A stretch of 64,000 nt of DNA, from the NCBI GenBank assembly GCA_963840035.1, contig CAWIXE010000002.1, forward strand, positions 1,344,001 through 1,408,000. The letters run 5' to 3'. Positions 1 to 64,000 of this stretch are shown here, piece after piece (within the stretch, counting starts at the first letter, position 1; every line of letters starts with the position of its first letter). Below the pieces are notes generated by a model. The model saw only the letters and a list, made by a program, of their open reading frames with translations. It ran no database searches and was not told where the DNA came from. The position numbers were made by a program, and so were the translations under genes. Origin of the DNA: a candidate division FCPU426 bacterium. Lineage in GTDB: Bacteria; Oederibacteriota; PGYV01; Palsa-1178.

Positions 1-440
1 AAATTCCTCTTTTGTTCCTTATACATTTTATTATAATGCTCATCCGTGGATTCGCGTTTTGTTTTAATGGCGCTGTCCACCTTTTCAGCCACATCTTTCA
101 TGTCAAAAGGCTTGATGATGTATTCGACAACACCGTTCCTTATGGCGTCAATGGCGTTTTGCAGTTCCGGGTAGGCTGTCATGAAAATAACAGGCACTTT
201 TTTATTATTTAATTTCAGGAGTTTAACAAGGGCTACGCCGTCCATTTTATCCATGCGTATGTCGGAAATAATCACATCAAAATCCTCTTTTTCAGCCAAA
301 AAAGCCGCGTCTGCGCCGTTTGACGCCTGCTTTACGAAGAAACCTTTTTTCTCAAAAAACATAATAAGCGCTTCCCTTATGGAATACTCGTCATCAACAA
401 CAAGTATCTTCTTTTGCGTGTCGGCGGCTGCTTCTTTCAT
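1..440 (-). CDS. Response regulator (receiver domain), partial; runs off window start
   Basis: Not in the ORF track; translated by hand from ATG at 440: MKEAAADTQKKILVVDDEYSIRE...FDVIISDIRMDKMDG...VIFMTAY...YIIKPF (DD, phospho-Asp, T and KP receiver motifs). GAGG SD upstream. Confidence 0.9.
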   Translation of the reverse strand, partial: MKEAAADTQKKILVVDDEYSIREALIMFFEKKGFFVKQASNGADAAFLAEKEDFDVIISDIRMDKMDGVALVKLLKLNNKKVPVIFMTAYPELQNAIDAIRNGVVEYIIKPFDMKDVAEKVDSAIKTKRESTDEHYNKMYKEQKRN

Positions 441-509
441 CAAAACCTCATCATGTGAGCCAGAAATAAGCCCGGATTTGCGGTGCACACTTTTATGCGG
501 CGCGCCTTA

Positions 510-761
510 TTAGTTTTCCGTATTTTTGTTGTACTTTTTTAGCAATTCAGAGTATTTCCCGAGCATTTCCTCGTACCTGTTAACTATGCTTAAATGAACG
601 TCCAGGAGTTTTCTGTCGCTGTGGTCCTGCAGCATGCTGCGGAAAAATTCCGATGTATTCTTACCTTCTTTGCGCGCCAGAAGTTCAGCCTGTTTTTTTT
701 CATCCCTGTTAACCCTGATCAGTATCTTTTTTTCCTTTTTCATTTTGCCTTTTTCTCTCAT
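510..761 (-). CDS. Ribbon-helix-helix (CopG/MobC-like) DNA-binding protein
   Basis: KKILIRVNRDEKKQAELLARKEGKNTSEFFRSML fits the RHH strand-helix-G-helix pattern. AGGGGAG SD favours ATG at 761 over the track start at 809. Confidence 0.65.
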   Translation of the reverse strand: MREKGKMKKEKKILIRVNRDEKKQAELLARKEGKNTSEFFRSMLQDHSDRKLLDVHLSIVNRYEEMLGKYSELLKKYNKNTEN

Positions 762-800
762 GTTTACACTCCCCTGTTTGTCATTGTAGGTCTTACTGTT

Positions 801-829
801 TTTATACACCCTTTATTTACAAAAGTCAA
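801..829 (-). promoter_or_regulatory. sigma70-type promoter for the RHH gene
   Basis: TTGACT-17 nt-TATAAA on the minus strand, overlapping the radical SAM stop codon. Confidence 0.55.
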
Positions 830-2214
830 TTTTTATTTGTTTTCTTTCTGGCGTTTATGCCGTTGACATACGCTTTCCTCACTCCCAGGTTCCACATAAG
901 CGCGATCACGGCCGTTGAAAAGGAGCGCGTCGACAAAAGCGTCCTGAAAAACCTCCCCCATACCGCCATAAGCGGCAGCGTCAGGACATTCTTAACCCCG
1001 TACACGATGTTGACAAGCTCTTCCTCTGAAAGGCTGTCATGGCTGTAGACAACATTCGAAAAATTATATTTCGACCAGTCTCCCGGATACGAGGCTTTTG
1101 TTATCCTCCCTTCAGATATAAGCCTGTCATACAGTTTTGTCCCGGGAAACGGCGTTAAGTGCGTCAGCTGAAATGCGTCCACTCCCATTTTATTTATGAA
1201 CTCCGGAAGTGTTTTTATTGTTTTCCGGCTGTCAAATGGGTATCCCACCATAAACGAACCCAGCACAGCGATACCGTGGCTGTGTATCCTGTTAATAAGC
1301 TCCTCATATCTTTTGAGAAGGTTAAGGTTGGTGCCCTTATTCATGGCCTTAAGGTTGTCCGGATCCACGCTTTCAAAACCCACAAGCATCATCCTGCATC
1401 CGCTTTTGTACATAGCTTTGAGTACTCTGTCATCCTCGCCTACATTTATGGAACACTGGCAGAACCAGTCTTTTTTTATGCCCTCTTTCACTATCCTCTC
1501 AAAAAGGTCCACTGCGCGCGCCTTTTGTTCCGCCGTGCGCCCCACAATGTTATCGTCATAGAAAAAAACATGTTTCTGTTTTACCTCTTTGAGCTCGCTG
1601 ATTATCTCATCTATCGGCCTGAGCCGGTATTTAAACCCGTTAAAAATGGTAACAGTACAGAAGTCACAATTCATGGGGCATCCTCTCGATGTTTGTACCG
1701 CGCCCCAAAAATATTTATCGCTGAAAATGCCGTTCGGGAAGGATCCTATTTTCACATCCTCGGCTTTTTTTTCCTGCCTGTATACCCTGCCCAGCGCGCC
1801 TGCCCTGGCATCTTCCAGCAGTTTTTCCCAGACTCCTTCCGCTTCGCCGACAACCACGCTGTCACAGTAACCCAGCGCCTCGTCCGGAAAAAAAGAAACA
1901 TGGATGCCGCCCATGACAACAGGAATCCCATCATCTTTAAGTTTTTCCGCTATCTCATAAGCGCGGGTTACTGTCGATGTAAAAGCAGTGATGCCGGCAA
2001 GGTCAATCTTTCCCGCGGACAAAATTTTTTCCTCGAAATTTTCAAAATTCTCGTCTATTACGACCACCTCAATGTCCGGCGGCGTAAGCTTTGCCAGGAC
2101 TCCCAGCGACATTGGCTTGCATTTCGTAAACGAAGTGGTAGCCAGCCCGCGCTGCGCGTTTACCGGGTTTACAAGCAGAATCCTTTTTAATTTATCCATT
2201 GGCCGCGCCGTCAT
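826..2214 (-). CDS. Cobalamin-binding radical SAM protein
   Basis: N-terminal B12-binding domain (VVMGGIHVS...VVVGEAE), TSRGCPMNCDFC CxxxCxxC motif, FFYDDN, VGFES, TPFPGT. Confidence 0.9.
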   Translation of the reverse strand: MTARPMDKLKRILLVNPVNAQRGLATTSFTKCKPMSLGVLAKLTPPDIEVVVIDENFENFEEKILSAGKIDLAGITAFTSTVTRAYEIAEKLKDDGIPVVMGGIHVSFFPDEALGYCDSVVVGEAEGVWEKLLEDARAGALGRVYRQEKKAEDVKIGSFPNGIFSDKYFWGAVQTSRGCPMNCDFCTVTIFNGFKYRLRPIDEIISELKEVKQKHVFFYDDNIVGRTAEQKARAVDLFERIVKEGIKKDWFCQCSINVGEDDRVLKAMYKSGCRMMLVGFESVDPDNLKAMNKGTNLNLLKRYEELINRIHSHGIAVLGSFMVGYPFDSRKTIKTLPEFINKMGVDAFQLTHLTPFPGTKLYDRLISEGRITKASYPGDWSKYNFSNVVYSHDSLSEEELVNIVYGVKNVLTLPLMAVWGRFFRTLLSTRSFSTAVIALMWNLGVRKAYVNGINARKKTNKN

Positions 2215-4310
2215 TCATTCTGCGCCGGAAATAAAACCGTAAAAACACATCCTCCGGCCGGCAAATTTTCCGCTCTGATAAACCCATTATGCGCCTCCAG
2301 TATGTTTTTTGATATCGCCAGTCCCAGCCCCGTGCCGTCAGCTTTTGTGGAAAAGAACGGTTCGTATATTTTTTCAAGCACAACAGGATCTATCCCCTGC
2401 CCGTGGTCTCGCACCCCGACAAAAACGTATTTTTTTCCGAACAACACCTCCGTGCCGGATGAGAATTCGATGTCGCCTCCGTCCGGCATTGCCTGTACCG
2501 CATTCATAATTATATTCAGCAGCACCTGTTTTACCTGCTCTTCGTCTATTTTTACGCGCGGTATTGTTTCCATTTTATTTGTAACGCGTATTTTCCTGTC
2601 CCTGAAAGTGAGTTTCATAAACTCCGCCACATTATCCATGGTTTTAATCAGGTCCGCATCCTTAAGTTTTATCGCCGCCGAATGGCTGAGCGCAAGCAGG
2701 TTATTGGTGAGTTTTTCAAGCCTTTTAAATTCGTCCGGAGCAATCTCCAGGAATTTATCTATGGCAGCCGTATTGCTTCTGTCATCCTTTGCCATCTGCA
2801 GGAAACCGCTCAAACCGGTTATGGGGTTCCTTATTTCATGCGCCACGGTGGCCGACATTTGCCCAAGCATGGCAAGCCTTTCGGAGTGCATCAGCTGTTC
2901 ATAAAGAAGTATGTTCTCAATCACAACTGTCGCCTGGGACGCTATATTTTCTATCCAGTGTATCTCCTCCCTGCGGAAGGTGGATTTGTTAAGTTTCTCG
3001 CCTATTATCCAGACCCCTTTTAACTCGCCGTTTAAATGCAGCGGAACGCACAGCTCCGCGTCATATTTTTTCAGCGTGAAGAGGACCTCATTTACATCGA
3101 TGTCCATATACTCGTTTTTCGGGGCGAAATAATATGCAACATCGTCCTCGATTTTTTTATAATAAACGGTTTCTTTTCTGTCCTTAAAATACCTGATTAA
3201 CGGATGCTTTTCCGGCAGGCAGGACCCGTCGCGCGTCCAGTCAGGATAAGGAAGGAAACACGTTTTTTCCGCGTTCCAGAAAAATATGACCGAATTTTTC
3301 AGTTTGAGGACCCTCACTATATATTCGGTTATCTTTTCAAAAAGCGGGGCATAATTCTTTACAAACCTGATCTTAAGCAGTATCTGCTGGAGCAGCACCT
3401 GATAGTCATAGTGCGATATAAAAAAGGCCTTCCTTGTCACCCTGTCGAGCATTTTCAGCGTCGGGTCCATGCCGAGCGTGACAAAAAGCGTTATTATGAA
3501 AAAGGCGAAGACCTTATACGGCATGCCTTCCAGCTTCGTAAAAATCAGCTCATTTGCCATGACATATATTATAACGACCAGCCACGCGTTAAACGCGTAC
3601 ATTAGTGTCTTCTGGAGCAGCTCCCTGATATTAAGGAGGTTATATGTAAGTATCGAATAAGTAATGAGGGTAAAAAATACAAGGACGCCGATTCCGGCCA
3701 TCGGAAAGATATTAAAACCGAAGATGTTTAGGATGTTCGTGATCCCGCCCAGAAAACCCATGGCAGTTCCCAGGGCCAGGTACTGTATCTGTTTTTTCTC
3801 CTGCGCAAGGATGCCCCTGGAAAGATATTTCCTGATCAGCATATAATTGCCCAACACGACGCAGGAAATCAGTATGAATACAAATATCATGTATATTATA
3901 TCCGGCTGTGCGACAAAGCCAAGCCTGCCTTTCTGAATCATGCCCTTAAAGCCTATGCCCGACACGTTCATAACGCCCGCGAAAAGAGCCAGCCCGAGAA
4001 GCGCCTTTTCAGCCAGTATTAATCTCCCCGAATACTTTGTAAGCAGCCTCACAAAAAGCAGCATCGCCACAGGCAGGAGCAGTATGGCCGGCCTGATAAT
4101 CCTTGAGACCATGTTTGCCTCTTCCATGCTGTGCGCGATGCGCAGCAGGTAAAGGTCAAGCTGCCAGAGGGCCACAAGCAGGTAAAAAAATGCGGCCGCG
4201 AGGTTCAGCTTGCTCCCTCTCTCTTTAAGCGCCGTTACAACCGCCAGTACAAATACTCCCACGCACGAAATTATTACCTGTGCCTGATACGCGTCAAAAC
4301 CCTGGTTCAT
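2211..4310 (-). CDS. Sensor histidine kinase with N-terminal multi-TM (HisKA_7TM-like) region, GAF-like domain, HisKA and HATPase
   Basis: About 8-9 hydrophobic helices; LCVPL..GELKGVWIIGEK GAF segment; H-box VAHEIRNP; N-box NIIMNAVQA; G boxes DHGQGI, FFSTK, GTGLGL. Confidence 0.9.
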   Translation of the reverse strand: MNQGFDAYQAQVIISCVGVFVLAVVTALKERGSKLNLAAAFFYLLVALWQLDLYLLRIAHSMEEANMVSRIIRPAILLLPVAMLLFVRLLTKYSGRLILAEKALLGLALFAGVMNVSGIGFKGMIQKGRLGFVAQPDIIYMIFVFILISCVVLGNYMLIRKYLSRGILAQEKKQIQYLALGTAMGFLGGITNILNIFGFNIFPMAGIGVLVFFTLITYSILTYNLLNIRELLQKTLMYAFNAWLVVIIYVMANELIFTKLEGMPYKVFAFFIITLFVTLGMDPTLKMLDRVTRKAFFISHYDYQVLLQQILLKIRFVKNYAPLFEKITEYIVRVLKLKNSVIFFWNAEKTCFLPYPDWTRDGSCLPEKHPLIRYFKDRKETVYYKKIEDDVAYYFAPKNEYMDIDVNEVLFTLKKYDAELCVPLHLNGELKGVWIIGEKLNKSTFRREEIHWIENIASQATVVIENILLYEQLMHSERLAMLGQMSATVAHEIRNPITGLSGFLQMAKDDRSNTAAIDKFLEIAPDEFKRLEKLTNNLLALSHSAAIKLKDADLIKTMDNVAEFMKLTFRDRKIRVTNKMETIPRVKIDEEQVKQVLLNIIMNAVQAMPDGGDIEFSSGTEVLFGKKYVFVGVRDHGQGIDPVVLEKIYEPFFSTKADGTGLGLAISKNILEAHNGFIRAENLPAGGCVFTVLFPAQNE

Positions 4311-4311
4311 T

Positions 4312-5049
4312 TCAGCCCTTTCCTTTTTTTAGCGCGATGAAGTCGTCAAAACCCCTGTACATTGTCTTATGAGCCAGGAGCCTGTAGCCGTTTTTTTTCA
4401 GCAACTGAATTATATCAGAAACCGGCGTAACCCCGTACATTTTTCTGTGGACCCTCGATATCAGCAGGTTAATGATACCCACCCTGAAGAGCCTCATAAA
4501 ATTTAAAGCAAGCCCGAGGACGCCATTTTCTTTTATTTCCATTGCGAACAGGCTCCCCACAAGCACAGGCCTGTTATGCGATATTACAAGCATCCCGCCG
4601 GGCTTTAACACCCGGTCAAACTCCATGACAGTCCGTTTTTTATCATCCAGCATAAAAAGCGCGTGAATGCTCGCAACCGAGTCAAATGAGCAGCTTTGAT
4701 AAGGAAGCCTGCGGTTTAGATCCCCCTCCATTATATCAGCCAGCCTTTTCAAGTCAGGTTTCTTAGATAATTTTTTGCGGAAACGGCCGAGCATGGCGCG
4801 GGAAATATCAAGGCAATTTAAGGTATGCCCTTTTTCAAGAAGCCTCATCGAAAGCTCTCCTGTCCCGCATCCGGCGTCAAATATCCGTTTTATTCCCCTG
4901 CCCGGAGCGGTCCATCGCACAGCTTCATCGATTACTTCCCTGTATGGCTTATAATAACGCGCGAGGTCGTCATAAGCTCCCGCATAAAGCCGCCACATCG
5001 CGTCTTCAAATTTACCGGTTAATTCCCCGCCAGCCATCAGTGCCTCCAT
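4312..5049 (-). CDS. Class I SAM-dependent methyltransferase
   Basis: IFDAGCGTG motif I, LDIS, SFDSV, RVLKPGG. Confidence 0.9.
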   Translation of the reverse strand: MEALMAGGELTGKFEDAMWRLYAGAYDDLARYYKPYREVIDEAVRWTAPGRGIKRIFDAGCGTGELSMRLLEKGHTLNCLDISRAMLGRFRKKLSKKPDLKRLADIMEGDLNRRLPYQSCSFDSVASIHALFMLDDKKRTVMEFDRVLKPGGMLVISHNRPVLVGSLFAMEIKENGVLGLALNFMRLFRVGIINLLISRVHRKMYGVTPVSDIIQLLKKNGYRLLAHKTMYRGFDDFIALKKGKG

Positions 5050-5065
5050 ATCAAAAACCGTTTTT

Positions 5066-6310
5066 TTAGAATACTCTCAGAATAAGGCTGGCGTTGTTTC
5101 CGCCAAAACCAAAGGAATTTATCAGGGCTACGGATATTTTTTTCCTTATTGACTCATTTGGCACGTAGTCCAGGTCGCAATCCGGGTCTTCCACTTCATA
5201 ATTAATGGTCGGCGGTATGTATCCGTTAAATCCGGCGAGGAGCGTGGCCGCTGTCTGGAACCCTCCCGAAACCCCCAGTGGATGTCCAACCATGGATTTT
5301 ATCGAAGAAATTTTTATTTTCTCCGAATGCCCGTTAAAGACCTTCTTTATGGCCCTGGTCTCCCTGATGTCGGATACAAGCGACGAACTTCCGTGCGCGC
5401 TTATATAATCGACTTCGTCATAGGCAATCCCCGCGTCCCTTACAGCTTCCGCTATGGTCCTGGCCGCTTCCCCGCCTGTATCGTCCATCTTATACATCGA
5501 CAACGCTTCCGAAGTATTACCGTAACCGATTACTTCGGCATAAATCTTCGCGTTCCTTTTTTTTGCCGAATCAAGGTTTTCCATCATGAACATGGCCGCG
5601 CCTTCGCTTAATATATAGCCATCCCTGTTTTTATCAAAAGGCCTGCTTGCCTTGCCGGGATCCTCATTTCTTTTAGATAGTGACCTTGAAGCGCAAAATG
5701 CGCCTATGATCGAAGGAGTAATAGGAGCCTCCGCGCCGCCGCATAATACCATATCCCTTTTCCCATATTTAATAAGTTCGTAAGTGTGGCCCAGTGCGTT
5801 AAGCGTCGATGAACACCCTGTGGAAATTGTAGTAGCCCGTCCTTTTATTCCCATTTCCACTGACAATAACGCTGCTGCCGCATTTGGCAAAGCGCCTAAA
5901 ACTGTAAAAGGGCTCATCCTTCCTGGCCCTTTTTCATGGAGAATCCTTATCTGCTCCTCAATTATCTCAAGGGCGTTTATACTTACACCTACGACAATAT
6001 CAGCAGAAGAAAGACAATCGCTTTTTACAGCAAGTCCGGAGTCTTTTACCGCTTCCTTCGCGGCGCAAACAGCCAGCTGCGAAAATCTCGGCAGCCTTTT
6101 GACTTCGCCTTTCGCGAAGTGGTCTTCGGGGTTAAAATTTTTAACCTCGCCCGCTATGGTGGATGAAAATCCGGCGGTATCAAATGCGGTTATCTGGCCG
6201 ACCCCGCTTTTCCCGTTTACAAGGGAACGCCAAAATTCCTCCTTGCAATTGCCGTTAGGAGCAATAATCCCGAAGCCTGTAATGACTGCCCGATTATTAG
6301 TATAGCTTAT
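5066..6310 (-). CDS. Beta-ketoacyl-ACP synthase II family (FabF/KS-alpha-like) condensing enzyme; probable ATA start
   Basis: The frame stays open upstream of the track start (5917) with the FabF N-terminus RAVITGFGIIAPNG...FW..L..GKSG. Cys (STGCSS), His (SAHGSS) and His (KSMVGH) triad, NSFGFGG. 414 aa from ATA at 6310. Confidence 0.85.
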   Translation of the reverse strand: MSYTNNRAVITGFGIIAPNGNCKEEFWRSLVNGKSGVGQITAFDTAGFSSTIAGEVKNFNPEDHFAKGEVKRLPRFSQLAVCAAKEAVKDSGLAVKSDCLSSADIVVGVSINALEIIEEQIRILHEKGPGRMSPFTVLGALPNAAAALLSVEMGIKGRATTISTGCSSTLNALGHTYELIKYGKRDMVLCGGAEAPITPSIIGAFCASRSLSKRNEDPGKASRPFDKNRDGYILSEGAAMFMMENLDSAKKRNAKIYAEVIGYGNTSEALSMYKMDDTGGEAARTIAEAVRDAGIAYDEVDYISAHGSSSLVSDIRETRAIKKVFNGHSEKIKISSIKSMVGHPLGVSGGFQTAATLLAGFNGYIPPTINYEVEDPDCDLDYVPNESIRKKISVALINSFGFGGNNASLILRVF

Positions 6311-6318
6311 GAGACATC

Positions 6319-6361
6319 CCTCCTTTCTCTTTCATTATATCTTTTCGCATTTCCGTGTCAA
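6319..6361 (-). promoter_or_regulatory. Consensus sigma70 promoter and SD of the ketosynthase operon
   Basis: TTGACA-16 nt-TATAAT (6361-6334), then AAGGAGG (6325-6319). Confidence 0.75.
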
Positions 6362-6444
6362 GAATAAATACCACATTGTCTATACAACAGCACATACAAT
6401 ATTTTTACAGAAAAATGAAAAGTATTTTCTTCTTCGCGGTTTTT

Positions 6445-7842
6445 TTAGTTAATCGAGACTTTCAGTATCTTTTTAGTTCCGGCGCCGACTAACACACGAT
6501 CATCAACCCTGCCGGATACCCATATAATATTATTTTTGTCGGCGATAATTGTCAGCGGTTTTTTCATCCCTTTTCCCGACGCGAATTTCTTCAATTTAAC
6601 TTCATGCTTCATGCCGAACGGAATGAACCTGTCGCCGTTTTTCTTATCCCTGAAAATAACCGGAAATAAAATCTTTTCAGCGTCAAAATAGGCGCAGGAC
6701 TGGTCTTTCAGGTCAATATCCGCGGAATTATCAATCACTTCGAGGCAATAACGCGCCCCGTTAAATTCAACCGCAACACCCGGCTTATACACCCTTACCG
6801 GAGCGTTTTTCTTCTGCCTAATTGGTTTTTTTACCACGACAAAAGCGCCGTCCTGTTCACACACAAATCCCTCGGGCAGCGACGCCTTCCCTCCATTCAA
6901 AAGACAATTCTCCACATCCGTTACAGCTCGTGAAGCCGCCATCCTTACATGGATAAAAATCATTTCAAGCGCGGATTTTATCACCCGCAGACGAAGCGCG
7001 CGGTGCATGGACTTAAGTTTTTTTACGTTAAACTTTACCGTATTGCCCGCCACGTCAGTTACCCGCGGAAAAACCGACTGCGCGGCAGAACCCATGAATT
7101 CATTTTCCTCGGCGAGAATACCGGCCGTAGATGATAGCGCGTCCTTAAACGAATTGTTATATTCCTTCTCTATCTGGGGTATAAGCCGGTTCCGGAGCCT
7201 GTTTCTCATATATATATCCCTGCTGTTTGTTTTATCGATAACAAACGGCACCTCTTCCGCCTTAAGATATTCCAAAATATCTTTTTTCAAAACATCGATA
7301 AGCGGCCTTACAATCATAATCTTATTGTGGAACCGCTCCTTTATCCCGAACTCGCCGCTGTTGACAATCCTGGAAGAAGGAATCCCGGAGAGCCCCGCCC
7401 CGCCCGACCCGGATATCATACGGAACAGCACCGTTTCCGCGTTGTCATCCTTATTATGTGCAAGCGCTATCTTTCCCGCTTTTAAACGCAGCGCGTTCTC
7501 AATAAAAAATTTATACCGCTCATCCCTCGCCACTTTTTCAATCCCGCCTTTTCTTTCGGCCGCGAGTTTTTTTATGTCCTTCTCGCCGTAAATAAAAGGC
7601 ACCCCGTAAAGCGCGGCCATTTTTCTTACGAATTCCGCGTCAATCGAAGAGTCTTTGCCGCGGAGCATATGGTTAAAATGCGCGGCATAAATGGTGAGTT
7701 TGTACTGGTATTTTATAAGGTTTAAAAGATGGAATAAAGCCGTGGAATCAGGCCCGCCTGAAACGCCCACTAAAACAGCGTCGCCTTTGGAAATATATTT
7801 ATGGAATGTTTTGGTGAAAGAAGAAACGAGGTTGTTTTTCAT
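6445..7842 (-). CDS. tilS: tRNA(Ile)-lysidine synthetase
   Basis: VGVSGGPDS, HFNHMLRG, ARDERY, AHNKDDNAET, RPL, RNRLR. ATG at 7842 preferred to the track TTG at 7890. Confidence 0.95.
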   Translation of the reverse strand: MKNNLVSSFTKTFHKYISKGDAVLVGVSGGPDSTALFHLLNLIKYQYKLTIYAAHFNHMLRGKDSSIDAEFVRKMAALYGVPFIYGEKDIKKLAAERKGGIEKVARDERYKFFIENALRLKAGKIALAHNKDDNAETVLFRMISGSGGAGLSGIPSSRIVNSGEFGIKERFHNKIMIVRPLIDVLKKDILEYLKAEEVPFVIDKTNSRDIYMRNRLRNRLIPQIEKEYNNSFKDALSSTAGILAEENEFMGSAAQSVFPRVTDVAGNTVKFNVKKLKSMHRALRLRVIKSALEMIFIHVRMAASRAVTDVENCLLNGGKASLPEGFVCEQDGAFVVVKKPIRQKKNAPVRVYKPGVAVEFNGARYCLEVIDNSADIDLKDQSCAYFDAEKILFPVIFRDKKNGDRFIPFGMKHEVKLKKFASGKGMKKPLTIIADKNNIIWVSGRVDDRVLVGAGTKKILKVSIN

Positions 7843-7897
7843 TAAGTTCCCATCTTCTGAATATGCGTCTTTACTGGATATCGCTACCAAATTTTTT

Positions 7898-7975
7898 TGG
7901 TAGCGGCGGAGGGAGTCGAACCCCCGACACTACGGGTATGAACCGTATGCTCTAAACCAACTGAGCTACGCCGCC
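7898..7975 (-). tRNA. tRNA-Met (CAT), elongator type
   Basis: GGCGGCGTAGCTCAGTTGGTTTAGAGCATACGG-TTCATAC-CCGTAGTGTCGGGGGTTCGACTCCCTCCGCCGCTACCA; cloverleaf with encoded CCA. Confidence 0.95.
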
Positions 7976-8447
7976 ACTAAAAATTTTTATAATGCCAAAT
8001 TTACTCAGGCTCAGTTCGTCGCCTTAAGGCGACGGTAACTGAGCTCAAATGTTGCGCGAGCCTTCAGGCGAGCGCTCGAAAATCAAAGGTTTACCTTCAT
8101 CTCATTTTGCCGGTTACTACCGGCACGCCGCCACTAAAAATTTTTATAATGCCAAATTTACTCAGGCTCAGTTCGTCGCCTTAAGGCGACGGTAACTGAG
8201 CTCAAATGTTGCGCGAGCCTTCAGGCGAGCGCTCGAAAATCAAAGGTTTACCTTCATCTCATTTTGCCGGTTACTACCGGCACGCCGCCACTAAAAATTT
8301 TTATAATGCCAAATTTACTCAGGCTCAGTTCGTCGCCTTAAGGCGACGGTAACTGAGCTAAAATGTTGTGTTCGCCTCAAGGCGAACACTCGAAGATCAA
8401 AGGTCCACCTTCATCTCATTTTGCCGGCTACTGCCGGCACGACGCCA
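7968..8447 (-). repeat. Three tandem 157-bp multi-hairpin repeats upstream of tRNA-Met
   Basis: ACGCCGCCA recurs at 7968, 8125, 8282 and (variant) 8439. Units 1 and 2 are identical; unit 3 has diverged. Confidence 0.95.
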
Positions 8448-8465
8448 CAACGTTGGCCCCGTTTT

Positions 8466-8560
8466 ACCGTGGCCAGTAGTCGGCCACAACCGACACTGCC
8501 ACAGCGCTGGCTCCACCGTGGCCAGTAGTCGGCTACTGCCGACACTGCCACTGCGCTGGC
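8466..8560. repeat. Two 49-bp-period bulged hairpin repeats (REP-like, contain GTAG)
   Basis: ACCGTGGCCAGTAGTCGGC....CCGACACTGCCAC at 8466 and 8515. Confidence 0.8.
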
Positions 8561-8594
8561 CTCGTTCCATACGCTGCTCCATTAAGACCATAAC

Positions 8595-8623
8595 TTTATA
8601 ACAAAAACCCAGTTTTTATGCAA
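8595..8623 (-). promoter_or_regulatory. sigma70-type promoter for the repeat leader - tRNA-Met - tilS unit
   Basis: TTGCAT-17 nt-TATAAA on the minus strand. Confidence 0.6.
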
Positions 8624-8718
8624 GGTATTTTTATCCGGCGCCGTACTTTTCCCCCTTTACACGCGTCTAATATATGTGTTAAAGTTTACTCAAATCCGCT
8701 TTATATACGAGGTGAAAA

Positions 8719-10305
8719 ATGAAAAAAGCCGCATTGTTATCAATCATTCTAATACTTTTAAGTTTTAAAGCATTTGCCGCCCCCGGCGTTTACTGGGGTG
8801 CCTTTATCGGAGACAACACATCAGCTACCGCGGCGCAGAAATTCGAAGAACTCACCGGCAAAAAACTAGCCTCTGTCATGTGGTTTATTGACTGGAACAC
8901 AGATTTCCCTCTGCCGCTTTGCACCGTCCTATATAAAAACGGCTACATACCTAACATTACCTGGGAACCATGGATTTTTACGGATAAAACCGCCATCAAC
9001 CTGGATAAAATAATATCCGGCCAGTTTGATGAATATATTTCCAATTTTGCACGTTCGGTAAAGGCCTACGGCAGCCCTCTTTTGCTCAGGGTTGGCCACG
9101 AATTCAACGGCGACTGGTATCCCTGGTGCGTTGCCAATAACGGCAAGGACCCTGAAAAGTTTAAAAAAGCGTGGATTCACATACATGATATTTTCACAAA
9201 AGAAAACGCCTTAAACGCGCAGTGGGTCTGGTGCCCGAACGCCGGGAGCGCCATAAACGCGCAGTGGAACGACCCCCTGCTTGCTTATCCCGGAGACTCA
9301 TACGTCGACTGGGTCGGCATTGACGGGTATAATTTCGGCACTTATCAGAGCTGGAGCTCATGGCAGGGTTTTGATGAAATCTTTTCGCCCATGTACGGAA
9401 AACTTTCAAAAAAGATAAAGAACAAGCCTTTTATAATCGGCGAGTTTGCGTGCGCGGATAAAGGCGGCGACAAGGCAGCCTGGATTTCCGGGCTTGAAAA
9501 TTCCCTTAAAAAATTCCCCATGGTCAGGGCTGTAACATGGTTTAACACAAACAAAGAAATGGACTGGCGCGTTGACTCCTCGCCCGAAACGCTCGCGGCT
9601 TTTAAAAAAACAATTAAATCCGGATATTTCCTCTCCTCGCCTGAAGGGCTTGCCTCGCTTGCGGAGAAAACCGCTCCTGCCTCAGGCGCAGCACCGCAGG
9701 TAAAAAACACGGCAGCGGTTTCCGACCCATACATTGCCGGGCAGGTCAAGGATATCATCATTGACGGCGAGTATAAGGAAAACATCCCCTATCCCGCGGC
9801 TCAGATTAACTCCGGTGACGCCGATTTCTCCGGAAAAATCAATGTCGGTTTCGACGCTCAGAGCGTATATATTTACGCGGACATTAACGACAAAACACCC
9901 GGGGTAAACAGCGGAAAAGGCGAGAATATAAATACCGGCGACTGCATTATATTGTGCTTAAATTCAAACCCTGCGGACAAATCAGGGCGCGCGGCATTTG
10001 GCGCCGATGACTATGTGATAGGTATCAAGGCCGGCGACACCATCGAAACCTGGAACTGGACCTCAAAAGGCCCTCTGCAAAATCCCGTCGCTTTTTTCAG
10101 AAAAAAAACAGGCGGGTATGTGATCGAGGCTATTATTCCCTGGTATAATTTTAATATCGGGTGCAGCTGCCAGCTGAAGAACAAACCGGTTTGTTTCGAT
10201 CTGGCAATCAATGACGACAGCGGGAAACAGATACGGTTTAGCGGCGGGGACGATATTACAAAGAACCCATCAGGCTGGGGCACGGCTGTTTTTTCAACAA
10301 AATAA
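8719..10305 (+). CDS. Secreted GH26 glycoside hydrolase with C-terminal CBM9-like sugar-binding domain
   Basis: Signal peptide (…KAFA), ITWEPW, RVGHEFNGDWYPW acid/base motif, YPGDSYVDWVGIDGYN, IIGEF nucleophile. C-terminal IIIDG..YIYADIND..GYVIEAIIPW..FDLAINDD pattern. Confidence 0.85.
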   Translation: MKKAALLSIILILLSFKAFAAPGVYWGAFIGDNTSATAAQKFEELTGKKLASVMWFIDWNTDFPLPLCTVLYKNGYIPNITWEPWIFTDKTAINLDKIISGQFDEYISNFARSVKAYGSPLLLRVGHEFNGDWYPWCVANNGKDPEKFKKAWIHIHDIFTKENALNAQWVWCPNAGSAINAQWNDPLLAYPGDSYVDWVGIDGYNFGTYQSWSSWQGFDEIFSPMYGKLSKKIKNKPFIIGEFACADKGGDKAAWISGLENSLKKFPMVRAVTWFNTNKEMDWRVDSSPETLAAFKKTIKSGYFLSSPEGLASLAEKTAPASGAAPQVKNTAAVSDPYIAGQVKDIIIDGEYKENIPYPAAQINSGDADFSGKINVGFDAQSVYIYADINDKTPGVNSGKGENINTGDCIILCLNSNPADKSGRAAFGADDYVIGIKAGDTIETWNWTSKGPLQNPVAFFRKKTGGYVIEAIIPWYNFNIGCSCQLKNKPVCFDLAINDDSGKQIRFSGGDDITKNPSGWGTAVFSTK

Positions 10306-10403
10306 GCGCATTAAAAAATAAAAACGGCATTTATAGAATTAAAAACAGAAGGTATAGCTAAAATTGATTATTTCGCTTTACTTGCGGTTTAATAGTCACA
10401 CCT

Positions 10404-12122
10404 TTAAACAAATCGTGAAATCTTTGTCAATACGTCTCCCGGTTTAATTATTTTCAGACAATTATAATGGCCATACCTGCATTCTTTTTTGAAACACGGC
10501 TGGCAATCCAGGTCCGCGTAAAATATCTCAGCCCTGGAATTAACCGGCCCGCCCCACCCGGGCGCAGTGGAACCGAATATTACAACCATGGGTATGCCAA
10601 ACGCGTCCGCGATATGCATGACTCCCGAATCATTTCCGATAAACAACCTTGCTTTTTTTGCCGCCGCGACGACCTCCTTTAAACCGGTTCCGCGCATGTC
10701 AACAAAGTTCCTGTGCCCTGTCACATCAGCCCCGAGGTCAAAACTTTTATCCTCTTCCAAACCCGTTACGCACACTTTTACATTTTTATGCTTCTTAAAT
10801 ATCCCTTTCATAAGCTCCGCGTAATTACTTATAGGCCACATTTTGGACGGCCCGAATTTGGCGAAAGGGGCTATTAAGACAAATTTGGAATTTTCAATTT
10901 TCAATTTACAATTTGGATCGGGGACAAGTTCCTGTTTTGCGTCGGAAAAATCAAGACTGTTATCCGCAAGGTACAGGAGTTTGCGGTATTCATCCGTGAC
11001 GTGTTCCCTTTTATGGGTTTTATCCGGGCTGTAAACCCTGTTTAAAAACAGGCGCCCCATATCAGAGGCGTAACCGCAGCGCGATTTTAACCCCGCGAGC
11101 CACAGGAAAGCGGACGATGAAAATGATGGCGAAAATGTGACTCCGGTGTCTATTTTCATTTCATATACTTTATGCGCCGCTTCCAGCGTTGAAATCAGCG
11201 ATTTTCTGTCATACTGGATGATCCTGTCAATATCAGGGTTGCCTTCAAGGACGGATTTGACCCCTCCGCCGGTAACCGCCACAACAACCTTTGGATAGTG
11301 CTTTTTTAATTCCTTCAGGAAGGATGTCATCATGACAGCGTCCCCTATCCAGTTCGGGGCGCGCAGGACGATCCCCGATGATTTCTTCGCCGCCTTTTTA
11401 TCAAGCCGCATCTTGGAAAATTTGACAAACTCCGAAAACCCGCTGTAAACACAGAGCACAAAACCCTGTTTCCCGTCCAAAAAACCGGCTTTTAAAAAAT
11501 ACATGCGGAAGAACTTCAAAAACGGCGCTGTCAGCATCCTCAAAAGAAGGAACGGCTTTTTCTTTTCCGCGGCCTGCATGGTGGTATACCTGTTTAATTT
11601 GTGGAAATACGAAACAGAGTCCTGGTAGGAATAGTGGTTCATTTTGCACTTAAGCCCGGCGGTTGAGCCTTTTATTTCCACGGATTCGTGGACCGGTTTT
11701 CCATTGAAACGGCCCTTCGCCCTTTTAAAAAGCCTTAGCTGAAAATCCTTATCCCAGCCGCAGTGTTTTATTTCCCTGCCCAGGAAATAATTGCCCCTTT
11801 TAATATAATACCCGTCGGCGGCGTCAGCCCGCTTTGCCGCGTTTAATATCTCTTCCTTTAACTCAGGCGTTATCTCCTCGTCAGCGTCAACGCTTAGGAC
11901 CCAGTCGTATTTTGAACGGTCAATGGCGTAATTTTTTACCTGGGAAAAACCTTCAAATTTAATTATATGGATTTTAGCCCCGAATTTTCGGGCTATTTTG
12001 AGGGTTGAATCATCCGATCCGGAATCCACGAGGACTATCTCATCGCAGAACGAAAGGCTTTTTAAGCACCTTTCAATGTTTTTTTCCTCATTGAAGGTTA
12101 CTACGTTTGCCGATATTTTCAT
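10404..12122 (-). CDS. Fusion of GT2 LPS glycosyltransferase (WaaE-like) and GT9 heptosyltransferase II (WaaF-like)
   Basis: N-half: TFNEEKNI, VDSGSDD, VDADE, VHES. C-half: RAPNWIGDAVM, GPSKMWP, GNDSGVMH, CQPCFKKEC. Confidence 0.88.
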   Translation of the reverse strand: MKISANVVTFNEEKNIERCLKSLSFCDEIVLVDSGSDDSTLKIARKFGAKIHIIKFEGFSQVKNYAIDRSKYDWVLSVDADEEITPELKEEILNAAKRADAADGYYIKRGNYFLGREIKHCGWDKDFQLRLFKRAKGRFNGKPVHESVEIKGSTAGLKCKMNHYSYQDSVSYFHKLNRYTTMQAAEKKKPFLLLRMLTAPFLKFFRMYFLKAGFLDGKQGFVLCVYSGFSEFVKFSKMRLDKKAAKKSSGIVLRAPNWIGDAVMMTSFLKELKKHYPKVVVAVTGGGVKSVLEGNPDIDRIIQYDRKSLISTLEAAHKVYEMKIDTGVTFSPSFSSSAFLWLAGLKSRCGYASDMGRLFLNRVYSPDKTHKREHVTDEYRKLLYLADNSLDFSDAKQELVPDPNCKLKIENSKFVLIAPFAKFGPSKMWPISNYAELMKGIFKKHKNVKVCVTGLEEDKSFDLGADVTGHRNFVDMRGTGLKEVVAAAKKARLFIGNDSGVMHIADAFGIPMVVIFGSTAPGWGGPVNSRAEIFYADLDCQPCFKKECRYGHYNCLKIIKPGDVLTKISRFV

Positions 12123-13177
12123 GCGCGCGTTTCTTGCGGTAGGTGCTGCTTTATTATTTCGGTAACTTTTGAGACCGGCACCGAATCGGCGTTTCCGTCC
12201 GTAGGGACTATGACTTCATTGCCCGGCCCGCTGGGTTTATTTACTTCAGGGTCCGTATCCCCCCAGATTGCCACAGTATTTGTAAAAGGTGCGAAAACGT
12301 GCATTAAATCATCCTCATTGCACACATAGCAGCAAAGGAACCTGGATATGGCGGCCATCTTCATGTACTCGTGCGTATCAACCATTATGGTCTTTTTCTT
12401 TGTGACCACGTCAAATTCATGGAGCCTGTCTTTTTCTTCCCTGTTCGAAAACGCCAGCACCTTGACGCCGTATTTATCCATGAGATTATTCGCAAGCTGG
12501 GCAAATTTGCTTATCGACCACCTTTTACCCTTATGCGCGACTGACGGATGGATGCCCACCAGGATATCATGGCTGCCAATCCCCTTGCGGGCAAGAAACT
12601 CTTTCGCGTTGGCTATGTCTTTTTCAGAGACAGAAAACTTGGGGGTAAAATCATATGAGTTCGCGCCGATAAACCTCACAAGGTTCAGGTATTTTATTAT
12701 CTTGTGCTGCGGCTGGTCAATGGTCCGCAGGGTAAGGTTATGGATGGCATTGTATAATACCTTTTCATTTTTATCCGCGTATGCCACCCTGGCCTTTGCC
12801 TTTGTAATAAGGGAAAGCACGACAGCCGTATACAGGTCGGAATTAAGGTTTATGATTATTTCAAACTTTGTGGAAAATACGGACATCATGGACTTGAAGG
12901 CTTCCACCGGATTGAGCGTTTTCATGACAAGCGCCCTGTCTATAAAGGAACATCCGGCAGCTATTTCCCTTAAATCGCCGGTTATTAAAGCAGTCAGTTT
13001 TCCTTCCGGGGGCAGGGCTTCTTTGAGCGCCGCGATGGCAGGCGTGGAAAGTATGAAGTCCTCCAGATTATAAGGCGCTACAACGAGTATGTTGGAAAAC
13101 TCGCGCAAATTGACCTGCTTCGCGTTCATTATTCTCTGGCGTTCTTTTGCCTTTACCGGATCAAATGGGACCGTCAT
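12119..13177 (-). CDS. GT9 family glycosyltransferase-like protein (divergent motifs)
   Basis: LEDFILSTPAI, VGIHPS..KRWS, TVAIWGDTDP; the usual NDSG.MH reads NEDDLMH. Confidence 0.75.
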   Translation of the reverse strand: MTVPFDPVKAKERQRIMNAKQVNLREFSNILVVAPYNLEDFILSTPAIAALKEALPPEGKLTALITGDLREIAAGCSFIDRALVMKTLNPVEAFKSMMSVFSTKFEIIINLNSDLYTAVVLSLITKAKARVAYADKNEKVLYNAIHNLTLRTIDQPQHKIIKYLNLVRFIGANSYDFTPKFSVSEKDIANAKEFLARKGIGSHDILVGIHPSVAHKGKRWSISKFAQLANNLMDKYGVKVLAFSNREEKDRLHEFDVVTKKKTIMVDTHEYMKMAAISRFLCCYVCNEDDLMHVFAPFTNTVAIWGDTDPEVNKPSGPGNEVIVPTDGNADSVPVSKVTEIIKQHLPQETRA

Positions 13178-14133
13178 TTACACCCCGCCAAGACTTTTTT
13201 TACACGCGCGTAAGCTTCCTGCGCGCTTATTGACTTTAAACACTCAAAGGTGCCTATGGGGCACTTCTTCCCGCCGTGCACGTGGCACGGCCTGCACAGA
13301 AGGCCCTTTTTTTCCAGTATATGAAAATCACTGCAGGTAATGAATCCGAAAGACCCCGATGTCGGACCTAAAAACACAACAGCCGGCACCCCTAAAAGCA
13401 CTGCCGCGTGCGCTGCCGCAGTATCATTGCCTATGAAAAGGCCGCTTTTTCCTATGGTTTTCACCATGCCTTTAAAATCGGTCTTCCCCACAAGGTCCTT
13501 AACATTATGTAATTTATGATAACCCATTTTTTCATAATTTTCAACTTCATCTTTTACGCCGGTTACGGATATACTTAAACGCTTATCCGAGGCAAGCATG
13601 GTAATAAGAGCGTCATAATGGGGCCATATCTTCATGGGCCATTTCGCGCCGAGATGGACCGCGATTGACCTTACTTTTCCGGACGGCGTTAACGGATTTC
13701 TGGCCTGCGCCTTAAGGCCGGGTATGACTTTCGCCGCCGCGAGTATATACCTGTCCGCCACGGGAATAAAACTCCCTCCGAGGAACCACTTGAACAGCAC
13801 TGACAAACGCCTTTTGACCGGGGATTTCGCGTATGAAATTTTCGCCGGCGATTTGATGAAAAGAGCCAGCAGTTTTGACCTTAAGACCGAGTGCAGATCT
13901 ATGACAGCGCCGTATCCTCCCGATGAAAGTTCCTTTGCCGCGGAAAAAAATTCCGCGGGAGTATTGAGTTTATATGACAGTACCTTTGAAGCGCCGGTCA
14001 TTTCAGCCTGCTCCCTGAACTTCTCCTTGGTAAGGAAGTGGACCGTATGCTTTAGTTTTTTTAACGCGTCAACCAGCCTGTGCGCGAGGAGTATATCACC
14101 GGCTGAAGAAAAACGTATCAATAGCACCTTCAT
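13174..14133 (-). CDS. GT9 family heptosyltransferase
   Basis: IRFSSAGDI, IDLH, GAKWPMKIWP, GNDTAAAH, FLGPT, CRPC.HG.KKCP. Confidence 0.88.
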   Translation of the reverse strand: MKVLLIRFSSAGDILLAHRLVDALKKLKHTVHFLTKEKFREQAEMTGASKVLSYKLNTPAEFFSAAKELSSGGYGAVIDLHSVLRSKLLALFIKSPAKISYAKSPVKRRLSVLFKWFLGGSFIPVADRYILAAAKVIPGLKAQARNPLTPSGKVRSIAVHLGAKWPMKIWPHYDALITMLASDKRLSISVTGVKDEVENYEKMGYHKLHNVKDLVGKTDFKGMVKTIGKSGLFIGNDTAAAHAAVLLGVPAVVFLGPTSGSFGFITCSDFHILEKKGLLCRPCHVHGGKKCPIGTFECLKSISAQEAYARVKKVLAGCK

Positions 14134-14135
14134 GG

Positions 14136-15230
14136 TCAGGTTATCCTCAGCTTTTTCTCAAGTTCCTTGACATTCTTAATTAGCATGCCGATTTTCAGCA
14201 CATAAATCCTGTTATCTATTATATGCTTCCTGCTTATTTTGACCTCGTCTTTTTCCGTGGTCACTATAAGGGCCGCCTTTGTGGAGTCATAAAGCCTCAT
14301 TATGGCGTCAATTTCCTTTTTAAAGAGCCTGTGATGGTCCTTAAACCTTAAGCCTACCAGGATGTGCGCCCCCAGGTTTTTCAGCGTGCGCTCAAACCCA
14401 AGGGGGTTTCCTATGCTCGAAAAAGAAATTATCCTTTTATCAAGCAGGTACGCCGGGTCGAGTTTTTCGCCGGTAGTCGCGTTATAAAGCATCTTTGGCT
14501 GATGTTCCGACTCAAACACTTTTACATTTTTATTGAATCCCGAGACCATTTCCTTTATCTTATCCAGTTTGTCCGCTTCCACCAGGTTGGTATTTGTCAC
14601 AAGCACGGCATCGGCATCTTTGAGCCCTGATAATGGTTCCCTTAGCATTCCCGCCGGGAACAGCCTGTTAAAGCCAAGCGGGTTGATGGCGTCTATTAAA
14701 ACTACATGCAGCCCGTTTTCTATGTCATATCTTTTCTGGAAACCGTCGTCTAAAAGGACAAAATCCGGCTTAAACGCGGATATCCCGAACTCTATGCCTT
14801 TGAGCTTGTTATCAGCCACTATTACTTTCGCCTTCGGCACGCTCCTGGCCAGCATATAAGCTTCATCGCCGGCGTTACGCTGTTTTAAAAGAAGCTGAAT
14901 ACCGTCGGAGACCACATCCACCGGATGCAGTTTTGACCTGCGGTAACCCTTGCAAACTATAAGTACATTTTTTTCCTCGCGGATAAGGCGCTTTGCCATT
15001 TCCTCTATGAAAGGGGTCTTACCGGTTCCACCGGTGGTAAGATTTCCCGCGCAGATTATTTTTGCCGCGAACTGTTTTGGTTTAATTATCTTAAGCTTAT
15101 ATACAGCCTTCCTGACGCCCAGGCCGATGTAATAAAATACCGAAATAATACATAGAAGCCAAAAAAACAAAAGTTCCGCAAGGCTTCTTTTCTTCTTTGA
15201 TATTGCCTGCCACCATAGTTTCTCGAACAT
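14136..15230 (-). CDS. lpxK: Tetraacyldisaccharide 4'-kinase
   Basis: GNLTTGGTGKTP, GDE, LDDGFQ, PAGMLREP, IGNP, TTEKD. Confidence 0.95.
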   Translation of the reverse strand: MFEKLWWQAISKKKRSLAELLFFWLLCIISVFYYIGLGVRKAVYKLKIIKPKQFAAKIICAGNLTTGGTGKTPFIEEMAKRLIREEKNVLIVCKGYRRSKLHPVDVVSDGIQLLLKQRNAGDEAYMLARSVPKAKVIVADNKLKGIEFGISAFKPDFVLLDDGFQKRYDIENGLHVVLIDAINPLGFNRLFPAGMLREPLSGLKDADAVLVTNTNLVEADKLDKIKEMVSGFNKNVKVFESEHQPKMLYNATTGEKLDPAYLLDKRIISFSSIGNPLGFERTLKNLGAHILVGLRFKDHHRLFKKEIDAIMRLYDSTKAALIVTTEKDEVKISRKHIIDNRIYVLKIGMLIKNVKELEKKLRIT

Positions 15231-15275
15231 GATTGCTCCTTAAAGTATTTAAAGTTTAGTGTTTAAGGTTCAACA

Positions 15276-15348
<73 letters not shown>

Positions 15349-15350
15349 TT

Positions 15351-16637
15351 TCACTCTTTCGTTTTATCTATGAGTATTTCCTTTATAAGCATAGCTGTTG
15401 TCGATGCGGAACCCCTGTAGTTCTCTATGACATGCTTATTTTTCTCCCCGTCGTAGCTCCTCTGGCCGTCGTTTGCCAGCAATGATTTCAGCTTTTCAGA
15501 GAGTTCCCCGGGCGTTTCCACCCTGTAGGCTCCGCCGTCTTTTAAAAACTTTTCCGCCGTATCCTCAAAATTAAACATATTCCTGCCCATTATTATGGGC
15601 AGCCCCGCCACGGCCGCCTCCATGGGATTATGTCCGCCGAATTCCTTAAACCCTCCGCCTATTATGGCTATATCCCCTGTCAGGTATATGTAAGACAGAT
15701 CCCCTATGGTGTTGACTATGACGCAGTCATAATCCGGCAGCGTGGAGTAATCCTTCACGGCGTTCCACAGGCAGTATTTCATCGCTTTTTTCTTAAGTAT
15801 TGATTCTATGACCGGCACCCTGTTTAAATGCCTCGGGGCTATTATAAGGAGCGCATCCTTCCTGCCGGACATTTCAAATCCGTCGAGCACAAATTCCTCT
15901 TCGCCCTCCCTGATACTGCCCGCCACTATTATCTTTTTCCCTTTTTTGTCCTTAACCGCGAATTTCGCAGCGGCTTTACCGTTTGCCTCAAATGAATATT
16001 TCGTGTTATTTAATATGATCATCCTTGATTTTTCCACGCCGAGGCGCGAAAGCCTCTTGACCATTTTCTCGCTCTGCACTATGAGAGTGTGGAAATGGAC
16101 AAGCACCTTTTTAAAAAAGAACCTGAAACTGTAATAGAACCGGAAGCTTTTTACCGAAATCCTGCCGTTTATCATTATTACCGGCGCTCCGGTCTTCGCG
16201 GTATAGTGAAGAAAGTTCGGCCACAGTTCGGTTTCAACTATTACAAGGGCCGCTGGCTTAACCCTGTTTATCAGCGGCCTTATGAATATGCTTAAATCCA
16301 GCGGAAGCAGGAACGCGCAGGCTATGGTGTCGGCGAGCTCTTTCTGTATCTTCTTTTTCCCGTTCACGCTGGTGGTTGTAACAAGAAGTTCCGAACCCGG
16401 ATTCATGGCCTTAAACTCCATGATAACAGGGGCAAGCGCCTGAACTTCGCCGGCTGATGCCGCGTGGAACCACACCACGTTCTTTCCCTTTAGTTTTTCA
16501 GCGCATTTCCCGTCAAATATCCCGAATCTTTCAGGGAGGCTCTCCCGCCATTTTTTATTAAATATCAGAATTAACCCGATTACAGGCGAAAACATTATGA
16601 ATAATAAAGTTAATATGACATCATAAATGTATATCAA
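15351..16637 (-). CDS. waaA: 3-deoxy-D-manno-octulosonic acid (Kdo) transferase
   Basis: WFHAASAGEV, PLD, ETELWPN, NGRIS, APRH, GGHNPME. Confidence 0.95.
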   Translation of the reverse strand: MIYIYDVILTLLFIMFSPVIGLILIFNKKWRESLPERFGIFDGKCAEKLKGKNVVWFHAASAGEVQALAPVIMEFKAMNPGSELLVTTTSVNGKKKIQKELADTIACAFLLPLDLSIFIRPLINRVKPAALVIVETELWPNFLHYTAKTGAPVIMINGRISVKSFRFYYSFRFFFKKVLVHFHTLIVQSEKMVKRLSRLGVEKSRMIILNNTKYSFEANGKAAAKFAVKDKKGKKIIVAGSIREGEEEFVLDGFEMSGRKDALLIIAPRHLNRVPVIESILKKKAMKYCLWNAVKDYSTLPDYDCVIVNTIGDLSYIYLTGDIAIIGGGFKEFGGHNPMEAAVAGLPIIMGRNMFNFEDTAEKFLKDGGAYRVETPGELSEKLKSLLANDGQRSYDGEKNKHVIENYRGSASTTAMLIKEILIDKTKE

Positions 16638-17749
16638 AGCCCCGCCTCCGACGCTACTGCTCGGGCTATCAATTTAACAACATTCTTAGACTCTCCGTGC
16701 TTTTCCCTGAGCATAGAAAAATCTTTTTTAATAGAATCCGAATACGCTTTATTATTTATTATCTTTAATATTTCAGCACTTACATTTTCCGGTTTAAGCT
16801 CATGTTGTATGAATTCTTTCACAACTTCTTTATTGAGGTAAATATTTGGCAATCCCACAAACCGCCCTTTTGCCCTCGGTCTGATAAGAATATATGATAT
16901 TGCTGCTATCCGGTATACGATTGCCATAGGAACACCCATCAGCGCCAGTTCAAGGGTTGTTGTTCCCGATTTTGCTATAGCCGCATGCAATGACGACTTC
17001 AAACCCATATTACTGCCTTCTGCAACCTCAATTTTTAACCCGCTGTATTTGTTCAGAAGCGGCTGTAAAAGTTCGCTGTCTATAGTTTCAGCTTTAAAAA
17101 GCACGAACTTTGCTTTCTTATAATTCATTCGGACAAGGGCACAAGCTTTTAAAATATCCTCAAAAAAACCGGTTATTTCATTTTTTCTGCTGCCTGGAAA
17201 TATTCCGATTAGTTTTTCAGACGAAGAAGGTTTTGCCGGCTTCATAAATGGAGCCATCGGATGTCCAAAATACTTTGCCCTCACACCTGCCTCGTTAAGT
17301 ATTTTTTCTTCAAACGGAAGAATGACTATGCATAAATCAGTATATTTCTTTAACCCCTTAATCCTGCCCTTTTTCCAGACCCATACCTGCGGTGTTGAAT
17401 AATAAACAACTTTCTTTATACCTGCTTTTTTTGCGTCTTTTATGAGCGGCATATGGAATGACGGACTATCAATCACCACAAGACAATCCGGCCGCTCATT
17501 TTTTACTGTTTCAAGAGCCATTTTATATAACTTCAGGTGCGTTACAATATTTACAAGGACTTCCCATATGCCCATTGCCGCATGACTGACAAGATCAAGC
17601 CTGACATCAATTCCCGCAGCACGCATTCTTGGTCCGCCAAAGCCCAATATTTCTACCTTCCGCCCATGTTTTTTTCGCAGCTCTTTTGCCAGTTCGGCTC
17701 CGTAAAAATCACCGCTGGCTTCTCCCGCTGATATCAGGATCTTTTTCAA
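16634..17749 (-). CDS. lpxB: Lipid A disaccharide synthase
   Basis: AGEASGD, IDSPSF, PQVWVW, ILPFE, GHP, PGSRKNE, KSGTTTLE, LPNI. Confidence 0.95.
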   Translation of the reverse strand: MKKILISAGEASGDFYGAELAKELRKKHGRKVEILGFGGPRMRAAGIDVRLDLVSHAAMGIWEVLVNIVTHLKLYKMALETVKNERPDCLVVIDSPSFHMPLIKDAKKAGIKKVVYYSTPQVWVWKKGRIKGLKKYTDLCIVILPFEEKILNEAGVRAKYFGHPMAPFMKPAKPSSSEKLIGIFPGSRKNEITGFFEDILKACALVRMNYKKAKFVLFKAETIDSELLQPLLNKYSGLKIEVAEGSNMGLKSSLHAAIAKSGTTTLELALMGVPMAIVYRIAAISYILIRPRAKGRFVGLPNIYLNKEVVKEFIQHELKPENVSAEILKIINNKAYSDSIKKDFSMLREKHGESKNVVKLIARAVASEAGL

Positions 17750-18732
17750 GCTATTTTGCCTTTGATTTTATTAAATTTTTTCTGAACCTGTTTTTCTATG
17801 GCAATAACTATCTTCAAAGCCTCAAACGCCTGGTAAACCGTGACTTCCGTCTTCTTTTTTCCGTTTATGGAATCCACGAACGACCGCAGCTCGCTTCCGA
17901 GCGGCTCTTTTTTCTCCATGGGAAATGAATCCATCTCCATCATGTCGCTCCATGCCACTTTCCTGTCAGTGGCAAGCCCGTCTTTTACCTTGTACATCTT
18001 TATGGACTGCCTCATGTAGTCAATGGACATATACAGGTTGTTCTCAAAGACCCTGATTTTACGCAGACGTTTCGGTGATACCCTGCTGGCCGTAACGTTC
18101 GCGATCGCGCCATTCTCAAACTCAAGCCTTACATTGGCCATGTCTATGGATTTGGTGAGCACGGGCACGCCTATGGCGTCTATCTTTTTTACCTTCGAGT
18201 TCACTATCTGAAGGATGATGTCAATATCATGTATCATAAGGTCAAGTATCACAGAGGTATCCAAACTGCGCGAAGTAAACGGGCCGAGCCTGCTGGCTTC
18301 GATAAGTATGGGGACCTTTTTCATCTCCTGCAGTTTCTTAACGGCCATGTTAAAACGTTCTATATGTCCCACCTGAAATATCAGGTTTTTATTCTTCTTT
18401 TTCTTATAAATCTTTATAAGGTCCTCCGCTTCCTTTACCGTGGCGGTCATGGGCTTTTCAAGGAGTATGTGTTTGTCATTATCCAGGAAGAACTTCGCCA
18501 CCTTGTGGTGAAGCGTTGTCGGCACGACTATGGAGACCGCGTCAACCTTATCGAGCATCTTTTTATAATCGGTAAAGAATTCCGCGCCGTACCTGTCGGC
18601 TATTTCTTTGCCTTTTTCAGATACGTCGGATACGGCAGTAAGCTTTACGCCGTCTATGCTTGTATAATTCCTGGCATGGTGCTGCCCCAAGCTTCCCACC
18701 CCGACAACGCCAACCCTGATTATCTTATCCAT
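17746..18732 (-). CDS. Gfo/Idh/MocA oxidoreductase (GnnA-like)
   Basis: GVGSLGQHHAR, EKP, VGHIERFN, DLMIHDID, ASRVS; overlaps the lpxB start. Confidence 0.85.
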   Translation of the reverse strand: MDKIIRVGVVGVGSLGQHHARNYTSIDGVKLTAVSDVSEKGKEIADRYGAEFFTDYKKMLDKVDAVSIVVPTTLHHKVAKFFLDNDKHILLEKPMTATVKEAEDLIKIYKKKKNKNLIFQVGHIERFNMAVKKLQEMKKVPILIEASRLGPFTSRSLDTSVILDLMIHDIDIILQIVNSKVKKIDAIGVPVLTKSIDMANVRLEFENGAIANVTASRVSPKRLRKIRVFENNLYMSIDYMRQSIKMYKVKDGLATDRKVAWSDMMEMDSFPMEKKEPLGSELRSFVDSINGKKKTEVTVYQAFEALKIVIAIEKQVQKKFNKIKGKIA

Positions 18733-19963
18733 TTTTGCTCTCCTTGACCAATTTTTTATATTTATCGTAAGTCCTTTTCATGCAGCTCACCGAGAGGTAA
18801 ATACCGTCCGCTTTATCCTCCCTTTTTGTCACCACTCCCTCTTCATAGAACATGGACACAAGCTTCTGCGCGTCATATGGTATGACCACTTTTTTCTGTG
18901 TAAAATCCGCTTCTATAAATCCCGTTATTTCCTGCAACAATCTGCCAAACCCTTCGCCTGTTTTTGCGGATATGGTTATCTTCCCGGCAAAGGCTTCCCT
19001 TTTATACTTAGTCAGCAAATCGACCTTATTATAAACTTCTATTATGTTCTTTCCTTCGTAAGCGTCTATATCTTTTAATATTGAATAAACCGAATTGACC
19101 CTCGACTCAATCCCCGGGCTTACCGCGTCTATCAGGTGCAGGATGATATCCGCCTGGTTTACTTCTTCAAGAGTTGCCCTGAAAGCCGCCACCAGATTTG
19201 TCGGCAGGTTCTTTATGAATCCCACCGTGTCTGAAAATAGCACCTTATACCTGTTAGGCAGGGTAAACTGCCTTATGGTCGGGTCAAGTGTGGCAAAGAG
19301 CTTGTCCTCGGAAAGCATCCCCGCGCCTGTCAATGAATTCAAAAGCATGGTCTTGCCAGCGTTGGTATAACCCACTATGGCTATCTGCGGCACGGGTATT
19401 GATTTCCTGCGGCCTCGCTGCAGTTCCCGCTTTACCTTAACTTCCTCAAGTTCCTTTTTTATCTTCTGTATGCGCTTATTTATCTTCCTTTTGTCAGCTT
19501 CAAGCTTAGTTTCGCCCGGCCCCCTGGCTCCGATGCCGCCTGTCTGCTGCATCATGTCCTCGCCATGCCCCGAGAGCCTCGGAAGCATGTAGTTAAGCTG
19601 GGCGAACTCCACCTGAAGCTTTCCTTCACCGGTGCGCGCCCTGGAAGCGAATATGTCCAGTATAAGCTGCGTCCTGTCAACGATGCGCTTGCCCGTTATA
19701 TCCTCAAGGTTACGCACCTGAACAGGCTTTAATTCCGCGTCAAAGATTATCACATCTATCTTATCAGCGTAATCCTTGGCTATTTCCTCTGCTTTACCCA
19801 TGCCAATATAGTAAGCCGGCGATATCTCACGCTTTTTACGCGATATCACATCCACAATCTCGCCGCCCGCAGTGCTTATTAACCCAGCCATCTCTTCTAT
19901 ATCAGACTCCACTTCCTTTGAGTCCTGGTTGCTATAGACCTTTACCAGCAATACTTTTTCCAT
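18725..19963 (-). CDS. hflX: GTPase HflX
   Basis: DRTQLILDIF, EGKLQVE, GPGETKLE, GYTNAGKT, LFATLDPT, DTVGF, NKVD. Confidence 0.97.
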   Translation of the reverse strand: MEKVLLVKVYSNQDSKEVESDIEEMAGLISTAGGEIVDVISRKKREISPAYYIGMGKAEEIAKDYADKIDVIIFDAELKPVQVRNLEDITGKRIVDRTQLILDIFASRARTGEGKLQVEFAQLNYMLPRLSGHGEDMMQQTGGIGARGPGETKLEADKRKINKRIQKIKKELEEVKVKRELQRGRRKSIPVPQIAIVGYTNAGKTMLLNSLTGAGMLSEDKLFATLDPTIRQFTLPNRYKVLFSDTVGFIKNLPTNLVAAFRATLEEVNQADIILHLIDAVSPGIESRVNSVYSILKDIDAYEGKNIIEVYNKVDLLTKYKREAFAGKITISAKTGEGFGRLLQEITGFIEADFTQKKVVIPYDAQKLVSMFYEEGVVTKREDKADGIYLSVSCMKRTYDKYKKLVKESKNG

Positions 19964-19973
19964 AATATGGAAT

Positions 19974-20002
19974 ATTATACTATTTTAAAGGGGTTTTATC
20001 AA
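19974..20002 (-). promoter_or_regulatory. sigma70 promoter of the hflX-lpx operon
   Basis: TTGATA-17 nt-TATAAT, 10 nt before the hflX ATG. Confidence 0.7.
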
Positions 20003-20182
20003 TTGGGATTAATAGGTTAAAATATCAGCCTTTTTAAGCGAGTTGTATATTACGATAATAAACAGCTTGAATTTAAATGTATTTTTCAATTATTAATGAC
20101 TTTCTTAGGTTTTATTGGTGTTTTTGAAGAAATACCTAATATCGAAGCACAACATTGTTATATTACTATTATATTTGCCCCG

Positions 20183-21414
20183 CTACGGCCCCGAACCCGC
20201 CAGCCTTTCATACAAGCTGCTTTCGTAATAATATTTTGATTTTTCCTTTTCTTTATAATCTTTATTATTCTCCATCCTTCTTATCATTTCTTTCATATCG
20301 CTCTTATATCCCGACTTAAAAAACCAATCCTCAATAAGTTTTTTTCTAAGAGCCCAAAGTCCCGATTTGTCGTTAAGCCGCCATAAAGCATCAGTAGCTC
20401 CCAGAACTACTAGTGGTTCTTTCGCATTTAGCAGTTTTTTAATCTCAGGTATTGCCTTCGCATCCCCAATCATGGCAAGTGCATGCGCTGCAGATGTCCG
20501 GATATTTGGCTCGTCATCGCATAAAGCCTTTATAAATAACGGATATAAATTTTTGTCTTTCATTTCTGAAAGATAACTAACCGCATCCAGCCTGACCCCG
20601 AAATACGGATCCCCCATTGCCTTTATTAAAGCGTCTTTAGCTGCTGCCCCCCTATCATGCCTAGCGAACTAGCTGCCCGCATCCGAAGTAGCATGTCATT
20701 ATCCTGCAAGGCCATTACTAAAGCCGGCACTGCAGACTTTTCTTTGAGTTCACCTAGTATATCTGCCGCAGACAGACGAGCGTCGCCTTTATTGTTTTTC
20801 AGGTAATTCAAGAGCGCCGGCACTATTCTTTTATCCTTTATTGTCGCAAGACCATATGCCGAAGTCATGTGTATGTCTTCATCACGGTAATCCAACCCTT
20901 TTATAAGTACTTCTGTGCCTGAATTATTTCCAAGAGATCCCAAAGCTCCAGCAGCAATTACCCTCACCTTAAAATCGCTGTCTTTTAACGCTTCAAGCAG
21001 CGCCGATTCGGCTGTCTTATCACGTCTAAAATTAAGGTAACCAGCCGCGCTGGCTCTTATACTGGCATTTTCATTTTTTAATCCTTTAATCAACAGATTT
21101 GTTGCTTTGGTATCTTTTATCCTTTCCGCAGAGTAAAGTGAGCTTCTCCGTATTTCAATATCCGGATTTAGCAGGGCATTTTCCAGTGCTAAAAAAACTT
21201 TATCATTCAGTTTGCACAGCTGATTTTCGCCAGCAATATTTCCTATCTTCACAATTATATCACCGCGCGCCATCGTATTTGCCGAATCAAGCTGATCAAT
21301 TAATCCATTAATCTCCTGATTAACTACGGCAGTTGTCGTTACACCGCCAGCAAAGATCGAAGTACACGCGGCCAAATATAACAGCATCACAAAACATTGA
21401 ATTAACACTTTCAT
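20183..21414 (-). pseudogene. Exported HEAT-repeat protein split by a frameshift at a G6 run (track ORFs 20626-21414 and 20183-20617)
   Basis: Repeats such as LKDSDFKVRVIAAGALG and LCDDEPNIRTSAAHALA. One more G at 20647-20652 joins ...LGMIGG to AAAKDALIKAMGDPYFGVRLDAVSYL. Confidence 0.75.
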
Positions 21415-21431
21415 AGATATCCTCCCAAACC

Positions 21432-22226
21432 TTATTCCACCGAATTACTTTTCCACACAAATTTAGTTCCATTATTTAAAACCTTTTTAATTAAATATTT
21501 ATCCAACAAGTTTTCATCCTTATTTATAACATCATTCATTATTATATTATTGGCGTGATCTCTTGTTACAACCACAAGGCAAGGAACATCCTGAACAAGT
21601 AATATCAAATTTGGATAGTCATCATAGTAATTTCCTACATAAACCGTTAATTTACTACCATTCTTCAACATTCTCTTAAATTTACGCGGTATTTTTTCAA
21701 AAGTTTTCGCATTTTCAATAAATTCCTGAATTACGGCTTTTGTGAGATTTGTTTTTGTTTCATCAAAAATAAAATCCTTGTCTGTTGCCGCAATGTCGTT
21801 GCACTTGCCATTAAGAGTATAATGTTTTCCGACACTTGAGTTATACCTATCCGTAAAATACTCTTTTGTATTCTTTCCTGTAGGTTTCAAATCCGCATCA
21901 TCTTCCATCCGCTGCAAATAAAGAAAATTATTCTCTTCTGCTATATAAAATATGCAGTTCAAATTAGGGTTGTATACCTCAAGATGAGTTATATTATCAT
22001 TATTCGAATACGTAGTTATTATCATTAACTCTACCTTACTTAGTTTAGAATAGTCGTCAATCATTTTCTTATCCCATTTTTGAAACCAAAACTGATGCCA
22101 TTTTATTGTTTTACATATAAAACCAGCTATTTTGCTTTCATACGGTGAACTTTTCGGCAGTTTTGCTTCTTTTATATTACAACCAATAAAGCACAAGCAA
22201 CAAATTAAAATAAGTACTTTTTTCAT
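21432..22226 (-). CDS. Hypothetical lipoprotein
   Basis: MKKVLILICCLCFIGC lipobox after a GGGGG SD; AT-rich coding sequence. Confidence 0.65.
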   Translation of the reverse strand: MKKVLILICCLCFIGCNIKEAKLPKSSPYESKIAGFICKTIKWHQFWFQKWDKKMIDDYSKLSKVELMIITTYSNNDNITHLEVYNPNLNCIFYIAEENNFLYLQRMEDDADLKPTGKNTKEYFTDRYNSSVGKHYTLNGKCNDIAATDKDFIFDETKTNLTKAVIQEFIENAKTFEKIPRKFKRMLKNGSKLTVYVGNYYDDYPNLILLVQDVPCLVVVTRDHANNIIMNDVINKDENLLDKYLIKKVLNNGTKFVWKSNSVE

Positions 22227-22310
22227 TTGTATCCCCCATTCACAGATCATTCAAACCGCACGCCAAAAAAAACTGTTTTAATGTAGTGTCAAATATGAAT
22301 TCAACAAACA

Positions 22311-22353
22311 AAAAAGCGGCTCGTATTCTTCAACAGAATACGGCCGCCTTTTA
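22311..22353 (-). terminator. Intrinsic terminator after apt
   Basis: AAAAAGCGGC-TCGTATTCT..AGAATACG-GCCGCCTTTTT hairpin with A/T tails. Confidence 0.7.
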
Positions 22354-22359
22354 TAAATA

Positions 22360-22878
22360 TCAATAATGAATTAAAGAATATATCTTATTTGGCCTTAATT
22401 TTTCACTTCCCTTAAGGAAGTCCAGTTCCATTACAAAACACATTTCCTTTATATTCCCGCCGCATTTTTCAACAAGCTTGGCCACTGCGCCCGCAGTGCC
22501 ACCTGTGGCCAATACGTCGTCGACTATCAGGACATTGTCCCCTTTTGTTATTCCGTCCCTGTGTATTTCAAGTGAGTCTGTTCCGTACTCAAGGGCATAT
22601 TCCTGTTTGTATGTGGCCCTTGGGAGTTTTCCGGGTTTTCTTACGGGGACAAGCGACGCTTTGAGTTTATAAGCCAGCGGAGCGCCCAGCAGGAATCCGC
22701 GCGCTTCCATGCAGACTACGGCGTCAATTTTTTTATTCTTGTACCTTTTTGCAAGGAAGTCTATAAGTTTTGCGAATAATTTCGCGTCTTTCAATACAGG
22801 CATCATGTCCTTAAAAATTATGCCTTTTTTCGGAAAGTCCGGCACATCTAATATGGCTTTTCTCACTGCTTTTTCCAT
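22360..22878 (-). CDS. apt: Adenine phosphoribosyltransferase
   Basis: PDFPKKGIIFKD, EARGF, VRKPGKLP, YALEYG, VDDVLATGGT; GGAGGG SD before ATG 22878. Confidence 0.97.
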   Translation of the reverse strand: MEKAVRKAILDVPDFPKKGIIFKDMMPVLKDAKLFAKLIDFLAKRYKNKKIDAVVCMEARGFLLGAPLAYKLKASLVPVRKPGKLPRATYKQEYALEYGTDSLEIHRDGITKGDNVLIVDDVLATGGTAGAVAKLVEKCGGNIKEMCFVMELDFLKGSEKLRPNKIYSLIHY

Positions 22879-22929
22879 GTTGCCCTCCGTATTCAATTTA
22901 AAATTTTAGATTTAAAATTTAAAATTGCC

Positions 22930-24006
22930 TTACTGCGCGTCCTTGCTCTTCATAAAATAGCGCAATTTTTTTATGGCTATCGTCTCTATCTGGCGGATCC
23001 TTTCCCTTGTGAGCTTTAGCTTCGCGCCGATTTCCTCAAGGGTAAGTATGTTCTTATTGTTTATGCCGAACCTGTTCATGATGACTTCCTGTTCTTTCGG
23101 CTTTAACTTCGATATCAATTCCATGAGCTTTTCATTCTTGTCCTTCTCAAAAAAGTCGTCGTCAGGCTTTACTATGCTCATGTCTTCGATGGTGTCTTTT
23201 AGCGTCCTGCCGGAGTCGGAATCCTCGCTCTCGTATTCAAGGTCTATGGATTTCGGCGCTTTTATAATATTGAGTATTTCATTGAGCTTGGTCGGCTCGA
23301 TTTTTAGTTTTGCCGCCACATCATACTTGTCGGGAAAGCGGCCCGTGTCCTTTATTTCCTTTTCAATGGCTTTTAAATACTTATGGTATATGTCAAGAAT
23401 GTGCACCGGAATGCGGATGGTGTTTTTCTGGTTTGCGATGGCCCTGTTAACGGACTGCTTTATCCACCATGTCGCGTAAGTGGAAAACCTGAAGCCGAGC
23501 TCCGGTTTGAATTTCTCGACTGCCTTCATAAGCCCGATATTGCCTTCTTCTATCAGGTCTATTATGGGGACCCCGAAGTACTCATATCTTTTAGCGATCT
23601 TAACGACCAGTTTTAAGTTAGCCTTGATAATTCTTGCCCTTGCTTCGATATTGCCTTTCTGGGCCTTTCTTATTATTTCCTTTTCTTCCTTTTCCGTAAG
23701 TATTTTTTCATTCCTTATTTCATCAAAATAGAGCATCAGCGAGTCTTTTGAAGGTGCGCGTTTATCAAGCTCTGTTTTAACCTCAGCCTCGTCAGCGTCA
23801 GCCCCGGCTATTTCCTCTATGACTGCGGATACATCCTCCGCGTCAGCCCCCGGTTTTACAACATCGTCATCATCAGCCTTTGCGGACGCCTTTTGAGGCA
23901 GCGCTTTAGCCTGAAGATTTTTTTTAGATTTAGGCGCGGATTTTTTAACGGCTTTTTTGACAGCTTTTTTTACCTTGATTTTTTTTATCTTTTTTTTCTT
24001 TTTCAT
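22930..24006 (-). CDS. RNA polymerase sigma factor, RpoD/RpoS (sigma70 group 1/2) family
   Basis: NLKLVVKIAKRY, DLIEEGNIGLMKAVEKF, FSTYATWWIKQ, TIRIPVH, TLEEIG..LTRERIRQIE. Confidence 0.93.
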   Translation of the reverse strand: MKKKKKIKKIKVKKAVKKAVKKSAPKSKKNLQAKALPQKASAKADDDDVVKPGADAEDVSAVIEEIAGADADEAEVKTELDKRAPSKDSLMLYFDEIRNEKILTEKEEKEIIRKAQKGNIEARARIIKANLKLVVKIAKRYEYFGVPIIDLIEEGNIGLMKAVEKFKPELGFRFSTYATWWIKQSVNRAIANQKNTIRIPVHILDIYHKYLKAIEKEIKDTGRFPDKYDVAAKLKIEPTKLNEILNIIKAPKSIDLEYESEDSDSGRTLKDTIEDMSIVKPDDDFFEKDKNEKLMELISKLKPKEQEVIMNRFGINNKNILTLEEIGAKLKLTRERIRQIETIAIKKLRYFMKSKDAQ

Positions 24007-24015
24007 ATTCCCCCC

Positions 24016-24309
24016 TTAATATCCCGGATACATTTGTATATAAAAATCCTTGTATCTCCCGTCATCCGGAATGTCAACTTTTGTAAAATCCTCTATAATA
24101 AAGCTCCCGTCGCGGCGCGTTATATGATCAACAAAGCCCGTTATCAGCCCCGCATCGCCAAACACTTCCAGTTCAACGCTGCCGTCCGGCAGGTTCCTCA
24201 CAAACCCCTTAAGTCCATACTGTTCCGCGGCTTCCCTGCAATAGTATCTGTAACCCACGCCCTGCACGCTGCCTTTTACATTTATGTGAAGGCCCTTGTT
24301 CTGTCCCAT
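24016..24309 (-). CDS. acyP: Acylphosphatase
   Basis: GSVQGVGYR, GFVRNLPDGSVE. Confidence 0.92.
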   Translation of the reverse strand: MGQNKGLHINVKGSVQGVGYRYYCREAAEQYGLKGFVRNLPDGSVELEVFGDAGLITGFVDHITRRDGSFIIEDFTKVDIPDDGRYKDFYIQMYPGY

Positions 24310-24310
24310 A

Positions 24311-25081
24311 TTACTGCAGGTATGTTATGCCAAAGATGAAATACTGCCTCATAAAATTGCCTATTTCACCCGCCTTTGAAATATTGGCGATATCTTTGAC
24401 ATAGAATTCCACGTTCAGATTATAATTGAGGCTTATTTTTACCCCGGCATTGAACTGTTTCTCGTCGTATTCGGCTATTAAAAGTATAGTGTCGTTTATT
24501 ATTTTTGAGGCATCCGCGATAAATCCGATATACGAATTCGAAAAAGTCTTTTTGAATCCAATTGAAAAACTCATATCATTAATCTTTTTTGAAGTAACCC
24601 CGTAGACGGCAAAAGAATCCCAGAGCCCGCCCTTAAAAAGATTAAGGGGCAGTTTCCTGATTCCCGCGCATACCGATACAAAGTAATCCTCTTCCTTTAG
24701 TATCCTGCCCTTTAAGGCAAATGATGTGCTGTTTGTAAGGCTTTCTATCAGATAACTCGCCTTATCCATTATGGGGGCATTCGCCGCAGGCGCGGACCCT
24801 GAATTAAGGAGATCAGATAGCCCTCCGAAATTAATTGTCCCACCGGCCTCAATTAAATCAAAAAAACCGTAATTAACCTTGAATATATATTTTTCCATGT
24901 GAAGTCCGAGCGAGAATGTCCCTGCCGGGAGCACATAGGCAGACGGGTTGTTTATATAGCCGCTTTCACCGGAAACCGTCGGCATTATAAGAAGGTGGTT
25001 AATATCAAGGACCTCGGCCGCAAAAACCGGGGCGATTAAAAAGGCTGTCATTATTAGGGCTAAAACTGTTTTCTTGGTCAA
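24311..25081 (-). CDS. Exported hypothetical protein, probable outer-membrane beta-barrel (YjbH-like)
   Basis: Signal peptide, GYINNPSAYVL, alternating hydrophobic strands, C-terminal FGITYLQ. Confidence 0.5.
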   Translation of the reverse strand: MTKKTVLALIMTAFLIAPVFAAEVLDINHLLIMPTVSGESGYINNPSAYVLPAGTFSLGLHMEKYIFKVNYGFFDLIEAGGTINFGGLSDLLNSGSAPAANAPIMDKASYLIESLTNSTSFALKGRILKEEDYFVSVCAGIRKLPLNLFKGGLWDSFAVYGVTSKKINDMSFSIGFKKTFSNSYIGFIADASKIINDTILLIAEYDEKQFNAGVKISLNYNLNVEFYVKDIANISKAGEIGNFMRQYFIFGITYLQ

Positions 25082-25240
25082 GGTTATATTCTCCTCGATT
25101 GGTTTCGGCGTTTTAGCTTAAAATCAAGAACTTTCAGAAAGTAGAAAGGAGAAAGGTGACCGGGTAGGTCTCGAATTCATGTATTGTTCTCCTATCTCCT
25201 ATCTACTCTCTCCTATCTAAAATTTTGCGAAGCAAAATTT

Positions 25241-25317
25241 TGGTCGGGGTGACTGGTCTCGAACCAGCGACCTCTCGCACCCCAAGCGAGTGCGCTAGCC
25301 AACTGCGCTACACCCCG
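25241..25317 (-). tRNA. tRNA-Pro (GGG)
   Basis: CGGGGTGTAGCGCAGTTGGCTAGCGCACTCGC-TTGGGGT-GCGAGAGGTCGCTGGTTCGAGACCAGTCACCCCGACCA. Confidence 0.96.
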
Positions 25318-25323
25318 ACTACA

Positions 25324-25422
25324 TCAATGTATGATTCATCTAAATTCATAATCGTGGTGTGTCCGGGAACGACCATTAATAGAAGATTCCTCTATTTAAT
25401 CGTTCCGGGCTACACCCCGACT
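25324..25422 (-). repeat. ~100-bp tRNA-5'-mimic hairpin unit upstream of tRNA-Pro(GGG)
   Basis: GCTACACCCCGACT (tRNA 5' end) is repeated at 25409-25422; long hairpin at 25351-25420; homologous to the units at 25721-25916. Confidence 0.85.
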
Positions 25423-25638
25423 ATTTCCAACAAGAATAGCAGACAAGAAAACTATCGGAGGCATCAAGTAAAGCACAACCTCGCCTCCACCGTCTCCTAT
25501 CTACTCTCTCCTATCTCATGTTCCTATTTCTTAAGAACAGGTTCTAAACCTAAAAAACAAGGTCAACTTCTCCAGAGAGTAGAGAGGAGAAAGGTGACCG
25601 AGGCTTACGCCTCTGAAAATTTTCGCAAGCGAAAATTT

Positions 25639-25714
25639 TGGTCGGGGCGACTGGATTTGAACCAGCGGCCTCTTGGTCCCGAACCAAGCGCGCTACCAAC
25701 TGCGCTACGCCCCG
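25639..25714 (-). tRNA. tRNA-Pro (CGG)
   Basis: CGGGGCGTAGCGCAGTTGGTAGCGCGCTTGG-TTCGGGA-CCAAGAGGCCGCTGGTTCAAATCCAGTCGCCCCGACCA. Confidence 0.96.
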
Positions 25715-25720
25715 ACTACC

Positions 25721-25916
25721 TTAATGTATGCCTTATCTAAATTCAAAGTCGGGGCGTGTCCGGGAACGACTATTAATAGAAGATTCCTCTATCTCATCGT
25801 TCCGGGCTACGCCTACCGAGCTTAATGTATGCCTTATCTAAATTCAAAGTCGGGGCGTGTCCAGTAAAGGCTATAAATAAATCTTCATTAATCTAACCTT
25901 TACTGGGCTACGCCCC
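25721..25916 (-). repeat. Two ~101-bp tRNA-5'-mimic hairpin units upstream of tRNA-Pro(CGG)
   Basis: TTAATGTATGCCTTATCTAAATTCAAAGTCGGGGCGTGTCC is identical at 25721 and 25822, each followed by a hairpin ending GGGCTACGCC. Confidence 0.88.
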
Positions 25917-25998
25917 AACGCTGACACTTTAATGTTGCCTATTAACGCTTTTAAGAACGTTGATATCCTGACTTTTGTTCCTGTTTCAAAACTTCAAA

Positions 25999-26027
25999 AT
26001 TTTACCATTTATATATGCCGCTTTCAA
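25999..26027 (-). promoter_or_regulatory. sigma70-type promoter for the tRNA-Pro locus
   Basis: TTGAAA-17 nt-TAAAAT. Confidence 0.6.
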
Positions 26028-26035
26028 CGTTTATT

Positions 26036-26392
26036 TTAGTTTTCCAGCATCCTTAGAGCCTCTATTATTTCCTTCCTTACGTCCTTAAGCTTGTCCATGG
26101 TGAGCTTTTCTTCCACTCCAAAGAGCTCCATCTGCTCGCCGTCCAGGGCCGATATCATTTCCTTGAGCTTTTTCTGCGCGCCGCTTATTTTAAACTCGTC
26201 CTCATAAAGCAGCTTTTTTATCATTAATATCATGTCAATGTCGGTCTTTGTATACTTTCTCTGGCCTACCCTGTTCTTAATCGGCTGGAGCTCCTCAAAA
26301 TTCTGCTCCCAGAACCTTATTACAGACTCCCTGACTCCGGTAATCTGCGCCACTTCCCTTATGGGGTAATACTTTTTTTCTTTAATGTCCAT
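26036..26392 (-). CDS. MerR family transcriptional regulator
   Basis: YYPIREVA..TGV..SVIRFWE..F..LQP.KNR.GQRKY, LLYEDEFKISGA. Confidence 0.9.
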   Translation of the reverse strand: MDIKEKKYYPIREVAQITGVRESVIRFWEQNFEELQPIKNRVGQRKYTKTDIDMILMIKKLLYEDEFKISGAQKKLKEMISALDGEQMELFGVEEKLTMDKLKDVRKEIIEALRMLEN

Positions 26393-26412
26393 TTTTGCCT
26401 CCCGTAAAAAGC

Positions 26413-27421
26413 TTACGCTTTTTTCAAGAATTCCTTTTCTGATTTTGGCGACCTGCCCATCAAGCCCTTAACAGACTCAGAGGGCGACTTGCCGTTATAT
26501 ATGGCCTCATATACTTCGTTTACTATCGGCATCTCAACCTTATACTTCTTCGCCAATTTATATATGGACAGGGTGGTCTTTACGCCTTCAGCCACCATTT
26601 CCATGGATTTTAATATTTCATCTATTTTTTTGCCTTTTCCAAGCTGCTCGCCGACGGCCCTGTTCCTGGAATGCCTGCTTCTCGCATGTCACAACCAGGT
26701 CCCCTATTCCGGAGAGGCCGAAGAACGTATCTTTATCCGCGCCCATGGCGACACCGAGCCTGCACATCTCCGCAAGCCCCCTTGTTATCAGGGCTGCCTT
26801 TGTATTGTCCCCCAGCTGAAGCCCGTCCAGGGTACCGGCGGCAATGGCAATGACATTTTTTACGCTGCCGCCGAGTTCCACGCCAAGCACATCTTTTGTA
26901 TTATAAGTCCTGAAATGGTTCGTAAAAAACAGGCCCTGAATCATCTCGGCAAGCTTTATATCCTTTGAAGCCACGACTACAGTGGTCGGCATTTTTCTCG
27001 CGACTTCTTCGGCGTGTGAAGGCCCTGAAAGGACGGCAAACCTGACATTCCCGAGGACGTCTTTTACCACCCTGGACATGGTCATAAGCGTCTCCTGCTC
27101 CACGCCTTTTACCACGCTTACGTATGTCTTCTTTTTATAGTCAAGTTCCTTTATGGATTTTAAAAGGCCGCGCATGACATGCGACGGTATGGCCAGCACG
27201 AGAATTTCCGAAGCGTCAACCGCCTGCTTTAAGTCGCTCGTGATGACGATATTTGCCGGGATCTTTACGCCCTTTAAAAATTTTATATTTTCCCTTTTGG
27301 AATCCAGTACTTCGGCATATTCCGCGAAGTATTCCCAGAGCGTTACCTGATGGTTTTCCTCGGCTAATAATATGGCAAGCGCCGTTCCCCAGCCGCCCGC
27401 TCCGATTACCGATACCTTCAT
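26413..27421 (-). pseudogene. gpsA: NAD(P)H-dependent glycerol-3-phosphate dehydrogenase with a +1 frameshift (probably a sequence error)
   Basis: GAGGWGTALA, SGPSHAEEV, KNVIAIAAG, GDLVVTC. Removing one A at 26679-26680 restores SRHSRNRAVGEQLGKG...MVAEGV. Confidence 0.9.
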
Positions 27422-28068
27422 TTTTTTCCCTCTTTTTCTTTGGGTTTGTCTTCCTTTTTAGCGTCAAATCTGCTTTCAGTCCCGTCTAAAAGCCTTCTGA
27501 TATTGTCCTTATGCTTATAAATGACAAAACTTGCCATGGCCACTGCCAGCACCAGGACCGAATAAAGGAATCCCTGTTCGCCGTAAATGTAAATAAATAC
27601 AGGCAGCAGGAACGCGCACATTATGGAACCGAGTGAAATATACCTGAAGAAATAAAGCAGAATCCCGAAAATTATCATGTCCGTGGCCACAGAAGCCGGC
27701 GCAAGCGCTATGAAAACTCCCAGGCTGGTTGCCACTCCCTTACCGCCCTTAAAATTAAGGAATATGGTAAAGGTATGTCCGACAACCGCGGCAATGGCCG
27801 CAAGTATCGGAATCCATGGATTATTGGCCCCGCCGAATATGGCTGAAAAGACCGTGACAGGCAAATACCCTTTTAGGGCGTCAAGCGCCAGCACGGCAAG
27901 AAAGCCTTTCATGCCGAGCACCCTTTTGACGTTAGTGGCGCCTATGTTGCCGCTGCCCACAGTGCGCACATCTATGCCTTTTATGAGCTTAACTAAAAGG
28001 TAGCCCGACGGGATGGACCCCAGCAGGTAAGATACTACAATAGTAATCAGTATGGCCACAAAAACCAT
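27418..28068 (-). CDS. plsY: Glycerol-3-phosphate acyltransferase PlsY
   Basis: YLLGSIP, GSGNIGATN, DALKG, GH..FKGGKGVAT, HKDNIRRL. Confidence 0.96.
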   Translation of the reverse strand: MVFVAILITIVVSYLLGSIPSGYLLVKLIKGIDVRTVGSGNIGATNVKRVLGMKGFLAVLALDALKGYLPVTVFSAIFGGANNPWIPILAAIAAVVGHTFTIFLNFKGGKGVATSLGVFIALAPASVATDMIIFGILLYFFRYISLGSIMCAFLLPVFIYIYGEQGFLYSVLVLAVAMASFVIYKHKDNIRRLLDGTESRFDAKKEDKPKEKEGKK

Positions 28069-28081
28069 TTCAGTCCTCCTA

Positions 28082-29404
28082 TTAGTCGCGTTCTTTTTTC
28101 TTTATTTTAAGCTTAATCGGTACTCCGGTAAATCCGAATGTCTCCCTGATCCTATTTTCTATATACCGCAGATAGGAAAAATGTATTTTTTCCGCCTTGT
28201 TGACAAATACGGCGAACGTAGGCGGCGCTGTCTCCACCTGTGATATGTAATATATCTTAAGTTCGCCCTTTCTGCTGAAAGGCTGCTTTTCAAACATGGC
28301 CTGCTGGAACATTTTATTTAAAAGCGACGTCTTAACCCTGAAATTATACTGGTTTTCGACGGAAAAGACAATATCAATAAGCTGGTCTAAGCCCTTCTTT
28401 TCCTTTGCAGATATGTAAAGTATGGGCGCGAAATCCGCGAAAGAAAGCGACTGCCTTATATACTCGCTGTACTCTATTTTCTTTTTATCGCGCAGTTCGC
28501 GCGGCACAAGGTCCCATTTGTTAATGACGATTATGACGCCCTTGTAATTTTCGCAGGCGTATCCCAGCATCTTCTTATCCATCTCAAGGATGCCTTCGTT
28601 CGCGTCTATGACCAGCAGGGCGAGGTGCGCCCTCCTTACATTCATGAACGCGCGGCCTATGGAGTATTCCTCGGCTTTCAGCTTCATCTTGTTGCGCTTT
28701 TTTACTCCGGCCGTATCGATGAACATCAGCTGTCTGCCGTTGATTTCCACGAGCGAATCGATGGAGTCCCTGGTGGTGCCGGGTATCTCGGTGACTATGG
28801 AACGCTCTTCTTTTATAAGCGCGTTAAAAAGCGACGACTTTCCGGCGTTTTCCCTGCCGACTATGGCAATCTTCGGGACGTTTAATTCCGCGTCAGCGTC
28901 TTTAGGCGCCGGTATATACTCTATGATGCAGTCTAAGACGTCATCCAGACCCATGGAATGCGTGACAGAAACCGGGAATACACGGTCTATTCCGAGGTTA
29001 TGAAAATCATATACCTGATTTTTCCTTTTATCATTGTCAACCTTGTTTACCACGGTTATGAATTCTTTCCCGCTTTTCTTGACAAAATCCAGTATTTCCT
29101 TATCCTCGGGCATCACACCCTCGTCCACGCTGGCCATGAAAAGCACCAGGTCAACTTCGGGGATAAGTTCCTTTACTATCTTAACCACTTCCTTTTTAAT
29201 GCGGTCAGCGTCGTTAAAGAGCAGCCCGCCGGTGTCTATGACCGTAAAACGCCTGCCAAGCCACTCGGCTTCGCCATATATTTTGTCCCTGGTTACGCCG
29301 GGATAGTCGTCTACTATGGATTTTTGCCTGTTAATAAGCCGGTTGAAAAGCGAGGATTTACCCACGTTTTCCCTGCCGACAATAAGTACCGTAAAATTGC
29401 CCAT
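28082..29404 (-). CDS. der: Ribosome biogenesis GTPase Der
   Basis: Two G domains (GRENVGKSSLFN, GRENAGKSSLFN), PGVTRD, PGTTRD, PPTF, YLRYIEN. Confidence 0.97.
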   Translation of the reverse strand: MGNFTVLIVGRENVGKSSLFNRLINRQKSIVDDYPGVTRDKIYGEAEWLGRRFTVIDTGGLLFNDADRIKKEVVKIVKELIPEVDLVLFMASVDEGVMPEDKEILDFVKKSGKEFITVVNKVDNDKRKNQVYDFHNLGIDRVFPVSVTHSMGLDDVLDCIIEYIPAPKDADAELNVPKIAIVGRENAGKSSLFNALIKEERSIVTEIPGTTRDSIDSLVEINGRQLMFIDTAGVKKRNKMKLKAEEYSIGRAFMNVRRAHLALLVIDANEGILEMDKKMLGYACENYKGVIIVINKWDLVPRELRDKKKIEYSEYIRQSLSFADFAPILYISAKEKKGLDQLIDIVFSVENQYNFRVKTSLLNKMFQQAMFEKQPFSRKGELKIYYISQVETAPPTFAVFVNKAEKIHFSYLRYIENRIRETFGFTGVPIKLKIKKKERD

Positions 29405-29554
29405 CGTTTTTGTCCTTTAAAGGATTTTAGTTCAGGTGTTCATTATTATACGTGATATGTGGAATAAAACAACTTAATTCTGAATTTTATATTTTCAATT
29501 TTCAATTAAAAAACCGGCCTCAAATGCGCGCTCCCGGCAGCGGTACAAAAAACA

Positions 29555-29578
29555 AAAACCGGGCTTTCGCCCGGTTTT
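29555..29578 (-). terminator. Intrinsic terminator after the PilZ gene
   Basis: AAAACCGGGC-TTTC-GCCCGGTTTT. Confidence 0.75.
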
Positions 29579-29593
29579 AAGTGGGATTATATA

Positions 29594-29944
29594 TTAGTTA
29601 AGGCCTGTTAAATACTTGGATAATGTCTCTGAGTCGTGCGAGCTTAAAGATATGAAGCTTACGCCCGCTATATACGCGCCGTTATCCATTCTGCACCATT
29701 CAACTTCGCCGAAAGTGTTTATTTTATTCCTGCCGCCTAATGACACGTCAAGCCTCATTACATCGCCTTCTTTTATGATGCCTTCTACCGCAAGACAAAC
29801 GCCTCTTTTTGATATATCAACAGTTGTGGCCTTCCTGTACTGAAAAGAGAGAAGGTCTACTTCTTCCCCAAACAGCTTATATTCAGCAGCTAATTCGCTT
29901 TTTTGCCTTGTGTCGATACGTCTTTCAGAGTATTTATCTTCCAT
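29594..29944 (-). CDS. PilZ domain c-di-GMP receptor
   Basis: ERRIDTR (RxxxR) and DISKRG (DxSxxG); AGGAGG SD before ATG 29944. Confidence 0.88.
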   Translation of the reverse strand: MEDKYSERRIDTRQKSELAAEYKLFGEEVDLLSFQYRKATTVDISKRGVCLAVEGIIKEGDVMRLDVSLGGRNKINTFGEVEWCRMDNGAYIAGVSFISLSSHDSETLSKYLTGLN

Positions 29945-29981
29945 GTGGCCTCCTAAAAGATGCTTTTTCAATCACAATCGT

Positions 29982-30010
29982 ATATTAAACGATTAAACTG
30001 ATTTTGTCAA
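29982..30010 (-). promoter_or_regulatory. sigma70 promoter for the PilZ gene
   Basis: TTGACA-17 nt-TAATAT. Confidence 0.6.
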
Positions 30011-30118
30011 GTTTTAATTTAAACCCTTATTTAACCGTTAAACAAATGTATATATGACAATATTTACGAAAATCAACGAAAGCGCAATATCTAAAATACT
30101 TAATTTCACGTTTTTTCA

Positions 30119-32050
30119 TTATTTCAGCCTGTCCACCCTTTCGAGCCTTCCCAATAAAACTTCGTTATCCCCATCTCCGGTTTGAACAAACCTAAAAATA
30201 TCATGCATGAGAATAGTGTCGCCCTCCATGCCGGTTATCTCCGATATGTGCGTTACCTTCCTGCTGCCATCCTTCATCCTTGCCTGTTGTACAATAATAT
30301 TAACGGCGCTTTTTACCTGCTCGCGTATCGCGCGCAGCGGCAGGTCAACCCCGGCCATTAATACCATCACATCAATTCTTGAGAGCGCGTCCTTGGGGGT
30401 ATTGGCGTGAACGGTTGTCATGGACCCTTCATGGCCTGTGTTCATGGCCTGCAGCATGTCCAGCGCCTCAGCCCCGCGGCACTCACCCACCACTATCCTG
30501 TCAGGCCTCATGCGCAGGCAATTTTTTACAAGGTCCCTTATGGTAACCGCGCCCTTGCCTTCTATATTTGCCGGGCGTGATTCAAGCCTTACCACATGCT
30601 CCTGGGTAAGTTTCAGCTCCGCCGAATCCTCCACGGTAATGACGCGCTCATTTTCCGGGATGAAAGATGACAGGACATTCAGCAGGGTGGTCTTGCCGGA
30701 ACCCGTGCCTCCTGAAATAAGTATGTTTTCGGGTTTTAGCACGGCTGCTTTTAAATAATCAACAGCCTCGGCTGAAATGGACCCGAAATTGACAAGGTCC
30801 TGCGCAGTAAGTTTCTTATCCGAAAACTTCCTTATGGTCAGCACCGGCCCGTCAAGCGCCAGGGGCGGTATAATTGCGTTTACCCTTGAACCGTCAGGCA
30901 GGCGGGCGTCGACATAAGGCATGGACTCGTCAATCCTGCGGCCCAGCGGCATGACGATCCTTTCTATGGCGCGCATGACCGAAGCGTCATCCGTGAAACG
31001 TTTGCGGCTTTTTGTGAGCCTGCCTTTCATTTCTATATAAATATCATCGTGGCGGTTTACCATAACCTCGCTTATTTCGGGATTGCTTAGAAGGTCTTCG
31101 ATTGCCCCCAGGCCCGTGACTTCCTGAAAAACACACTTCACCAGCGCTTCCCTTCCGTCCCTGTCTGCGGGCGCTTCCTTTTCCCCGTCAAGGAGCTGCC
31201 TGATTATGCGTTTTATCTCCTCGTGTATCCTTGCTTTTTTCTCCGGATGGGTCAGCGCGTCTTTTTCCAGGTTTTTCATTTCAATCATATCAAAAAGCTT
31301 CCTGTGCACTGATTTAATAATATCATAATTAAATGCGTCACTTTTGTCCGCCCGGACTGCCCCCTCGCAGATTCCTTCAACGGAAACAGCTTTTTTGGTG
31401 TTTGCGTTTCCTTCAAGTATCGACGCCGCAAGCCCGTTTATGCCTTCATTAAACCCGTCATTATGTTTTTTTCCGAAGTATATTCCGCCTGTTTCCTGCA
31501 TGGACTTAATGTATGGTATGACCGCCGCAACTTTGACATTCTTAAATATGGTCCTGACATCCTCGGCGGTTATCAGCGAGTTTTCCGCCTTGTTAACCAC
31601 CACATTTATCATCTGCGCGGGATATCCTTTTTCCAGCAGGCTTGTTATCAGCGTTGAGGCGTTTTTAACATCCGCGGGGTTCAATGTCACGGTTATGATT
31701 ATTTTATGGGCCATTTCCATCAGCGCTTTTGAAGGCATCATGGCGCAGTCAACCACCAGCACGTCAAGCATGCCGTTTAACGCCTTTACTGTCGCGGCAG
31801 CGTCGTCAGACCATATCAGGGAAAATCCGTTATCCTCATGCTTTAATTCTTCGTGCTCAAACCGGCCGCGGAACTCGTGATTCTTACTGGTATTTAACAT
31901 GTACTGCGTATCATACATGAGGCTGTTAAGCTCTAAAAATCCGGCTTTTATTCCCCTCGCCCGCGAAATGGCCTCAGCCGTGTTTAAGGCGATGGTGGTC
32001 CGCCCGCTTCCGGTTTTATTTCCTATGAACAGTGCTACTTTTTCCATCAC
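30119..32050 (-). CDS. CpaE/MinD-like domain fused to CpaF/TadA pilus ATPase
   Basis: N-terminal [10 protein letters not shown] deviant Walker A, VLVVD, VVVNK. C-terminal [47 protein letters not shown]. Confidence 0.9.
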
Positions 32051-33051
32051 ATAGATTCCTGTCCGGAAATCTTCGGCGTTACAAATATGACAAGCTCGGT
32101 CCTCTTATTCTGGGTTTTTGTGGACTTAAAGAGTTCCCCCAGCAGGGGTATGAGTGAAAGCACAGGCACGCCTTCAGTTATCCTGACTTCCTGGTTTTCT
32201 ATGAGCCCGGCAATAACAACGGTATTTTCCGGCTCTACAATGATATTTGTCTCAGCCCACCTTGTTTTGATGGCAGGCACTGTTGAGGTCCCGATACTTA
32301 CGGCGTTCGCGTAATCCAGGTTTGACACTTCAGCACGCAGTTCAGCCTTTATATTATTCTGTTTATCTATTTCCGGGTTTATATCAAGCCCTACCCCGTA
32401 TTTCTTCCATTCAACGGCTGCCTGGCCCTGATTGTTTACGGTCACTAAAGGGACTTCACCGCCTGACATGAACCGCGCCTTCTTACCGTTGGCCGTTAAA
32501 AGTTTAGGTTTAGCCAGGACTTTTGCGTAATTATTCTTTACAAGGAAATCCACAAGCAGGCTTATCCGCCCCCTGTTAAATGTACCGTTAAATAGCTTCA
32601 GTGTGTTTGCGGGCTGTTCCAGGATGTTTAACGGGGATATCGGCAGGTTTTTATCAGGTATTGCGCCGTTTAGCAGCGTGGGCCAGTCTATGCCGAAGTT
32701 ACCTTCGTCAGAATGTATTATCTCAAGTATCTGGACATCCACTTCCACCATGAGGTCGTTCATCATGGATTTTTTCACGTTTACCACCACGGTCTCAGCG
32801 CCCTTTGCGCCTGTGATGCTGATAACCGCGGTCCCCGCTTTTTTCCCTTCCACAATTATTTCCTCTTCGGAGAGGATCGTGGCGCCGGCTACGCCGGTTT
32901 TTGAAGATGTTACTTCGCGGGCTTTGTCGCACTTGATGATCCTTGAGGCACCTTCTTTGACGCTAATCTCCCGTGTTTCCGCGCGCAGGCATAAAAAAGA
33001 TAAAAATAGAAATAGAAATACAAATGAAAATTGTCTGGTTTTCATGCTCAT
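32047..33051 (-). CDS. CpaC/RcpA-type secretin
   Basis: Signal peptide, KVLAKPKL, FMSGGEVP, YGVGLDINP, IAGLI, VPVLSLIPLLGELFKS, TELVIFVTP. Confidence 0.9.
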   Translation of the reverse strand: MSMKTRQFSFVFLFLFLSFLCLRAETREISVKEGASRIIKCDKAREVTSSKTGVAGATILSEEEIIVEGKKAGTAVISITGAKGAETVVVNVKKSMMNDLMVEVDVQILEIIHSDEGNFGIDWPTLLNGAIPDKNLPISPLNILEQPANTLKLFNGTFNRGRISLLVDFLVKNNYAKVLAKPKLLTANGKKARFMSGGEVPLVTVNNQGQAAVEWKKYGVGLDINPEIDKQNNIKAELRAEVSNLDYANAVSIGTSTVPAIKTRWAETNIIVEPENTVVIAGLIENQEVRITEGVPVLSLIPLLGELFKSTKTQNKRTELVIFVTPKISGQESM

Positions 33052-33076
33052 CCCCTCTATATTTTTTTACGGCGGA

Positions 33077-33105
33077 ATTATACAATAGCGCCATGTTGGC
33101 GTCAA
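33077..33105 (-). promoter_or_regulatory. sigma70 promoter of the secretin-ATPase operon
   Basis: TTGACG-17 nt-TATAAT with an extended TG. Confidence 0.7.
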
Positions 33106-33160
33106 TATAATTCCGGTTTAATACCCGCGGCAAAAAAACGTTTACAGCCCTTATGCAGCC

Positions 33161-34207
33161 CTATTTTACGGCCGCCATACGCTTACCGCCGCTTTTCTTA
33201 GGCCTTGCCGATACGTGATTAAAAAGCGATATGGTCTCAAGTATCGGACGTATGGATTTTAAACCGTGAAAATAAACGCTAAAATCGCGGTACCAGCTCA
33301 TGTTGCACTGGTTGCACTTTATCATTTTAAGGTCATCATTGGTAAGCTCCCACAGGCTTCCGAGCGGTTTTGGAAGGTGCATGCACGGATAAATGTTAAA
33401 AAACCAGTCAACAAACAGGACTTTGGAACCGCCATAACAGTGATAGACCGCCTTATCCGGATGGTCCAGATATGAAATAATATTTTTCATGGATGAAACA
33501 TTATTAAGGATATTGTATCTGCCGGTCTTTTTCAGGCGTATCACGTCGTGCAGCGCCTTTGTTATTTCTTCCGGAGTCAGCTGTACGGTTTCCCCTCCCA
33601 GCGGATATACCGTTGACTTTGATATCTCGGGATAATTTACGGAGATATAGTCAAATCCCATTTCGTTGAGCCTGTCAAAGAGCAAGCCGAGTTTATCATG
33701 GCTCTCTTTCCAGATTAACACCGAGGCCATTGTCTTTAAGCCATGCTTTGCCGCATGGGCAACGCCTTTTTCAATATGCCCTAGCAGTCCCGGGATGCCC
33801 CGTGACTTTTCTATAATTGCCGGATCATGTGAATCCACGGAAACGCACAATATATCGGCGCCGGATGCCTTAAGACCGGCTATGGCCTCTTCCTTTAACA
33901 GCCTGGCGTCGGCGTTAAGAATAAGCGTGTGTATGTGCCTGGATGTGCAGTGGCTGATGAATTCAAAAATATTGGGGTTAAAAAGCGGGTCCCCGCCTGT
34001 CATGGTTATATGGGCGACCCCTAATTCGGAGAGTTTGTCGATTGCCTTTAAGCCTTCTTCCCTGCCGATGATTACCTTTTCCTTTTGTTTCCAGATGCCG
34101 CAAAATGTGCACCTGGCCGAGCAGCAATTTGTGATCCCAAATTCAGCCACCCTGATCTTGTTTGCCAAAAAATGATTAAGAAAAAGAGCCCTCTTTTTTC
34201 TGATCAT
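33161..34207 (-). CDS. Radical SAM protein with C-terminal twitch/SPASM-like cysteines
   Basis: CSARCTFC, TGGDP, VSVDS, CYGG..VDWFFNIYPC..CNQC. Confidence 0.88.
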   Translation of the reverse strand: MIRKKRALFLNHFLANKIRVAEFGITNCCSARCTFCGIWKQKEKVIIGREEGLKAIDKLSELGVAHITMTGGDPLFNPNIFEFISHCTSRHIHTLILNADARLLKEEAIAGLKASGADILCVSVDSHDPAIIEKSRGIPGLLGHIEKGVAHAAKHGLKTMASVLIWKESHDKLGLLFDRLNEMGFDYISVNYPEISKSTVYPLGGETVQLTPEEITKALHDVIRLKKTGRYNILNNVSSMKNIISYLDHPDKAVYHCYGGSKVLFVDWFFNIYPCMHLPKPLGSLWELTNDDLKMIKCNQCNMSWYRDFSVYFHGLKSIRPILETISLFNHVSARPKKSGGKRMAAVK

Positions 34208-34227
34208 ATTTCCCCCTTGTAGTTAAA

Positions 34228-35232
34228 TCAAAACCCCGGTTTTGTCCCTTTTTTTGTACTGAATATTGAATCCATGTATTTTTTATAGAACTTAATCCTC
34301 ATGTACTTCTTAAAATCCTGCCCGGCGTCCTTTACCATGCTTTCAAGCAGTTCTTTCTTAGTGTTATCAACCGTATAAATCTTGCCCATCTCCTGCGTTA
34401 CCTTTGGTTCCATCCTCAAATACTTATGCCCCGCGTTTTGCATTATGTGCCTTGCCATGTATTCCGAGGATACAGACTGGGCTGTCATGAACACGTTTAT
34501 GATATCAAGCCCCCAGCTGAGCATGGAATTCAGTTTATTCTTCCTCTTTATCTCCTCCAGATAACTTGCCACTGAAAGCACGACCACTTTTTTCCCGCTC
34601 CCGGATTTTCCCAGAAAATACTTATAAGCCTCTATTATCCCGATTATCGACGGGTTGTTAGCCCATACGCCGCCGTCAGTATACCCGTCGCCATGGCCGT
34701 TTAATCCCGGAAAATACTCAGGCAGGTATGTAGGCGCGGCTGAGGAGCATGCCACAGCCTGCCACATGGGCACGTTCTTATCCTTGATGTATTTTTTATT
34801 ATGGGGGGTCTTAAATATGCGGGTTTTGCCTTTGGTAACGTTAAAAGTATTGATGCACAGATAACACGGCGACTCGCCGATTGTGCGGTCATGATAAAGT
34901 TCTTTTAGTTCCCTGATGAGCGCTTTATTGTCATGCTTGCTGCTTATAAGGACCTGTTTAAATTTCCTGACCCAGTCCATCAGTGAAAATTCAACATTAT
35001 GCCCGAATATCCCCGGCCCCTTATCCGCGAAGAACCCGCGCAGCTGACCTGCGCTTAATCCGCTGGCCAGGCCGCAGGCAATTATAGCCCCAGCCGAGGT
35101 GCCGACTATAAGGTCAAAGTGGTCCGTCAGCTTCTTCCCGTAGTGTTTTTCTATTGATTCAAGCAGCGCCGCCGAGTAAATCCCCAGCATTCCGCCGCCG
35201 TCTATGGCAAGTATTCTGAAATCCTTTGGCAT
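34228..35232 (-). CDS. Patatin-like phospholipase, CapV-like
   Basis: ILAIDGGG, GTSAG nucleophile, FKTPHN, SSAAPTY, DGGVWANNP. Confidence 0.88.
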   Translation of the reverse strand: MPKDFRILAIDGGGMLGIYSAALLESIEKHYGKKLTDHFDLIVGTSAGAIIACGLASGLSAGQLRGFFADKGPGIFGHNVEFSLMDWVRKFKQVLISSKHDNKALIRELKELYHDRTIGESPCYLCINTFNVTKGKTRIFKTPHNKKYIKDKNVPMWQAVACSSAAPTYLPEYFPGLNGHGDGYTDGGVWANNPSIIGIIEAYKYFLGKSGSGKKVVVLSVASYLEEIKRKNKLNSMLSWGLDIINVFMTAQSVSSEYMARHIMQNAGHKYLRMEPKVTQEMGKIYTVDNTKKELLESMVKDAGQDFKKYMRIKFYKKYMDSIFSTKKGTKPGF

Positions 35233-35262
35233 GTTTTTTAGCCCCCCTAATGTATGTACGTT

Positions 35263-35291
35263 ATTATAATAAATAATGCTGTGGTTGTAAA
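35263..35291 (-). promoter_or_regulatory. sigma70 promoter of the patatin-radical SAM unit
   Basis: TTTACA-17 nt-TATAAT. Confidence 0.65.
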
Positions 35292-35426
35292 GGTAAGGTT
35301 AGAAAGGCAGGTGCATGGTAAAGTATCCGAGACAAGAGATAGGAGACTGGAGTAAGGCGTGTATTTTGCCTCCTGTCTCCTGTCTCTCATTTACTCTGAC
35401 ATGCACTATAGAACACCCTCGCACCC

Positions 35427-35455
35427 TTGACACCCCCACACATCCCCTGTATTAT
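35427..35455 (+). promoter_or_regulatory. sigma70 promoter giving a leaderless transcript
   Basis: TTGACA-17 nt-TATTAT, then 6 nt and the ATG at 35462. Confidence 0.7.
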
Positions 35456-35461
35456 ATATTT

Positions 35462-36031
35462 ATGGACAAACACACTTTAAGAAAACAGACGAAAACAAGA
35501 CGCGACATAATGGCTCCTGAAATGGTAATACGCTTAAGCGCTAAAATAACCGGAAAATTTTTGGATGAATTATATCCGCAGCTTCCGGTTGTAAAGTGCG
35601 CCATGGCTTACATGCCCATCCAGAGCGAGGTTAAGACTTTAAGGCTCATAAATACCCTTATTACCCGCGGTATACGGGTATATGTTCCCTCTGTTTCCGG
35701 AGACAAGATGACCCCGGTGCTGTACACAAAAAGCTGCAAACTCGTAAAAGGCGCGTTTAAAATAAATGAACCCGCGAGGAAAAAAGCCATAGATTCGCAT
35801 AAGTGCATCGGCCTGGTCATAGTTCCGGGCATTGCCTTTGACCTGAAAGGCCACAGGATAGGCTTCGGCAAAGGGTTTTATGACAGGTTCTTAAAAAAAC
35901 TACCGTCAAAAACCGTCAAGGTCGGGGTTGCATTTGAAAAACAGCTTGTAGCTGATATCCCCCATGAGAAGCATGACGTACACATGGATTATATAGTAAC
36001 GGAAAAAAGAATACTAAGGATAGCCCGATGA
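35462..36031 (+). CDS. 5-formyltetrahydrofolate cyclo-ligase
   Basis: K..LRK, SEV, INEP, VIVPGIAFD.KGHRIGFGKGFYDRFL, EKHD, IVTE. True start at MDKHTLRK (35462). Confidence 0.93.
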   Translation: MDKHTLRKQTKTRRDIMAPEMVIRLSAKITGKFLDELYPQLPVVKCAMAYMPIQSEVKTLRLINTLITRGIRVYVPSVSGDKMTPVLYTKSCKLVKGAFKINEPARKKAIDSHKCIGLVIVPGIAFDLKGHRIGFGKGFYDRFLKKLPSKTVKVGVAFEKQLVADIPHEKHDVHMDYIVTEKRILRIAR

Positions 36032-36549
36032 AACCGACAAAATCAGAGAAGATATATAAAGGCAGGATATTCGAGCTTAAAAAAGAGACATTCAAGCTTA
36101 AAGGCAATATTATAACAAGAGAGATCATATATCACCCCGGTTCTGCCCTGATGATACCGGTACTGGATGTTAAAAAGAAAACCATAATAATGATAAAGCA
36201 ATACAGGCACGCGGCAGGCGGAGAAATCATTGAGTTCCCTGCCGGCACAAAGGATAAGGGCGAATCATACAGGGCCTGCGCTTCAAGGGAGCTTGTGGAA
36301 GAGATAGGTTATAAACCCCGCAAAGTAAAGGAAATCACAAGGTTTTATCTCGCGCCCGGGACCATGACAGAAATAATGGCCCTTTTCCTGTGCACAAACC
36401 TGAAAAAGCAGGAACAGGACCTTGAAATAGACGAAAAGATAAAGCCGTTCATAACCACAGTGGATGAGGCGGTAAGGATGGTTAAAACAGGTAAAATAAA
36501 GGATGCGAAGACGATATTAGCGGTTTTAATGCTCCGCGATCTATTGTAG
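36028..36549 (+). CDS. NUDIX hydrolase (ADP-ribose pyrophosphatase-like)
   Basis: HPGS, QYRH, EFPAG..DKGE..ACASRELVEEIG Nudix box, IKDAKT. Confidence 0.92.
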   Translation: MKPTKSEKIYKGRIFELKKETFKLKGNIITREIIYHPGSALMIPVLDVKKKTIIMIKQYRHAAGGEIIEFPAGTKDKGESYRACASRELVEEIGYKPRKVKEITRFYLAPGTMTEIMALFLCTNLKKQEQDLEIDEKIKPFITTVDEAVRMVKTGKIKDAKTILAVLMLRDLL

Positions 36550-36576
36550 GGACAGCGCTCCCGCGCTGTCCGCCAG
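36546..36576 (+). repeat. REP element (left copy)
   Basis: GTAG-GGACAGCGC-TCC-CGCGCTGTCC-GCCAG. Confidence 0.92.
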
Positions 36577-36599
36577 TGCTTTGTTCTTACTGCAGCAAA

Positions 36600-37187
36600 T
36601 CATCGGTCCGTCTTCTCTTTCTTGACTTCATCGGTTAATTTCTTATAATAGCCATTTTTATCCAAACCGGACTTATGATTCTCAGCATCTTCCATCCATT
36701 TTGCCGGATTGTTTTTAATGTACTCCCTTACAAAATCAAGCCCATAACTGCCCTTTACAATACTGTCCCAGTAAGATCTCTGCCACTTAAACCCCAACCC
36801 AGCCTGCCTGGTTTTTCTGGTCACAAAACTCTTATATGCCTGAACTATTGCGGGTATGGACCTCGTCCCATCAAAGCGCATATCATTTATCCTTATTAAA
36901 GCGTGAATGTGGTTGGGCATAATAACAAAACAATCTATTTCGATCGTTTCATAATACTTTTGAAGCTCCCCGAATTGGTTGTATGCTATCATACCCCGAT
37001 CATTTAATTTTAATTCCCCGCCGGCGATTTCGCCGAATACACATTCGGCTTTATCAACGCAAGCTGTAATAAAATATGACCCTATTTCCGAGTAATTAAA
37101 TGCGTAAAGACGGTTGCGTTTTCTTTCAGGCATTGGTATTTGGGAATGTGAAATTTGTTTTAAACGTACTGATTCCTTATCCGGCAT
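36600..37187 (-). mobile_element. REP-associated tyrosine transposase (RAYT, IS200/Y1 HUH family)
   Basis: RKRNRL..FNYS..GSYFITAC, FVIMPNHIH (HUH), WQRSYWD, YIKNNP (catalytic Tyr); flanked by inverted GTAG REPs. Confidence 0.92.
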
Positions 37188-37233
37188 TTTTGGATCCCCC
37201 CTACATTTTAAATCAAGTTCTTACCCCGAACAA

Positions 37234-37440
37234 CTGGCGGACAGCGCGGGAGCGCTGTCCCTACAACACAAACCACTGCTGGCGGACAGCGCGGGAGCGC
37301 TGTCCCTACAACACAAACCTGCTGGCGGACAGCGCGGGAGCGCTGTCCCTACAACACAAACCACTGCTGGCGGACAGCGCGGGAGCGCTGTCCCTACAAT
37401 ACAAAACAACTGGCGGACAGCGCGGGAGCGCTGTCCCTAC
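37234..37440 (-). repeat. Array of five identical 31-bp REP elements
   Basis: CTGGCGGACAGCGCGGGAGCGCTGTCCCTAC at 37234, 37279, 37322, 37367 and 37410, with 12-14 nt AC-rich linkers. Confidence 0.96.
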
Positions 37441-38174
37441 AGGAAGAACACTTCCCCTTTTATTACCTTAACCTTGCCTTTGCTGTTTTTTACCTTAACC
37501 GAACCGTTCTTTAAGACTTTATCAACGGTCAAAATGACTGTTTTTCCATTTTTATTCAGCTTGATTTCCCTGCCTTTTATATCACCCTGGCTTTTGACCC
37601 ACCTGGCGACCAAAACCCTCTTATTACCCGGCATCCCTTCCAGGTAGCCGTCTATCCTTTTTAACACCGCTATAAAGAACTTATCCATATCAACTGTGCG
37701 TTTGAGCAGTGTTTTCAGCGATACGGCTTTTATCGCGGAGTCTTTTGGGACTGTATTGTTGACGTTTATACCTATACCGGTTACAAGCGATGAATTGTAG
37801 TGGTCGTTTTCTATGAGCATTCCGCATATCTTTTTTCCGTCAACCAGGATATCGTTCGGCCATTTTACCGTTGCTTTGACCTTCATGGCCTTTAAAGCCT
37901 CGCATACGGCAACAGACGATAAAATGACATACTCATACGGCCTTTTCACTTTTTTATTTATCACAAACGAAAACCACAGGCCGCCTTTTCCCGAAACCCA
38001 CTTTGCCCCATGCTTGCCCCTTCCAGCTGTCTGTTCCGCGGCAACGGCGATGGTCCCTGAGGAAAAAGAGTTGGTTTTAAGGCAGGCGTTTGTGGAGTCA
38101 ATGTTATCAAAGAAAATAATGGAATTTAATACTTTATTTGATTTTACTGCCTGTTTTATGGCGGCTGTGTTCAT
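37437..38174 (-). CDS. birA: Biotin-[acetyl-CoA-carboxylase] ligase (no HTH)
   Basis: DSTN, AEQTAGRGK, KWPNDILV.GKKICGML, GIGINV. Confidence 0.95.
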   Translation of the reverse strand: MNTAAIKQAVKSNKVLNSIIFFDNIDSTNACLKTNSFSSGTIAVAAEQTAGRGKHGAKWVSGKGGLWFSFVINKKVKRPYEYVILSSVAVCEALKAMKVKATVKWPNDILVDGKKICGMLIENDHYNSSLVTGIGINVNNTVPKDSAIKAVSLKTLLKRTVDMDKFFIAVLKRIDGYLEGMPGNKRVLVARWVKSQGDIKGREIKLNKNGKTVILTVDKVLKNGSVKVKNSKGKVKVIKGEVFFL

Positions 38175-39025
38175 TTTGATAGCTGTAAGCTTATATCCAG
38201 CGCCTGCGGCGAGTGCGTGATGGATCCTATGGATATGTAATCAACGCGGCGCTTGGCGTATTCGACAATGTTGGACTCGTTTACCCCGCCTGATATCTCG
38301 GTCTTGGCCTTGCATCCGAAAGCTTTCATGCGGGCTATGGCTTTGTCAATCATTTCATAGCTGAAATTATCAAGCATGATAATATCCGGGTCGGCTTTCA
38401 TGGCTGTTTCGAGCATTTCCATGGAATGCACTTCAACTTCTATCTTCATCCCTTTGGGGATAAAGCGCCTGCAGTCAGACACGGCTTTCTGCAGGTCGAT
38501 AAAATCAAGGTGGTTGTCCTTTATAAGGACCATGTCATAAAGCCCCATCCTGTGGTTTGTGGCCCCGCCTGTTTTAACGGCGTATTTTTCTATCACGCGC
38601 AGCATGGGCGTGGTCTTCCTGGTGTCAAGCACGGTAACGCCGTATGGCTTTACAAGCGACTGGAACTTATCCGCTGAAGTCGCTATCCCGGACATTAACT
38701 GCAGCAGGTTTAAAGAAAGCCTCTCCCCCATCAAAATAGCGCGGGCTTTGCCTTTTATATTTGCTATTATCTCGCCTTTTTTTACCTTATCCCCGTCTTT
38801 TTTCTTCATCTTTATCTTTATGTCCTTATCCAGTTTCATAAAGACTTTTTTCATCAGCGGCAGGCCGCAGATAATACCGTCGTCCTTGGCCCTGAAAATG
38901 CCGTTTAAAATGGCGCTTTGGGGGATGACTATATCGGTTGTAACATCGCCCGCGCCGATGTCTTCGGCTAAGGCCATGTCTATGACGCGGTCTATGTACT
39001 TTTCGTTTTTCTTCAGCAGGTCCAT
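38171..39025 (-). CDS. nadC: Quinolinate phosphoribosyltransferase
   Basis: LAEDIG.GDVT, ER..LN, DTRKTTP, NHRMGL, KDNH, EVE, MLDN, SGG. Confidence 0.97.
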   Translation of the reverse strand: MDLLKKNEKYIDRVIDMALAEDIGAGDVTTDIVIPQSAILNGIFRAKDDGIICGLPLMKKVFMKLDKDIKIKMKKKDGDKVKKGEIIANIKGKARAILMGERLSLNLLQLMSGIATSADKFQSLVKPYGVTVLDTRKTTPMLRVIEKYAVKTGGATNHRMGLYDMVLIKDNHLDFIDLQKAVSDCRRFIPKGMKIEVEVHSMEMLETAMKADPDIIMLDNFSYEMIDKAIARMKAFGCKAKTEISGGVNESNIVEYAKRRVDYISIGSITHSPQALDISLQLSK

Positions 39026-39085
39026 TAGTGCTCCTTTTAATTTCTGATTTCTAATTTCTTATTTCCAATTAAAATCCCGCTTTGC

Positions 39086-39111
39086 GGGCGGCCACATGGG
39101 GCCGCCCCTAC
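39086..39111 (-). repeat. Solitary REP-like element of a different family
   Basis: GTAG-GGGCGGCC-CCATGT-GGCCGCCC. Confidence 0.7.
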
Positions 39112-39120
39112 AGGGGCTTG

Positions 39121-41775
39121 TTATTTTTTTAATTCCTCAATAAACGCCAACATTACTTTCTTTTCCGCTTCCAGCGTTTCCAGCTTTGCCTTCTCTTCAT
39201 CCACGGCCTTTTTCATGGCGTTGTTCACGAAGTTTGGGTTGTTCAGCTTGTTTGATGTGCTGGTTATGGCTTTGTCCATGTCTGCCACGCGTTTTTCCTT
39301 GGCTGCTATGACCTTTGCTTTATCCGTGATGGCAGACTTTTCTATACCTATTGTGCCTATTGCCGCGGCTCCCGCGCCTATTACTTCGCGGGTGATGAAG
39401 CCTGAACCGGCATTATCAAGTATGGTGTTTACCTTCGCCAGTGTTTTTATTATGTCCGTGTACTTTTTCACGGTTTCCTGCGATGCTTTCATGGACACAT
39501 AGGCGTCTACCTTTACAGCCGGCGAGAAATCAAGCTCTCCGCGGAGGTTCCTTATGGTATATATGAGTTTCATGAGAACATCCATGTCTTCCAGTTCTTT
39601 TTTGTCAAAGTTAAATTTCGTTATATATGCCGGCCACTGCTCAAGCATTATGGACTCTTTTTTGCCTGTTGCCGGGATGTTCTGGTAAACTTCCTCTGTT
39701 ATGAAAGGTATATACGGGTGCATTACCACCATGGAATCTTTCAATACCTTCAAGAGGACATTTTTAACTATGTTCTTATACTCTTCATTTCCTTCTTTGG
39801 TAAGCTCTATCTTTGATATTTCTATGTACCAGTCGCAGAAGGAATGCCAGAAAAAGTCATATACAGCCAGCGCAGTATCAGAGAACTTATACCTTTCAAT
39901 GCCTTCGTCTATGTTCTTTATCAGCTCATTTGAGGCCGCCAGTATCCAGCGCTCCGGCAGTTTCAGCTTGTCAATGTTCTTTTCAAGGTCTATTTCCGTC
40001 ATGCCTGCCAGGTTCGATATTGTATATTTAGACGCGTTGAATATCTTGTTCATGAATCCGGCATATCCCTTGGCGCGCTCTTCCGAGAAAGCTATATGCC
40101 TGGACTGGGTCTCAAGGGACGCCATGGTAAACCTTAACGCGTCAGCCGAGTACTTGGTCATCAAATCAAGCGGGTCAACAACATTACCCTTTGATTTTGA
40201 CATCTTCTTGCCTTCAGAGTCAGTAACAAGCGAGTTAATTACCACATGTGAAAACGGCACTTTTCCCATGAACTTCATGCCCATCATTATCATCCTTGCC
40301 ACCCAGAAGAACAATATGTCCCAGCTGGTGACAAGCACCGATGTAGGATAGAACGCTTCCAAATCCTTTGTCTTCTCAGGCCAGCCCAGCGTTGAAAAGG
40401 GCCATAAGCCTGACGAGAACCACGTATCAAGGACGTCATTATCCTGATGTATTTTTGTGCTGTTGCATTTTTCGCATTTGGCCGGCGTTTCTTTTGACAC
40501 GGTTATATGCTTGCAGTCGTCGCAGTACCATGCCGGTATCCTGTGTCCCCACCATAGCTGCCTTGATATGCACCAGTCTTTTATGTTATGCATCCATTCG
40601 AAATATACTTTTTTCCACATTTCAGGGACAAACTGCACTTCCCCGCTTTCCACAACCTTGATAGCCTCTTGGGCCATGGGTTTTATCTTCACATACCACT
40701 GGGTTGAAATAAAAGGCTCAACTACGGTATCACACCTGTAGCAGTGTCCGACAGCATGCTTGTGGTCGTCTATTTTAACCAGATAACCCTGCTCTTTTAA
40801 TGTCTCAACCAGTTTCTTCCTTGCTTCAAAACGGTCCATGCCTGCGTACTTGCCGTTTTCCCCGGCTTTTTCATTCATCTTGCCGTGCTCTGTCATGACA
40901 TTGATGACAGGCAGTTTGTGGCGCGCGCCCACTTCAAAGTCATTCGGGTCATGGGCCGGAGTTATCTTTACAGCGCCTGTCCCGAATTCCTTATCCACAT
41001 ACGAATCCTTTATGATAGGTATCTGCCTTCCTGTTTCAGGAAGGATTACCATTGTTCCTTCTTTTACATCCTTATAACGCGGGTCCTCTGGATTTACAGC
41101 TACCGCAGTATCGCCAAGCATGGTCTCAGGCCTGGTTGTAGCCACTTCAATATAGCCTGAGCCATCGGCGTAAGGGTATTTGATATGATAAAAATGTCCG
41201 GCAATGTCTTTATGCTGCACTTCAATGTCTGAAATGGCAGTTAAGCAGCGCGGGCACCAGTTGACGATATAATCGCCCCTGTATATAAGGTTCTCCTTAT
41301 AAAGGCGGACAAATACTTCCTTAACAGCTTCTGATAACCCTTCATCCATGGTAAAACGTTCCCTGGACCAGTCGCAGGATGAGCCAAGTTTGCGCAGCTG
41401 CATCATAATGGTCTTTCCGTACTTATCTTTCCACTCCCAGACGCGCTTTAAAAACTCCTCGCGGCCGATATCAGCCTTTTTCTTCCCCTCTTTCTTAAGT
41501 TCCCGCTCCACAACGTTCTGCGTGGCAATGCCGGCGTGGTCGCATCCCGGAAGCCAGAGCACGTTAAACCCCTTGGCGCGCTTATGGCGTGATAATATGT
41601 CCTGCAATGTGTTATTTAATGCATGCCCCATATGCAAAGACCCCGTGACATTCGGCGGGGGTATGACTATGGTAAAAGGAGGCTTTTTCGATGTGTTATC
41701 AGCTTTAAAATACCCTTTTTCAGACCAAAAAGAGTACCATTTGTCTTCTATCTCTGCGGGTATGTATTTATCCAA
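39121..41775 (-). CDS. valS: Valine-tRNA ligase
   Basis: PPPNVTGSLHMGH, DHAGIATQ, DWCISRQLWWGH, DTWFSS, KMSKS. Confidence 0.98.
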   Translation of the reverse strand: MDKYIPAEIEDKWYSFWSEKGYFKADNTSKKPPFTIVIPPPNVTGSLHMGHALNNTLQDILSRHKRAKGFNVLWLPGCDHAGIATQNVVERELKKEGKKKADIGREEFLKRVWEWKDKYGKTIMMQLRKLGSSCDWSRERFTMDEGLSEAVKEVFVRLYKENLIYRGDYIVNWCPRCLTAISDIEVQHKDIAGHFYHIKYPYADGSGYIEVATTRPETMLGDTAVAVNPEDPRYKDVKEGTMVILPETGRQIPIIKDSYVDKEFGTGAVKITPAHDPNDFEVGARHKLPVINVMTEHGKMNEKAGENGKYAGMDRFEARKKLVETLKEQGYLVKIDDHKHAVGHCYRCDTVVEPFISTQWYVKIKPMAQEAIKVVESGEVQFVPEMWKKVYFEWMHNIKDWCISRQLWWGHRIPAWYCDDCKHITVSKETPAKCEKCNSTKIHQDNDVLDTWFSSGLWPFSTLGWPEKTKDLEAFYPTSVLVTSWDILFFWVARMIMMGMKFMGKVPFSHVVINSLVTDSEGKKMSKSKGNVVDPLDLMTKYSADALRFTMASLETQSRHIAFSEERAKGYAGFMNKIFNASKYTISNLAGMTEIDLEKNIDKLKLPERWILAASNELIKNIDEGIERYKFSDTALAVYDFFWHSFCDWYIEISKIELTKEGNEEYKNIVKNVLLKVLKDSMVVMHPYIPFITEEVYQNIPATGKKESIMLEQWPAYITKFNFDKKELEDMDVLMKLIYTIRNLRGELDFSPAVKVDAYVSMKASQETVKKYTDIIKTLAKVNTILDNAGSGFITREVIGAGAAAIGTIGIEKSAITDKAKVIAAKEKRVADMDKAITSTSNKLNNPNFVNNAMKKAVDEEKAKLETLEAEKKVMLAFIEELKK

Positions 41776-41818
41776 TTTCTTCCTCCAGTGAATTCATATG
41801 ATGCGATAATTGGCTATT

Positions 41819-41847
41819 AATTTAACACTTTTGGGGGTGTTTGTCAA
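41819..41847 (-). promoter_or_regulatory. sigma70 promoter of valS
   Basis: TTGACA-17 nt-TAAATT. Confidence 0.55.
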
Positions 41848-41902
41848 ATAAAGACGAATTTTCAATTTGGAATTTTCAATTTTCAATTAAACTCAAGGTT
41901 TT

Positions 41903-42051
41903 GTAGAGAGGGGGCTTGCCCCCTCTCAAACGTTGGTTTTATAGTTGTAGTCGCAGGCCTGCGTTTCATCGGCCTGCGCCTATTTCAGGATTGCCGTCTA
42001 ATCACCGGCTTGATTAAACAACATATCGCAGCCTGAAGGCTGCGGGGCTAC
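41903..42051. repeat. Cluster of three dissimilar GTAG-hairpin (REP-like) elements
   Basis: GTAGAGAGGGGGCTTGCCCCCTCTC (41903, +); GTAGTCGCAGGCC..GGCCTGCG (41947, +); GTAGCCCCGCAGCCTTCAGGCTGCG (42051, -). Confidence 0.65.
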
Positions 42052-42065
42052 CGGCGTTTTAACCG

Positions 42066-44183
42066 TCAATCGCCAATTGTCAATCTGCCGTTTAACACCT
42101 TTATCTCCCCGAATTTCAACTTTACCGGAGAATTTGATTTATTTAATAACGGATTATAGTCCTTAAGCAGAAAGTTCACAAACCCTGCTGGCACTGGGAT
42201 TCCATAAACTTTCAGTTTTACAAACTTAAAAATTATGTCCGATCTATCCGTCCCAGGCGCCGGATTGAAAAGCGATAAGGACGCAACAACCGGGACTTTT
42301 GAATATACACCCGAAATATTTATTAGCCCTTTGTCAAACGCCACTTCCAGTCTGTCCAGTTTTTTCGCGTAAAGCTGTATAAAGTTCTTCAGGTCAGCCG
42401 CGTCTACTTCAAGCGACTTTATCTCAACACTTCCCAGCGACAGCATCTTTAGTTTGCCCTGTTTTAAGGCTGTCGGCTCAGGCAGCAGGTCCCTTACTAT
42501 TATGTCAGCGTTTTTAATCAGCAATCCCTTGTCCTTATGCTTAAAATCGCCTGCAAACCCCTCTTCAAAACCTACCTTCAGGCTGCTCACAGTGGCATTG
42601 TCAAAGGCCACATTAAATCTGAATTTCTTCAGATCCTTTAAATATTGCGACATAAGCTCAATTATCCTGCCGTTAAGGGAATCCCTGTAACCCGGGCCTG
42701 TTTCTATGGCGTCTTTTCTTTTGAAGAGCATGCCCGTTGACTTATCCGGCAGCCGCACTTCGTATACTTTCTCAAATATCTTTGAGAGGCCGCTTTTGGG
42801 GTCCTGCGCCTCGGCAAGTATCTGCCTTCTTTTATCCGCACCCGAGAATTCAGGGCCCACATCACCTGTTTTTACCAGAAAATAGTCCGTGAACATGGGG
42901 AAATTAAATATCCCGGTTAGTTTTAACTCCGGGTAAAAAGCCTGCATGTGGAAGTTATATGAAGGGTTATTCATATACGGGCTGTCAGGCACCACGGCAA
43001 GCGTGCTTCCGGGCTTTACGCGCGAGAGGAAATCCTTTATGTGCCAGTCAGCCGATGACGGCCTGCAGTTTTCAGGAATGTTAAACGGCATAATATAGTT
43101 TGCGGAAACGTAAATAACCACGCCTGACGCGACTATAAAGGAAGCCAGCGCGGTTTTAAGGAACCGGTTTGACTTAAGCGCGTAAACCGCGTATGACGCG
43201 ATAACAGCCGCGGCAGGCATCAGCGGCATTATGTACCTGTCTTTTTTATTATGAAGCAGGGTAAAAAATATAAGCGGTATTATGAAAACAAGCAGGAGCT
43301 TTCTTTTTCCTTTTTCAGCGATGAGCAGCGCTGCCCCAGCGATAAACACTGCGCAAAACATCCATGTCAGTTCAACAGGCAGCAGCTGTATGTAATAAAT
43401 GAGCCCCTGCGGGGTAAATATGCCCGGTAAATTTTCCGTTACCCCCCTGTTAAAGGAGTACTTGAGTAATTTCATCACAATGGAGAAACTGTTATAAATA
43501 TACCATGGCGCCGCTATGACAAGTGCCGCTGCCATGGAAAGCAGCATATTTTTTTTGCTTCCCGCAGCTTTTTCCCCGGCAGCTTCCGCAACCGTAATTA
43601 TCAGCGGCGCGGCAAAGTATATGACAAATGTCCATTTTACCAATAAAGCCATTCCCGCCGTTATTCCGAGCGCGATTATCCAGGGTTTTTTGGTAAAACG
43701 CTGTGTCCTCTCAAGCATATATAGCGACGCTATAAAGAAGGCCGTAATGGGAACGTCGAGCATAAAATAATGCGCTTCCCTGAATACAATGGGGCACGCA
43801 GTCACTATTACGGCTGCTGCGCAGGCGGAAATGTCGTCAAAGTATAACCTGGCATAAAGGAATGTAAATATGATAATTGCGGCTGTAAACAGGGCCATTA
43901 TCATGGTAAAACCGTCCTCAGAGGGATTGATCAGTCCGAAAAAAGCGCCGAGAAACGGGATAAGGGGCGGGTAAAACGCCTCCTGTTTTATAAAAGCGGA
44001 CATAGCTGCCAGGGGCGATATTTTCATAGCCTGCGAAAAATTAAGGCTGGATGTTAAGTGGATGGATTCATCCCAGCGCTGCGGTGTGGAATCCGCGCCG
44101 AGCCAGTAAAACTGGGTAAAAACAACTGAAACTACAAGGATCGAAAGGAAAGCAAAACGGATATAACCCGGCTTTAAGGTCAA
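42066..44183 (-). CDS. ArnT/PMT-like (GT-C, family 39/83) membrane glycosyltransferase with long C-terminal soluble region
   Basis: WDES.H, YPPL, LDVP, LVKW, APWY, NKKDRYIMP; about 12 TM helices. Confidence 0.8.
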   Translation of the reverse strand: MTLKPGYIRFAFLSILVVSVVFTQFYWLGADSTPQRWDESIHLTSSLNFSQAMKISPLAAMSAFIKQEAFYPPLIPFLGAFFGLINPSEDGFTMIMALFTAAIIIFTFLYARLYFDDISACAAAVIVTACPIVFREAHYFMLDVPITAFFIASLYMLERTQRFTKKPWIIALGITAGMALLVKWTFVIYFAAPLIITVAEAAGEKAAGSKKNMLLSMAAALVIAAPWYIYNSFSIVMKLLKYSFNRGVTENLPGIFTPQGLIYYIQLLPVELTWMFCAVFIAGAALLIAEKGKRKLLLVFIIPLIFFTLLHNKKDRYIMPLMPAAAVIASYAVYALKSNRFLKTALASFIVASGVVIYVSANYIMPFNIPENCRPSSADWHIKDFLSRVKPGSTLAVVPDSPYMNNPSYNFHMQAFYPELKLTGIFNFPMFTDYFLVKTGDVGPEFSGADKRRQILAEAQDPKSGLSKIFEKVYEVRLPDKSTGMLFKRKDAIETGPGYRDSLNGRIIELMSQYLKDLKKFRFNVAFDNATVSSLKVGFEEGFAGDFKHKDKGLLIKNADIIVRDLLPEPTALKQGKLKMLSLGSVEIKSLEVDAADLKNFIQLYAKKLDRLEVAFDKGLINISGVYSKVPVVASLSLFNPAPGTDRSDIIFKFVKLKVYGIPVPAGFVNFLLKDYNPLLNKSNSPVKLKFGEIKVLNGRLTIGD

Positions 44184-44818
44184 ATCTTAATGTCCTTAAA
44201 ATCAGTGTCTGATTTCAAAACCTCATTTATGGAAATATGCCCGGAAACGGTTTCCCGCTCCTCGCCGTTTATCAGCAGCTTAATTCCCTTTATTGTCTTG
44301 AAGTTATAGAAAACCGTATCAAGGAGCGAATAGACTGCCCTGTATTCAGCCGTGGTCCCGCCCGGCGCTTTTTCCGAAAATTCCCCGGACATGTCGATAT
44401 ACAGGATGTTATTTGGGTCCAGGTAAGCTTCCCTTAACTGCGAGCCTTCCGGCAGCAGGCTTACCCTGCCTTCCTCAAGCGGGCCCTGGCACAGGAGTAT
44501 GATGCACTGCTTTATCTGGTTTATTTCCTGCGCGGAAGCGAATATCCCGCGTTTTTCAGACCTGAAAGCTTCAGAGTCGGAAGCGCCGTAAAATATCACA
44601 ACCTGCTTTTTTGCGTCGGTATCATTGTAAAGCTTATACGCGGCCATCAGCGACTCAACCGTGCGCGGCTTGGGCTGAAAGAGCTTGAGTTCCGCCATGA
44701 TAAAATAAAGGCCTGCCGCCACCGCGACCGCCGCGAGCGTGTATATGTAAACGGACCTGGCGCCTGTTTTTTTCTCAGGAGTTTTTTTCACGAATTGATT
44801 TGCTTTTTTATCAGCCAC
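44180..44818 (-). CDS. GerMN domain protein
   Basis: Single TM, L..GP...LLPEGSQL, YIDMS, GGTTAE..AVYSL, LLING...T.SGHI. Confidence 0.85.
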   Translation of the reverse strand: MADKKANQFVKKTPEKKTGARSVYIYTLAAVAVAAGLYFIMAELKLFQPKPRTVESLMAAYKLYNDTDAKKQVVIFYGASDSEAFRSEKRGIFASAQEINQIKQCIILLCQGPLEEGRVSLLPEGSQLREAYLDPNNILYIDMSGEFSEKAPGGTTAEYRAVYSLLDTVFYNFKTIKGIKLLINGEERETVSGHISINEVLKSDTDFKDIKI

Positions 44819-44819
44819 G

Positions 44820-45602
44820 TTACTGAGCCCCGCCTTTTCCTTTTATAAAATGCGATATGCCTTCCACCATGTGATAGGCTATTTTTCCAAGCATCCTGTC
44901 GTCCTTTAAGTAACCGAAATCATTTGAGTTATTAAGGTTGCCGAGCTCGACTGCAACCGCAGGCATATCCGCCCCCATGAGCGAATAATGGTTTACCGGG
45001 CCGCCTTTGCGCTCTGCCATTGGCACCGTATCATTCGCCTCGCCGCCGTCAGCAGACGCCTTTTCGGCGATAAGCGGGGCCAGCATGTACTGGGATATGA
45101 ATCCCGCGAGTTTTATGGAATCCGCTATATGGTAAAGCTGCACATCTTCCCAGTTAATTACCGCGGTTTCCTGCCTTTTGCCGTAGATATTGTCCCCTGA
45201 AGGATAATACACGGCAAAACCTTCGGCTTCCTGCGCTACAACGTAATCACAATGAACCGATATGTACAGGGATGATTTTTTTGAATTTGCGGAACCAACG
45301 CGCTCTGCGGGAGTAATAAAATTATCCCCATCGCGCGTTAAAAAGACTTTCACATCCGGGTAAACTTTTTCCATCTTCTGTTTAATAAGTTTCGCGACTT
45401 TTAAGGTAATTTCCTTTTCAGTCACGCCGTGGTAGTTTACTCCCCAGTCGCCGCCGCCATGGGCAGGATCAATGGTTATGATTATGCCCGTGTTGGTTGC
45501 CAGGTCCACGACAGGCGGGAGCCCGCCGCCTGTGGCTGCCGCGAAACAAACCGGAGCCAGGAATATTGCAAGGACTGCCAAAAAGAGTATTTTCTTATGC
45601 AT
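44820..45602 (-). CDS. N-acetylmuramoyl-L-alanine amidase (Amidase_3)
   Basis: IDPAHGG, EKEITL, LTRDGD, YISVH, MPAVAVELG; signal peptide from MHKKIL (45602). Confidence 0.88.
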   Translation of the reverse strand: MHKKILFLAVLAIFLAPVCFAAATGGGLPPVVDLATNTGIIITIDPAHGGGDWGVNYHGVTEKEITLKVAKLIKQKMEKVYPDVKVFLTRDGDNFITPAERVGSANSKKSSLYISVHCDYVVAQEAEGFAVYYPSGDNIYGKRQETAVINWEDVQLYHIADSIKLAGFISQYMLAPLIAEKASADGGEANDTVPMAERKGGPVNHYSLMGADMPAVAVELGNLNNSNDFGYLKDDRMLGKIAYHMVEGISHFIKGKGGAQ

Positions 45603-46593
45603 TTGCGTTTTCTTCTCCGGACGCCCCTGCGGTTGTAAATATGCCCATATTCCTGAACTTTTCATAGCGCCCGTTGAGCAGTTCGGCGACCGGCAGTTTC
45701 ATGAGTTGATTTAAATTTCTGATAAGCGCCTCTTTTAAGTTCTTAGCGGCAAACTCAGGGTCCCGGTGCGCGCCGTCTATGGGTTCTTCTATAATCTCGT
45801 CTATAACTTTCAGCTCAAGCAGGTCCTTGGCAGTGGGTTTTAACACCTTAGCCGCCTCTGAAGCCTTTGTTGAGTCTTTCCACAGTATAGATGCGCAGCC
45901 TTCAAATGATATGACGCTGTATGTGGCATATTTCATCATAAGAACCCTGTCTCCCACTCCGATACCTAAAGCGCCGCCGCTTCCGCCTTCGCCTATGACG
46001 CTTACCACTATGGGCACCTTAAGCCTGGACATTTCCAAAAGATTCCTGGCGATTGCCTCGGCTACGCCGCGCTCCTCGCCTTCCAGGCCCGGATAAGCGC
46101 CGTTAGTGTCTATGAATGTAACAACCGGAATATTGAATTTTTCCGCGAACTTCATGAGCCTCAATGCTTTTCTATATCCTTCCGGAAGGCCGCAGCCAAA
46201 ACGCCGGAGCAGATTTTCCTTTGTATCTTTGCCCTTCTGCAGGCCTATTATCATTACCGGCATGCCGTCAAGCTTTGCCATGCCGCCTATCATTGCCTTG
46301 TCGTCGCCGAAAGAACGGTCGCCGTGCATTTCCTTAAAATCAGTGAACATCATGGAAACAAAATCCAGCGTCTTCGGCCTTTTCTGGTGCCTCATAATCT
46401 GGACAACCTGCCAGGTGGTCAGGTTCTTATATATCTCGTCTTTCAGCTTCTTTACCTTGTCCTCGAGCGGTTTTATCTCGGTATCCACGCTCATGTTCTT
46501 TTCCTTGGCCGAATGCTTTATGTGTTCTATCTGTTTTTTAAGCTCATAAATTGGCTTTTCAAATTCAAGTACCTGATAGTGCTCGTCTGCCAT
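45595..46593 (-). CDS. accA: Acetyl-CoA carboxylase carboxyltransferase alpha subunit
   Basis: HGDR.FGDD, PEGYRKALRLM, IDT.GAYPG, GEGGSGGAL. Confidence 0.97.
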   Translation of the reverse strand: MADEHYQVLEFEKPIYELKKQIEHIKHSAKEKNMSVDTEIKPLEDKVKKLKDEIYKNLTTWQVVQIMRHQKRPKTLDFVSMMFTDFKEMHGDRSFGDDKAMIGGMAKLDGMPVMIIGLQKGKDTKENLLRRFGCGLPEGYRKALRLMKFAEKFNIPVVTFIDTNGAYPGLEGEERGVAEAIARNLLEMSRLKVPIVVSVIGEGGSGGALGIGVGDRVLMMKYATYSVISFEGCASILWKDSTKASEAAKVLKPTAKDLLELKVIDEIIEEPIDGAHRDPEFAAKNLKEALIRNLNQLMKLPVAELLNGRYEKFRNMGIFTTAGASGEENANA

Positions 46594-46616
46594 TTTTTAT
46601 ATTCTCCTTTATTTCT

Positions 46617-47303
46617 TTAGAAATATGCTACGTAAACGATCTTAAGTATCCTGGAAAAATAGAGCTCATTATTCCACAACCCGAAATTCATTCCTACATC
46701 TATCTCGATGGGGTCAAAGAAATACCCTATCACGGCGTTCGCGTTCCTGTGGTCGCCTGCCCCGAAAACCCCGTCAAACTCCGCGCCTATGACAAATTCC
46801 TTTGTAATGGCGAATTCAATTCCCGCGCCCACATCAATGTCCTGGCCAAACTGCCTGAACTGATTATTATTATAGACCGTACCGGTCAGCTGGGCAAAAA
46901 TCGGGCCCAGGGCTATTTCTTTTGTAATGGCAACAAATACCCCTTTTGCCGGGGCCTTGTAGTAACCTTCGCCTTCGTAGCCTATTGAAATCGCCGGAAT
47001 CGCGCCGTCATCATCAGTCAGCCTTACCTTACCCAGAAACCACGGTATGTTGAGCGAAATATTTCCGTGTCCGATAATATTGTCGACGCGTTCGGCTCCG
47101 CCTATCATAAGCCTGTCAAATATGCCCACATAAATCCTGCTTAATATGCCGCCACCTGGATAGAACTTAAAGTCTCCCCTGAGCTCACCCTTCATAAGGG
47201 TATTCGCTGTAGGAACATCGAGTATTTCGGTATTCCTGGCCTGACTGCCCATAAGGAAACACGCAGCCAGCATAAATAATATGGCTAAAACAGCTCTTTT
47301 CAT
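46617..47303 (-). CDS. Exported hypothetical protein, probable outer-membrane beta-barrel (YjbH-like)
   Basis: Signal peptide, ILDVPTANTL, amphipathic strands, C-terminal Phe. Confidence 0.55.
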   Translation of the reverse strand: MKRAVLAILFMLAACFLMGSQARNTEILDVPTANTLMKGELRGDFKFYPGGGILSRIYVGIFDRLMIGGAERVDNIIGHGNISLNIPWFLGKVRLTDDDGAIPAISIGYEGEGYYKAPAKGVFVAITKEIALGPIFAQLTGTVYNNNQFRQFGQDIDVGAGIEFAITKEFVIGAEFDGVFGAGDHRNANAVIGYFFDPIEIDVGMNFGLWNNELYFSRILKIVYVAYF

Positions 47304-47365
47304 GGTTCCTCCTGTTTAATATAACCTCTATAATATATAATATTTTTACGGGTTTGTAAAACGTT

Positions 47366-49222
47366 TTATTTTGGTATTACCTTTAAAATTCTAGCCTTAA
47401 GTTCTAATGCCGGCCCATAATTCCCTTTTAAATAAAGGGCTTTATTACATTCTCCAAGCGCTTCCCGGAATGCCCCTTTCAGGAACAGCGCTTTTGAAAG
47501 GCTATACCGCGTTTCCATGGACGCGGGCTGCCATTTTACCCCTTCGGTTAATACCCTTATAGCTCCGTCTAAATCACCTTTTTCAGTATAAATAATCCCC
47601 AGGTTGTTGTAAGCCGGCCCATAATCCCTGAAAATGGATATAACAGACTCATAACACCGCGCCGCCGACCCCTTATCCCCCGAATTTAAGTACGCATTGC
47701 CCAGGTTGTATGCGGCTCCGCCAAAATATGGATATAATTCAATGGCCCTGCTAAAAGCCGCAACAGCTCCGGATGAGTCGCCCGACCTGTTTTTTATGAT
47801 TCCTTCATAAAAACATAACTGGTAATCCCTTTTTACAATTGCCCTGTTGCTTTCCATGTCGGGTTTTAGCGGCTTTGATGCTGCGTATGAATAGTACTTT
47901 ATCAGGTAATTCCTGGCAAAATACCCGCCCGTAAACATAAGGATACTGACGCTGACTGCCGCCAGTACAACTCCGGCCGCGGCCCTCAAAGGCCAATCCT
48001 GGTTAAAATCCCTCTCAGCATCAGAGGTCATTATCAACGCGCACAAAAAATAGAGCGCCGCTATAAAAGGTATTTCAAAAGGGAAATTAAATGCCGCAAA
48101 AACCGCCATACCTGCCGCGGCTGCCGCGGCCGTTATTGTTCCTGCTGTTTTTTTAGGGGACCTAAAAAATGAATAAAACGGGTAAAAAACAGCGGCGATA
48201 AAGAGCAACAGCCCTGCCCAACCGGTTTCCGCTAAAACCTGAAGATAGTCATTATGCGCGTATGCCTCATCATGCACCTTTACAAAATCCGGATAACCGC
48301 CTTTTTTTATTTCCATAGCCTGGTATCCCGGCGAGAGTATCAGATAATTGCCCGCCCCTACCCCGGTCCACGGATTTGACGCTGACATACCTATTGCGGA
48401 TGCCCATAACAACTTACGGTTCTGATATGATTCCGACTTACCCTGTCCCAGAAACACGAGCAACAGGACCGCCACAATAACAGCTGCCGGAAAGGCGAAT
48501 TTATTTGCCTTCTTTGCTGAGACAAAAACGTAAATAACAACCGCTTCAAATACTACCGCCATAATCCCGGAAAAAGAACGCGTCAGTAGCATAACCGCAA
48601 GCTGTGTTAAAAACAGCGCCGCGGTAACTCGCGACGCCTTACGGCTGAAAAAATACCACGCTGCGGGTATCGAAAAAACAAGGAACGCCGCCAACACATC
48701 CGGATTGCCCAGCAATGAAAACACCCTGAAACCAAAATTGTTTCCGTCCGAACCCGGGAGGCTGAACTTCAGGTAAAAAGAGGCCAGCTGCATGATGCCG
48801 TACAACGACAGTATAAACCCGGAAACGGTTAATCCTGCGAAAAATTTATCTTTATTCTTTGAAAATCCGTTCACCCCCGACAAAAACACAAATAATAGAA
48901 TTATAGCCCATTGCCAGATACGGGTAAAAAACAACTCCCTGTTGATGTTTTTTACCCCGAATCCGGACATAAAAAGGACGATAACAAACACCATCGGGAT
49001 AAGCATATACGGATTGAACCGGACACTTCCGCCAGAGTGTTTGGTAAAAACAAAAATAACAGCCATGATTGCGCAGGCTGCCGCGCCGAATATCCACGAA
49101 GAAGTATAAAGAGTATCAAAAAGGTAAGGTAATTTTAGGTAAAAAGAAAACGCGGCAAACGCCAGCGTTAAAATAACAGCGCATTTTTCAGGTACGCTTA
49201 TTATGGTTGTTCTGTTCATCAC
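47366..49222 (-). CDS. O-antigen ligase family protein with C-terminal TPRs
   Basis: [37 protein letters not shown]; TPRs (AYNLG, AYNNLG). Confidence 0.87.
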
Positions 49223-49686
49223 TTAGGCTGGTTTTTATCGGTTAAAAACTTCTGTAATTCTTTTGTAAAGGCATTGATGTCTTTGAACTGTCTGTACACG
49301 GAAGCAAACCTGACATAGGCCACCTCATCGAGCTTTGCAAGTTTTTCCATGAGCATTTCGCCTATGATCGTTGACGCCACTTCCTTTTCCATCCTGCTGT
49401 AAAGCTGTTTTTCTATGTCGTCCACGACTTCATATAAGTTTTCAACGGATATAGGGCGTTTTTCACAGGCCTTTGTCAGGCCCGAGAGTATTTTATTCTT
49501 GTCAAATGATTCCCTGCGCCCGTCTTTTTTGATGACCATGGGAAGCGCGTGCTCCACCTGCTCATAAGTGGTAAACCTCTTGGCGCATTTCAGACACTCG
49601 CGCCTCCTCCTTATGGCCTCTCCGTCACGGCTCTCGCGCGAGTCCACGACCTTGTCTTTTTTATGTCCGCAGTATGGGCATTTCAT
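49219..49686 (-). CDS. nrdR: Transcriptional repressor NrdR
   Basis: [34 protein letters not shown]. Confidence 0.98.
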
Positions 49687-51965
49687 CTTCCGGCCTTCTT
49701 TCTTGCCTGCTCTAAGGCAGCCGTAACCCGCGTGTCGGCAGGATTTATATTGGCGGCGGTTTCATATGTGGCGACAGCATCGCTGAATTTCCCCATTAAT
49801 TCGTAAAGTTTTCCCATGTTTAAATACCCTTCAATATAATCCGGTTTTACAGCCACGACTTTCCGGAACATTTCCATGGCCTGTTGGAATTTTTTCTGAT
49901 TAAAATAAATTATGGCAAGGTTGCTGTACGTGGAAAGCTCCGTGGCCGTATCCCTGAACCACTGCTTGTTATCCGCCGCCTGCACATAGTATTCCTGCGC
50001 TTGCGCGGCGAATTCCTTGCCGCGCAGCATTTTCATGTACCCCATATATGAATACGGCACGGCAAAATTCGGGTACTTTACAAGGTATCCTTTGCATATT
50101 TCCTCAGCTTTATCAAACTGCTGAAGCGCGATGTATACGGAAGCAAGGTCCAGGCCGAAATAAGCGTTATTCGGATCCCTTTTTATGGCTTCATTGTAGT
50201 ATTTTACAGCGTCCTGAAATTTCGAAGGGTCAAGGCTTTCCCCGTAATTCCTGTATACCCGGGCAAGGTTGTTAAAGTTATATCCGTTCATCGGATTCAT
50301 GAATATGGTCCTCTCATGAATTTTCATGGCGGAGTTTATATATTCCATCTTCTTCTGGGGATTCTGTTCTCCCCTGAGCATTTTCTCATACGCTATCCCG
50401 TATTTTACCCAGTAAATTTCGCAGTTGGGGTTTAATTCCACGGCCCTCTGATAATAAGGCACGGAAAGGTCGTTTTTTTCCGATGATGTCGCGATATTCC
50501 CGATCTTAAAATACATGTCCGCCGACCATTCCCTTGCCAGCATCCCGAAAAGAATAAGGAACACAGCTATTATCACTGAATATGTGAGGCCCCTGTATTG
50601 CCTGATCACGCCCGTTACGGCTGGCGGCAGTTCCAGATTCATTATTTTTTTTGAATTAATGTCAAGCGACGCCACCATGCCGAGCGCCATCCAGAAAACA
50701 ACGCCGTACGCCGCCACAGTATAATTAAAAAGCCCCTGCACCGCGTATGCGATAACAGCCATAAAGACCCCAAAAACGAGATATCTGGTTGTTATATCCC
50801 TGTCCTTAAATATCATGTTGTAGCATTTTTTTATAAAAGCCGTAAAAATCAGGAGGTAAAAACCCATACCTACCAGCCCCTGCGTGGCAAGTACCTGCAG
50901 GAAAATATTATGAGTCTTCTCAGGCGTGCCATTCCACTCCAGCTGCCAGTAAATGGGGAAACGGTAATATGGGAACATGACCTGAAAAGTGTCAAGCCCG
51001 GTTCCGAAAACAGGGTAATCCCTGAACATCATAAGGGCTGATTCCCATATATAAATCCTTGGCGTAAGAGTTATCCCATGAAATGTAAAAAGCCCCTTTG
51101 ACCGTTCCCAAATGGTAAAAATGCCTTCCTGTACCTTCGGTATAAAAAGTGTCCCTAAAATCAGAAAACCGAACATTATAAACCATGTTTTATTCTTGGA
51201 GAACAGGACATTGCCCTGCTTACGGCTGTCGATGATGGCGTAAACGGCTAGAAGGACTACAGTGGAAAGGAAACTGATAAAACCGGCCCTTGATTTTGTA
51301 AGAAATAGTACAGTAACAGCCATTAAAAGCACTGTTAATATGGCGACTTTTTTTAATTTTTTATGGGTCATAAAGAACATGATGGCTATTATGGGAATTG
51401 TCTCAACCAGATATGCCGCGAGGAAGTTCGGATTGCCAAGTGTTGAAAAGAACCTCTCCGGGCTGTATGTCTCCGGGTTCCACATGACAAAATCCCACCC
51501 GAAATTCTGGGCAAGGCCGTAACCCGCAATGAGAAGAGTTGCCAGCAGCATGACAGTCATGACTTTATAGACACCCGCGGCGCTCTTTATATAATTGACC
51601 GTGAGATAGAACAGGCCTATGTAGAAAATCATGGTTATGATGCCTTCAAAATCCTCGTACACCCCGAAAACCGAAAGAAAATGGTTCCTGGTGACAAGCG
51701 TCGTGATAAAACAGGCGGCCAGGTAGCCCAGCACAGGAAAATCAAAATCAGTACGGGCGAGCGTTATTTTTTTCTGCGTGGCCAGCAGCATCACCATAAG
51801 CGCGGCCGCCAGAAGGACAAAAAATTTGAAGACAAATATCTTGTTTATCTCAAAGACATCGTTGGTCCTTGTATAAAAAATAACCGGGACAATGAAAGCC
51901 ACGGCTAAGATCGAAAGCTCTATGGTCTTCTCAGCGTATTTCTTAAAGTTCATGTTCCTCCGCAT
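49683..51965 (-). CDS. O-antigen ligase family protein with C-terminal TPRs
   Basis: [37 protein letters not shown]; multiple TPRs. Confidence 0.88.
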
Positions 51966-51970
51966 GGTTT

Positions 51971-52393
51971 TTAGTACATGGTATAATTAATGCCTTTAAT
52001 ATCCTTTTCAATGCTGTTAATATAAACATCGCCGTTATTGGTATTATAATACCAACCCCGTCCGTAATCGGACGGAATGTTGTTGCCGTATGTCAATGTG
52101 TTTCCTGAAGGGTCGTGTAGCGCCGGATAATGCGACTTTACCGCCGGCATGACATCCCCCATCATATGCTTAAAAAGAGGGTTCTCAATGTCAAGCGTCT
52201 TCGGCATTATCGCGTAACTGCTGTAATAAATGGTGACAGCCGACCTGATGGCCGCAAGGTTTCCAAGCGACGTTCCGAGGTTTGCCTTTTCAATGGCCTC
52301 ACCGAACTTTGGCACAGCCACAGCCGCAAGTATCCCTATAATCCCGACGACTATCATCAGCTCGATTAATGTAAACCCGCTATTTTTTTTCAA
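51971..52393 (-). CDS. Type IV prepilin-like protein
   Basis: G|FTLIELMIVVGIIGILAAVAVPKF. Start TTG 52393 (or GTG 52396) after GAGGG is more likely than the track start 52441. Confidence 0.88.
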   Translation of the reverse strand: MKKNSGFTLIELMIVVGIIGILAAVAVPKFGEAIEKANLGTSLGNLAAIRSAVTIYYSSYAIMPKTLDIENPLFKHMMGDVMPAVKSHYPALHDPSGNTLTYGNNIPSDYGRGWYYNTNNGDVYINSIEKDIKGINYTMY

Positions 52394-52400
52394 CACACCC

Positions 52401-53000
52401 TCAAATAATGAACTTATCAGTGGTCTTTTTAAGTTTTCCAACTATATCCGAAAGCTCATCTATAGCGTCCTTGACATCCTTTTTAAGGGATTTTTCCCTG
52501 CCCATGTCGGCTTTTAGTTTATCAGCGAGCTCTACCAGCCTATTTGTAATAACTTTGTCCTCCCGGACAATAGACTTTATCCCGTCAATCATGGTATTTA
52601 AAGAGTTTGCAAGATCGTGCAGCTCATCACCTTTCCTGAATTTTACCTTTATATCAAGATTCCCGCGCGAGAGCTCTTCTGCAACCCTTTCCACCCGAAA
52701 AATCGGGCCCGCCACTTTGTGTGATAGCAGTATGCCCGCGATAGAAAATACTATTGCAAGCAGTCCGACCGGAATTACGAGCATCTCTGTTGTCCTGATG
52801 AGGATATCTGTCATTTTTTTTGCGGCTTCAGGGACAAAGAAAAACGCGTCAAGGACATTGTTCCAGATAACGTAGAAAGTAGTAAAGCTTACGCAGAACA
52901 CCGTTACAAGCATGGAAAAAAGGATAATAAAAAGATATTTATACTGAAACTTCCTGTTTACGATATATATTTTTCTTTTGTGATCATGCTGTTGTGCCAC
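52401..53000 (-). CDS. Two-TM HAMP domain membrane protein
   Basis: FQYKY, SHKVAGPIFR, GNL..KFRKGDEL..LA.SLN HAMP motif. Confidence 0.8.
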   Translation of the reverse strand: MAQQHDHKRKIYIVNRKFQYKYLFIILFSMLVTVFCVSFTTFYVIWNNVLDAFFFVPEAAKKMTDILIRTTEMLVIPVGLLAIVFSIAGILLSHKVAGPIFRVERVAEELSRGNLDIKVKFRKGDELHDLANSLNTMIDGIKSIVREDKVITNRLVELADKLKADMGREKSLKKDVKDAIDELSDIVGKLKKTTDKFII

Positions 53001-53020
53001 GTTTCTACCCCCTGTTTTTA

Positions 53021-53458
53021 TTAGTAAGACGTGTACGGCTGGCCTTTTATGTCGTTAGCCGTTGAGTTAATATATACCGAACCGTTTACCTTGTTATAAA
53101 ACCATCCGGTATTCGGGCCCGTCGGTATGTCAGTATCCACCACACCCACCGTCACCATATTTCCTGCAGGCGGGTTTGCCTTGGGTTCTTTTACTTTCAC
53201 AGCGGGCATTTCTCCGTTTATTACCTTGTCCATCAACGGCTGCACCCTTGGATCGATGGTCCCCGGCAGCGCCATGTAATTGGCATTATAAATCGAAACA
53301 CAGGACCTCAGCGAAGCCAGATTGCCGATGGTCGCTCCCAAATTCGCTTTTTCAAGAAGATCACCATACTTTGGTATTGCCACAGCAGCCAGCAAACCGA
53401 TAATGGCAACTACAATCATAAGTTCAATAAGCGTCATACCATTCTTTCCCTTAAACAT
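53021..53458 (-). CDS. Type IV prepilin-like protein
   Basis: G|MTLIELMIVVAIIGLLAAVAIPKY. Confidence 0.9.
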   Translation of the reverse strand: MFKGKNGMTLIELMIVVAIIGLLAAVAIPKYGDLLEKANLGATIGNLASLRSCVSIYNANYMALPGTIDPRVQPLMDKVINGEMPAVKVKEPKANPPAGNMVTVGVVDTDIPTGPNTGWFYNKVNGSVYINSTANDIKGQPYTSY

Positions 53459-53483
53459 CTTGTGCCCCCTTTCCGCCCCGGTG

Positions 53484-54731
53484 TTACCTGTAGTAAACCG
53501 GAAATTTTTTACAGAGATTGAGAACTTCCTTATTTACCCCTTTTATTTTGCTTTCATCATTTATATTCTTTAATACGGTATCAATCCAGCCCGCGATGAG
53601 CGTGATTTCTTTTTCTTTCATGCCGCGTGTTGTTATTGCCGGCGTCCCTATCCTGATACCGCTGGTAATGAACGGGTTTTGCGTGTCAAAAGGCACTCCG
53701 TTCTTATTGAGTGTGATTCCTGCTTTTTCCAGCGCGAGCGCGGCTTCCTTGCCGGTTAAATTGTTCGGCCTTAAATCCACAAGTATCAAATGGCAGTCCG
53801 TGCCTCCCGTTAATACTTTGTATCCTTTCTTTAGGAGTTCAGCCGCCAGTACCTGCGCGTTTTTTATGACCTGCTCCTGGTATGTTTTAAATGAAGGTTT
53901 CAGCGCCTCTCCGAAACATATAGCCTTTGCCGCGATGACATGCATGAGCGGCCCGCCCTGAAGCCCCGGGAACACCGCTGAATTAATCGCCTTGGCGTAT
54001 TTTTCCTTGCAGAGGATAAGTCCTCCGCGCGGCCCCCTTAAGGTCTTATGGGTTGTCGTCGTTACAAAGTCGCAGTGAGGAACCGGGTCCGGAAAAAGCT
54101 TTGCCGCCACAAGACCCGCGTAATGCGCCATGTCAGCCAAAAGCAGCGCTCCAACCGAGTCCGCGATCTCCCTGAATTTTTTGAAATCGATCTGCCTGGG
54201 ATACGCGCTTGCGCCGGCGACTATTATCTTCGGCTTTACCTCATTGGCAGCCTTTGAAATCTCGTCATAATCAAGCAGGTATGTGTCTTTATTAACAGCG
54301 TAAGAATAAGGCGTATAGTATTTGCCGGATGATGAGGCTGCCGCGCCGTGCGTTAAGTGTCCGCCAGCCGCGAGGTTCATGCCAAGTATCGCGTCTCCGG
54401 GCTTCAACATGGCCAGGTAAACCGCCTGGTTAGTCTGCGAGCCTGAGTGCGGCTGTACATTCGCGTGTTCGGCCCCAAAAAGCTGCTTTGCCCTGTCAAT
54501 TGCAAGCTGTTCCACTTCATCGGAAAAACCAACTCCCTGATAAAAACGTTTCTCAGGATAGCCTTCCGCGTATTTGTTAGTAAAAACCGACCCCTGTGCC
54601 TGCAGTATGGCTTCATCCGCGTAGTTTTCCGAGGCTATCATAAGCAGCGTTTCTTTATTGCGCTTTACTTCCTTTTTAATAATGTCAGCTACCTGTTTGT
54701 CAACCTTCTCAATATAGCTCGTAAAGTCCAT
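53484..54731 (-). CDS. glyA: Serine hydroxymethyltransferase
   Basis: [41 protein letters not shown]. Confidence 0.98.
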
Positions 54732-54817
54732 AAAAACCTCCAGTAATATTAGATATTCGATATCCGATATTTGATATATGACCCGTGCAGCTTATATCTA
54801 ATATCGGATATCGAATA

Positions 54818-55261
54818 TCAAAGTTTATTTTCCAACGCCTTTATCTGGTTGAGCCTCTTATCATGCCTCTCTCCGTCATACTCAGTGCTCAGCCATATCT
54901 TAAGTATCTCGTCGGCCAGTGTCTTTCCGATGAGCCTGCCCGGCATAACAAGCACATTTGAGTTGTTATGTTTTCTTGCCATAGCTGCCGAAAAAGTATT
55001 ATCAACAAGCGCAGCGTAAATGCCTTTGACCTTGTTCGCCGCAATTGACATGCCTATTCCGGTGCCGCAAATAAGCACACCCCTGTCAAACCCGCCGGTC
55101 TTTATGGCGTCGCATACTTTTTCGGTATATTCGGGGTAATCAACCCGGTCTTCGTTGTAAGGGCCGAAATCTTTATAATCCACCTTAAGAACAGACAGTT
55201 GTTTTTTTATCTCTTCCTTTAGTTCCCAGCCGGCGTGGTCGCTGGCCAATGCTATTTTCAT
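54818..55261 (-). CDS. rpiB: Ribose 5-phosphate isomerase B
   Basis: SDHAG, DYP, CGTGIGMSIAANK, HNNSN, RH. Confidence 0.96.
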   Translation of the reverse strand: MKIALASDHAGWELKEEIKKQLSVLKVDYKDFGPYNEDRVDYPEYTEKVCDAIKTGGFDRGVLICGTGIGMSIAANKVKGIYAALVDNTFSAAMARKHNNSNVLVMPGRLIGKTLADEILKIWLSTEYDGERHDKRLNQIKALENKL

Positions 55262-55893
55262 TTTTTTATCTCCTCTTTTGCGTTTAAAGTGGTTGCCGCG
55301 CTGTCAGCAGGCTCATTAACAGCAAAAACATGCTCCGAATTAAATTTTGCCGCGGCTGACGGGGCAAATATCATATCCCATAGCCACGACACGGAAAACA
55401 TTCCAAGACCCGTATAAAACACTACCTGTGACACCATATTGCTCTGGTCATCAACCGGCGTTATAATTTCATTTAAACTTATGCCCATAATAATAAGCGA
55501 AACTATCTCGGCGCTCATGAGCGAAAAACCCATGTTCTGGTCCTTGCCGTAGAAATGCCCTGAGCCGTGCATAATAAACCCGGGGAACACGGCTTTTTGA
55601 AAAGCTTCACTTTCGCTCAACGGCGATATATAGCTTGTGATTTCCACATCATCATTGTTCATATATGTTTCTTCCAGCCAGCTTGACGCTGTGGTGGTGT
55701 GCTTTACCAGCCTTACCTCGTTCCATGGTATTGATATTGTCTTATTATTCGCGAGCTTTACCATGAGGTAATAGCTGTCAAAACCGGTAACGTCAGCTTC
55801 AAACTTCTGCTCGTCCTTTAAAACAATATAGTCCCCGGATACCGGCGAAAACAGGAGTACCGCGGAAAAAAACAACAACATCAATTTTTTCAT
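55258..55893 (-). CDS. Hypothetical exported/membrane protein
   Basis: Signal peptide, small beta domain, PG..HGSGHFY followed by two TM segments; operonic overlap with rpiB. Confidence 0.6.
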   Translation of the reverse strand: MKKLMLLFFSAVLLFSPVSGDYIVLKDEQKFEADVTGFDSYYLMVKLANNKTISIPWNEVRLVKHTTTASSWLEETYMNNDDVEITSYISPLSESEAFQKAVFPGFIMHGSGHFYGKDQNMGFSLMSAEIVSLIIMGISLNEIITPVDDQSNMVSQVVFYTGLGMFSVSWLWDMIFAPSAAAKFNSEHVFAVNEPADSAATTLNAKEEIKK

Positions 55894-55903
55894 CAGGCCT
55901 CCA

Positions 55904-56338
55904 TTATTTTAATACCACATCCAGCTTATCAATCCCTTTTTCAATGATTACCGACGCTTCACTCCCGGTATCAGGCCCGGCTGAAAATTCGCCGTCTCCC
56001 GCTCCGAAGAATGACTTAAAAGTATAAACAACAGGCGCCCTGTCCGGAAATTTTATCAGGATAGCCGCCTTTATTTTATCGCTCATTGTAAGTATTATAT
56101 CCGCTTCTTTGACTGCCTGTTTGCTTAAGGCTTTAGACTTGAATTCCCCGGAAATCCCCAGGTTCTCAAGCTGTTCTACAGCCGCCGGTTCAGCCGGTAT
56201 GTCCGGAAACGCCATTATACCGCCGGATGACACCTCAAACCCGCTTTTTCCCTTTAAAGAAATGGCTTTTTTTAGATATTCAGCCACTATAATACTTCTG
56301 TAGGTGTTTTTACTGCCTACGACAAGTATCTTTTTCAT
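55904..56338 (-). CDS. Low-molecular-weight protein phosphatase-like protein (YwlE-like) lacking the catalytic Cys
   Basis: KKILVVGSKNTYRSIIVAE in place of VCTGNTCRS; SSGG, ADIILTM; sits upstream of rpiB-glyA like ywlE. Confidence 0.75.
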   Translation of the reverse strand: MKKILVVGSKNTYRSIIVAEYLKKAISLKGKSGFEVSSGGIMAFPDIPAEPAAVEQLENLGISGEFKSKALSKQAVKEADIILTMSDKIKAAILIKFPDRAPVVYTFKSFFGAGDGEFSAGPDTGSEASVIIEKGIDKLDVVLK

Positions 56339-56344
56339 TTGATA

Positions 56345-56373
56345 ATTATATAGCATACAATATAAAAGGTCAA
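56345..56373 (-). promoter_or_regulatory. sigma70 promoter giving a leaderless transcript
   Basis: TTGACC-17 nt-TATAAT, then 6 nt and the ATG at 56338. Confidence 0.72.
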
Positions 56374-56380
56374 TAAGGCA

Positions 56381-56471
56381 AATTTTCAATTTTCAATTTT
56401 GAATTTTCAATTAAAAAAGACGCGATTTTTATGGCTTTTAATTGAAAATTCAAAATTGAAAATATAAAATT
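56381..56471. repeat. Inverted arrays of AATTTTC-type heptamers forming a long hairpin
   Basis: AATTTTC AATTTTC AATTTTG AATTTTC AATT ... AATTGAA AATTCAA AATTGAA AATATAA AATT. Confidence 0.8.
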
Positions 56472-56479
56472 CGTTTTTC

Positions 56480-56752
56480 CTACTTATTCTGGGCTATTAT
56501 ATAGAGTTTCATGGCTGATTTTTCTTCGCCTTCGAGGGTCAGATGCGTAAATTCCGGCCTGCATAAGATTTCTTTGCCTTCAGGCCCTATATAACCCCTT
56601 GCAATTGCAATAGCCTTCATAGCCTGGTTCACAGCCTGCGGCCCCATGACAGTTATAACCACTGCCTTTTCTTCCCTTATGTTGTTGACTATTGATCCGG
56701 CCACTGATTTCGGGTTTGACCCTGCCGCCACTTTTAAGCTCACTTCATCCAT
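56480..56752 (-). CDS. spoVS: Stage V sporulation protein S family protein
   Basis: LKVAAGSNPKSVAGSI, GPQAVNQAMKAIAIARGY, C.PEF. Confidence 0.92.
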   Translation of the reverse strand: MDEVSLKVAAGSNPKSVAGSIVNNIREEKAVVITVMGPQAVNQAMKAIAIARGYIGPEGKEILCRPEFTHLTLEGEEKSAMKLYIIAQNK

Positions 56753-56843
56753 TTTTACCTCCTAATATAGTCCCGATTTTTCGATTAAACACTGACTATG
56801 ATATAATGTGCCACCGCACTCATACATTTGTAATTGGTAATTA

Positions 56844-57683
56844 TTAATTGCTTTTCTTCATCTTTGTCGATATTTTGTAGATGTCGTTTTTCGGCATTTT
56901 AAGCATGTTTGAGACTTCCTTTACCGCCTGGCTTGCCGGCATTCCTCCGGCAATGTATTCCTTGAGCATTTTCTCAATTTCAACCTCATCAACAGCGGGA
57001 TTTTCCTCAGCAACGGCAGAGATAACAATGACAAACTCGCCTTTTTGCATATCCTCGGTTATCATTGCGGCCACATCCAGCGGCTTTCCCCTGAGCACTT
57101 TTTCGTATATCTTTGAAATTTCCTTAACAACAGCCACTTCAGCCGTAGGTATTTCAGCGGCGATATCCTTTAGCGTATCTATGACCCTGTTCGGGGATTC
57201 AAATAATACCGTGACATACCCGGATTTTTTAATGTGCTTAAGCTCTTCCTTTTTGGCTTTCTCTGTTTTTTCAAGGAAGCCGTAAAAAGCGAACCTTCCC
57301 GGGTCGAATCCGGAGAGCACTACGGCCGGAAGTATTGACGAAGCTCCGGGAAGCGCTTCCACCCTGATGCCTTCCTGGGCGCACGCTTTTACAATATTAA
57401 AGCCCGGGTCAGAAAGAAGCGGGGTTCCCGCGTCGGATACCAGGGAAATCCTGGCTCCGGTTTTGAGCATGTCAACAATGGAAAGCTCGCGTTCTTTTTC
57501 GTTAAATTTATGGTATGAGATCATTTTTGACGTTATGGAATAGTGATTGAGAAGTTTTTGGGTGACGCGGGTGTCTTCTGCGATTATATAGTCGCTTTCG
57601 CGGAGTGTGTCAACGGCCCTGAAAGTAATGTCTTTCAGATTTCCTATGGGAGTTGGAACAATGAAGAGCGTGCCTGTCGCCAT
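56844..57683 (-). CDS. rsmI: 16S rRNA (cytidine1402-2'-O)-methyltransferase
   Basis: TPIGNLKDIT.RA, AEDTR, VSDAGTP.LSDPG, FESPNR, KEISKIYE, KGEF. Confidence 0.96.
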   Translation of the reverse strand: MATGTLFIVPTPIGNLKDITFRAVDTLRESDYIIAEDTRVTQKLLNHYSITSKMISYHKFNEKERELSIVDMLKTGARISLVSDAGTPLLSDPGFNIVKACAQEGIRVEALPGASSILPAVVLSGFDPGRFAFYGFLEKTEKAKKEELKHIKKSGYVTVLFESPNRVIDTLKDIAAEIPTAEVAVVKEISKIYEKVLRGKPLDVAAMITEDMQKGEFVIVISAVAEENPAVDEVEIEKMLKEYIAGGMPASQAVKEVSNMLKMPKNDIYKISTKMKKSN

Positions 57684-57716
57684 GTGCGTCGGTGTCCCCT
57701 GTTTGTTGTGCGGGTT

Positions 57717-58166
57717 TTATTGCCCGAAAATCTTCCTTATTTCCTTTATTTTCTCGGATATCTCGTGGTTTTCCTGGTTTAAAACCGCTGTTTCAGCCTG
57801 TATGTTTTCAACTTCCTTCTGCTTGTAATTTGATATTACAGTTAGCTTCTGGCTCTCGCCTTTATGTCCTGTCTCATAATGGCCCATGGTAAAGAGAACG
57901 AGGATGATGGCCCCTGTTTCGAGCAGTATCTGGTGCGTCTGGTTTATAATCCCGAAAGTACTCATCACAAGCACGACAATCACCGCTATCATGACAATGA
58001 TTATGATATCCTTTACCTGCATGTATACGGATAGAAGCACCGTGGCTAAAACCAGCAGTTGAAATGGGGCGTGTAAAAACTCAGTTTCCGGAAGCAGCCC
58101 GGAGAGCACAATGCCCGCAATCAGAAGAAGGATTCCCGAGAACATTACCATTTTTTTATTAAGCAT
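57717..58166 (-). CDS. Hypothetical membrane protein (about 4 TM plus coiled coil)
   Basis: Hydrophobic helices followed by a heptad-rich tail; overlaps the upstream gene stop. Confidence 0.6.
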   Translation of the reverse strand: MLNKKMVMFSGILLLIAGIVLSGLLPETEFLHAPFQLLVLATVLLSVYMQVKDIIIIVMIAVIVVLVMSTFGIINQTHQILLETGAIILVLFTMGHYETGHKGESQKLTVISNYKQKEVENIQAETAVLNQENHEISEKIKEIRKIFGQ

Positions 58167-59067
58167 ATTGTTCCTCCGATAACACTTTACCTATCATACC
58201 GGCTATAATGTCCAGAAAACGCAGGTCATCCTGGTGAAAAACACCCGCCTGCTCCGAGGTGACGCGTAGTATTCCCGCTATCTCATCCCTGCACAACACC
58301 GGGACGGATATGAGCGCCCTGATGGGTTCGCCCTGGTCAGCCTTAAAGCGTATTTCCCTTGCCATGTCGGTAATTATTATGGATTTCTTATTATTGAGTA
58401 TGAATTCATCAAAATTCTTCAGGTAAAGGCTCTCAATATCCCTTTCGCCGACCAAAAGGTCATCCCTCTTGTCCGCGACTATTTTCATTACCTTATCATG
58501 TTTTGTAAGAAAAAGGGTTATTGACCTGTCCTGGTGAAAAAGCTCCACGACATTCTTAAGCACAAACCTGATCTTTCCCGCAAAATCAGGCTGATCCTTT
58601 ATTTTTTCATATATCATTTTAAGCTTAAGGAACTTATCGAGTTTTACTTTATTCGCGTCCAGTGCGGCTGAGATATTTTTCTTTTCAAGCACAAGGGCGT
58701 TATAATCAGCTTCGAGCGATTTTAATGAATCGGCGGCGGAGCTCATCAGGTACGTTCCGGCATCACCCGTGGATTTTACGATGAAGTAGCAGGCGTAAAG
58801 CGTAACAATGCCTGCCACAACTGGTATCATGGGCAGCTCCCCCGCAAAAGCCTTAATCAGCAGGAATGAATTCATGACCGTGCCAAATATCAGCATGGCT
58901 GTGCCCACTATGGGGTTTATAAGCAGGTATCCGGCGACTACCGCGAAGGTAAAACAGAACGCAAGCGCGTGCCACCATGTGCCGGGGATAAAAAATAAAA
59001 GCGCCATAGCCGCTATAGCCACGGCGAATACAAGAATTTTTAATATAAACGCAAAAGGGCTTTTCAT
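58159..59067 (-). CDS. Membrane protein with coiled coil and C-terminal GAF domain
   Basis: About 4 TM; IIITDM..E.RF..IRALISVPV..GILRV.S..FHQDDLRFL GAF signature. Confidence 0.75.
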   Translation of the reverse strand: MKSPFAFILKILVFAVAIAAMALLFFIPGTWWHALAFCFTFAVVAGYLLINPIVGTAMLIFGTVMNSFLLIKAFAGELPMIPVVAGIVTLYACYFIVKSTGDAGTYLMSSAADSLKSLEADYNALVLEKKNISAALDANKVKLDKFLKLKMIYEKIKDQPDFAGKIRFVLKNVVELFHQDRSITLFLTKHDKVMKIVADKRDDLLVGERDIESLYLKNFDEFILNNKKSIIITDMAREIRFKADQGEPIRALISVPVLCRDEIAGILRVTSEQAGVFHQDDLRFLDIIAGMIGKVLSEEQYA

Positions 59068-59117
59068 TATTGTCTCATTCCTCGCTTTTTTAGTATAAGA
59101 AAGACCTGATTAAAAAT

Positions 59118-59960
59118 TTACTCGCCCATCGAGTCAAGGGTTTTAAGGTTCTCCTTGGCATTCTTGTCAAGCGGGTTCAACTCAAGCGACTTATTCCACT
59201 GAACTCTTGCTTTTTTGTATTCCTTGTTTCCGTAATACGCGCTTCCCAGATTATTAAATATCTGCGGCTTTGTCGGGTCAAGCTTTACAGCCTGCTCAAG
59301 CACGCCAATGGCGTCAACATATTTTTTAAGCTTGATTTGTATGGACCCGAGGTTGTTATACGCCATCGCGTCCGTAGGTTTTATCCTCACCAGAGCTTCA
59401 AAGGCCCTGATGGACCCGCTGAAATCGCCTTTTTCAAAGTAAGCTATTCCGAGTTTCTTATATACGATCTCATCGCTCGGGTTTTTTGAAATAACAAACT
59501 CAAGCTCCGGTATGCCCGAGGCATTGTCTTTTTTTGAAATATAGGCCAGGCCGAGCCTCTTATGGGCTTCAAGATTCATCTGGTTTAAAGTAATGCACTT
59601 CCTCCAGAGGTCCATGGCGTCATCAACACGCCCTTTTTCATTTTCATCGTTTCCAAGAGTCAGGTAGGACGCTTCAAGTTTCCCCTTCACTTCGTCATAT
59701 GCCGGCCTTAATTTAAGCGCGACTTCCCACTCCGCAATGGCTTCAAGCAGCATGCCTTTATCGGCAAAAACGTCACCTAAAGCCTTATGTACTATGGGAT
59801 CTGACGGATTAATAGATATTGAGGATTGCAGTTCTTCAATTGCGTCATCAAGCTTTCCTGCCTCGTAATACTGCATGCCCATCTCATAGTGGGTCATTGT
59901 TGAGGCGCATCCTACGGAAAAAAGAACCAAAACAGCCATAATTATATGCCTGATTTTCAT
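59118..59960 (-). CDS. TPR-repeat lipoprotein
   Basis: Lipobox FSVGC after an AGGAGG SD; repeated HKALG, YKKLG, YNNLG and FNNLG TPRs. Confidence 0.87.
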   Translation of the reverse strand: MKIRHIIMAVLVLFSVGCASTMTHYEMGMQYYEAGKLDDAIEELQSSISINPSDPIVHKALGDVFADKGMLLEAIAEWEVALKLRPAYDEVKGKLEASYLTLGNDENEKGRVDDAMDLWRKCITLNQMNLEAHKRLGLAYISKKDNASGIPELEFVISKNPSDEIVYKKLGIAYFEKGDFSGSIRAFEALVRIKPTDAMAYNNLGSIQIKLKKYVDAIGVLEQAVKLDPTKPQIFNNLGSAYYGNKEYKKARVQWNKSLELNPLDKNAKENLKTLDSMGE

Positions 59961-60201
59961 ATTAATGCCTCCTGATGTTTTAATTGAATCGTTTAATAAT
60001 AACATATTATAAGGTTTTGTCAAGAAAGGGTATGATACAATTTTAAATTTTCGCTTTTCAATTTACAATTAGTGCCAAAAAACCCATAAACCCATCTGTT
60101 TTAATTTAAAATTGAAAATTTAAAATTGAAAATAGTATTTACAAATTCCGCCCTATATGTTATATTTTGTCCTGCTTTTAATAACATTAGGAGGCAACAA
60201 A

Positions 60202-60393
60202 ATGGCAAGAAAATGTGCAATTTGCGATAAGCAGGCGGTTTCGGCTAATAACGTCTCGCACGCGAAAAACAGGACTAAAACAAGGAACAAACCGAACCTT
60301 CAGCCGGTTAAGATAATTCTAAACGGCAAAAAACAGAGGGTCTTAGTCTGCACCCGCTGCATGCGTTCAGGTAAGGCAGTTAAAGTCGCATAA
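60202..60393 (+). CDS. rpmB: 50S ribosomal protein L28 (Zn-binding type)
   Basis: MARKCAICDK..ANNVSHAKNRTK..KPNLQ..VCTRCM; AGGAGG SD. Confidence 0.96.
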   Translation: MARKCAICDKQAVSANNVSHAKNRTKTRNKPNLQPVKIILNGKKQRVLVCTRCMRSGKAVKVA

Positions 60394-60429
60394 AAAGAGA
60401 TTTTCAATTTTATATTTTCAATTGAAAAC

Positions 60430-60457
60430 AAAAAGGGCGGTTAAAAACCGCCCTTTT
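60430..60457. terminator. Bidirectional intrinsic terminator between rpmB and rel
   Basis: AAAAAGGGCGGTT-AAA-AACCGCCCTTTT. Confidence 0.8.
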
Positions 60458-60517
60458 ATATTTTTTTGGTCTTCCTGCCTTCAATTGAAAATTTCAAATT
60501 GAAAATCGAAAATTGAT

Positions 60518-62671
60518 TCAATCAGTCCTTTCCACTGTAATGACATCCTTAACTTTCCTTATCGCGTTCATCAGTTCCGAGAGGTGTTTCTGGTTTTTTA
60601 CGTTTATTGACATGTCCGCTGTGAGCCTGTTTTCATACCCCGGGAATGAGTTAAACGAACTTATATACGCGCTGTTCTGCGCGACGGTCGTAAGAATATC
60701 ATTTGCGAGGCCTTCCCTGCTGCGCGCGGTCACTTTGAGCCTGCACATATAAAAGTTGTGGGATTCCTCATTCCAGCTGACTTCCACCAGGGGAATTGAA
60801 ATTTTGGCAATAGCAAGAGTCCCGCAGTTCTTTCGGTGAATTGATATCCCCTTTTTTGTAAATATGCCGGTTATATCGTCGCCCGGCACCGGATTGCAGC
60901 ATCTTGCGAATTTATACGCAATATCCCCGAACTCGCCCTGTACCACGATTTCACCCTGTGGAAAACGCTTCTGAACTTCCGGTCCGTGCGTTATCTCTTT
61001 TTCCGCCTTTAATACCTTTATCAGCGCGTTTGAAACCTTAAAATCAGAGAACTCGCCGTAACCTATTCCCGCAAAAAGGTCGTCCCTGTCCTTGATGTTA
61101 TAATGTTCGAGCAGGCTTCCCCACGCCGGGGCCGGAACATCCTCGATCTTAAAATCATACTTGGCAAGTTTTTCCGCGAGCAGCATTGTGCCCTTATCAA
61201 TGTTTTCTTTTATATTCTGGTTTGTGCGCAGCCAGTGCCTTATCCTGTTTTTTGCCTTAGCTGTCTTGGCCATTTTAAGCCAGTCTACCACCGGATGCTG
61301 GTTTGCGCCCTTTAAAATATCTATCCTGTCGCCGTTCTGAAGCTCATATTTTATGGTCACCCATTTTCCGTTTACTTTCGCGCCGATGCATTTATCCCCG
61401 AGGTCCGAGTGCACGCTGTACGCGAAGTCCAGGACTGTCGCTCCCTTTACAAGCTCTTTGACCTCTCCCTTGGGTGTAAAAACAAATACTTCCTCGTCAA
61501 AAAGGTCCACTTTAAGTTCTTTTATGAATTCATCCGACTCGCGCAGATTTGAATGCCAGTCAAGGAGCTGCCTGACCCAGATAAAAGCACTGTCAGTTTT
61601 TTTATCAAAAGCCCTGTCTTCCTTGTAGTTCCAGTGGGCCGCGATACCTTCCTCCGCTATTACATCCATATCAAACGTCCTTATCTGTATCTCCACAGGG
61701 CTTCCGCTTTTATCCAGGACCGTTGTGTGAAGTGACTGGTACATGTTTGATTTTGGCATGGCAATGTAATCTTTAAACCTTCCGGGGAGAGGCTTCCACA
61801 TGTTGTGTATTATGCCAAGTATGGTATAGCAGTCTCCAAGCGCATCAGTTATTATCCTGAGTGCCAGCAAGTCATAAATATTCTCAAACTTCTTGTTCTC
61901 CTTCATCATTTTCTGGTAAATGGAATAAAAATGCTTCGGCCTGCCGGTTACTTCCGCCTTTACATGCACCCTGTCGAGCTCTTTTTGTATTGTCTCCTTT
62001 AATTCCGTAATCCGGTCCTCGCGTTCGCCTTTTCTTTCAGCTATTTTGTTGCTTATATCCCTGTACGCTTCAGGGTTTAAAACTGAAAAAGACATATCCT
62101 CAAGCTCGGATTTTATTTTTTCCATACCAAGCCTGTGGGCTAAAGGCGCGTAAATATTGAGCGTTTCCTGAGCAATAATCTTCTGTTTCTCCATATCCAG
62201 GAACTTTATGGTCCTCATGTTGTGGAGCCTGTCCGCAAGTTTTATAATGACAACCCTGATATCCTTCGCCATCGCGAGGAACATTTTCTTCAGGGACTCG
62301 CTGAAGATCTCGCCCCTTGTCTTAAATACTTTCGCGGTTACATGGCTGACGCCTTCCACAAGGAACGCCACATTCTCATCGGTTACTTTTTTGATGTCCT
62401 CAACCGTAAACTGGGTGTCCTCTATGACATCATGCAGGATGCCCGCGGCAATGGTGGACGCGTCCATTTTCATTTCCTTGAGTATGGAAGCCACTTCCAC
62501 GCTGTGTATTATGTAAGGCTCCCCGGATAATCTGAATTGTTTTTCATGGGCTTTTAATGCCAGCTCATAAGCTGCGGCGATCAACCCGGCGCCCTTATCG
62601 TCGAAACCTTTGGCTATTTCCTTTATCCTGGCGTCAAACTGCTCCCTATTTGCTTCCAATTTCAGCCTCAC
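60518..62671 (-). CDS. rel: Bifunctional (p)ppGpp synthetase/hydrolase (long RSH)
   Basis: R.SGEPYI.H, LHDVIED, KLADRLHNMRT, RFKDYIA.PK.N.YQSLHT, EIQIRT, TGS domain, CC.P.PGD, ACT domain. Confidence 0.96.
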   Translation of the reverse strand: MRLKLEANREQFDARIKEIAKGFDDKGAGLIAAAYELALKAHEKQFRLSGEPYIIHSVEVASILKEMKMDASTIAAGILHDVIEDTQFTVEDIKKVTDENVAFLVEGVSHVTAKVFKTRGEIFSESLKKMFLAMAKDIRVVIIKLADRLHNMRTIKFLDMEKQKIIAQETLNIYAPLAHRLGMEKIKSELEDMSFSVLNPEAYRDISNKIAERKGEREDRITELKETIQKELDRVHVKAEVTGRPKHFYSIYQKMMKENKKFENIYDLLALRIITDALGDCYTILGIIHNMWKPLPGRFKDYIAMPKSNMYQSLHTTVLDKSGSPVEIQIRTFDMDVIAEEGIAAHWNYKEDRAFDKKTDSAFIWVRQLLDWHSNLRESDEFIKELKVDLFDEEVFVFTPKGEVKELVKGATVLDFAYSVHSDLGDKCIGAKVNGKWVTIKYELQNGDRIDILKGANQHPVVDWLKMAKTAKAKNRIRHWLRTNQNIKENIDKGTMLLAEKLAKYDFKIEDVPAPAWGSLLEHYNIKDRDDLFAGIGYGEFSDFKVSNALIKVLKAEKEITHGPEVQKRFPQGEIVVQGEFGDIAYKFARCCNPVPGDDITGIFTKKGISIHRKNCGTLAIAKISIPLVEVSWNEESHNFYMCRLKVTARSREGLANDILTTVAQNSAYISSFNSFPGYENRLTADMSINVKNQKHLSELMNAIRKVKDVITVERTD

Positions 62672-63308
62672 ATTCCATATTGAGCCTCTTTAATTCCGTT
62701 TCAACAAGCAGCCGCCGCTTTTCAATTATTTCTGCTCCGGCATCTGCCGGCACACTAACGGGCGCGCCAAACTTAAATAAGCCTTTTGAAAACGGAATAG
62801 GTATCATGAACCGGTCCCATGAAGTGAGCCTTATTTTTGAACCCCAATTAAAACCAAACGGTATTATCTCCCTGCCCGTAAGCTTTGCCAGGTATACAAC
62901 CCCGTTGGCCACCTTCTCTGCCGGACCCCTGGGTCCGTCCACGGTAATTGCCGCGTCGCACCCGTTTTCTATGAGAGTTTTCACCTCATTTAAACCTTTT
63001 GCAGCGCCTTTGAACGTGGAACCTCTCGCAAGCTTAAAACCAAATGAATGCGCTATACGGGCCGCTATTTCCCCATCCTTGCTGTTTGAAACCAAAGCAA
63101 CAATACCAAGATTCTTATAATATAGAACCGGGGCTATAAGTCCGCAATGCCAGAAAGCATAAATATAGTTTTTTTCTTTGCCCTTATATGGAGTGGTTTT
63201 TTCCCCGCCCGATACCGTATATGAATATGTAAGGGATAAAACCTTTAGTAAGATTATAACCAAAGGAAGGGCCACGTTCATCAAAAGCCAATCAGATATT
63301 TTTTTCAT
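62646..63308 (-). CDS. DUF374 / lysophospholipid acyltransferase family protein
   Basis: YAFWH, S.SKDGE, RGST, TVDGPRGP, SWDRFMIPIPF. Confidence 0.85.
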   Translation of the reverse strand: MKKISDWLLMNVALPLVIILLKVLSLTYSYTVSGGEKTTPYKGKEKNYIYAFWHCGLIAPVLYYKNLGIVALVSNSKDGEIAARIAHSFGFKLARGSTFKGAAKGLNEVKTLIENGCDAAITVDGPRGPAEKVANGVVYLAKLTGREIIPFGFNWGSKIRLTSWDRFMIPIPFSKGLFKFGAPVSVPADAGAEIIEKRRLLVETELKRLNMECEAEIGSK

Positions 63309-63437
63309 AAATTCCTTTCTTCCCGTATTTATTTACAATTAATTTCCGCCATTAATACGCCCAAATGCCCGAAAGCATACGTTTTCGTCCCCGAAGCGCC
63401 CCCTTATCTCCTCTCACTTTTCTGAAGCTTCTAATCT

Positions 63438-63473
63438 AAAAAAAAAGGCGCAGGAACTGCCTGCGCCTTTTTT
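63438..63473 (-). terminator. Intrinsic terminator after the LysM gene
   Basis: AAAAAAAAGGCGCAGG-AACTG-CCTGCGCCTTTTT. Confidence 0.8.
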
Positions 63474-63504
63474 GTATCAAAGCGCCTTTATGGCGCCTGT
63501 GTGT

Positions 63505-63999
63505 TTAGCTTAAAATATTGTCCGACTTATCCTCTTTTTCTTCCTCTTCCTCGTCCTTTTTCTTTTTCTGTGTCATGATGAAATAAACTACAACCGCGAT
63601 TACTCCGAGCAATATTATAAGCAGCGCCATCATATTCATGCCGCCTTTTTTCTTTGCCTTCGCCGGTTCAGGTATCGGTGTGGGCTGTTCTTCTGTTCCG
63701 CCCATTGATGTCTCGCCTGAAGCAGTTGTTTCTTCCCCGGATGAAGCTTTGCCGGAGCCCATGCCTGCGACTTCCGACTCGCCTGACCCTTCTTCCTCTT
63801 CTTTGCCTGAAGCATATGCCTTTCCACCGGCCGGCCATCCAAGTTCCGTAGCCCTCTGTTTTGCCGCTTCAATCTCAACCGCGCTTACGTTCCTGGGTAT
63901 TATGAGTTTCTGTCCTTCTGAAACAGTTTTATAATCATCAAGAATGTCCCTGTTAGCGTCAAAAATCAGCGGCCACTGGTATTTGTTGCCGTAAATTTC
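63505..63999 (-). CDS. LysM domain protein with acidic linker and C-terminal TM anchor, partial (start beyond window)
   Basis: Frame open to the window edge: EIYGNKYQWPLIFDANRDILDDYKTVSEGQKLIIP (LysM), then an E/G/S-rich linker and ALLIILLGVIAVVVYFIM-KKKK. Confidence 0.82.
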   Translation of the reverse strand, partial: EIYGNKYQWPLIFDANRDILDDYKTVSEGQKLIIPRNVSAVEIEAAKQRATELGWPAGGKAYASGKEEEEGSGESEVAGMGSGKASSGEETTASGETSMGGTEEQPTPIPEPAKAKKKGGMNMMALLIILLGVIAVVVYFIMTQKKKKDEEEEEKEDKSDNILS

Positions 64000-64000
64000 G

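Follow-up and report, generated by a model that had tools for sequence, protein, structure and literature searches.

At the left end of the window (the whole 64,000-nt stretch of DNA that was analysed, from a candidate division FCPU426 bacterium), six genes were found on the reverse strand (Table 1). They encode a ketosynthase (KS), here called KS2, a methyltransferase (MT), a sensor kinase, a B12-binding radical SAM enzyme, a ribbon-helix-helix (RHH) protein and a receiver protein. The identities assigned to all six in an earlier note were upheld at the Pfam/NCBIfam level, with the receiver protein refined as described below, and the tight packing of the first four genes was confirmed (gaps of 16, 1 and -4 nt). 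The cluster as a whole is real and conserved, and its core consists of the KS, the methyltransferase and the 7TM-GAF kinase. The cassette contains no ACP and no transporter or exporter; neither an ACP nor an acyltransferase was present to the left of the window, where the note had suggested looking, and the single ACP of the host genome is located in the fab operon.

Table 1. Features of the ketosynthase-sensor kinase locus, in window positions
Feature	Position	Strand	Basis or remark
Candidate operator/activator box TGTATAGACA, near-palindromic	6377..6386	-	15 nt upstream of -35 hexamer
Sigma-70-type promoter TTGACA-16-TATAAT	6334..6361	-	12/12 match; kept in relatives
Shine-Dalgarno AGGAGG, 8-nt spacer and predicted non-AUG start ATA	6308..6324	-	Start column of relatives
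KS2, FabF-like beta-ketoacyl synthase, 414 aa	5066..6310	-	PF00109/PF02801; tree; diagnostic columns
Class I SAM methyltransferase (MT), 245 aa	4312..5049	-	PF08241; alignment; hydropathy
HisKA_7TM-GAF-HisKA-HATPase sensor kinase, 699 aa, His491	2211..4310	-	PF16927 35.9 bits (cut-off 28.6)
B12-binding radical SAM enzyme, 462 aa, CxxxCxxC at 179, accessory	826..2214	-	PF02310 and PF04055
Promoter-like TTGACT-17-TATAAA for RHH/REC-kinase	801..829	-	Sequence and 4 family relatives
RHH protein, NikA-like, 83 aa	510..761	-	PF21983
REC-HisKA-HATPase hybrid kinase, 5' part	1..440	-	Asp60, His153, degenerate G1 box DTGNP

The consensus promoter proposed ahead of the KS gene was confirmed, and its position recurred in four family relatives. 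The box upstream of it, [TC]GTATATACA, showed the 15-nt spacing to the -35 hexamer in 4/4 of the family relatives shown and a spacing of 6 nt in G008. Counted on a single strand, the pattern TGTATA.ACA occurs 8 times in the 3.46-Mb genome. The box resembles a GntR/HutC-type site; a GntR/HutC-type binder for it was not found in the host genome, and no regulon was derivable from it, the 29 intergenic one-mismatch sites having mixed neighbours. In the second promoter-like element, GTATA overlaps the -10 hexamer.

The RHH and receiver genes adjoin the cassette, as had been described, but were found to be separable from it, having their own promoter-like element and occurring without the cassette in G011. 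They lie 64 nt and 69 nt, respectively, from their neighbours. The RHH protein is 73–76% identical in relatives, with homologues in 15/24 genomes, also where the cassette is missing. The receiver protein does contain a receiver domain but, read from ATG 440, is a 379-aa hybrid kinase with REC-HisKA-HATPase domains rather than a DNA-binding response regulator; it extends 699 nt past the window and ends at G000:C2:1343302.

The possibility, considered beforehand, that this KS is the genome's only FabF and groups with housekeeping FabF was dismissed, as it is an additional KAS II that does not belong to the housekeeping clade. The housekeeping copy sits in plsX-fabH-fabD-fabG-acpP-fabF, whereas KS2 is not acpP-linked; the two proteins are 41% identical and fall into separate clades. 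KS2 scored above the cut-off of the KAS II subfamily PRK07314 (467 vs 387) and below that of the housekeeping FabF model TIGR03150 (476.2 vs 493.75 bits). In a quick IQ-TREE run, 14 kinase-linked KS rows were placed outside 36 others with a support of 97. Diagnostic columns were compared between 48 KS2-clade members and 20 acpP-linked FabFs: position 352 is Gln in 48/48 vs Glu in 20/20, position 110 is Ser/Ala vs Gly, and H, T and P of loop 2 are replaced in the clade. The gate Phe, found in 20/20 acpP-linked FabFs, is retained in 1/48 clade members, which is the window's own KS. These loops have been reported to control the access of substrates in FabF, possibly keeping beta-oxidised chains out (PMC7138838). 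The catalytic triad Cys166-His306-His343 of KS2 is intact, and Lys338 is retained in the window's KS and its order. Across the 48 clade members Cys166 is invariant; the second His is replaced by Gln in 18 and by Asn in 2, and the first His is missing in 2. The function conserved across the clade may thus be something other than condensation. A search for related loci with the single KS was discarded, since 15/16 of the loci it returned were mainly Gaiellales housekeeping FabF; it did yield one informative locus, from Verrucomicrobia.

No usable ATG, GTG or TTG was found at the start of KS2. In frame, no canonical start occurs before codon 132, and starting there would remove a third of the fold. 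Judged from the sequence, the likely start is the ATA at 6310-6308, 8 nt after AGGAGG. This column held ATA/ATT/ATC/ATT/ATT in 5/5 host-family genomes, behind a Shine-Dalgarno sequence, and elsewhere ATG (G009, G010, G014, L106 and L109) or GTG (L093); the close KS relatives P0036 and P0044 were called with Met there. The out-of-frame ATG at 6317 is missing in relatives, so that a start there followed by a frameshift was ruled out. Lineage-wide AUH starts were also ruled out: over 2063 ORFs, all three AUH codons after GGAGG were below background (ATT 24 vs 50.0, ATC 24 vs 34.8, ATA 48 vs 75.5), with ATG at 450 vs 68.5. The infC gene of the host genome has the same layout, GGAGG-8 nt-ATT. In E. 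coli, initiation at AUA, AUC and AUU was reported to reach 1–2% of that at AUG (10.1101/063800), a level more in keeping with a signal synthase than with bulk lipid synthesis, and the AUH start column points to a deliberately low expression of the KS. AUU-started infC, pcnB and ebpA likewise have a rare start behind a good Shine-Dalgarno sequence on the first gene of an operon, whose expression is lowered by it (PMC4447247, 10.1101/063800). Unlike these genes, KS2 appears to use three different AUH codons at one site across a family, and it encodes a putative biosynthetic enzyme. Gene callers truncate or mis-start KS2, so that cloning per annotation would yield a dead enzyme.

The MT carries a DAGCGTG motif and a conserved hydrophobic helix near residues 180–197. 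No named family scored above cut-off, its profile matched only generic methyltransferases in the PDB, and an Atlas look-up returned family names only. In G010 an insertion interrupts the gene, and in G007 the gene consists of two ORFs. The radical SAM enzyme has the make-up of class B (B12-binding and radical SAM domains, CxxxCxxC). All its matches to named families were below cut-off, the best being lipid enzymes (HpnJ, ladderane-type), and the nearest solved sequence is AprD4, by name not a methylase. The domains proposed for it were confirmed, but it is dispensable to the module, being absent from 4 near-complete KS-bearing family genomes; orthologues occur in 8/24 genomes of the order and in 0/7 other family genomes.

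KS2 and MT were found in the same 11/24 genomes of the order, and the kinase in 10 of these 11, with one contig break, plus G006, where it is at a contig edge. In G001 the whole cassette is absent at the tilS site. A wider sample comprised 34 KS clusters (95% identity), for which KS sequence was the only selection criterion. The kinase was downstream of the KS in 26/27 clusters with enough DNA, and an ACP was beside the KS in 0/34. The methylase was kept in 26/34 clusters, as a class I enzyme in 14 and as an ICMT/PEMT-family enzyme in 12, with both present in 0. This split tracks KS divergence (at least 58% vs at most 55% identity), and is thus probably the result of one replacement event, not 26. 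One KS locus matches a protein with the label Elusimicrobia at 100% identity, and another is from Verrucomicrobia. The genes therefore co-occur widely, and the concern of the earlier note that they might not was removed. No published description of KS-7TM-kinase pairs was found.

The sensor kinase was placed in the HisKA_7TM family by PF16927 above cut-off together with HisKA/HATPase. It has 8 hydrophobic segments and a PrsK-like architecture, and its match to TIGR02916 (PrsK) was full-length at 135.5 bits, the cut-off of 300 not being reached. The model of the kinase had a pLDDT of 84.5 with GAF fold matches, whereas the Foldseek hits between its 7TM part and class C GPCR domains were weak (E about 3e-3 to 7e-3) and were not counted as evidence. 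Co-variation of sensor and KS over 16 loci gave a null result (Spearman 0.74 for the 7TM domain vs 0.78 for the kinase core). The two papers found to name HisKA_7TM present it simply as a sensor family and mention no ligand. Among 23 sister kinases without a KS2 link, 16 neighbourhoods were examined, and 11 had a small-molecule enzyme directly upstream: a GNAT-fold protein with MT/radical SAM/ThiF (6), a radical SAM enzyme (2), ICMT-KS (1) or an NRPS-like protein with PPTase-MT (2). The upstream genes of the other 5/16 were of unknown or unrelated kind, and none of the 4 further HisKA_7TM proteins in the genome had such an enzyme directly upstream.

Parts of this arrangement recall known systems. 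The Ralstonia quorum-sensing operon phcBSRQ shares the order methyltransferase, sensor kinase, REC-kinase hybrid, with the radical SAM and RHH genes intervening in the window. phcB-phcS-phcR were described as encoding a methyltransferase, a sensor kinase and a receiver-kinase hybrid without a DNA-binding domain, and the Phc signal as a methylated fatty-acid derivative, a methyl 3-hydroxy fatty ester (PMC8578825, PMC11960443). The likeness is one of gene order and domains: unlike in Phc, a dedicated KS leads the operon here, B12 radical SAMs are optional, the MT has 245 aa, and the kinase is 7TM-GAF with His491, compared with His230 in PhcS. BpsA-BpsB/DquA-DquB also pair a condensing enzyme with an O-methyltransferase, and the ICMT-family BpsB was reported to O-methylate alkylpyrones/resorcinols from the condensing enzyme (PMC9827899). 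An ICMT/PEMT-family partner occurs in 12/34 clusters here but not in the window, where the methylase is class I; the BpsAB/DquAB condensing enzyme is a type III PKS, whereas KS2 is KAS II/FabF-type (PF00109/PF02801), and BpsAB has no linked receptor. With FabF/KAS II (B. subtilis 4LS5, E = 3.7e-112) KS2 shares the fold, the Cys-His-His triad and Lys338, and it differs in its separate clade, lack of acpP linkage, changed gate loops, HGSSS for HGTST, Gln352 for Glu and predicted non-AUG start. PpyS-PluR photopyrone and DarB are comparable in that a ketosynthase makes the signal, as may be the case here, but the analogy drawn in the earlier note named the wrong KS class. PpyS and DarB are FabH-derived signal synthases with LuxR-type receptors (PMC4578411); PpyS has Cys-His-Asn, whereas KS2 has Cys-His-His and a linked membrane kinase. 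KS2 reached 25.5 bits with the DarB model (cut-off 550), and no LuxR-type receptor is among the six cluster proteins. PpyS homologues beside kinases were noted by computation in CPR (PMC7567580). PrsK/PrsR of PEP-CTERM systems shares the multi-TM, GAF and kinase architecture, and a further likeness is that sigma-54 activators lie beside distant loci; unlike it, the window locus has no PrsR-type activator. The host genome has 7 sigma-54 activators. Acyl-synthase genes were reported near PEP-CTERM loci (PMC9850573, PMC7293339).

The idea that the enzymes make a molecule which the kinase senses remains the best reading, supported by the interchangeable enzymes ahead of this kinase family, although the RHH/REC pair is separable and the radical SAM dispensable. 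We consider it somewhat more probable than not that KS and MT make a small O-methylated acyl lipid that the kinase senses; the route predicted from sequence is as follows. KS2 would draw its acyl- and malonyl-ACP substrates from the one ACP that the genome encodes, and its altered gate and pocket would let it extend a chain rejected by FabF. In the simplest case, a 3-oxoacyl chain would become a triketide that leaves the ACP by cyclising to an alkylpyrone, so that a thioesterase would not be required. An alkylpyrone is rated marginally more likely than a PhcB-like methyl ester. The methylase would cap the free oxygen, and the optional B12 radical SAM enzymes may add C-methyl groups, giving lineage-specific variants. 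With the AUA/AUU/AUC start throttling the first enzyme, the lipid would be made in low amounts and bound by the membrane domain of the kinase. The kinase would then pass phosphate to receiver proteins, with the REC-kinase hybrid providing the output here and sigma-54 activators taking that role in distant lineages.

It is rather unlikely that the cluster is instead an intracellular gauge with nothing diffusible, in which the KS-like protein would be an acyl-accepting partner (transacylating or acyl-ACP-sensing) and the kinase would read the status of fatty-acid synthesis or a membrane-retained modified lipid. Such a role is consistent with Cys166 being invariant in 48/48, whereas replacements affect His343 in 20 and His306 in 2, and with the Verrucomicrobia locus, where the kinase directly follows a His-less KS and there is no methylase; low expression would also suit a regulatory subunit, and BpsAB-type products were proposed to modify membranes (PMC9827899). 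Against this stand the Cys-His-His and Lys338 of the window's KS and its order, the methylase kept in most clusters, and the GNAT or NRPS-like synthases paired with sister kinases in the same slot. That the kinase is kept while the upstream enzymes swap between unrelated folds also argues against a regulated tailoring operon, in which KS, MT and radical SAM would modify envelope lipids and a merely co-transcribed kinase would control them or neighbouring surface genes on an unrelated cue, as proposed for PrsK/PEP-CTERM. Despite the full-length though sub-threshold PrsK match, the lipid enzymes among the radical SAM matches (all sub-cut-off) and the null co-variation test, this is quite improbable, as a start predicted at 1–2% efficiency suits bulk lipid remodelling poorly and the cassette has neither ACP nor transporter. 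Barely credible is a decaying KS whose start codon was lost in the host family while the cluster disappears. The missing canonical start, the loss of the radical SAM gene from 4 family genomes, the cassette absent in G001 and the MT broken in G010 and G007 would agree with decay, but the 414-codon frame is open with all catalytic residues and 69–72% identity across 5 family genomes, three different AUH codons occur with a strong Shine-Dalgarno sequence and promoter kept, and infC shares the layout.

A broader form of the make-and-sense reading is possible but doubtful: the kinase subfamily may be the receptors of a widespread modular chemical language in uncultured bacteria, with the slot ahead taken by methylases and an interchangeable synthase that depends on an acyl carrier (a KS derived from FabF, a GNAT acyltransferase or an NRPS-like enzyme). 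This locus would then be the ketosynthase dialect, with the first FabF-type signal synthase, an O-methyl alkylpyrone, and an output set by an IF3-sensitive AUA/AUU/AUC start.

What appears to be new is a ketosynthase gene with no usable canonical start and an AUH codon at the predicted start column in 5/5 host-family genomes. If the make-and-sense reading is true, a FabF-type enzyme would join the known signal synthases. It would also offer a ligand idea for HisKA_7TM, a sensor family without a known signal, and because the two-enzyme core is small enough for expression in E. coli, the question of what these receptors bind is directly testable.

The promoter that had been proposed before the cluster was confirmed as a full sigma-70 match, and the tight packing described for the first four genes also held, the gaps from KS2 (the FabF-like ketosynthase) through the hybrid being, in order, 16, 1, -4, 64 and 69 nt. 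The protein read earlier as a receiver does carry a REC domain, and its full gene encodes a REC-HisKA-HATPase hybrid with Asp60 and His153 present. Because its G1 box is degenerate, ATP binding may be atypical; the G1 boxes of the hybrid and its orthologues in L033, L034 and L037 read DTGNP, DRGDA, DKGDS and DRGDF. Neither an ACP nor an acyltransferase, suggested by the earlier note as worth seeking left of the window, was found in the genome sequence beyond the hybrid, where a large secreted protein and TonB/ExbBD-like genes were assigned by reading the sequence. Beyond tilS lie a GH26 plus CBM9 protein (8719-10305, plus strand) and LPS heptosyl/glycosyltransferase-like genes (10404-14133, likewise judged by reading).

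Features of the KS2 cluster and its upstream neighbour (window positions unless a contig is given)
Feature	Position	Strand	Remark
tilS	7890-6445	minus	upstream of cluster
Sigma-70 promoter, 12/12 match	6361-6334	minus	from sequence
KS2, FabF-like ketosynthase	6310-5066	minus	
Class I methyltransferase (MT)	5049-4312	minus	
HisKA_7TM-GAF histidine kinase	4310-2211	minus	
B12 radical SAM enzyme	2214-826	minus	
RHH protein	761-510	minus	
Hybrid, REC-HisKA-HATPase, 379 aa	from 440; G000:C2:1343302-1344440	minus	extends past window edge

It was found that KS2 is present in 11 of 24 genomes of the order, and MT in those same 11. The kinase sensor region occurs in 10 of them, and also in G006, where it begins at a contig edge; the KS2-bearing contig of G017 stops before the kinase position. 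A KS-motif scan of metagenome contigs gave 36 loci, which together with the genome loci formed 34 clusters at 95% identity, seven of them too short to assess the kinase. The kinase lies downstream of the KS in 26 of the 27 assessable clusters (for one of the 26 just a 7TM fragment before the contig stops, and for one scored by GAF/kinase similarity only), which demonstrates the co-occurrence on which the make-and-sense proposal depended. The sole kinase-negative cluster bears an IS200-like gene.

The proposed composition stood for KS, MT and kinase, but not for every further gene. Orthologues of the window's radical SAM were found in 8 of the 24 genomes and in none of the seven other family genomes; four family genomes (97-98% complete) carry KS-MT-kinase-RHH-hybrid behind tilS without it, and G011 has tilS-RHH-hybrid with the core cassette absent. 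In G001 the large protein that lies beyond the hybrid in the window's genome directly follows tilS. The cassette MT of G010 is interrupted (L038:10000-11996) by ~1.1 kb of inserted DNA whose transposase-like ORFs lie on the other strand. Over the 34 clusters, a class I MT occurs in 14, an ICMT/PEMT membrane methylase in 12 and both together in none; the split tracks how far the KSs have diverged, and one replacement event probably accounts for it. B12 radical SAMs, which come in as many as four types, were observed in 26 of the 34, and an ACP in none. Distant KS loci have a REC-sigma-54 activator upstream. One KS locus is identical (100%) to a protein labelled Elusimicrobia, a Verrucomicrobia locus has a His-less KS and no methylase, and clade members labelled Nitrospirae and Omnitrophota are known from protein sequences alone.

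KS2 is not the housekeeping FabF. Nor is it the genome's sole FabF: a second KAS II, 41% identical, lies in a plsX-fabH-fabD-fabG-acpP-fabF operon, whose acpP is the only ACP found in the genome. In a quick tree of 50 rows, 14 kinase-linked KSs fell outside the other 36 with support of 97, away from housekeeping FabF. The window KS2 and 47 of 120 listed matches, hand-chosen for non-FabF motifs, were aligned and compared with 20 acpP-linked FabFs; selection used the HGSSS columns, which makes these partly circular, and the other diagnostic columns are independent of selection. Cys166 and Lys338 are invariant across the 48 KS2-type sequences and His306 is retained in 46, while position 343 is His (28), Gln (18) or Asn (2). 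Only the window's own KS2 keeps the FabF gate Phe, the other 47 of the 48 having a different residue there; the loop-2 His, Thr and Pro are substituted, the FabF Glu is Gln352 in all 48, and the pocket Gly is Ser or Ala110. In the parts consulted, PMC7138838 describes the two FabF loops as controlling substrate entry, with the Phe suggested to exclude beta-hydroxyacyl chains, and PMC13160055 describes this pocket region as setting chain length. Read with these roles, the changed gate and pocket residues suggest that KS2 is likely a specialised enzyme, whose substrate we infer. Four KS matches (P0100, P0117, P0134 and P0143) are KAS II proteins, 570-582 aa long and carrying a fused PilZ domain (PF07238), with a FabF-type HGTST where read and without the KS2 signature.

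A kinase profile search of 99 genomes of the phylum gave 36 places in 29 genomes, 13 being KS2 loci and 23 others, of which 16 were fetched. Upstream of the kinase, six of these 16 have a protein with a predicted GNAT fold, followed by an MT, a ThiF-MT or a radical SAM enzyme; at two loci the upstream gene is a radical SAM, and at one the order is ICMT-radical SAM-ICMT-KS. Two more pair an NRPS-like gene with a PPTase-MT fusion, three have uncharacterised proteins and two have unrelated genes. The GNAT-fold protein belongs to no Pfam family, its fold coming from one modelled member to which the rest are 29-48% identical. Such swapping of enzymes before the kinase is the strongest argument, albeit indirect, for synthase-receptor pairing. 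The four other HisKA_7TM proteins of the window's genome are preceded by a PAS kinase, a pseudouridine synthase, an RND pump and a STAS protein. The sensor domain co-varies with the KS no more closely than the kinase core does (0.74 vs 0.78). The GNAT-model protein (~320 aa, no Pfam/NCBIfam match; L125:5955-6908 and orthologues L126-L130, from G062, G064, G060, G054, G034 and G059) stands in a conserved order of REC-sigma54, REC, GNAT, variable tailoring enzyme and 7TM-GAF kinase. The NRPS-like genes and fusions (L137:6746-14193 and L138:5085-12999, from G031 and G065) lie immediately before the related 7TM kinase, the NRPS-like gene having two AMP-binding stretches, condensation, carrier and thioesterase.

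A box, [TC]GTATA[TG]ACA, precedes the -35 by exactly 15 nt in all five family promoters, and GTATA overlaps the -10 of the RHH gene's own promoter; the RHH protein is a candidate binder. Its genome holds two RHH paralogues (C1:969836-970051 and C1:114858-115064), the former disrupted by a stop/frameshift and with a TGTCTATACA box upstream.

No ATG, GTG or TTG occurs in the KS2 frame before codon 132, and an ATA positioned 8 nt past AGGAGG is the putative start. The start column holds ATT in three family genomes (G002, G003 and G007) and ATC in G005; elsewhere it is ATG (G009, G010, G014, L106 and L109) or GTG (L093), with ATG one codon later in G008, and ATA recurs at the distant locus L114, there with a longer spacer. 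P0036 and P0044 of the KS2 clade are called, as proteins, with Met at this column, which speaks against a universal AUH (AUA/AUU/AUC) start. Four of five family genomes have no canonical in-frame start from the -10 box to the AUH codon; the exception, G007, has an ATG 4 nt past the -10 box that could serve a leaderless message. AUH codons after GGAGG are not enriched genome-wide in the window's genome (G000), where infC, known for such a rare start (PMC4447247, in part), appears to have a GGAGG-8 nt-ATT layout (L084; G000:C2, about 504300-504908). Initiation at AUA/AUC/AUU in E. coli is given as 1-2% of AUG in the portion consulted of 10.1101/063800. The L106 RHH orthologue has an apparent ATA start where others have ATG, and a 353-codon frame that lacks an early canonical start occurs in three identical copies (G000:C1:590845, C1:341325 and C2:829753) and is probably a mobile element.

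Of the readings weighed, the make-and-sense mechanism was kept as the most likely, at slightly better than even confidence, the cluster being real and conserved and the chemistry proposed by inference. KS2 would take acyl- and malonyl-ACP out of the housekeeping pool and build an unusual extended chain, the methylase would cap a free oxygen, and B12 enzymes would contribute optional decorations. The product would act on the kinase 7TM domain, phosphate passing to the hybrid here and to sigma-54 activators in other lineages. The product could be an alkylpyrone methyl ether, for which BpsAB offers a precedent (PMC9827899, in part) and which would account for a dedicated KS being needed as well as for the missing thioesterase; a PhcB-like methyl ester (PMC8578825, in part) is nearly as likely. 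Loss of catalytic histidines in distant KS members favours an intracellular acyl-sensing or membrane-lipid gauge, which we consider a good deal less probable. A lipid-tailoring operon with a co-transcribed, product-blind kinase seems improbable, and KS2 as a decaying gene very much more so.

Among known systems, the cluster resembles phcBSR in gene layout and BpsAB in how its enzymes are paired, but the tests made assign it to neither. The likeness to DarB and PpyS drawn in the earlier note was not sustained, KS2 being judged neither on the part of PMC4578411 consulted. The kinase scored under the cut-off for PrsK. PpyS and LuxI homologues adjoin kinases in CPR genomes, according to PMC7567580. 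For a FabF-type KS with a HisKA_7TM kinase, no description was found in the open-access papers searched, subscription papers lying outside this scope. The cluster is a real, conserved and undescribed variant of synthase-plus-receptor signalling.

Follow-up and report, generated by a model that had tools for sequence, protein, structure and literature searches.

A 79-nt insert in the repeats upstream of tRNA-Met belongs to an apparently undescribed family of mini insertion elements in an uncultured bacterial order

Three 157-bp repeats upstream of a tRNA-Met gene each contain a 79-nt insert that recurs in many tRNA copies and hairpin repeats of the same bacterial order. A covariance model of this insert found matches in 17 of the 24 genomes of the order and in none of 75 other genomes of the phylum (strict filters, 48 candidates scored per genome). 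We conclude that the insert belongs to a real, order-specific and apparently undescribed family of mini insertion elements; a literature search, covering mainly open main texts, found no description of it. Because the insert recurs at so many tRNA copies and hairpin repeats, a mobile DNA element is likelier than a regulatory RNA leader, and we consider it probable that the insert is a non-autonomous element which adopts its fold as single-stranded DNA and depends for its movement on an enzyme encoded elsewhere. An earlier note on this DNA, made from the sequence alone, had offered a tRNA-targeting miniature element as one of its readings. tRNA genes are indeed targeted, but the element is the 79-nt insert and not the 157-bp unit. 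One small element thereby accounts for many odd tRNA neighbourhoods in this uncultured order.

The array upstream of tRNA-Met

The window analysed is the whole stretch of 64,000 nt (G000:C2:1344001-1408000), taken from a three-contig assembly (G000) that is 98% complete with a GC content of 47%. Homologues of its HflX bear the label Candidatus Goldiibacteriota, which suggests the lineage. All features of the array are on the minus strand. An intact tRNA-Met(CAT) gene (7898..7975), which from its features we take to be of the elongator type, is located upstream of tilS, and directly upstream of this tRNA is a tandem array (7968-8448) with a period of 157, 3.1 copies and 95% matches. Unit 1 (7976..8132) and unit 2 (8133..8289) are identical in sequence, and unit 3 (8290..8446) carries another insert allele. 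Each unit is composed of a copy of tRNA nt 1-8 (8125..8132, 8282-8289 and 8439-8446), the 79-nt insert, a copy of tRNA nt 9-17 contained in a fold-back hairpin, H4 (8009..8045, 8166-8202 and 8323-8359), and an AT-rich spacer of 33 nt. The tRNA-like pieces, previously read as separate mimics, are thus the left and right halves of a single interrupted tRNA 5′ end. H4 itself (8009-8044, -24.2 kcal/mol) was correctly noted as an invariant hairpin; it holds a copy and the complement of tRNA nt 10-17 together with the complement of nt 1-7, and so carries anti-D-arm and anti-acceptor segments. Unit 3 differs from units 1 and 2 at 15 positions, all of them within the first 87 nt, and the last 70 nt are without change. 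The compensatory changes that had been noticed between them in hairpins H1 and H3 are present in the sequence.

Further upstream, two decayed 49-bp units (8466..8560), each with a tRNA-5′-like stretch, an H1-only hairpin and a fold-back, are part of the same pile. These are preceded by a sigma70-like promoter motif, TTGCAT-17-TATAAA (8595..8623; TTGCAT at 8623-8618, TATAAA at 8600-8595), so that the three repeats do lie between a promoter motif and the tRNA, as had been reported. The motif is missing from the list of the consensus scanner, but an equivalent precedes tRNA-Met in relatives and, in those that are free of the insert, is situated ~10-20 nt from the tRNA. A search of Rfam at gathering level returned only tRNAs in the window, and four element loci gave nothing but weak chance matches. 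When the unit was compared with the genome by BLAST, only its first half recurred, beside other tRNA genes.

Other repeats are also associated with the tRNA genes of G000. The leaders of tRNA-Pro(CGG) and tRNA-Pro(GGG) (window 25241-25930, minus strand) contain a different unit of ~100 nt, consisting of a copy of tRNA nt 1-10, a long hairpin and a complement of the tRNA 5′ end. This unit is also found at tRNA-Pro(TGG) (G000:C3:181232-181298) and in locus L047, has no match to the insert model, and is probably a second element targeting tRNA 5′ ends. Many tRNA genes of G000 are followed by fold-backs of the type CCA-hairpin-antiCCA (e.g. window 7880-7897 and 25615-25638), beyond which lies one of several other repeat families. 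A perfect heptamer array (window 15276-15348, 10.4 copies of CTCCTGT) has relatives among the heptamer runs close to the 3′ ends of tRNAs, and another purine-rich insert family occupies the T loop of partial tRNA copies at L044:480-760 and L048:400-560. Very GC-rich stretches at contig ends (G000:C3:2500-3000 and C2 near 1701500) look foreign in a 47% GC genome and are possible assembly contamination.

Copies, fold and target sites of the insert

The covariance model was built from 33 seed copies, 21 from G000 and 12 from relatives, and matched 27 sites in G000 at E <= 2e-4, 21 of them the seeds. Thirteen of the 27 are in tRNA copies, 11 in GTAG-type REP hairpins, two in another palindrome family and one elsewhere. 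The tRNA-linked copies are distributed over eight tRNA genes (Met and Gly with three each, Arg with two, and Phe, Thr, Lys, Val and Ala). The insert is not specific to tRNA-Met, as seven other tRNA genes, REPs and palindromes are occupied too.

All copies follow one plan. Hairpin H1 starts from the first base and is followed by a single A, the 5′ strand of a helix P2, a linker that is first purine-rich and then AT-rich, hairpin H3 and, with one more base after it, the 3′ strand of P2. Family members are between 68 and 111 nt in length and contain no genes. P2 is a long-range helix of 5 bp that closes the insert and shows covariation within the family, with variants including AGATG/CATCT, AAACG/CGTTT, AGGCG/CGCCT, AAATG/CATTT and AGCCG/CGGCT. 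In copy 1 of the tRNA-Met array (8046..8124, E 1.2e-13, a seed member), H1 occupies 8124-8109, the 5′ strand of P2 (8107-8103) pairs with its 3′ strand (8051-8047), and H3 (8075-8054) has a TC/TC internal mismatch. Copy 2 lies at 8203..8281. Copy 3 (8360..8438) shares its H1 with the Arg, Gly and Ala copies and has a fully paired H3 like that of the Lys copy. The hairpins described in the earlier note are thus retained as H1, H3 and H4, but the long-range P2 (AAATG/CATTT) had been overlooked. The remaining one, the AAGGT..ACCTT stem in the linker, was dropped as a family feature; it has a loop of 2 nt, and linker stems of at least 4 bp are rarer than expected from shuffling (23/69 copies versus 29.5).

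Two other features were looked for within the insert and rejected. An internal promoter was suggested by eye from TATAAT in some copies, but it is unconserved and absent from the tRNA-Met copies, and inspection revealed no covariation between insert and target of the kind expected of a base-pairing guide. A match to the IHF consensus lies in the linker of copy 1 (8093-8081). Perfect matches are present in 14 of 90 elements, spread over eight genomes, compared with 0.35 in shuffles, and as most copies are without a match this is a lead only. Head-to-tail dimers of the insert with a 1-nt joint were found at two loci. At tRNA-Val(TAC) (L058:441-516, G000:C3:493440-493515) the right end of the element is formed by the tRNA's own nt 1-8, and the 5′ strand of P2 is complementary to tRNA nt 3-7, making P2 and the acceptor stem alternatives. 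In locus L010 another hairpin is nested at the right junction of the element.

Covariation of the paired positions was 0.42 in the seed and 0.54 in the model-aligned copies, in alignments that are fitted to the structure and contain related, non-independent copies. These values were reached by none of 500 shuffles and collapsed in slid controls, and the suggestion of selection on a single-strand structure is thereby upheld. RNAalifold recovers H1 and H3 and misses P2, for which the support consists of pair counts. Among the 57 non-seed copies (837 pair cells), 793 pairs are Watson-Crick, 17 G-T and 10 A-C; for comparison, the tRNA stems of G000 contain 34 G-T in 540 pairs. The TC/TC mismatch of H3 is kept in 46/69 and 22/33 alignment rows, most of the others being fully paired at this position, and on the opposite strand it reads as a tandem G-A mismatch in a C-GA-G context. 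Moreover, GNA triloops are found 24 times on the antisense strand of the 90 elements versus six times on the sense strand, and the sense strand of these elements has no UNCG or GNRA loop. Tandem G-A mismatches and GNA triloops both stabilise DNA hairpins. Near-pure Watson-Crick covariation and DNA-type loop motifs on one strand suggest that the folded form is likely single-stranded DNA, the folding strand being the one that is antisense to most of the tRNA hosts. Template-switch correction of quasi-palindromes can also produce pure Watson-Crick covariation. The case serves as a warning that RNA-like covariation can come from what is probably DNA.

We examined 96 copies of the insert, of which 53 could be mapped on a nearby intact tRNA; the other 43 are in REP or palindrome hosts, in nested or tandem copies, or in tRNA copies that lie at the ends of contigs or in masked sequence. 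The mapped junctions fall at nt 8/9 (22), in the D loop (26) and, in antisense orientation, in the T loop (5). Every one of these 53 junctions follows a T of the target, and any duplication is of at most 1 nt. The flanks of the site classes differ, and this one T is the sole constant. However, the nucleotide now preceding the insert is G, A or C instead of the target T in 21 of the 53 cases, which fits no simple mechanism. Rarer targets are the anticodon loop of a tRNA-Leu and the antisense 3′ end of a 5S rRNA, with one insert each, and a heptamer repeat. A single tRNA-Val(GAC) copy in genome G006 (L102:1306-1578) contains inserts at nt 8/9, in the D loop and in the antisense T loop.

An intact tRNA gene adjoins the insert at all eight tRNA loci of G000. 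Interrupted copies located downstream of the intact gene often have a perfect 3′ part and a decayed 5′ part, whereas upstream copies are truncated after the insert. A tRNA intron of group I or BHB type was considered and rejected, given the antisense copies, the intact neighbours at 8/8 G000 loci and the lack of an Rfam match. Copies that bear the insert yield false tRNA calls; ARAGORN took one of them for a tRNA-Thr and another for an intron-bearing tRNA-Leu. Conversely, a tRNA-Asn at L111:1660-1900 was missed by ARAGORN; it has an element-bearing partial copy upstream, and its anticodon loop is apparently split by a group I-like intron, judging by eye from the motifs.

Distribution, mobility and rival explanations

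The tRNA-Met site is empty in all seven same-family genomes and also in G010, G012 and G018. Inserts do occupy it in G011, G020, G022 and G023, but their alleles are unlike those of G000, whose closest kin are antisense T loop tRNA-Val (G003 and G005), Thr (G003) and Arg (G000) copies. Since the G000 alleles are nearest to copies at other sites, sequence relatedness points to repeated independent insertion at the same tRNA-Met nucleotide. Nearest neighbours share their site class in 53/90 cases (25 expected) and their genome in 28/90 (9 expected), and the excess within site classes suggests that vertical inheritance or same-site conversion explains part of the spread. Eighteen of the 27 G000 copies, or ~14 of 22 independent loci, are oriented along the replication fork, which amounts to no clear bias towards one replication strand. 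A search for the right-end pattern of the insert gave no loci in viral sequences, seven loci in genomes outside the order (four scored, all four chance) and 14 loci in metagenomes, where nine are chance and the other five are full elements, each in a D-loop copy of a tRNA gene. Phages and plasmids gave no blastn match, and as both searches are narrow, diverged relatives might be missed.

No autonomous partner or linked enzyme was found among RAYT, GIY-YIG, IS110, RT, TnpB and DUF559 proteins. Of the eight Y1 genes in G000, five are accompanied by REP arrays of their own, and no strong element match occurs within ~1.5 kb of the eight or of 25 GIY-YIG loci (best E 0.035). Y1_Tnp is absent from 6/17 carriers of the element and present in 4/7 non-carriers, counts in which incomplete MAGs could hide genes. 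G000 has no IS110, RT or TnpB; within the order, 2/24 genomes have RT, 2/24 have TnpB and 13/24 have DUF559, the last without any pattern. No half-elements bracketing an ORF were present in G000, and the ORFs next to insert matches gave no lead to a mobiliser. G000 encodes two small GIY-YIG proteins, and its Ssn-like gene has its own, different repeats. A GTAG-tagged REP array with a 45-bp period in the window (36500-37441), beside a RAYT-like Y1 gene, is an ordinary REPtron.

The structured RNA or processing switch that the earlier note had put forward keeps its covarying structure, but is weakened by the lack of an RNA-type signature in G-U pairs and UNCG or GNRA loops and of any fixed position or orientation relative to one gene. 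Given its position between promoter motif and tRNA, the array would be transcribed as a ~600-nt leader and then removed by RNase P, the RNA gene of which is present in G000. The mimic and anti-tRNA segments could then switch tRNA-Met folding or RNase P processing, whether as the original role of the array or by co-option. Equilibrium folding predicts that acceptor-stem pairing drops from 0.92 for the tRNA alone to 0.00-0.08 with upstream units, placing the cloverleaf 6-12 kcal/mol above the minimum free energy. However, such a model ignores co-transcriptional folding and tertiary structure, and any upstream copy of nt 1-8 would compete in it. The fold-back of the tRNA remnant is likewise a feature of upstream copies (9/25, compared with 0/22 downstream), but 16 of the 25 do without it. 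The same insert also occurs in antisense, downstream of tRNAs and within REPs, and its patchy distribution, with the tRNA-Met site empty in all seven same-family genomes, speaks against a dedicated switch. In the light of the folding model the array may affect tRNA-Met, as a regulator or to its harm, but we regard a regulatory leader as an unlikely account of the repeats.

We consider it still less probable that the insert acts at the RNA level, as a mini-intron, ribozyme or retro-element spliced or reverse-transcribed into tRNA loops. Precise insertion after U without target loss would suit such an element, as would the near-perfect tRNA left on removing the insert from several copies (3′ parts with 0 mismatches in 56 or 68 nt) and the slight excess of sense-strand G-T over A-C (17 versus 10). 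However, the antisense T-loop and 5S insertions, the REP hosts, the intact tRNA beside the insert at all eight G000 tRNA loci and the decayed 5′ parts of broken copies do not fit, Rfam yields no match by gathering threshold or by E-value, RT is scarce in the order and missing from G000, and UNCG and GNRA loops are absent from the sense strand of the 90 elements. Equally improbable in our view is that no dedicated enzyme exists and that a structure which arose once or a few times was spread by replication slippage, template switching and gene conversion between similar tRNA flanks. Several observations are consistent with this: adjacent Gly and Thr copies in G002 carry the same insert; fold-backs and perfect stems are typical of template switching; P2 at tRNA-Val(TAC) has been altered so that it pairs with nt 3-7 of the tRNA itself; and the search for a mobiliser was fruitless. 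Against it stand nucleotide-precise insertion into unrelated targets that have no flank in common, namely U8, the D loop, the antisense T loop, the anticodon loop, two REP families, the 5S end and the heptamer repeat, and a conserved internal mismatch which template switching would erase. That the array is an assembly artefact is hardly credible; despite the identity of units 1 and 2, unit 3 departs from them at 15 sites with paired changes, and G011 and G020 have tandem units at this site too, as have other tRNAs. Any doubt concerns at most the number of units.

A mobile single-stranded DNA element could work as follows. The strand antisense to most tRNA hosts would fold such that H1 stacks on P2 and brings both ends together, and H3 with its tandem G-A mismatch would act as a recognition mark. 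A single-strand nicking-and-joining enzyme would insert the element at a T that lies in a hairpin's loop or at a stem junction, in either strand, and would respond to the shape of the target more than to its sequence. HUH-like chemistry is our best guess for this enzyme, held at somewhat less than even chances and drawn from analogy with IS200/IS605 and TnpA-REP, whose substrates are ssDNA hairpins. If a single-copy tRNA were hit, the insertion would survive only where a local duplication preserved an intact gene, after which the broken copy would decay or fold back, and unequal recombination or rolling-circle-like copying might amplify the unit. The array would then be carried as a long pre-tRNA leader, removed by RNase P and probably a tolerated passenger. 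We suggest only tentatively that this amounts to an unrecognised class of minimal mobile DNA, in which a loop T on either strand is chosen by shape, recurrent tRNA landing sites are duplicated so that the host keeps a working copy, and the enzyme lies outside RAYT, IS200/IS605, IS110, Ssn and RT. If so, it would be a compact, scarless, structure-guided system for ssDNA insertion. Its sharp boundaries, defined fold, near-invariant target T and ~90 natural variants offer a ready substrate for finding the enzyme, which bears on how hairpin repeats that lack genes, such as SMRs and REPINs, move without duplicating their target.

Comparison with known systems

A MITE was considered and rejected, the insert having neither terminal inverted repeats of 15-30 bp nor a target-site duplication. 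Closer in kind are SMR-A and SMR-B of Haloquadratum walsbyi, the mobilisation of which is described as enigmatic; like the insert they are ~80-110 bp long, without genes or target duplication, and inserted into palindromes of other mobile elements (PMC3119063). However, SMRs are archaeal and have prominent terminal inverted repeats, whereas the insert has H1 at one end and, at the other, the 3′ strand of an internal 5-bp helix that varies, and it has a covarying three-helix fold and prefers tRNA loops as well as REPs (PMC3119063). PATEs, which are IS200-IS605 derivatives, resemble the insert in lacking terminal inverted repeats and target duplication, in having hairpins near both ends (PMC3119063), and in being too short to code, with a strand-specific fold consistent with ssDNA chemistry (PMC3119063, PMC3333891). 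In contrast to PATEs, no parent IS605 or TnpB element was found for the insert, there is no fixed target of 4-6 nt and, by inspection, no guide covarying with the target, and the left hairpin starts at the very end (PMC3119063).

IS200/IS605 and TnpA-REP enzymes act on ssDNA hairpins without target duplication and are proposed amplifiers of tandem units (PMC3333891). The insert shares with REPs, BIMEs and REPINs the small hairpin repeat and its tandem amplification and, in some copies, has an IHF-consensus match like that of BIMEs. However, unlike REPs and REPINs handled by RAYTs, it has no GTAG/CGTC tag at the hairpin foot, lies beside no Y1 gene and occurs in six genomes without a Y1 match (PMC3333891, PMC3733652, PMC6006769). 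G000 contains many GTAG REPs, and the insert enters these; it is not itself a REP. The SRM and NTS repeats of Ssn (GIY-YIG) are similarly hairpin repeats of ssDNA on which a small trans-acting enzyme is believed to act, but no insert copy was found beside the 25 GIY-YIG loci examined, and tRNA is never mentioned in the main text on Ssn (PMC11893778).

The TLRs of E. coli (e.g. tyrT), the function of which is mostly unknown, are also tandem repeats in tRNA or rRNA operons that include a piece of a stable-RNA gene; as the earlier note had said, they copy the tRNA's 3′ end, carrying its last 18-19 bp, downstream (PMC8144298). In contrast, members of the insert family split a copied 5′ part or whole gene, the tRNA-Met units copy nt 1-17 upstream, and the insert is also found away from tRNAs (PMC8144298). 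Taken together, these comparisons suggest that the insert works most like the SMRs of Haloquadratum and PATEs, and like REP/BIME, while departing from each in a defining feature.
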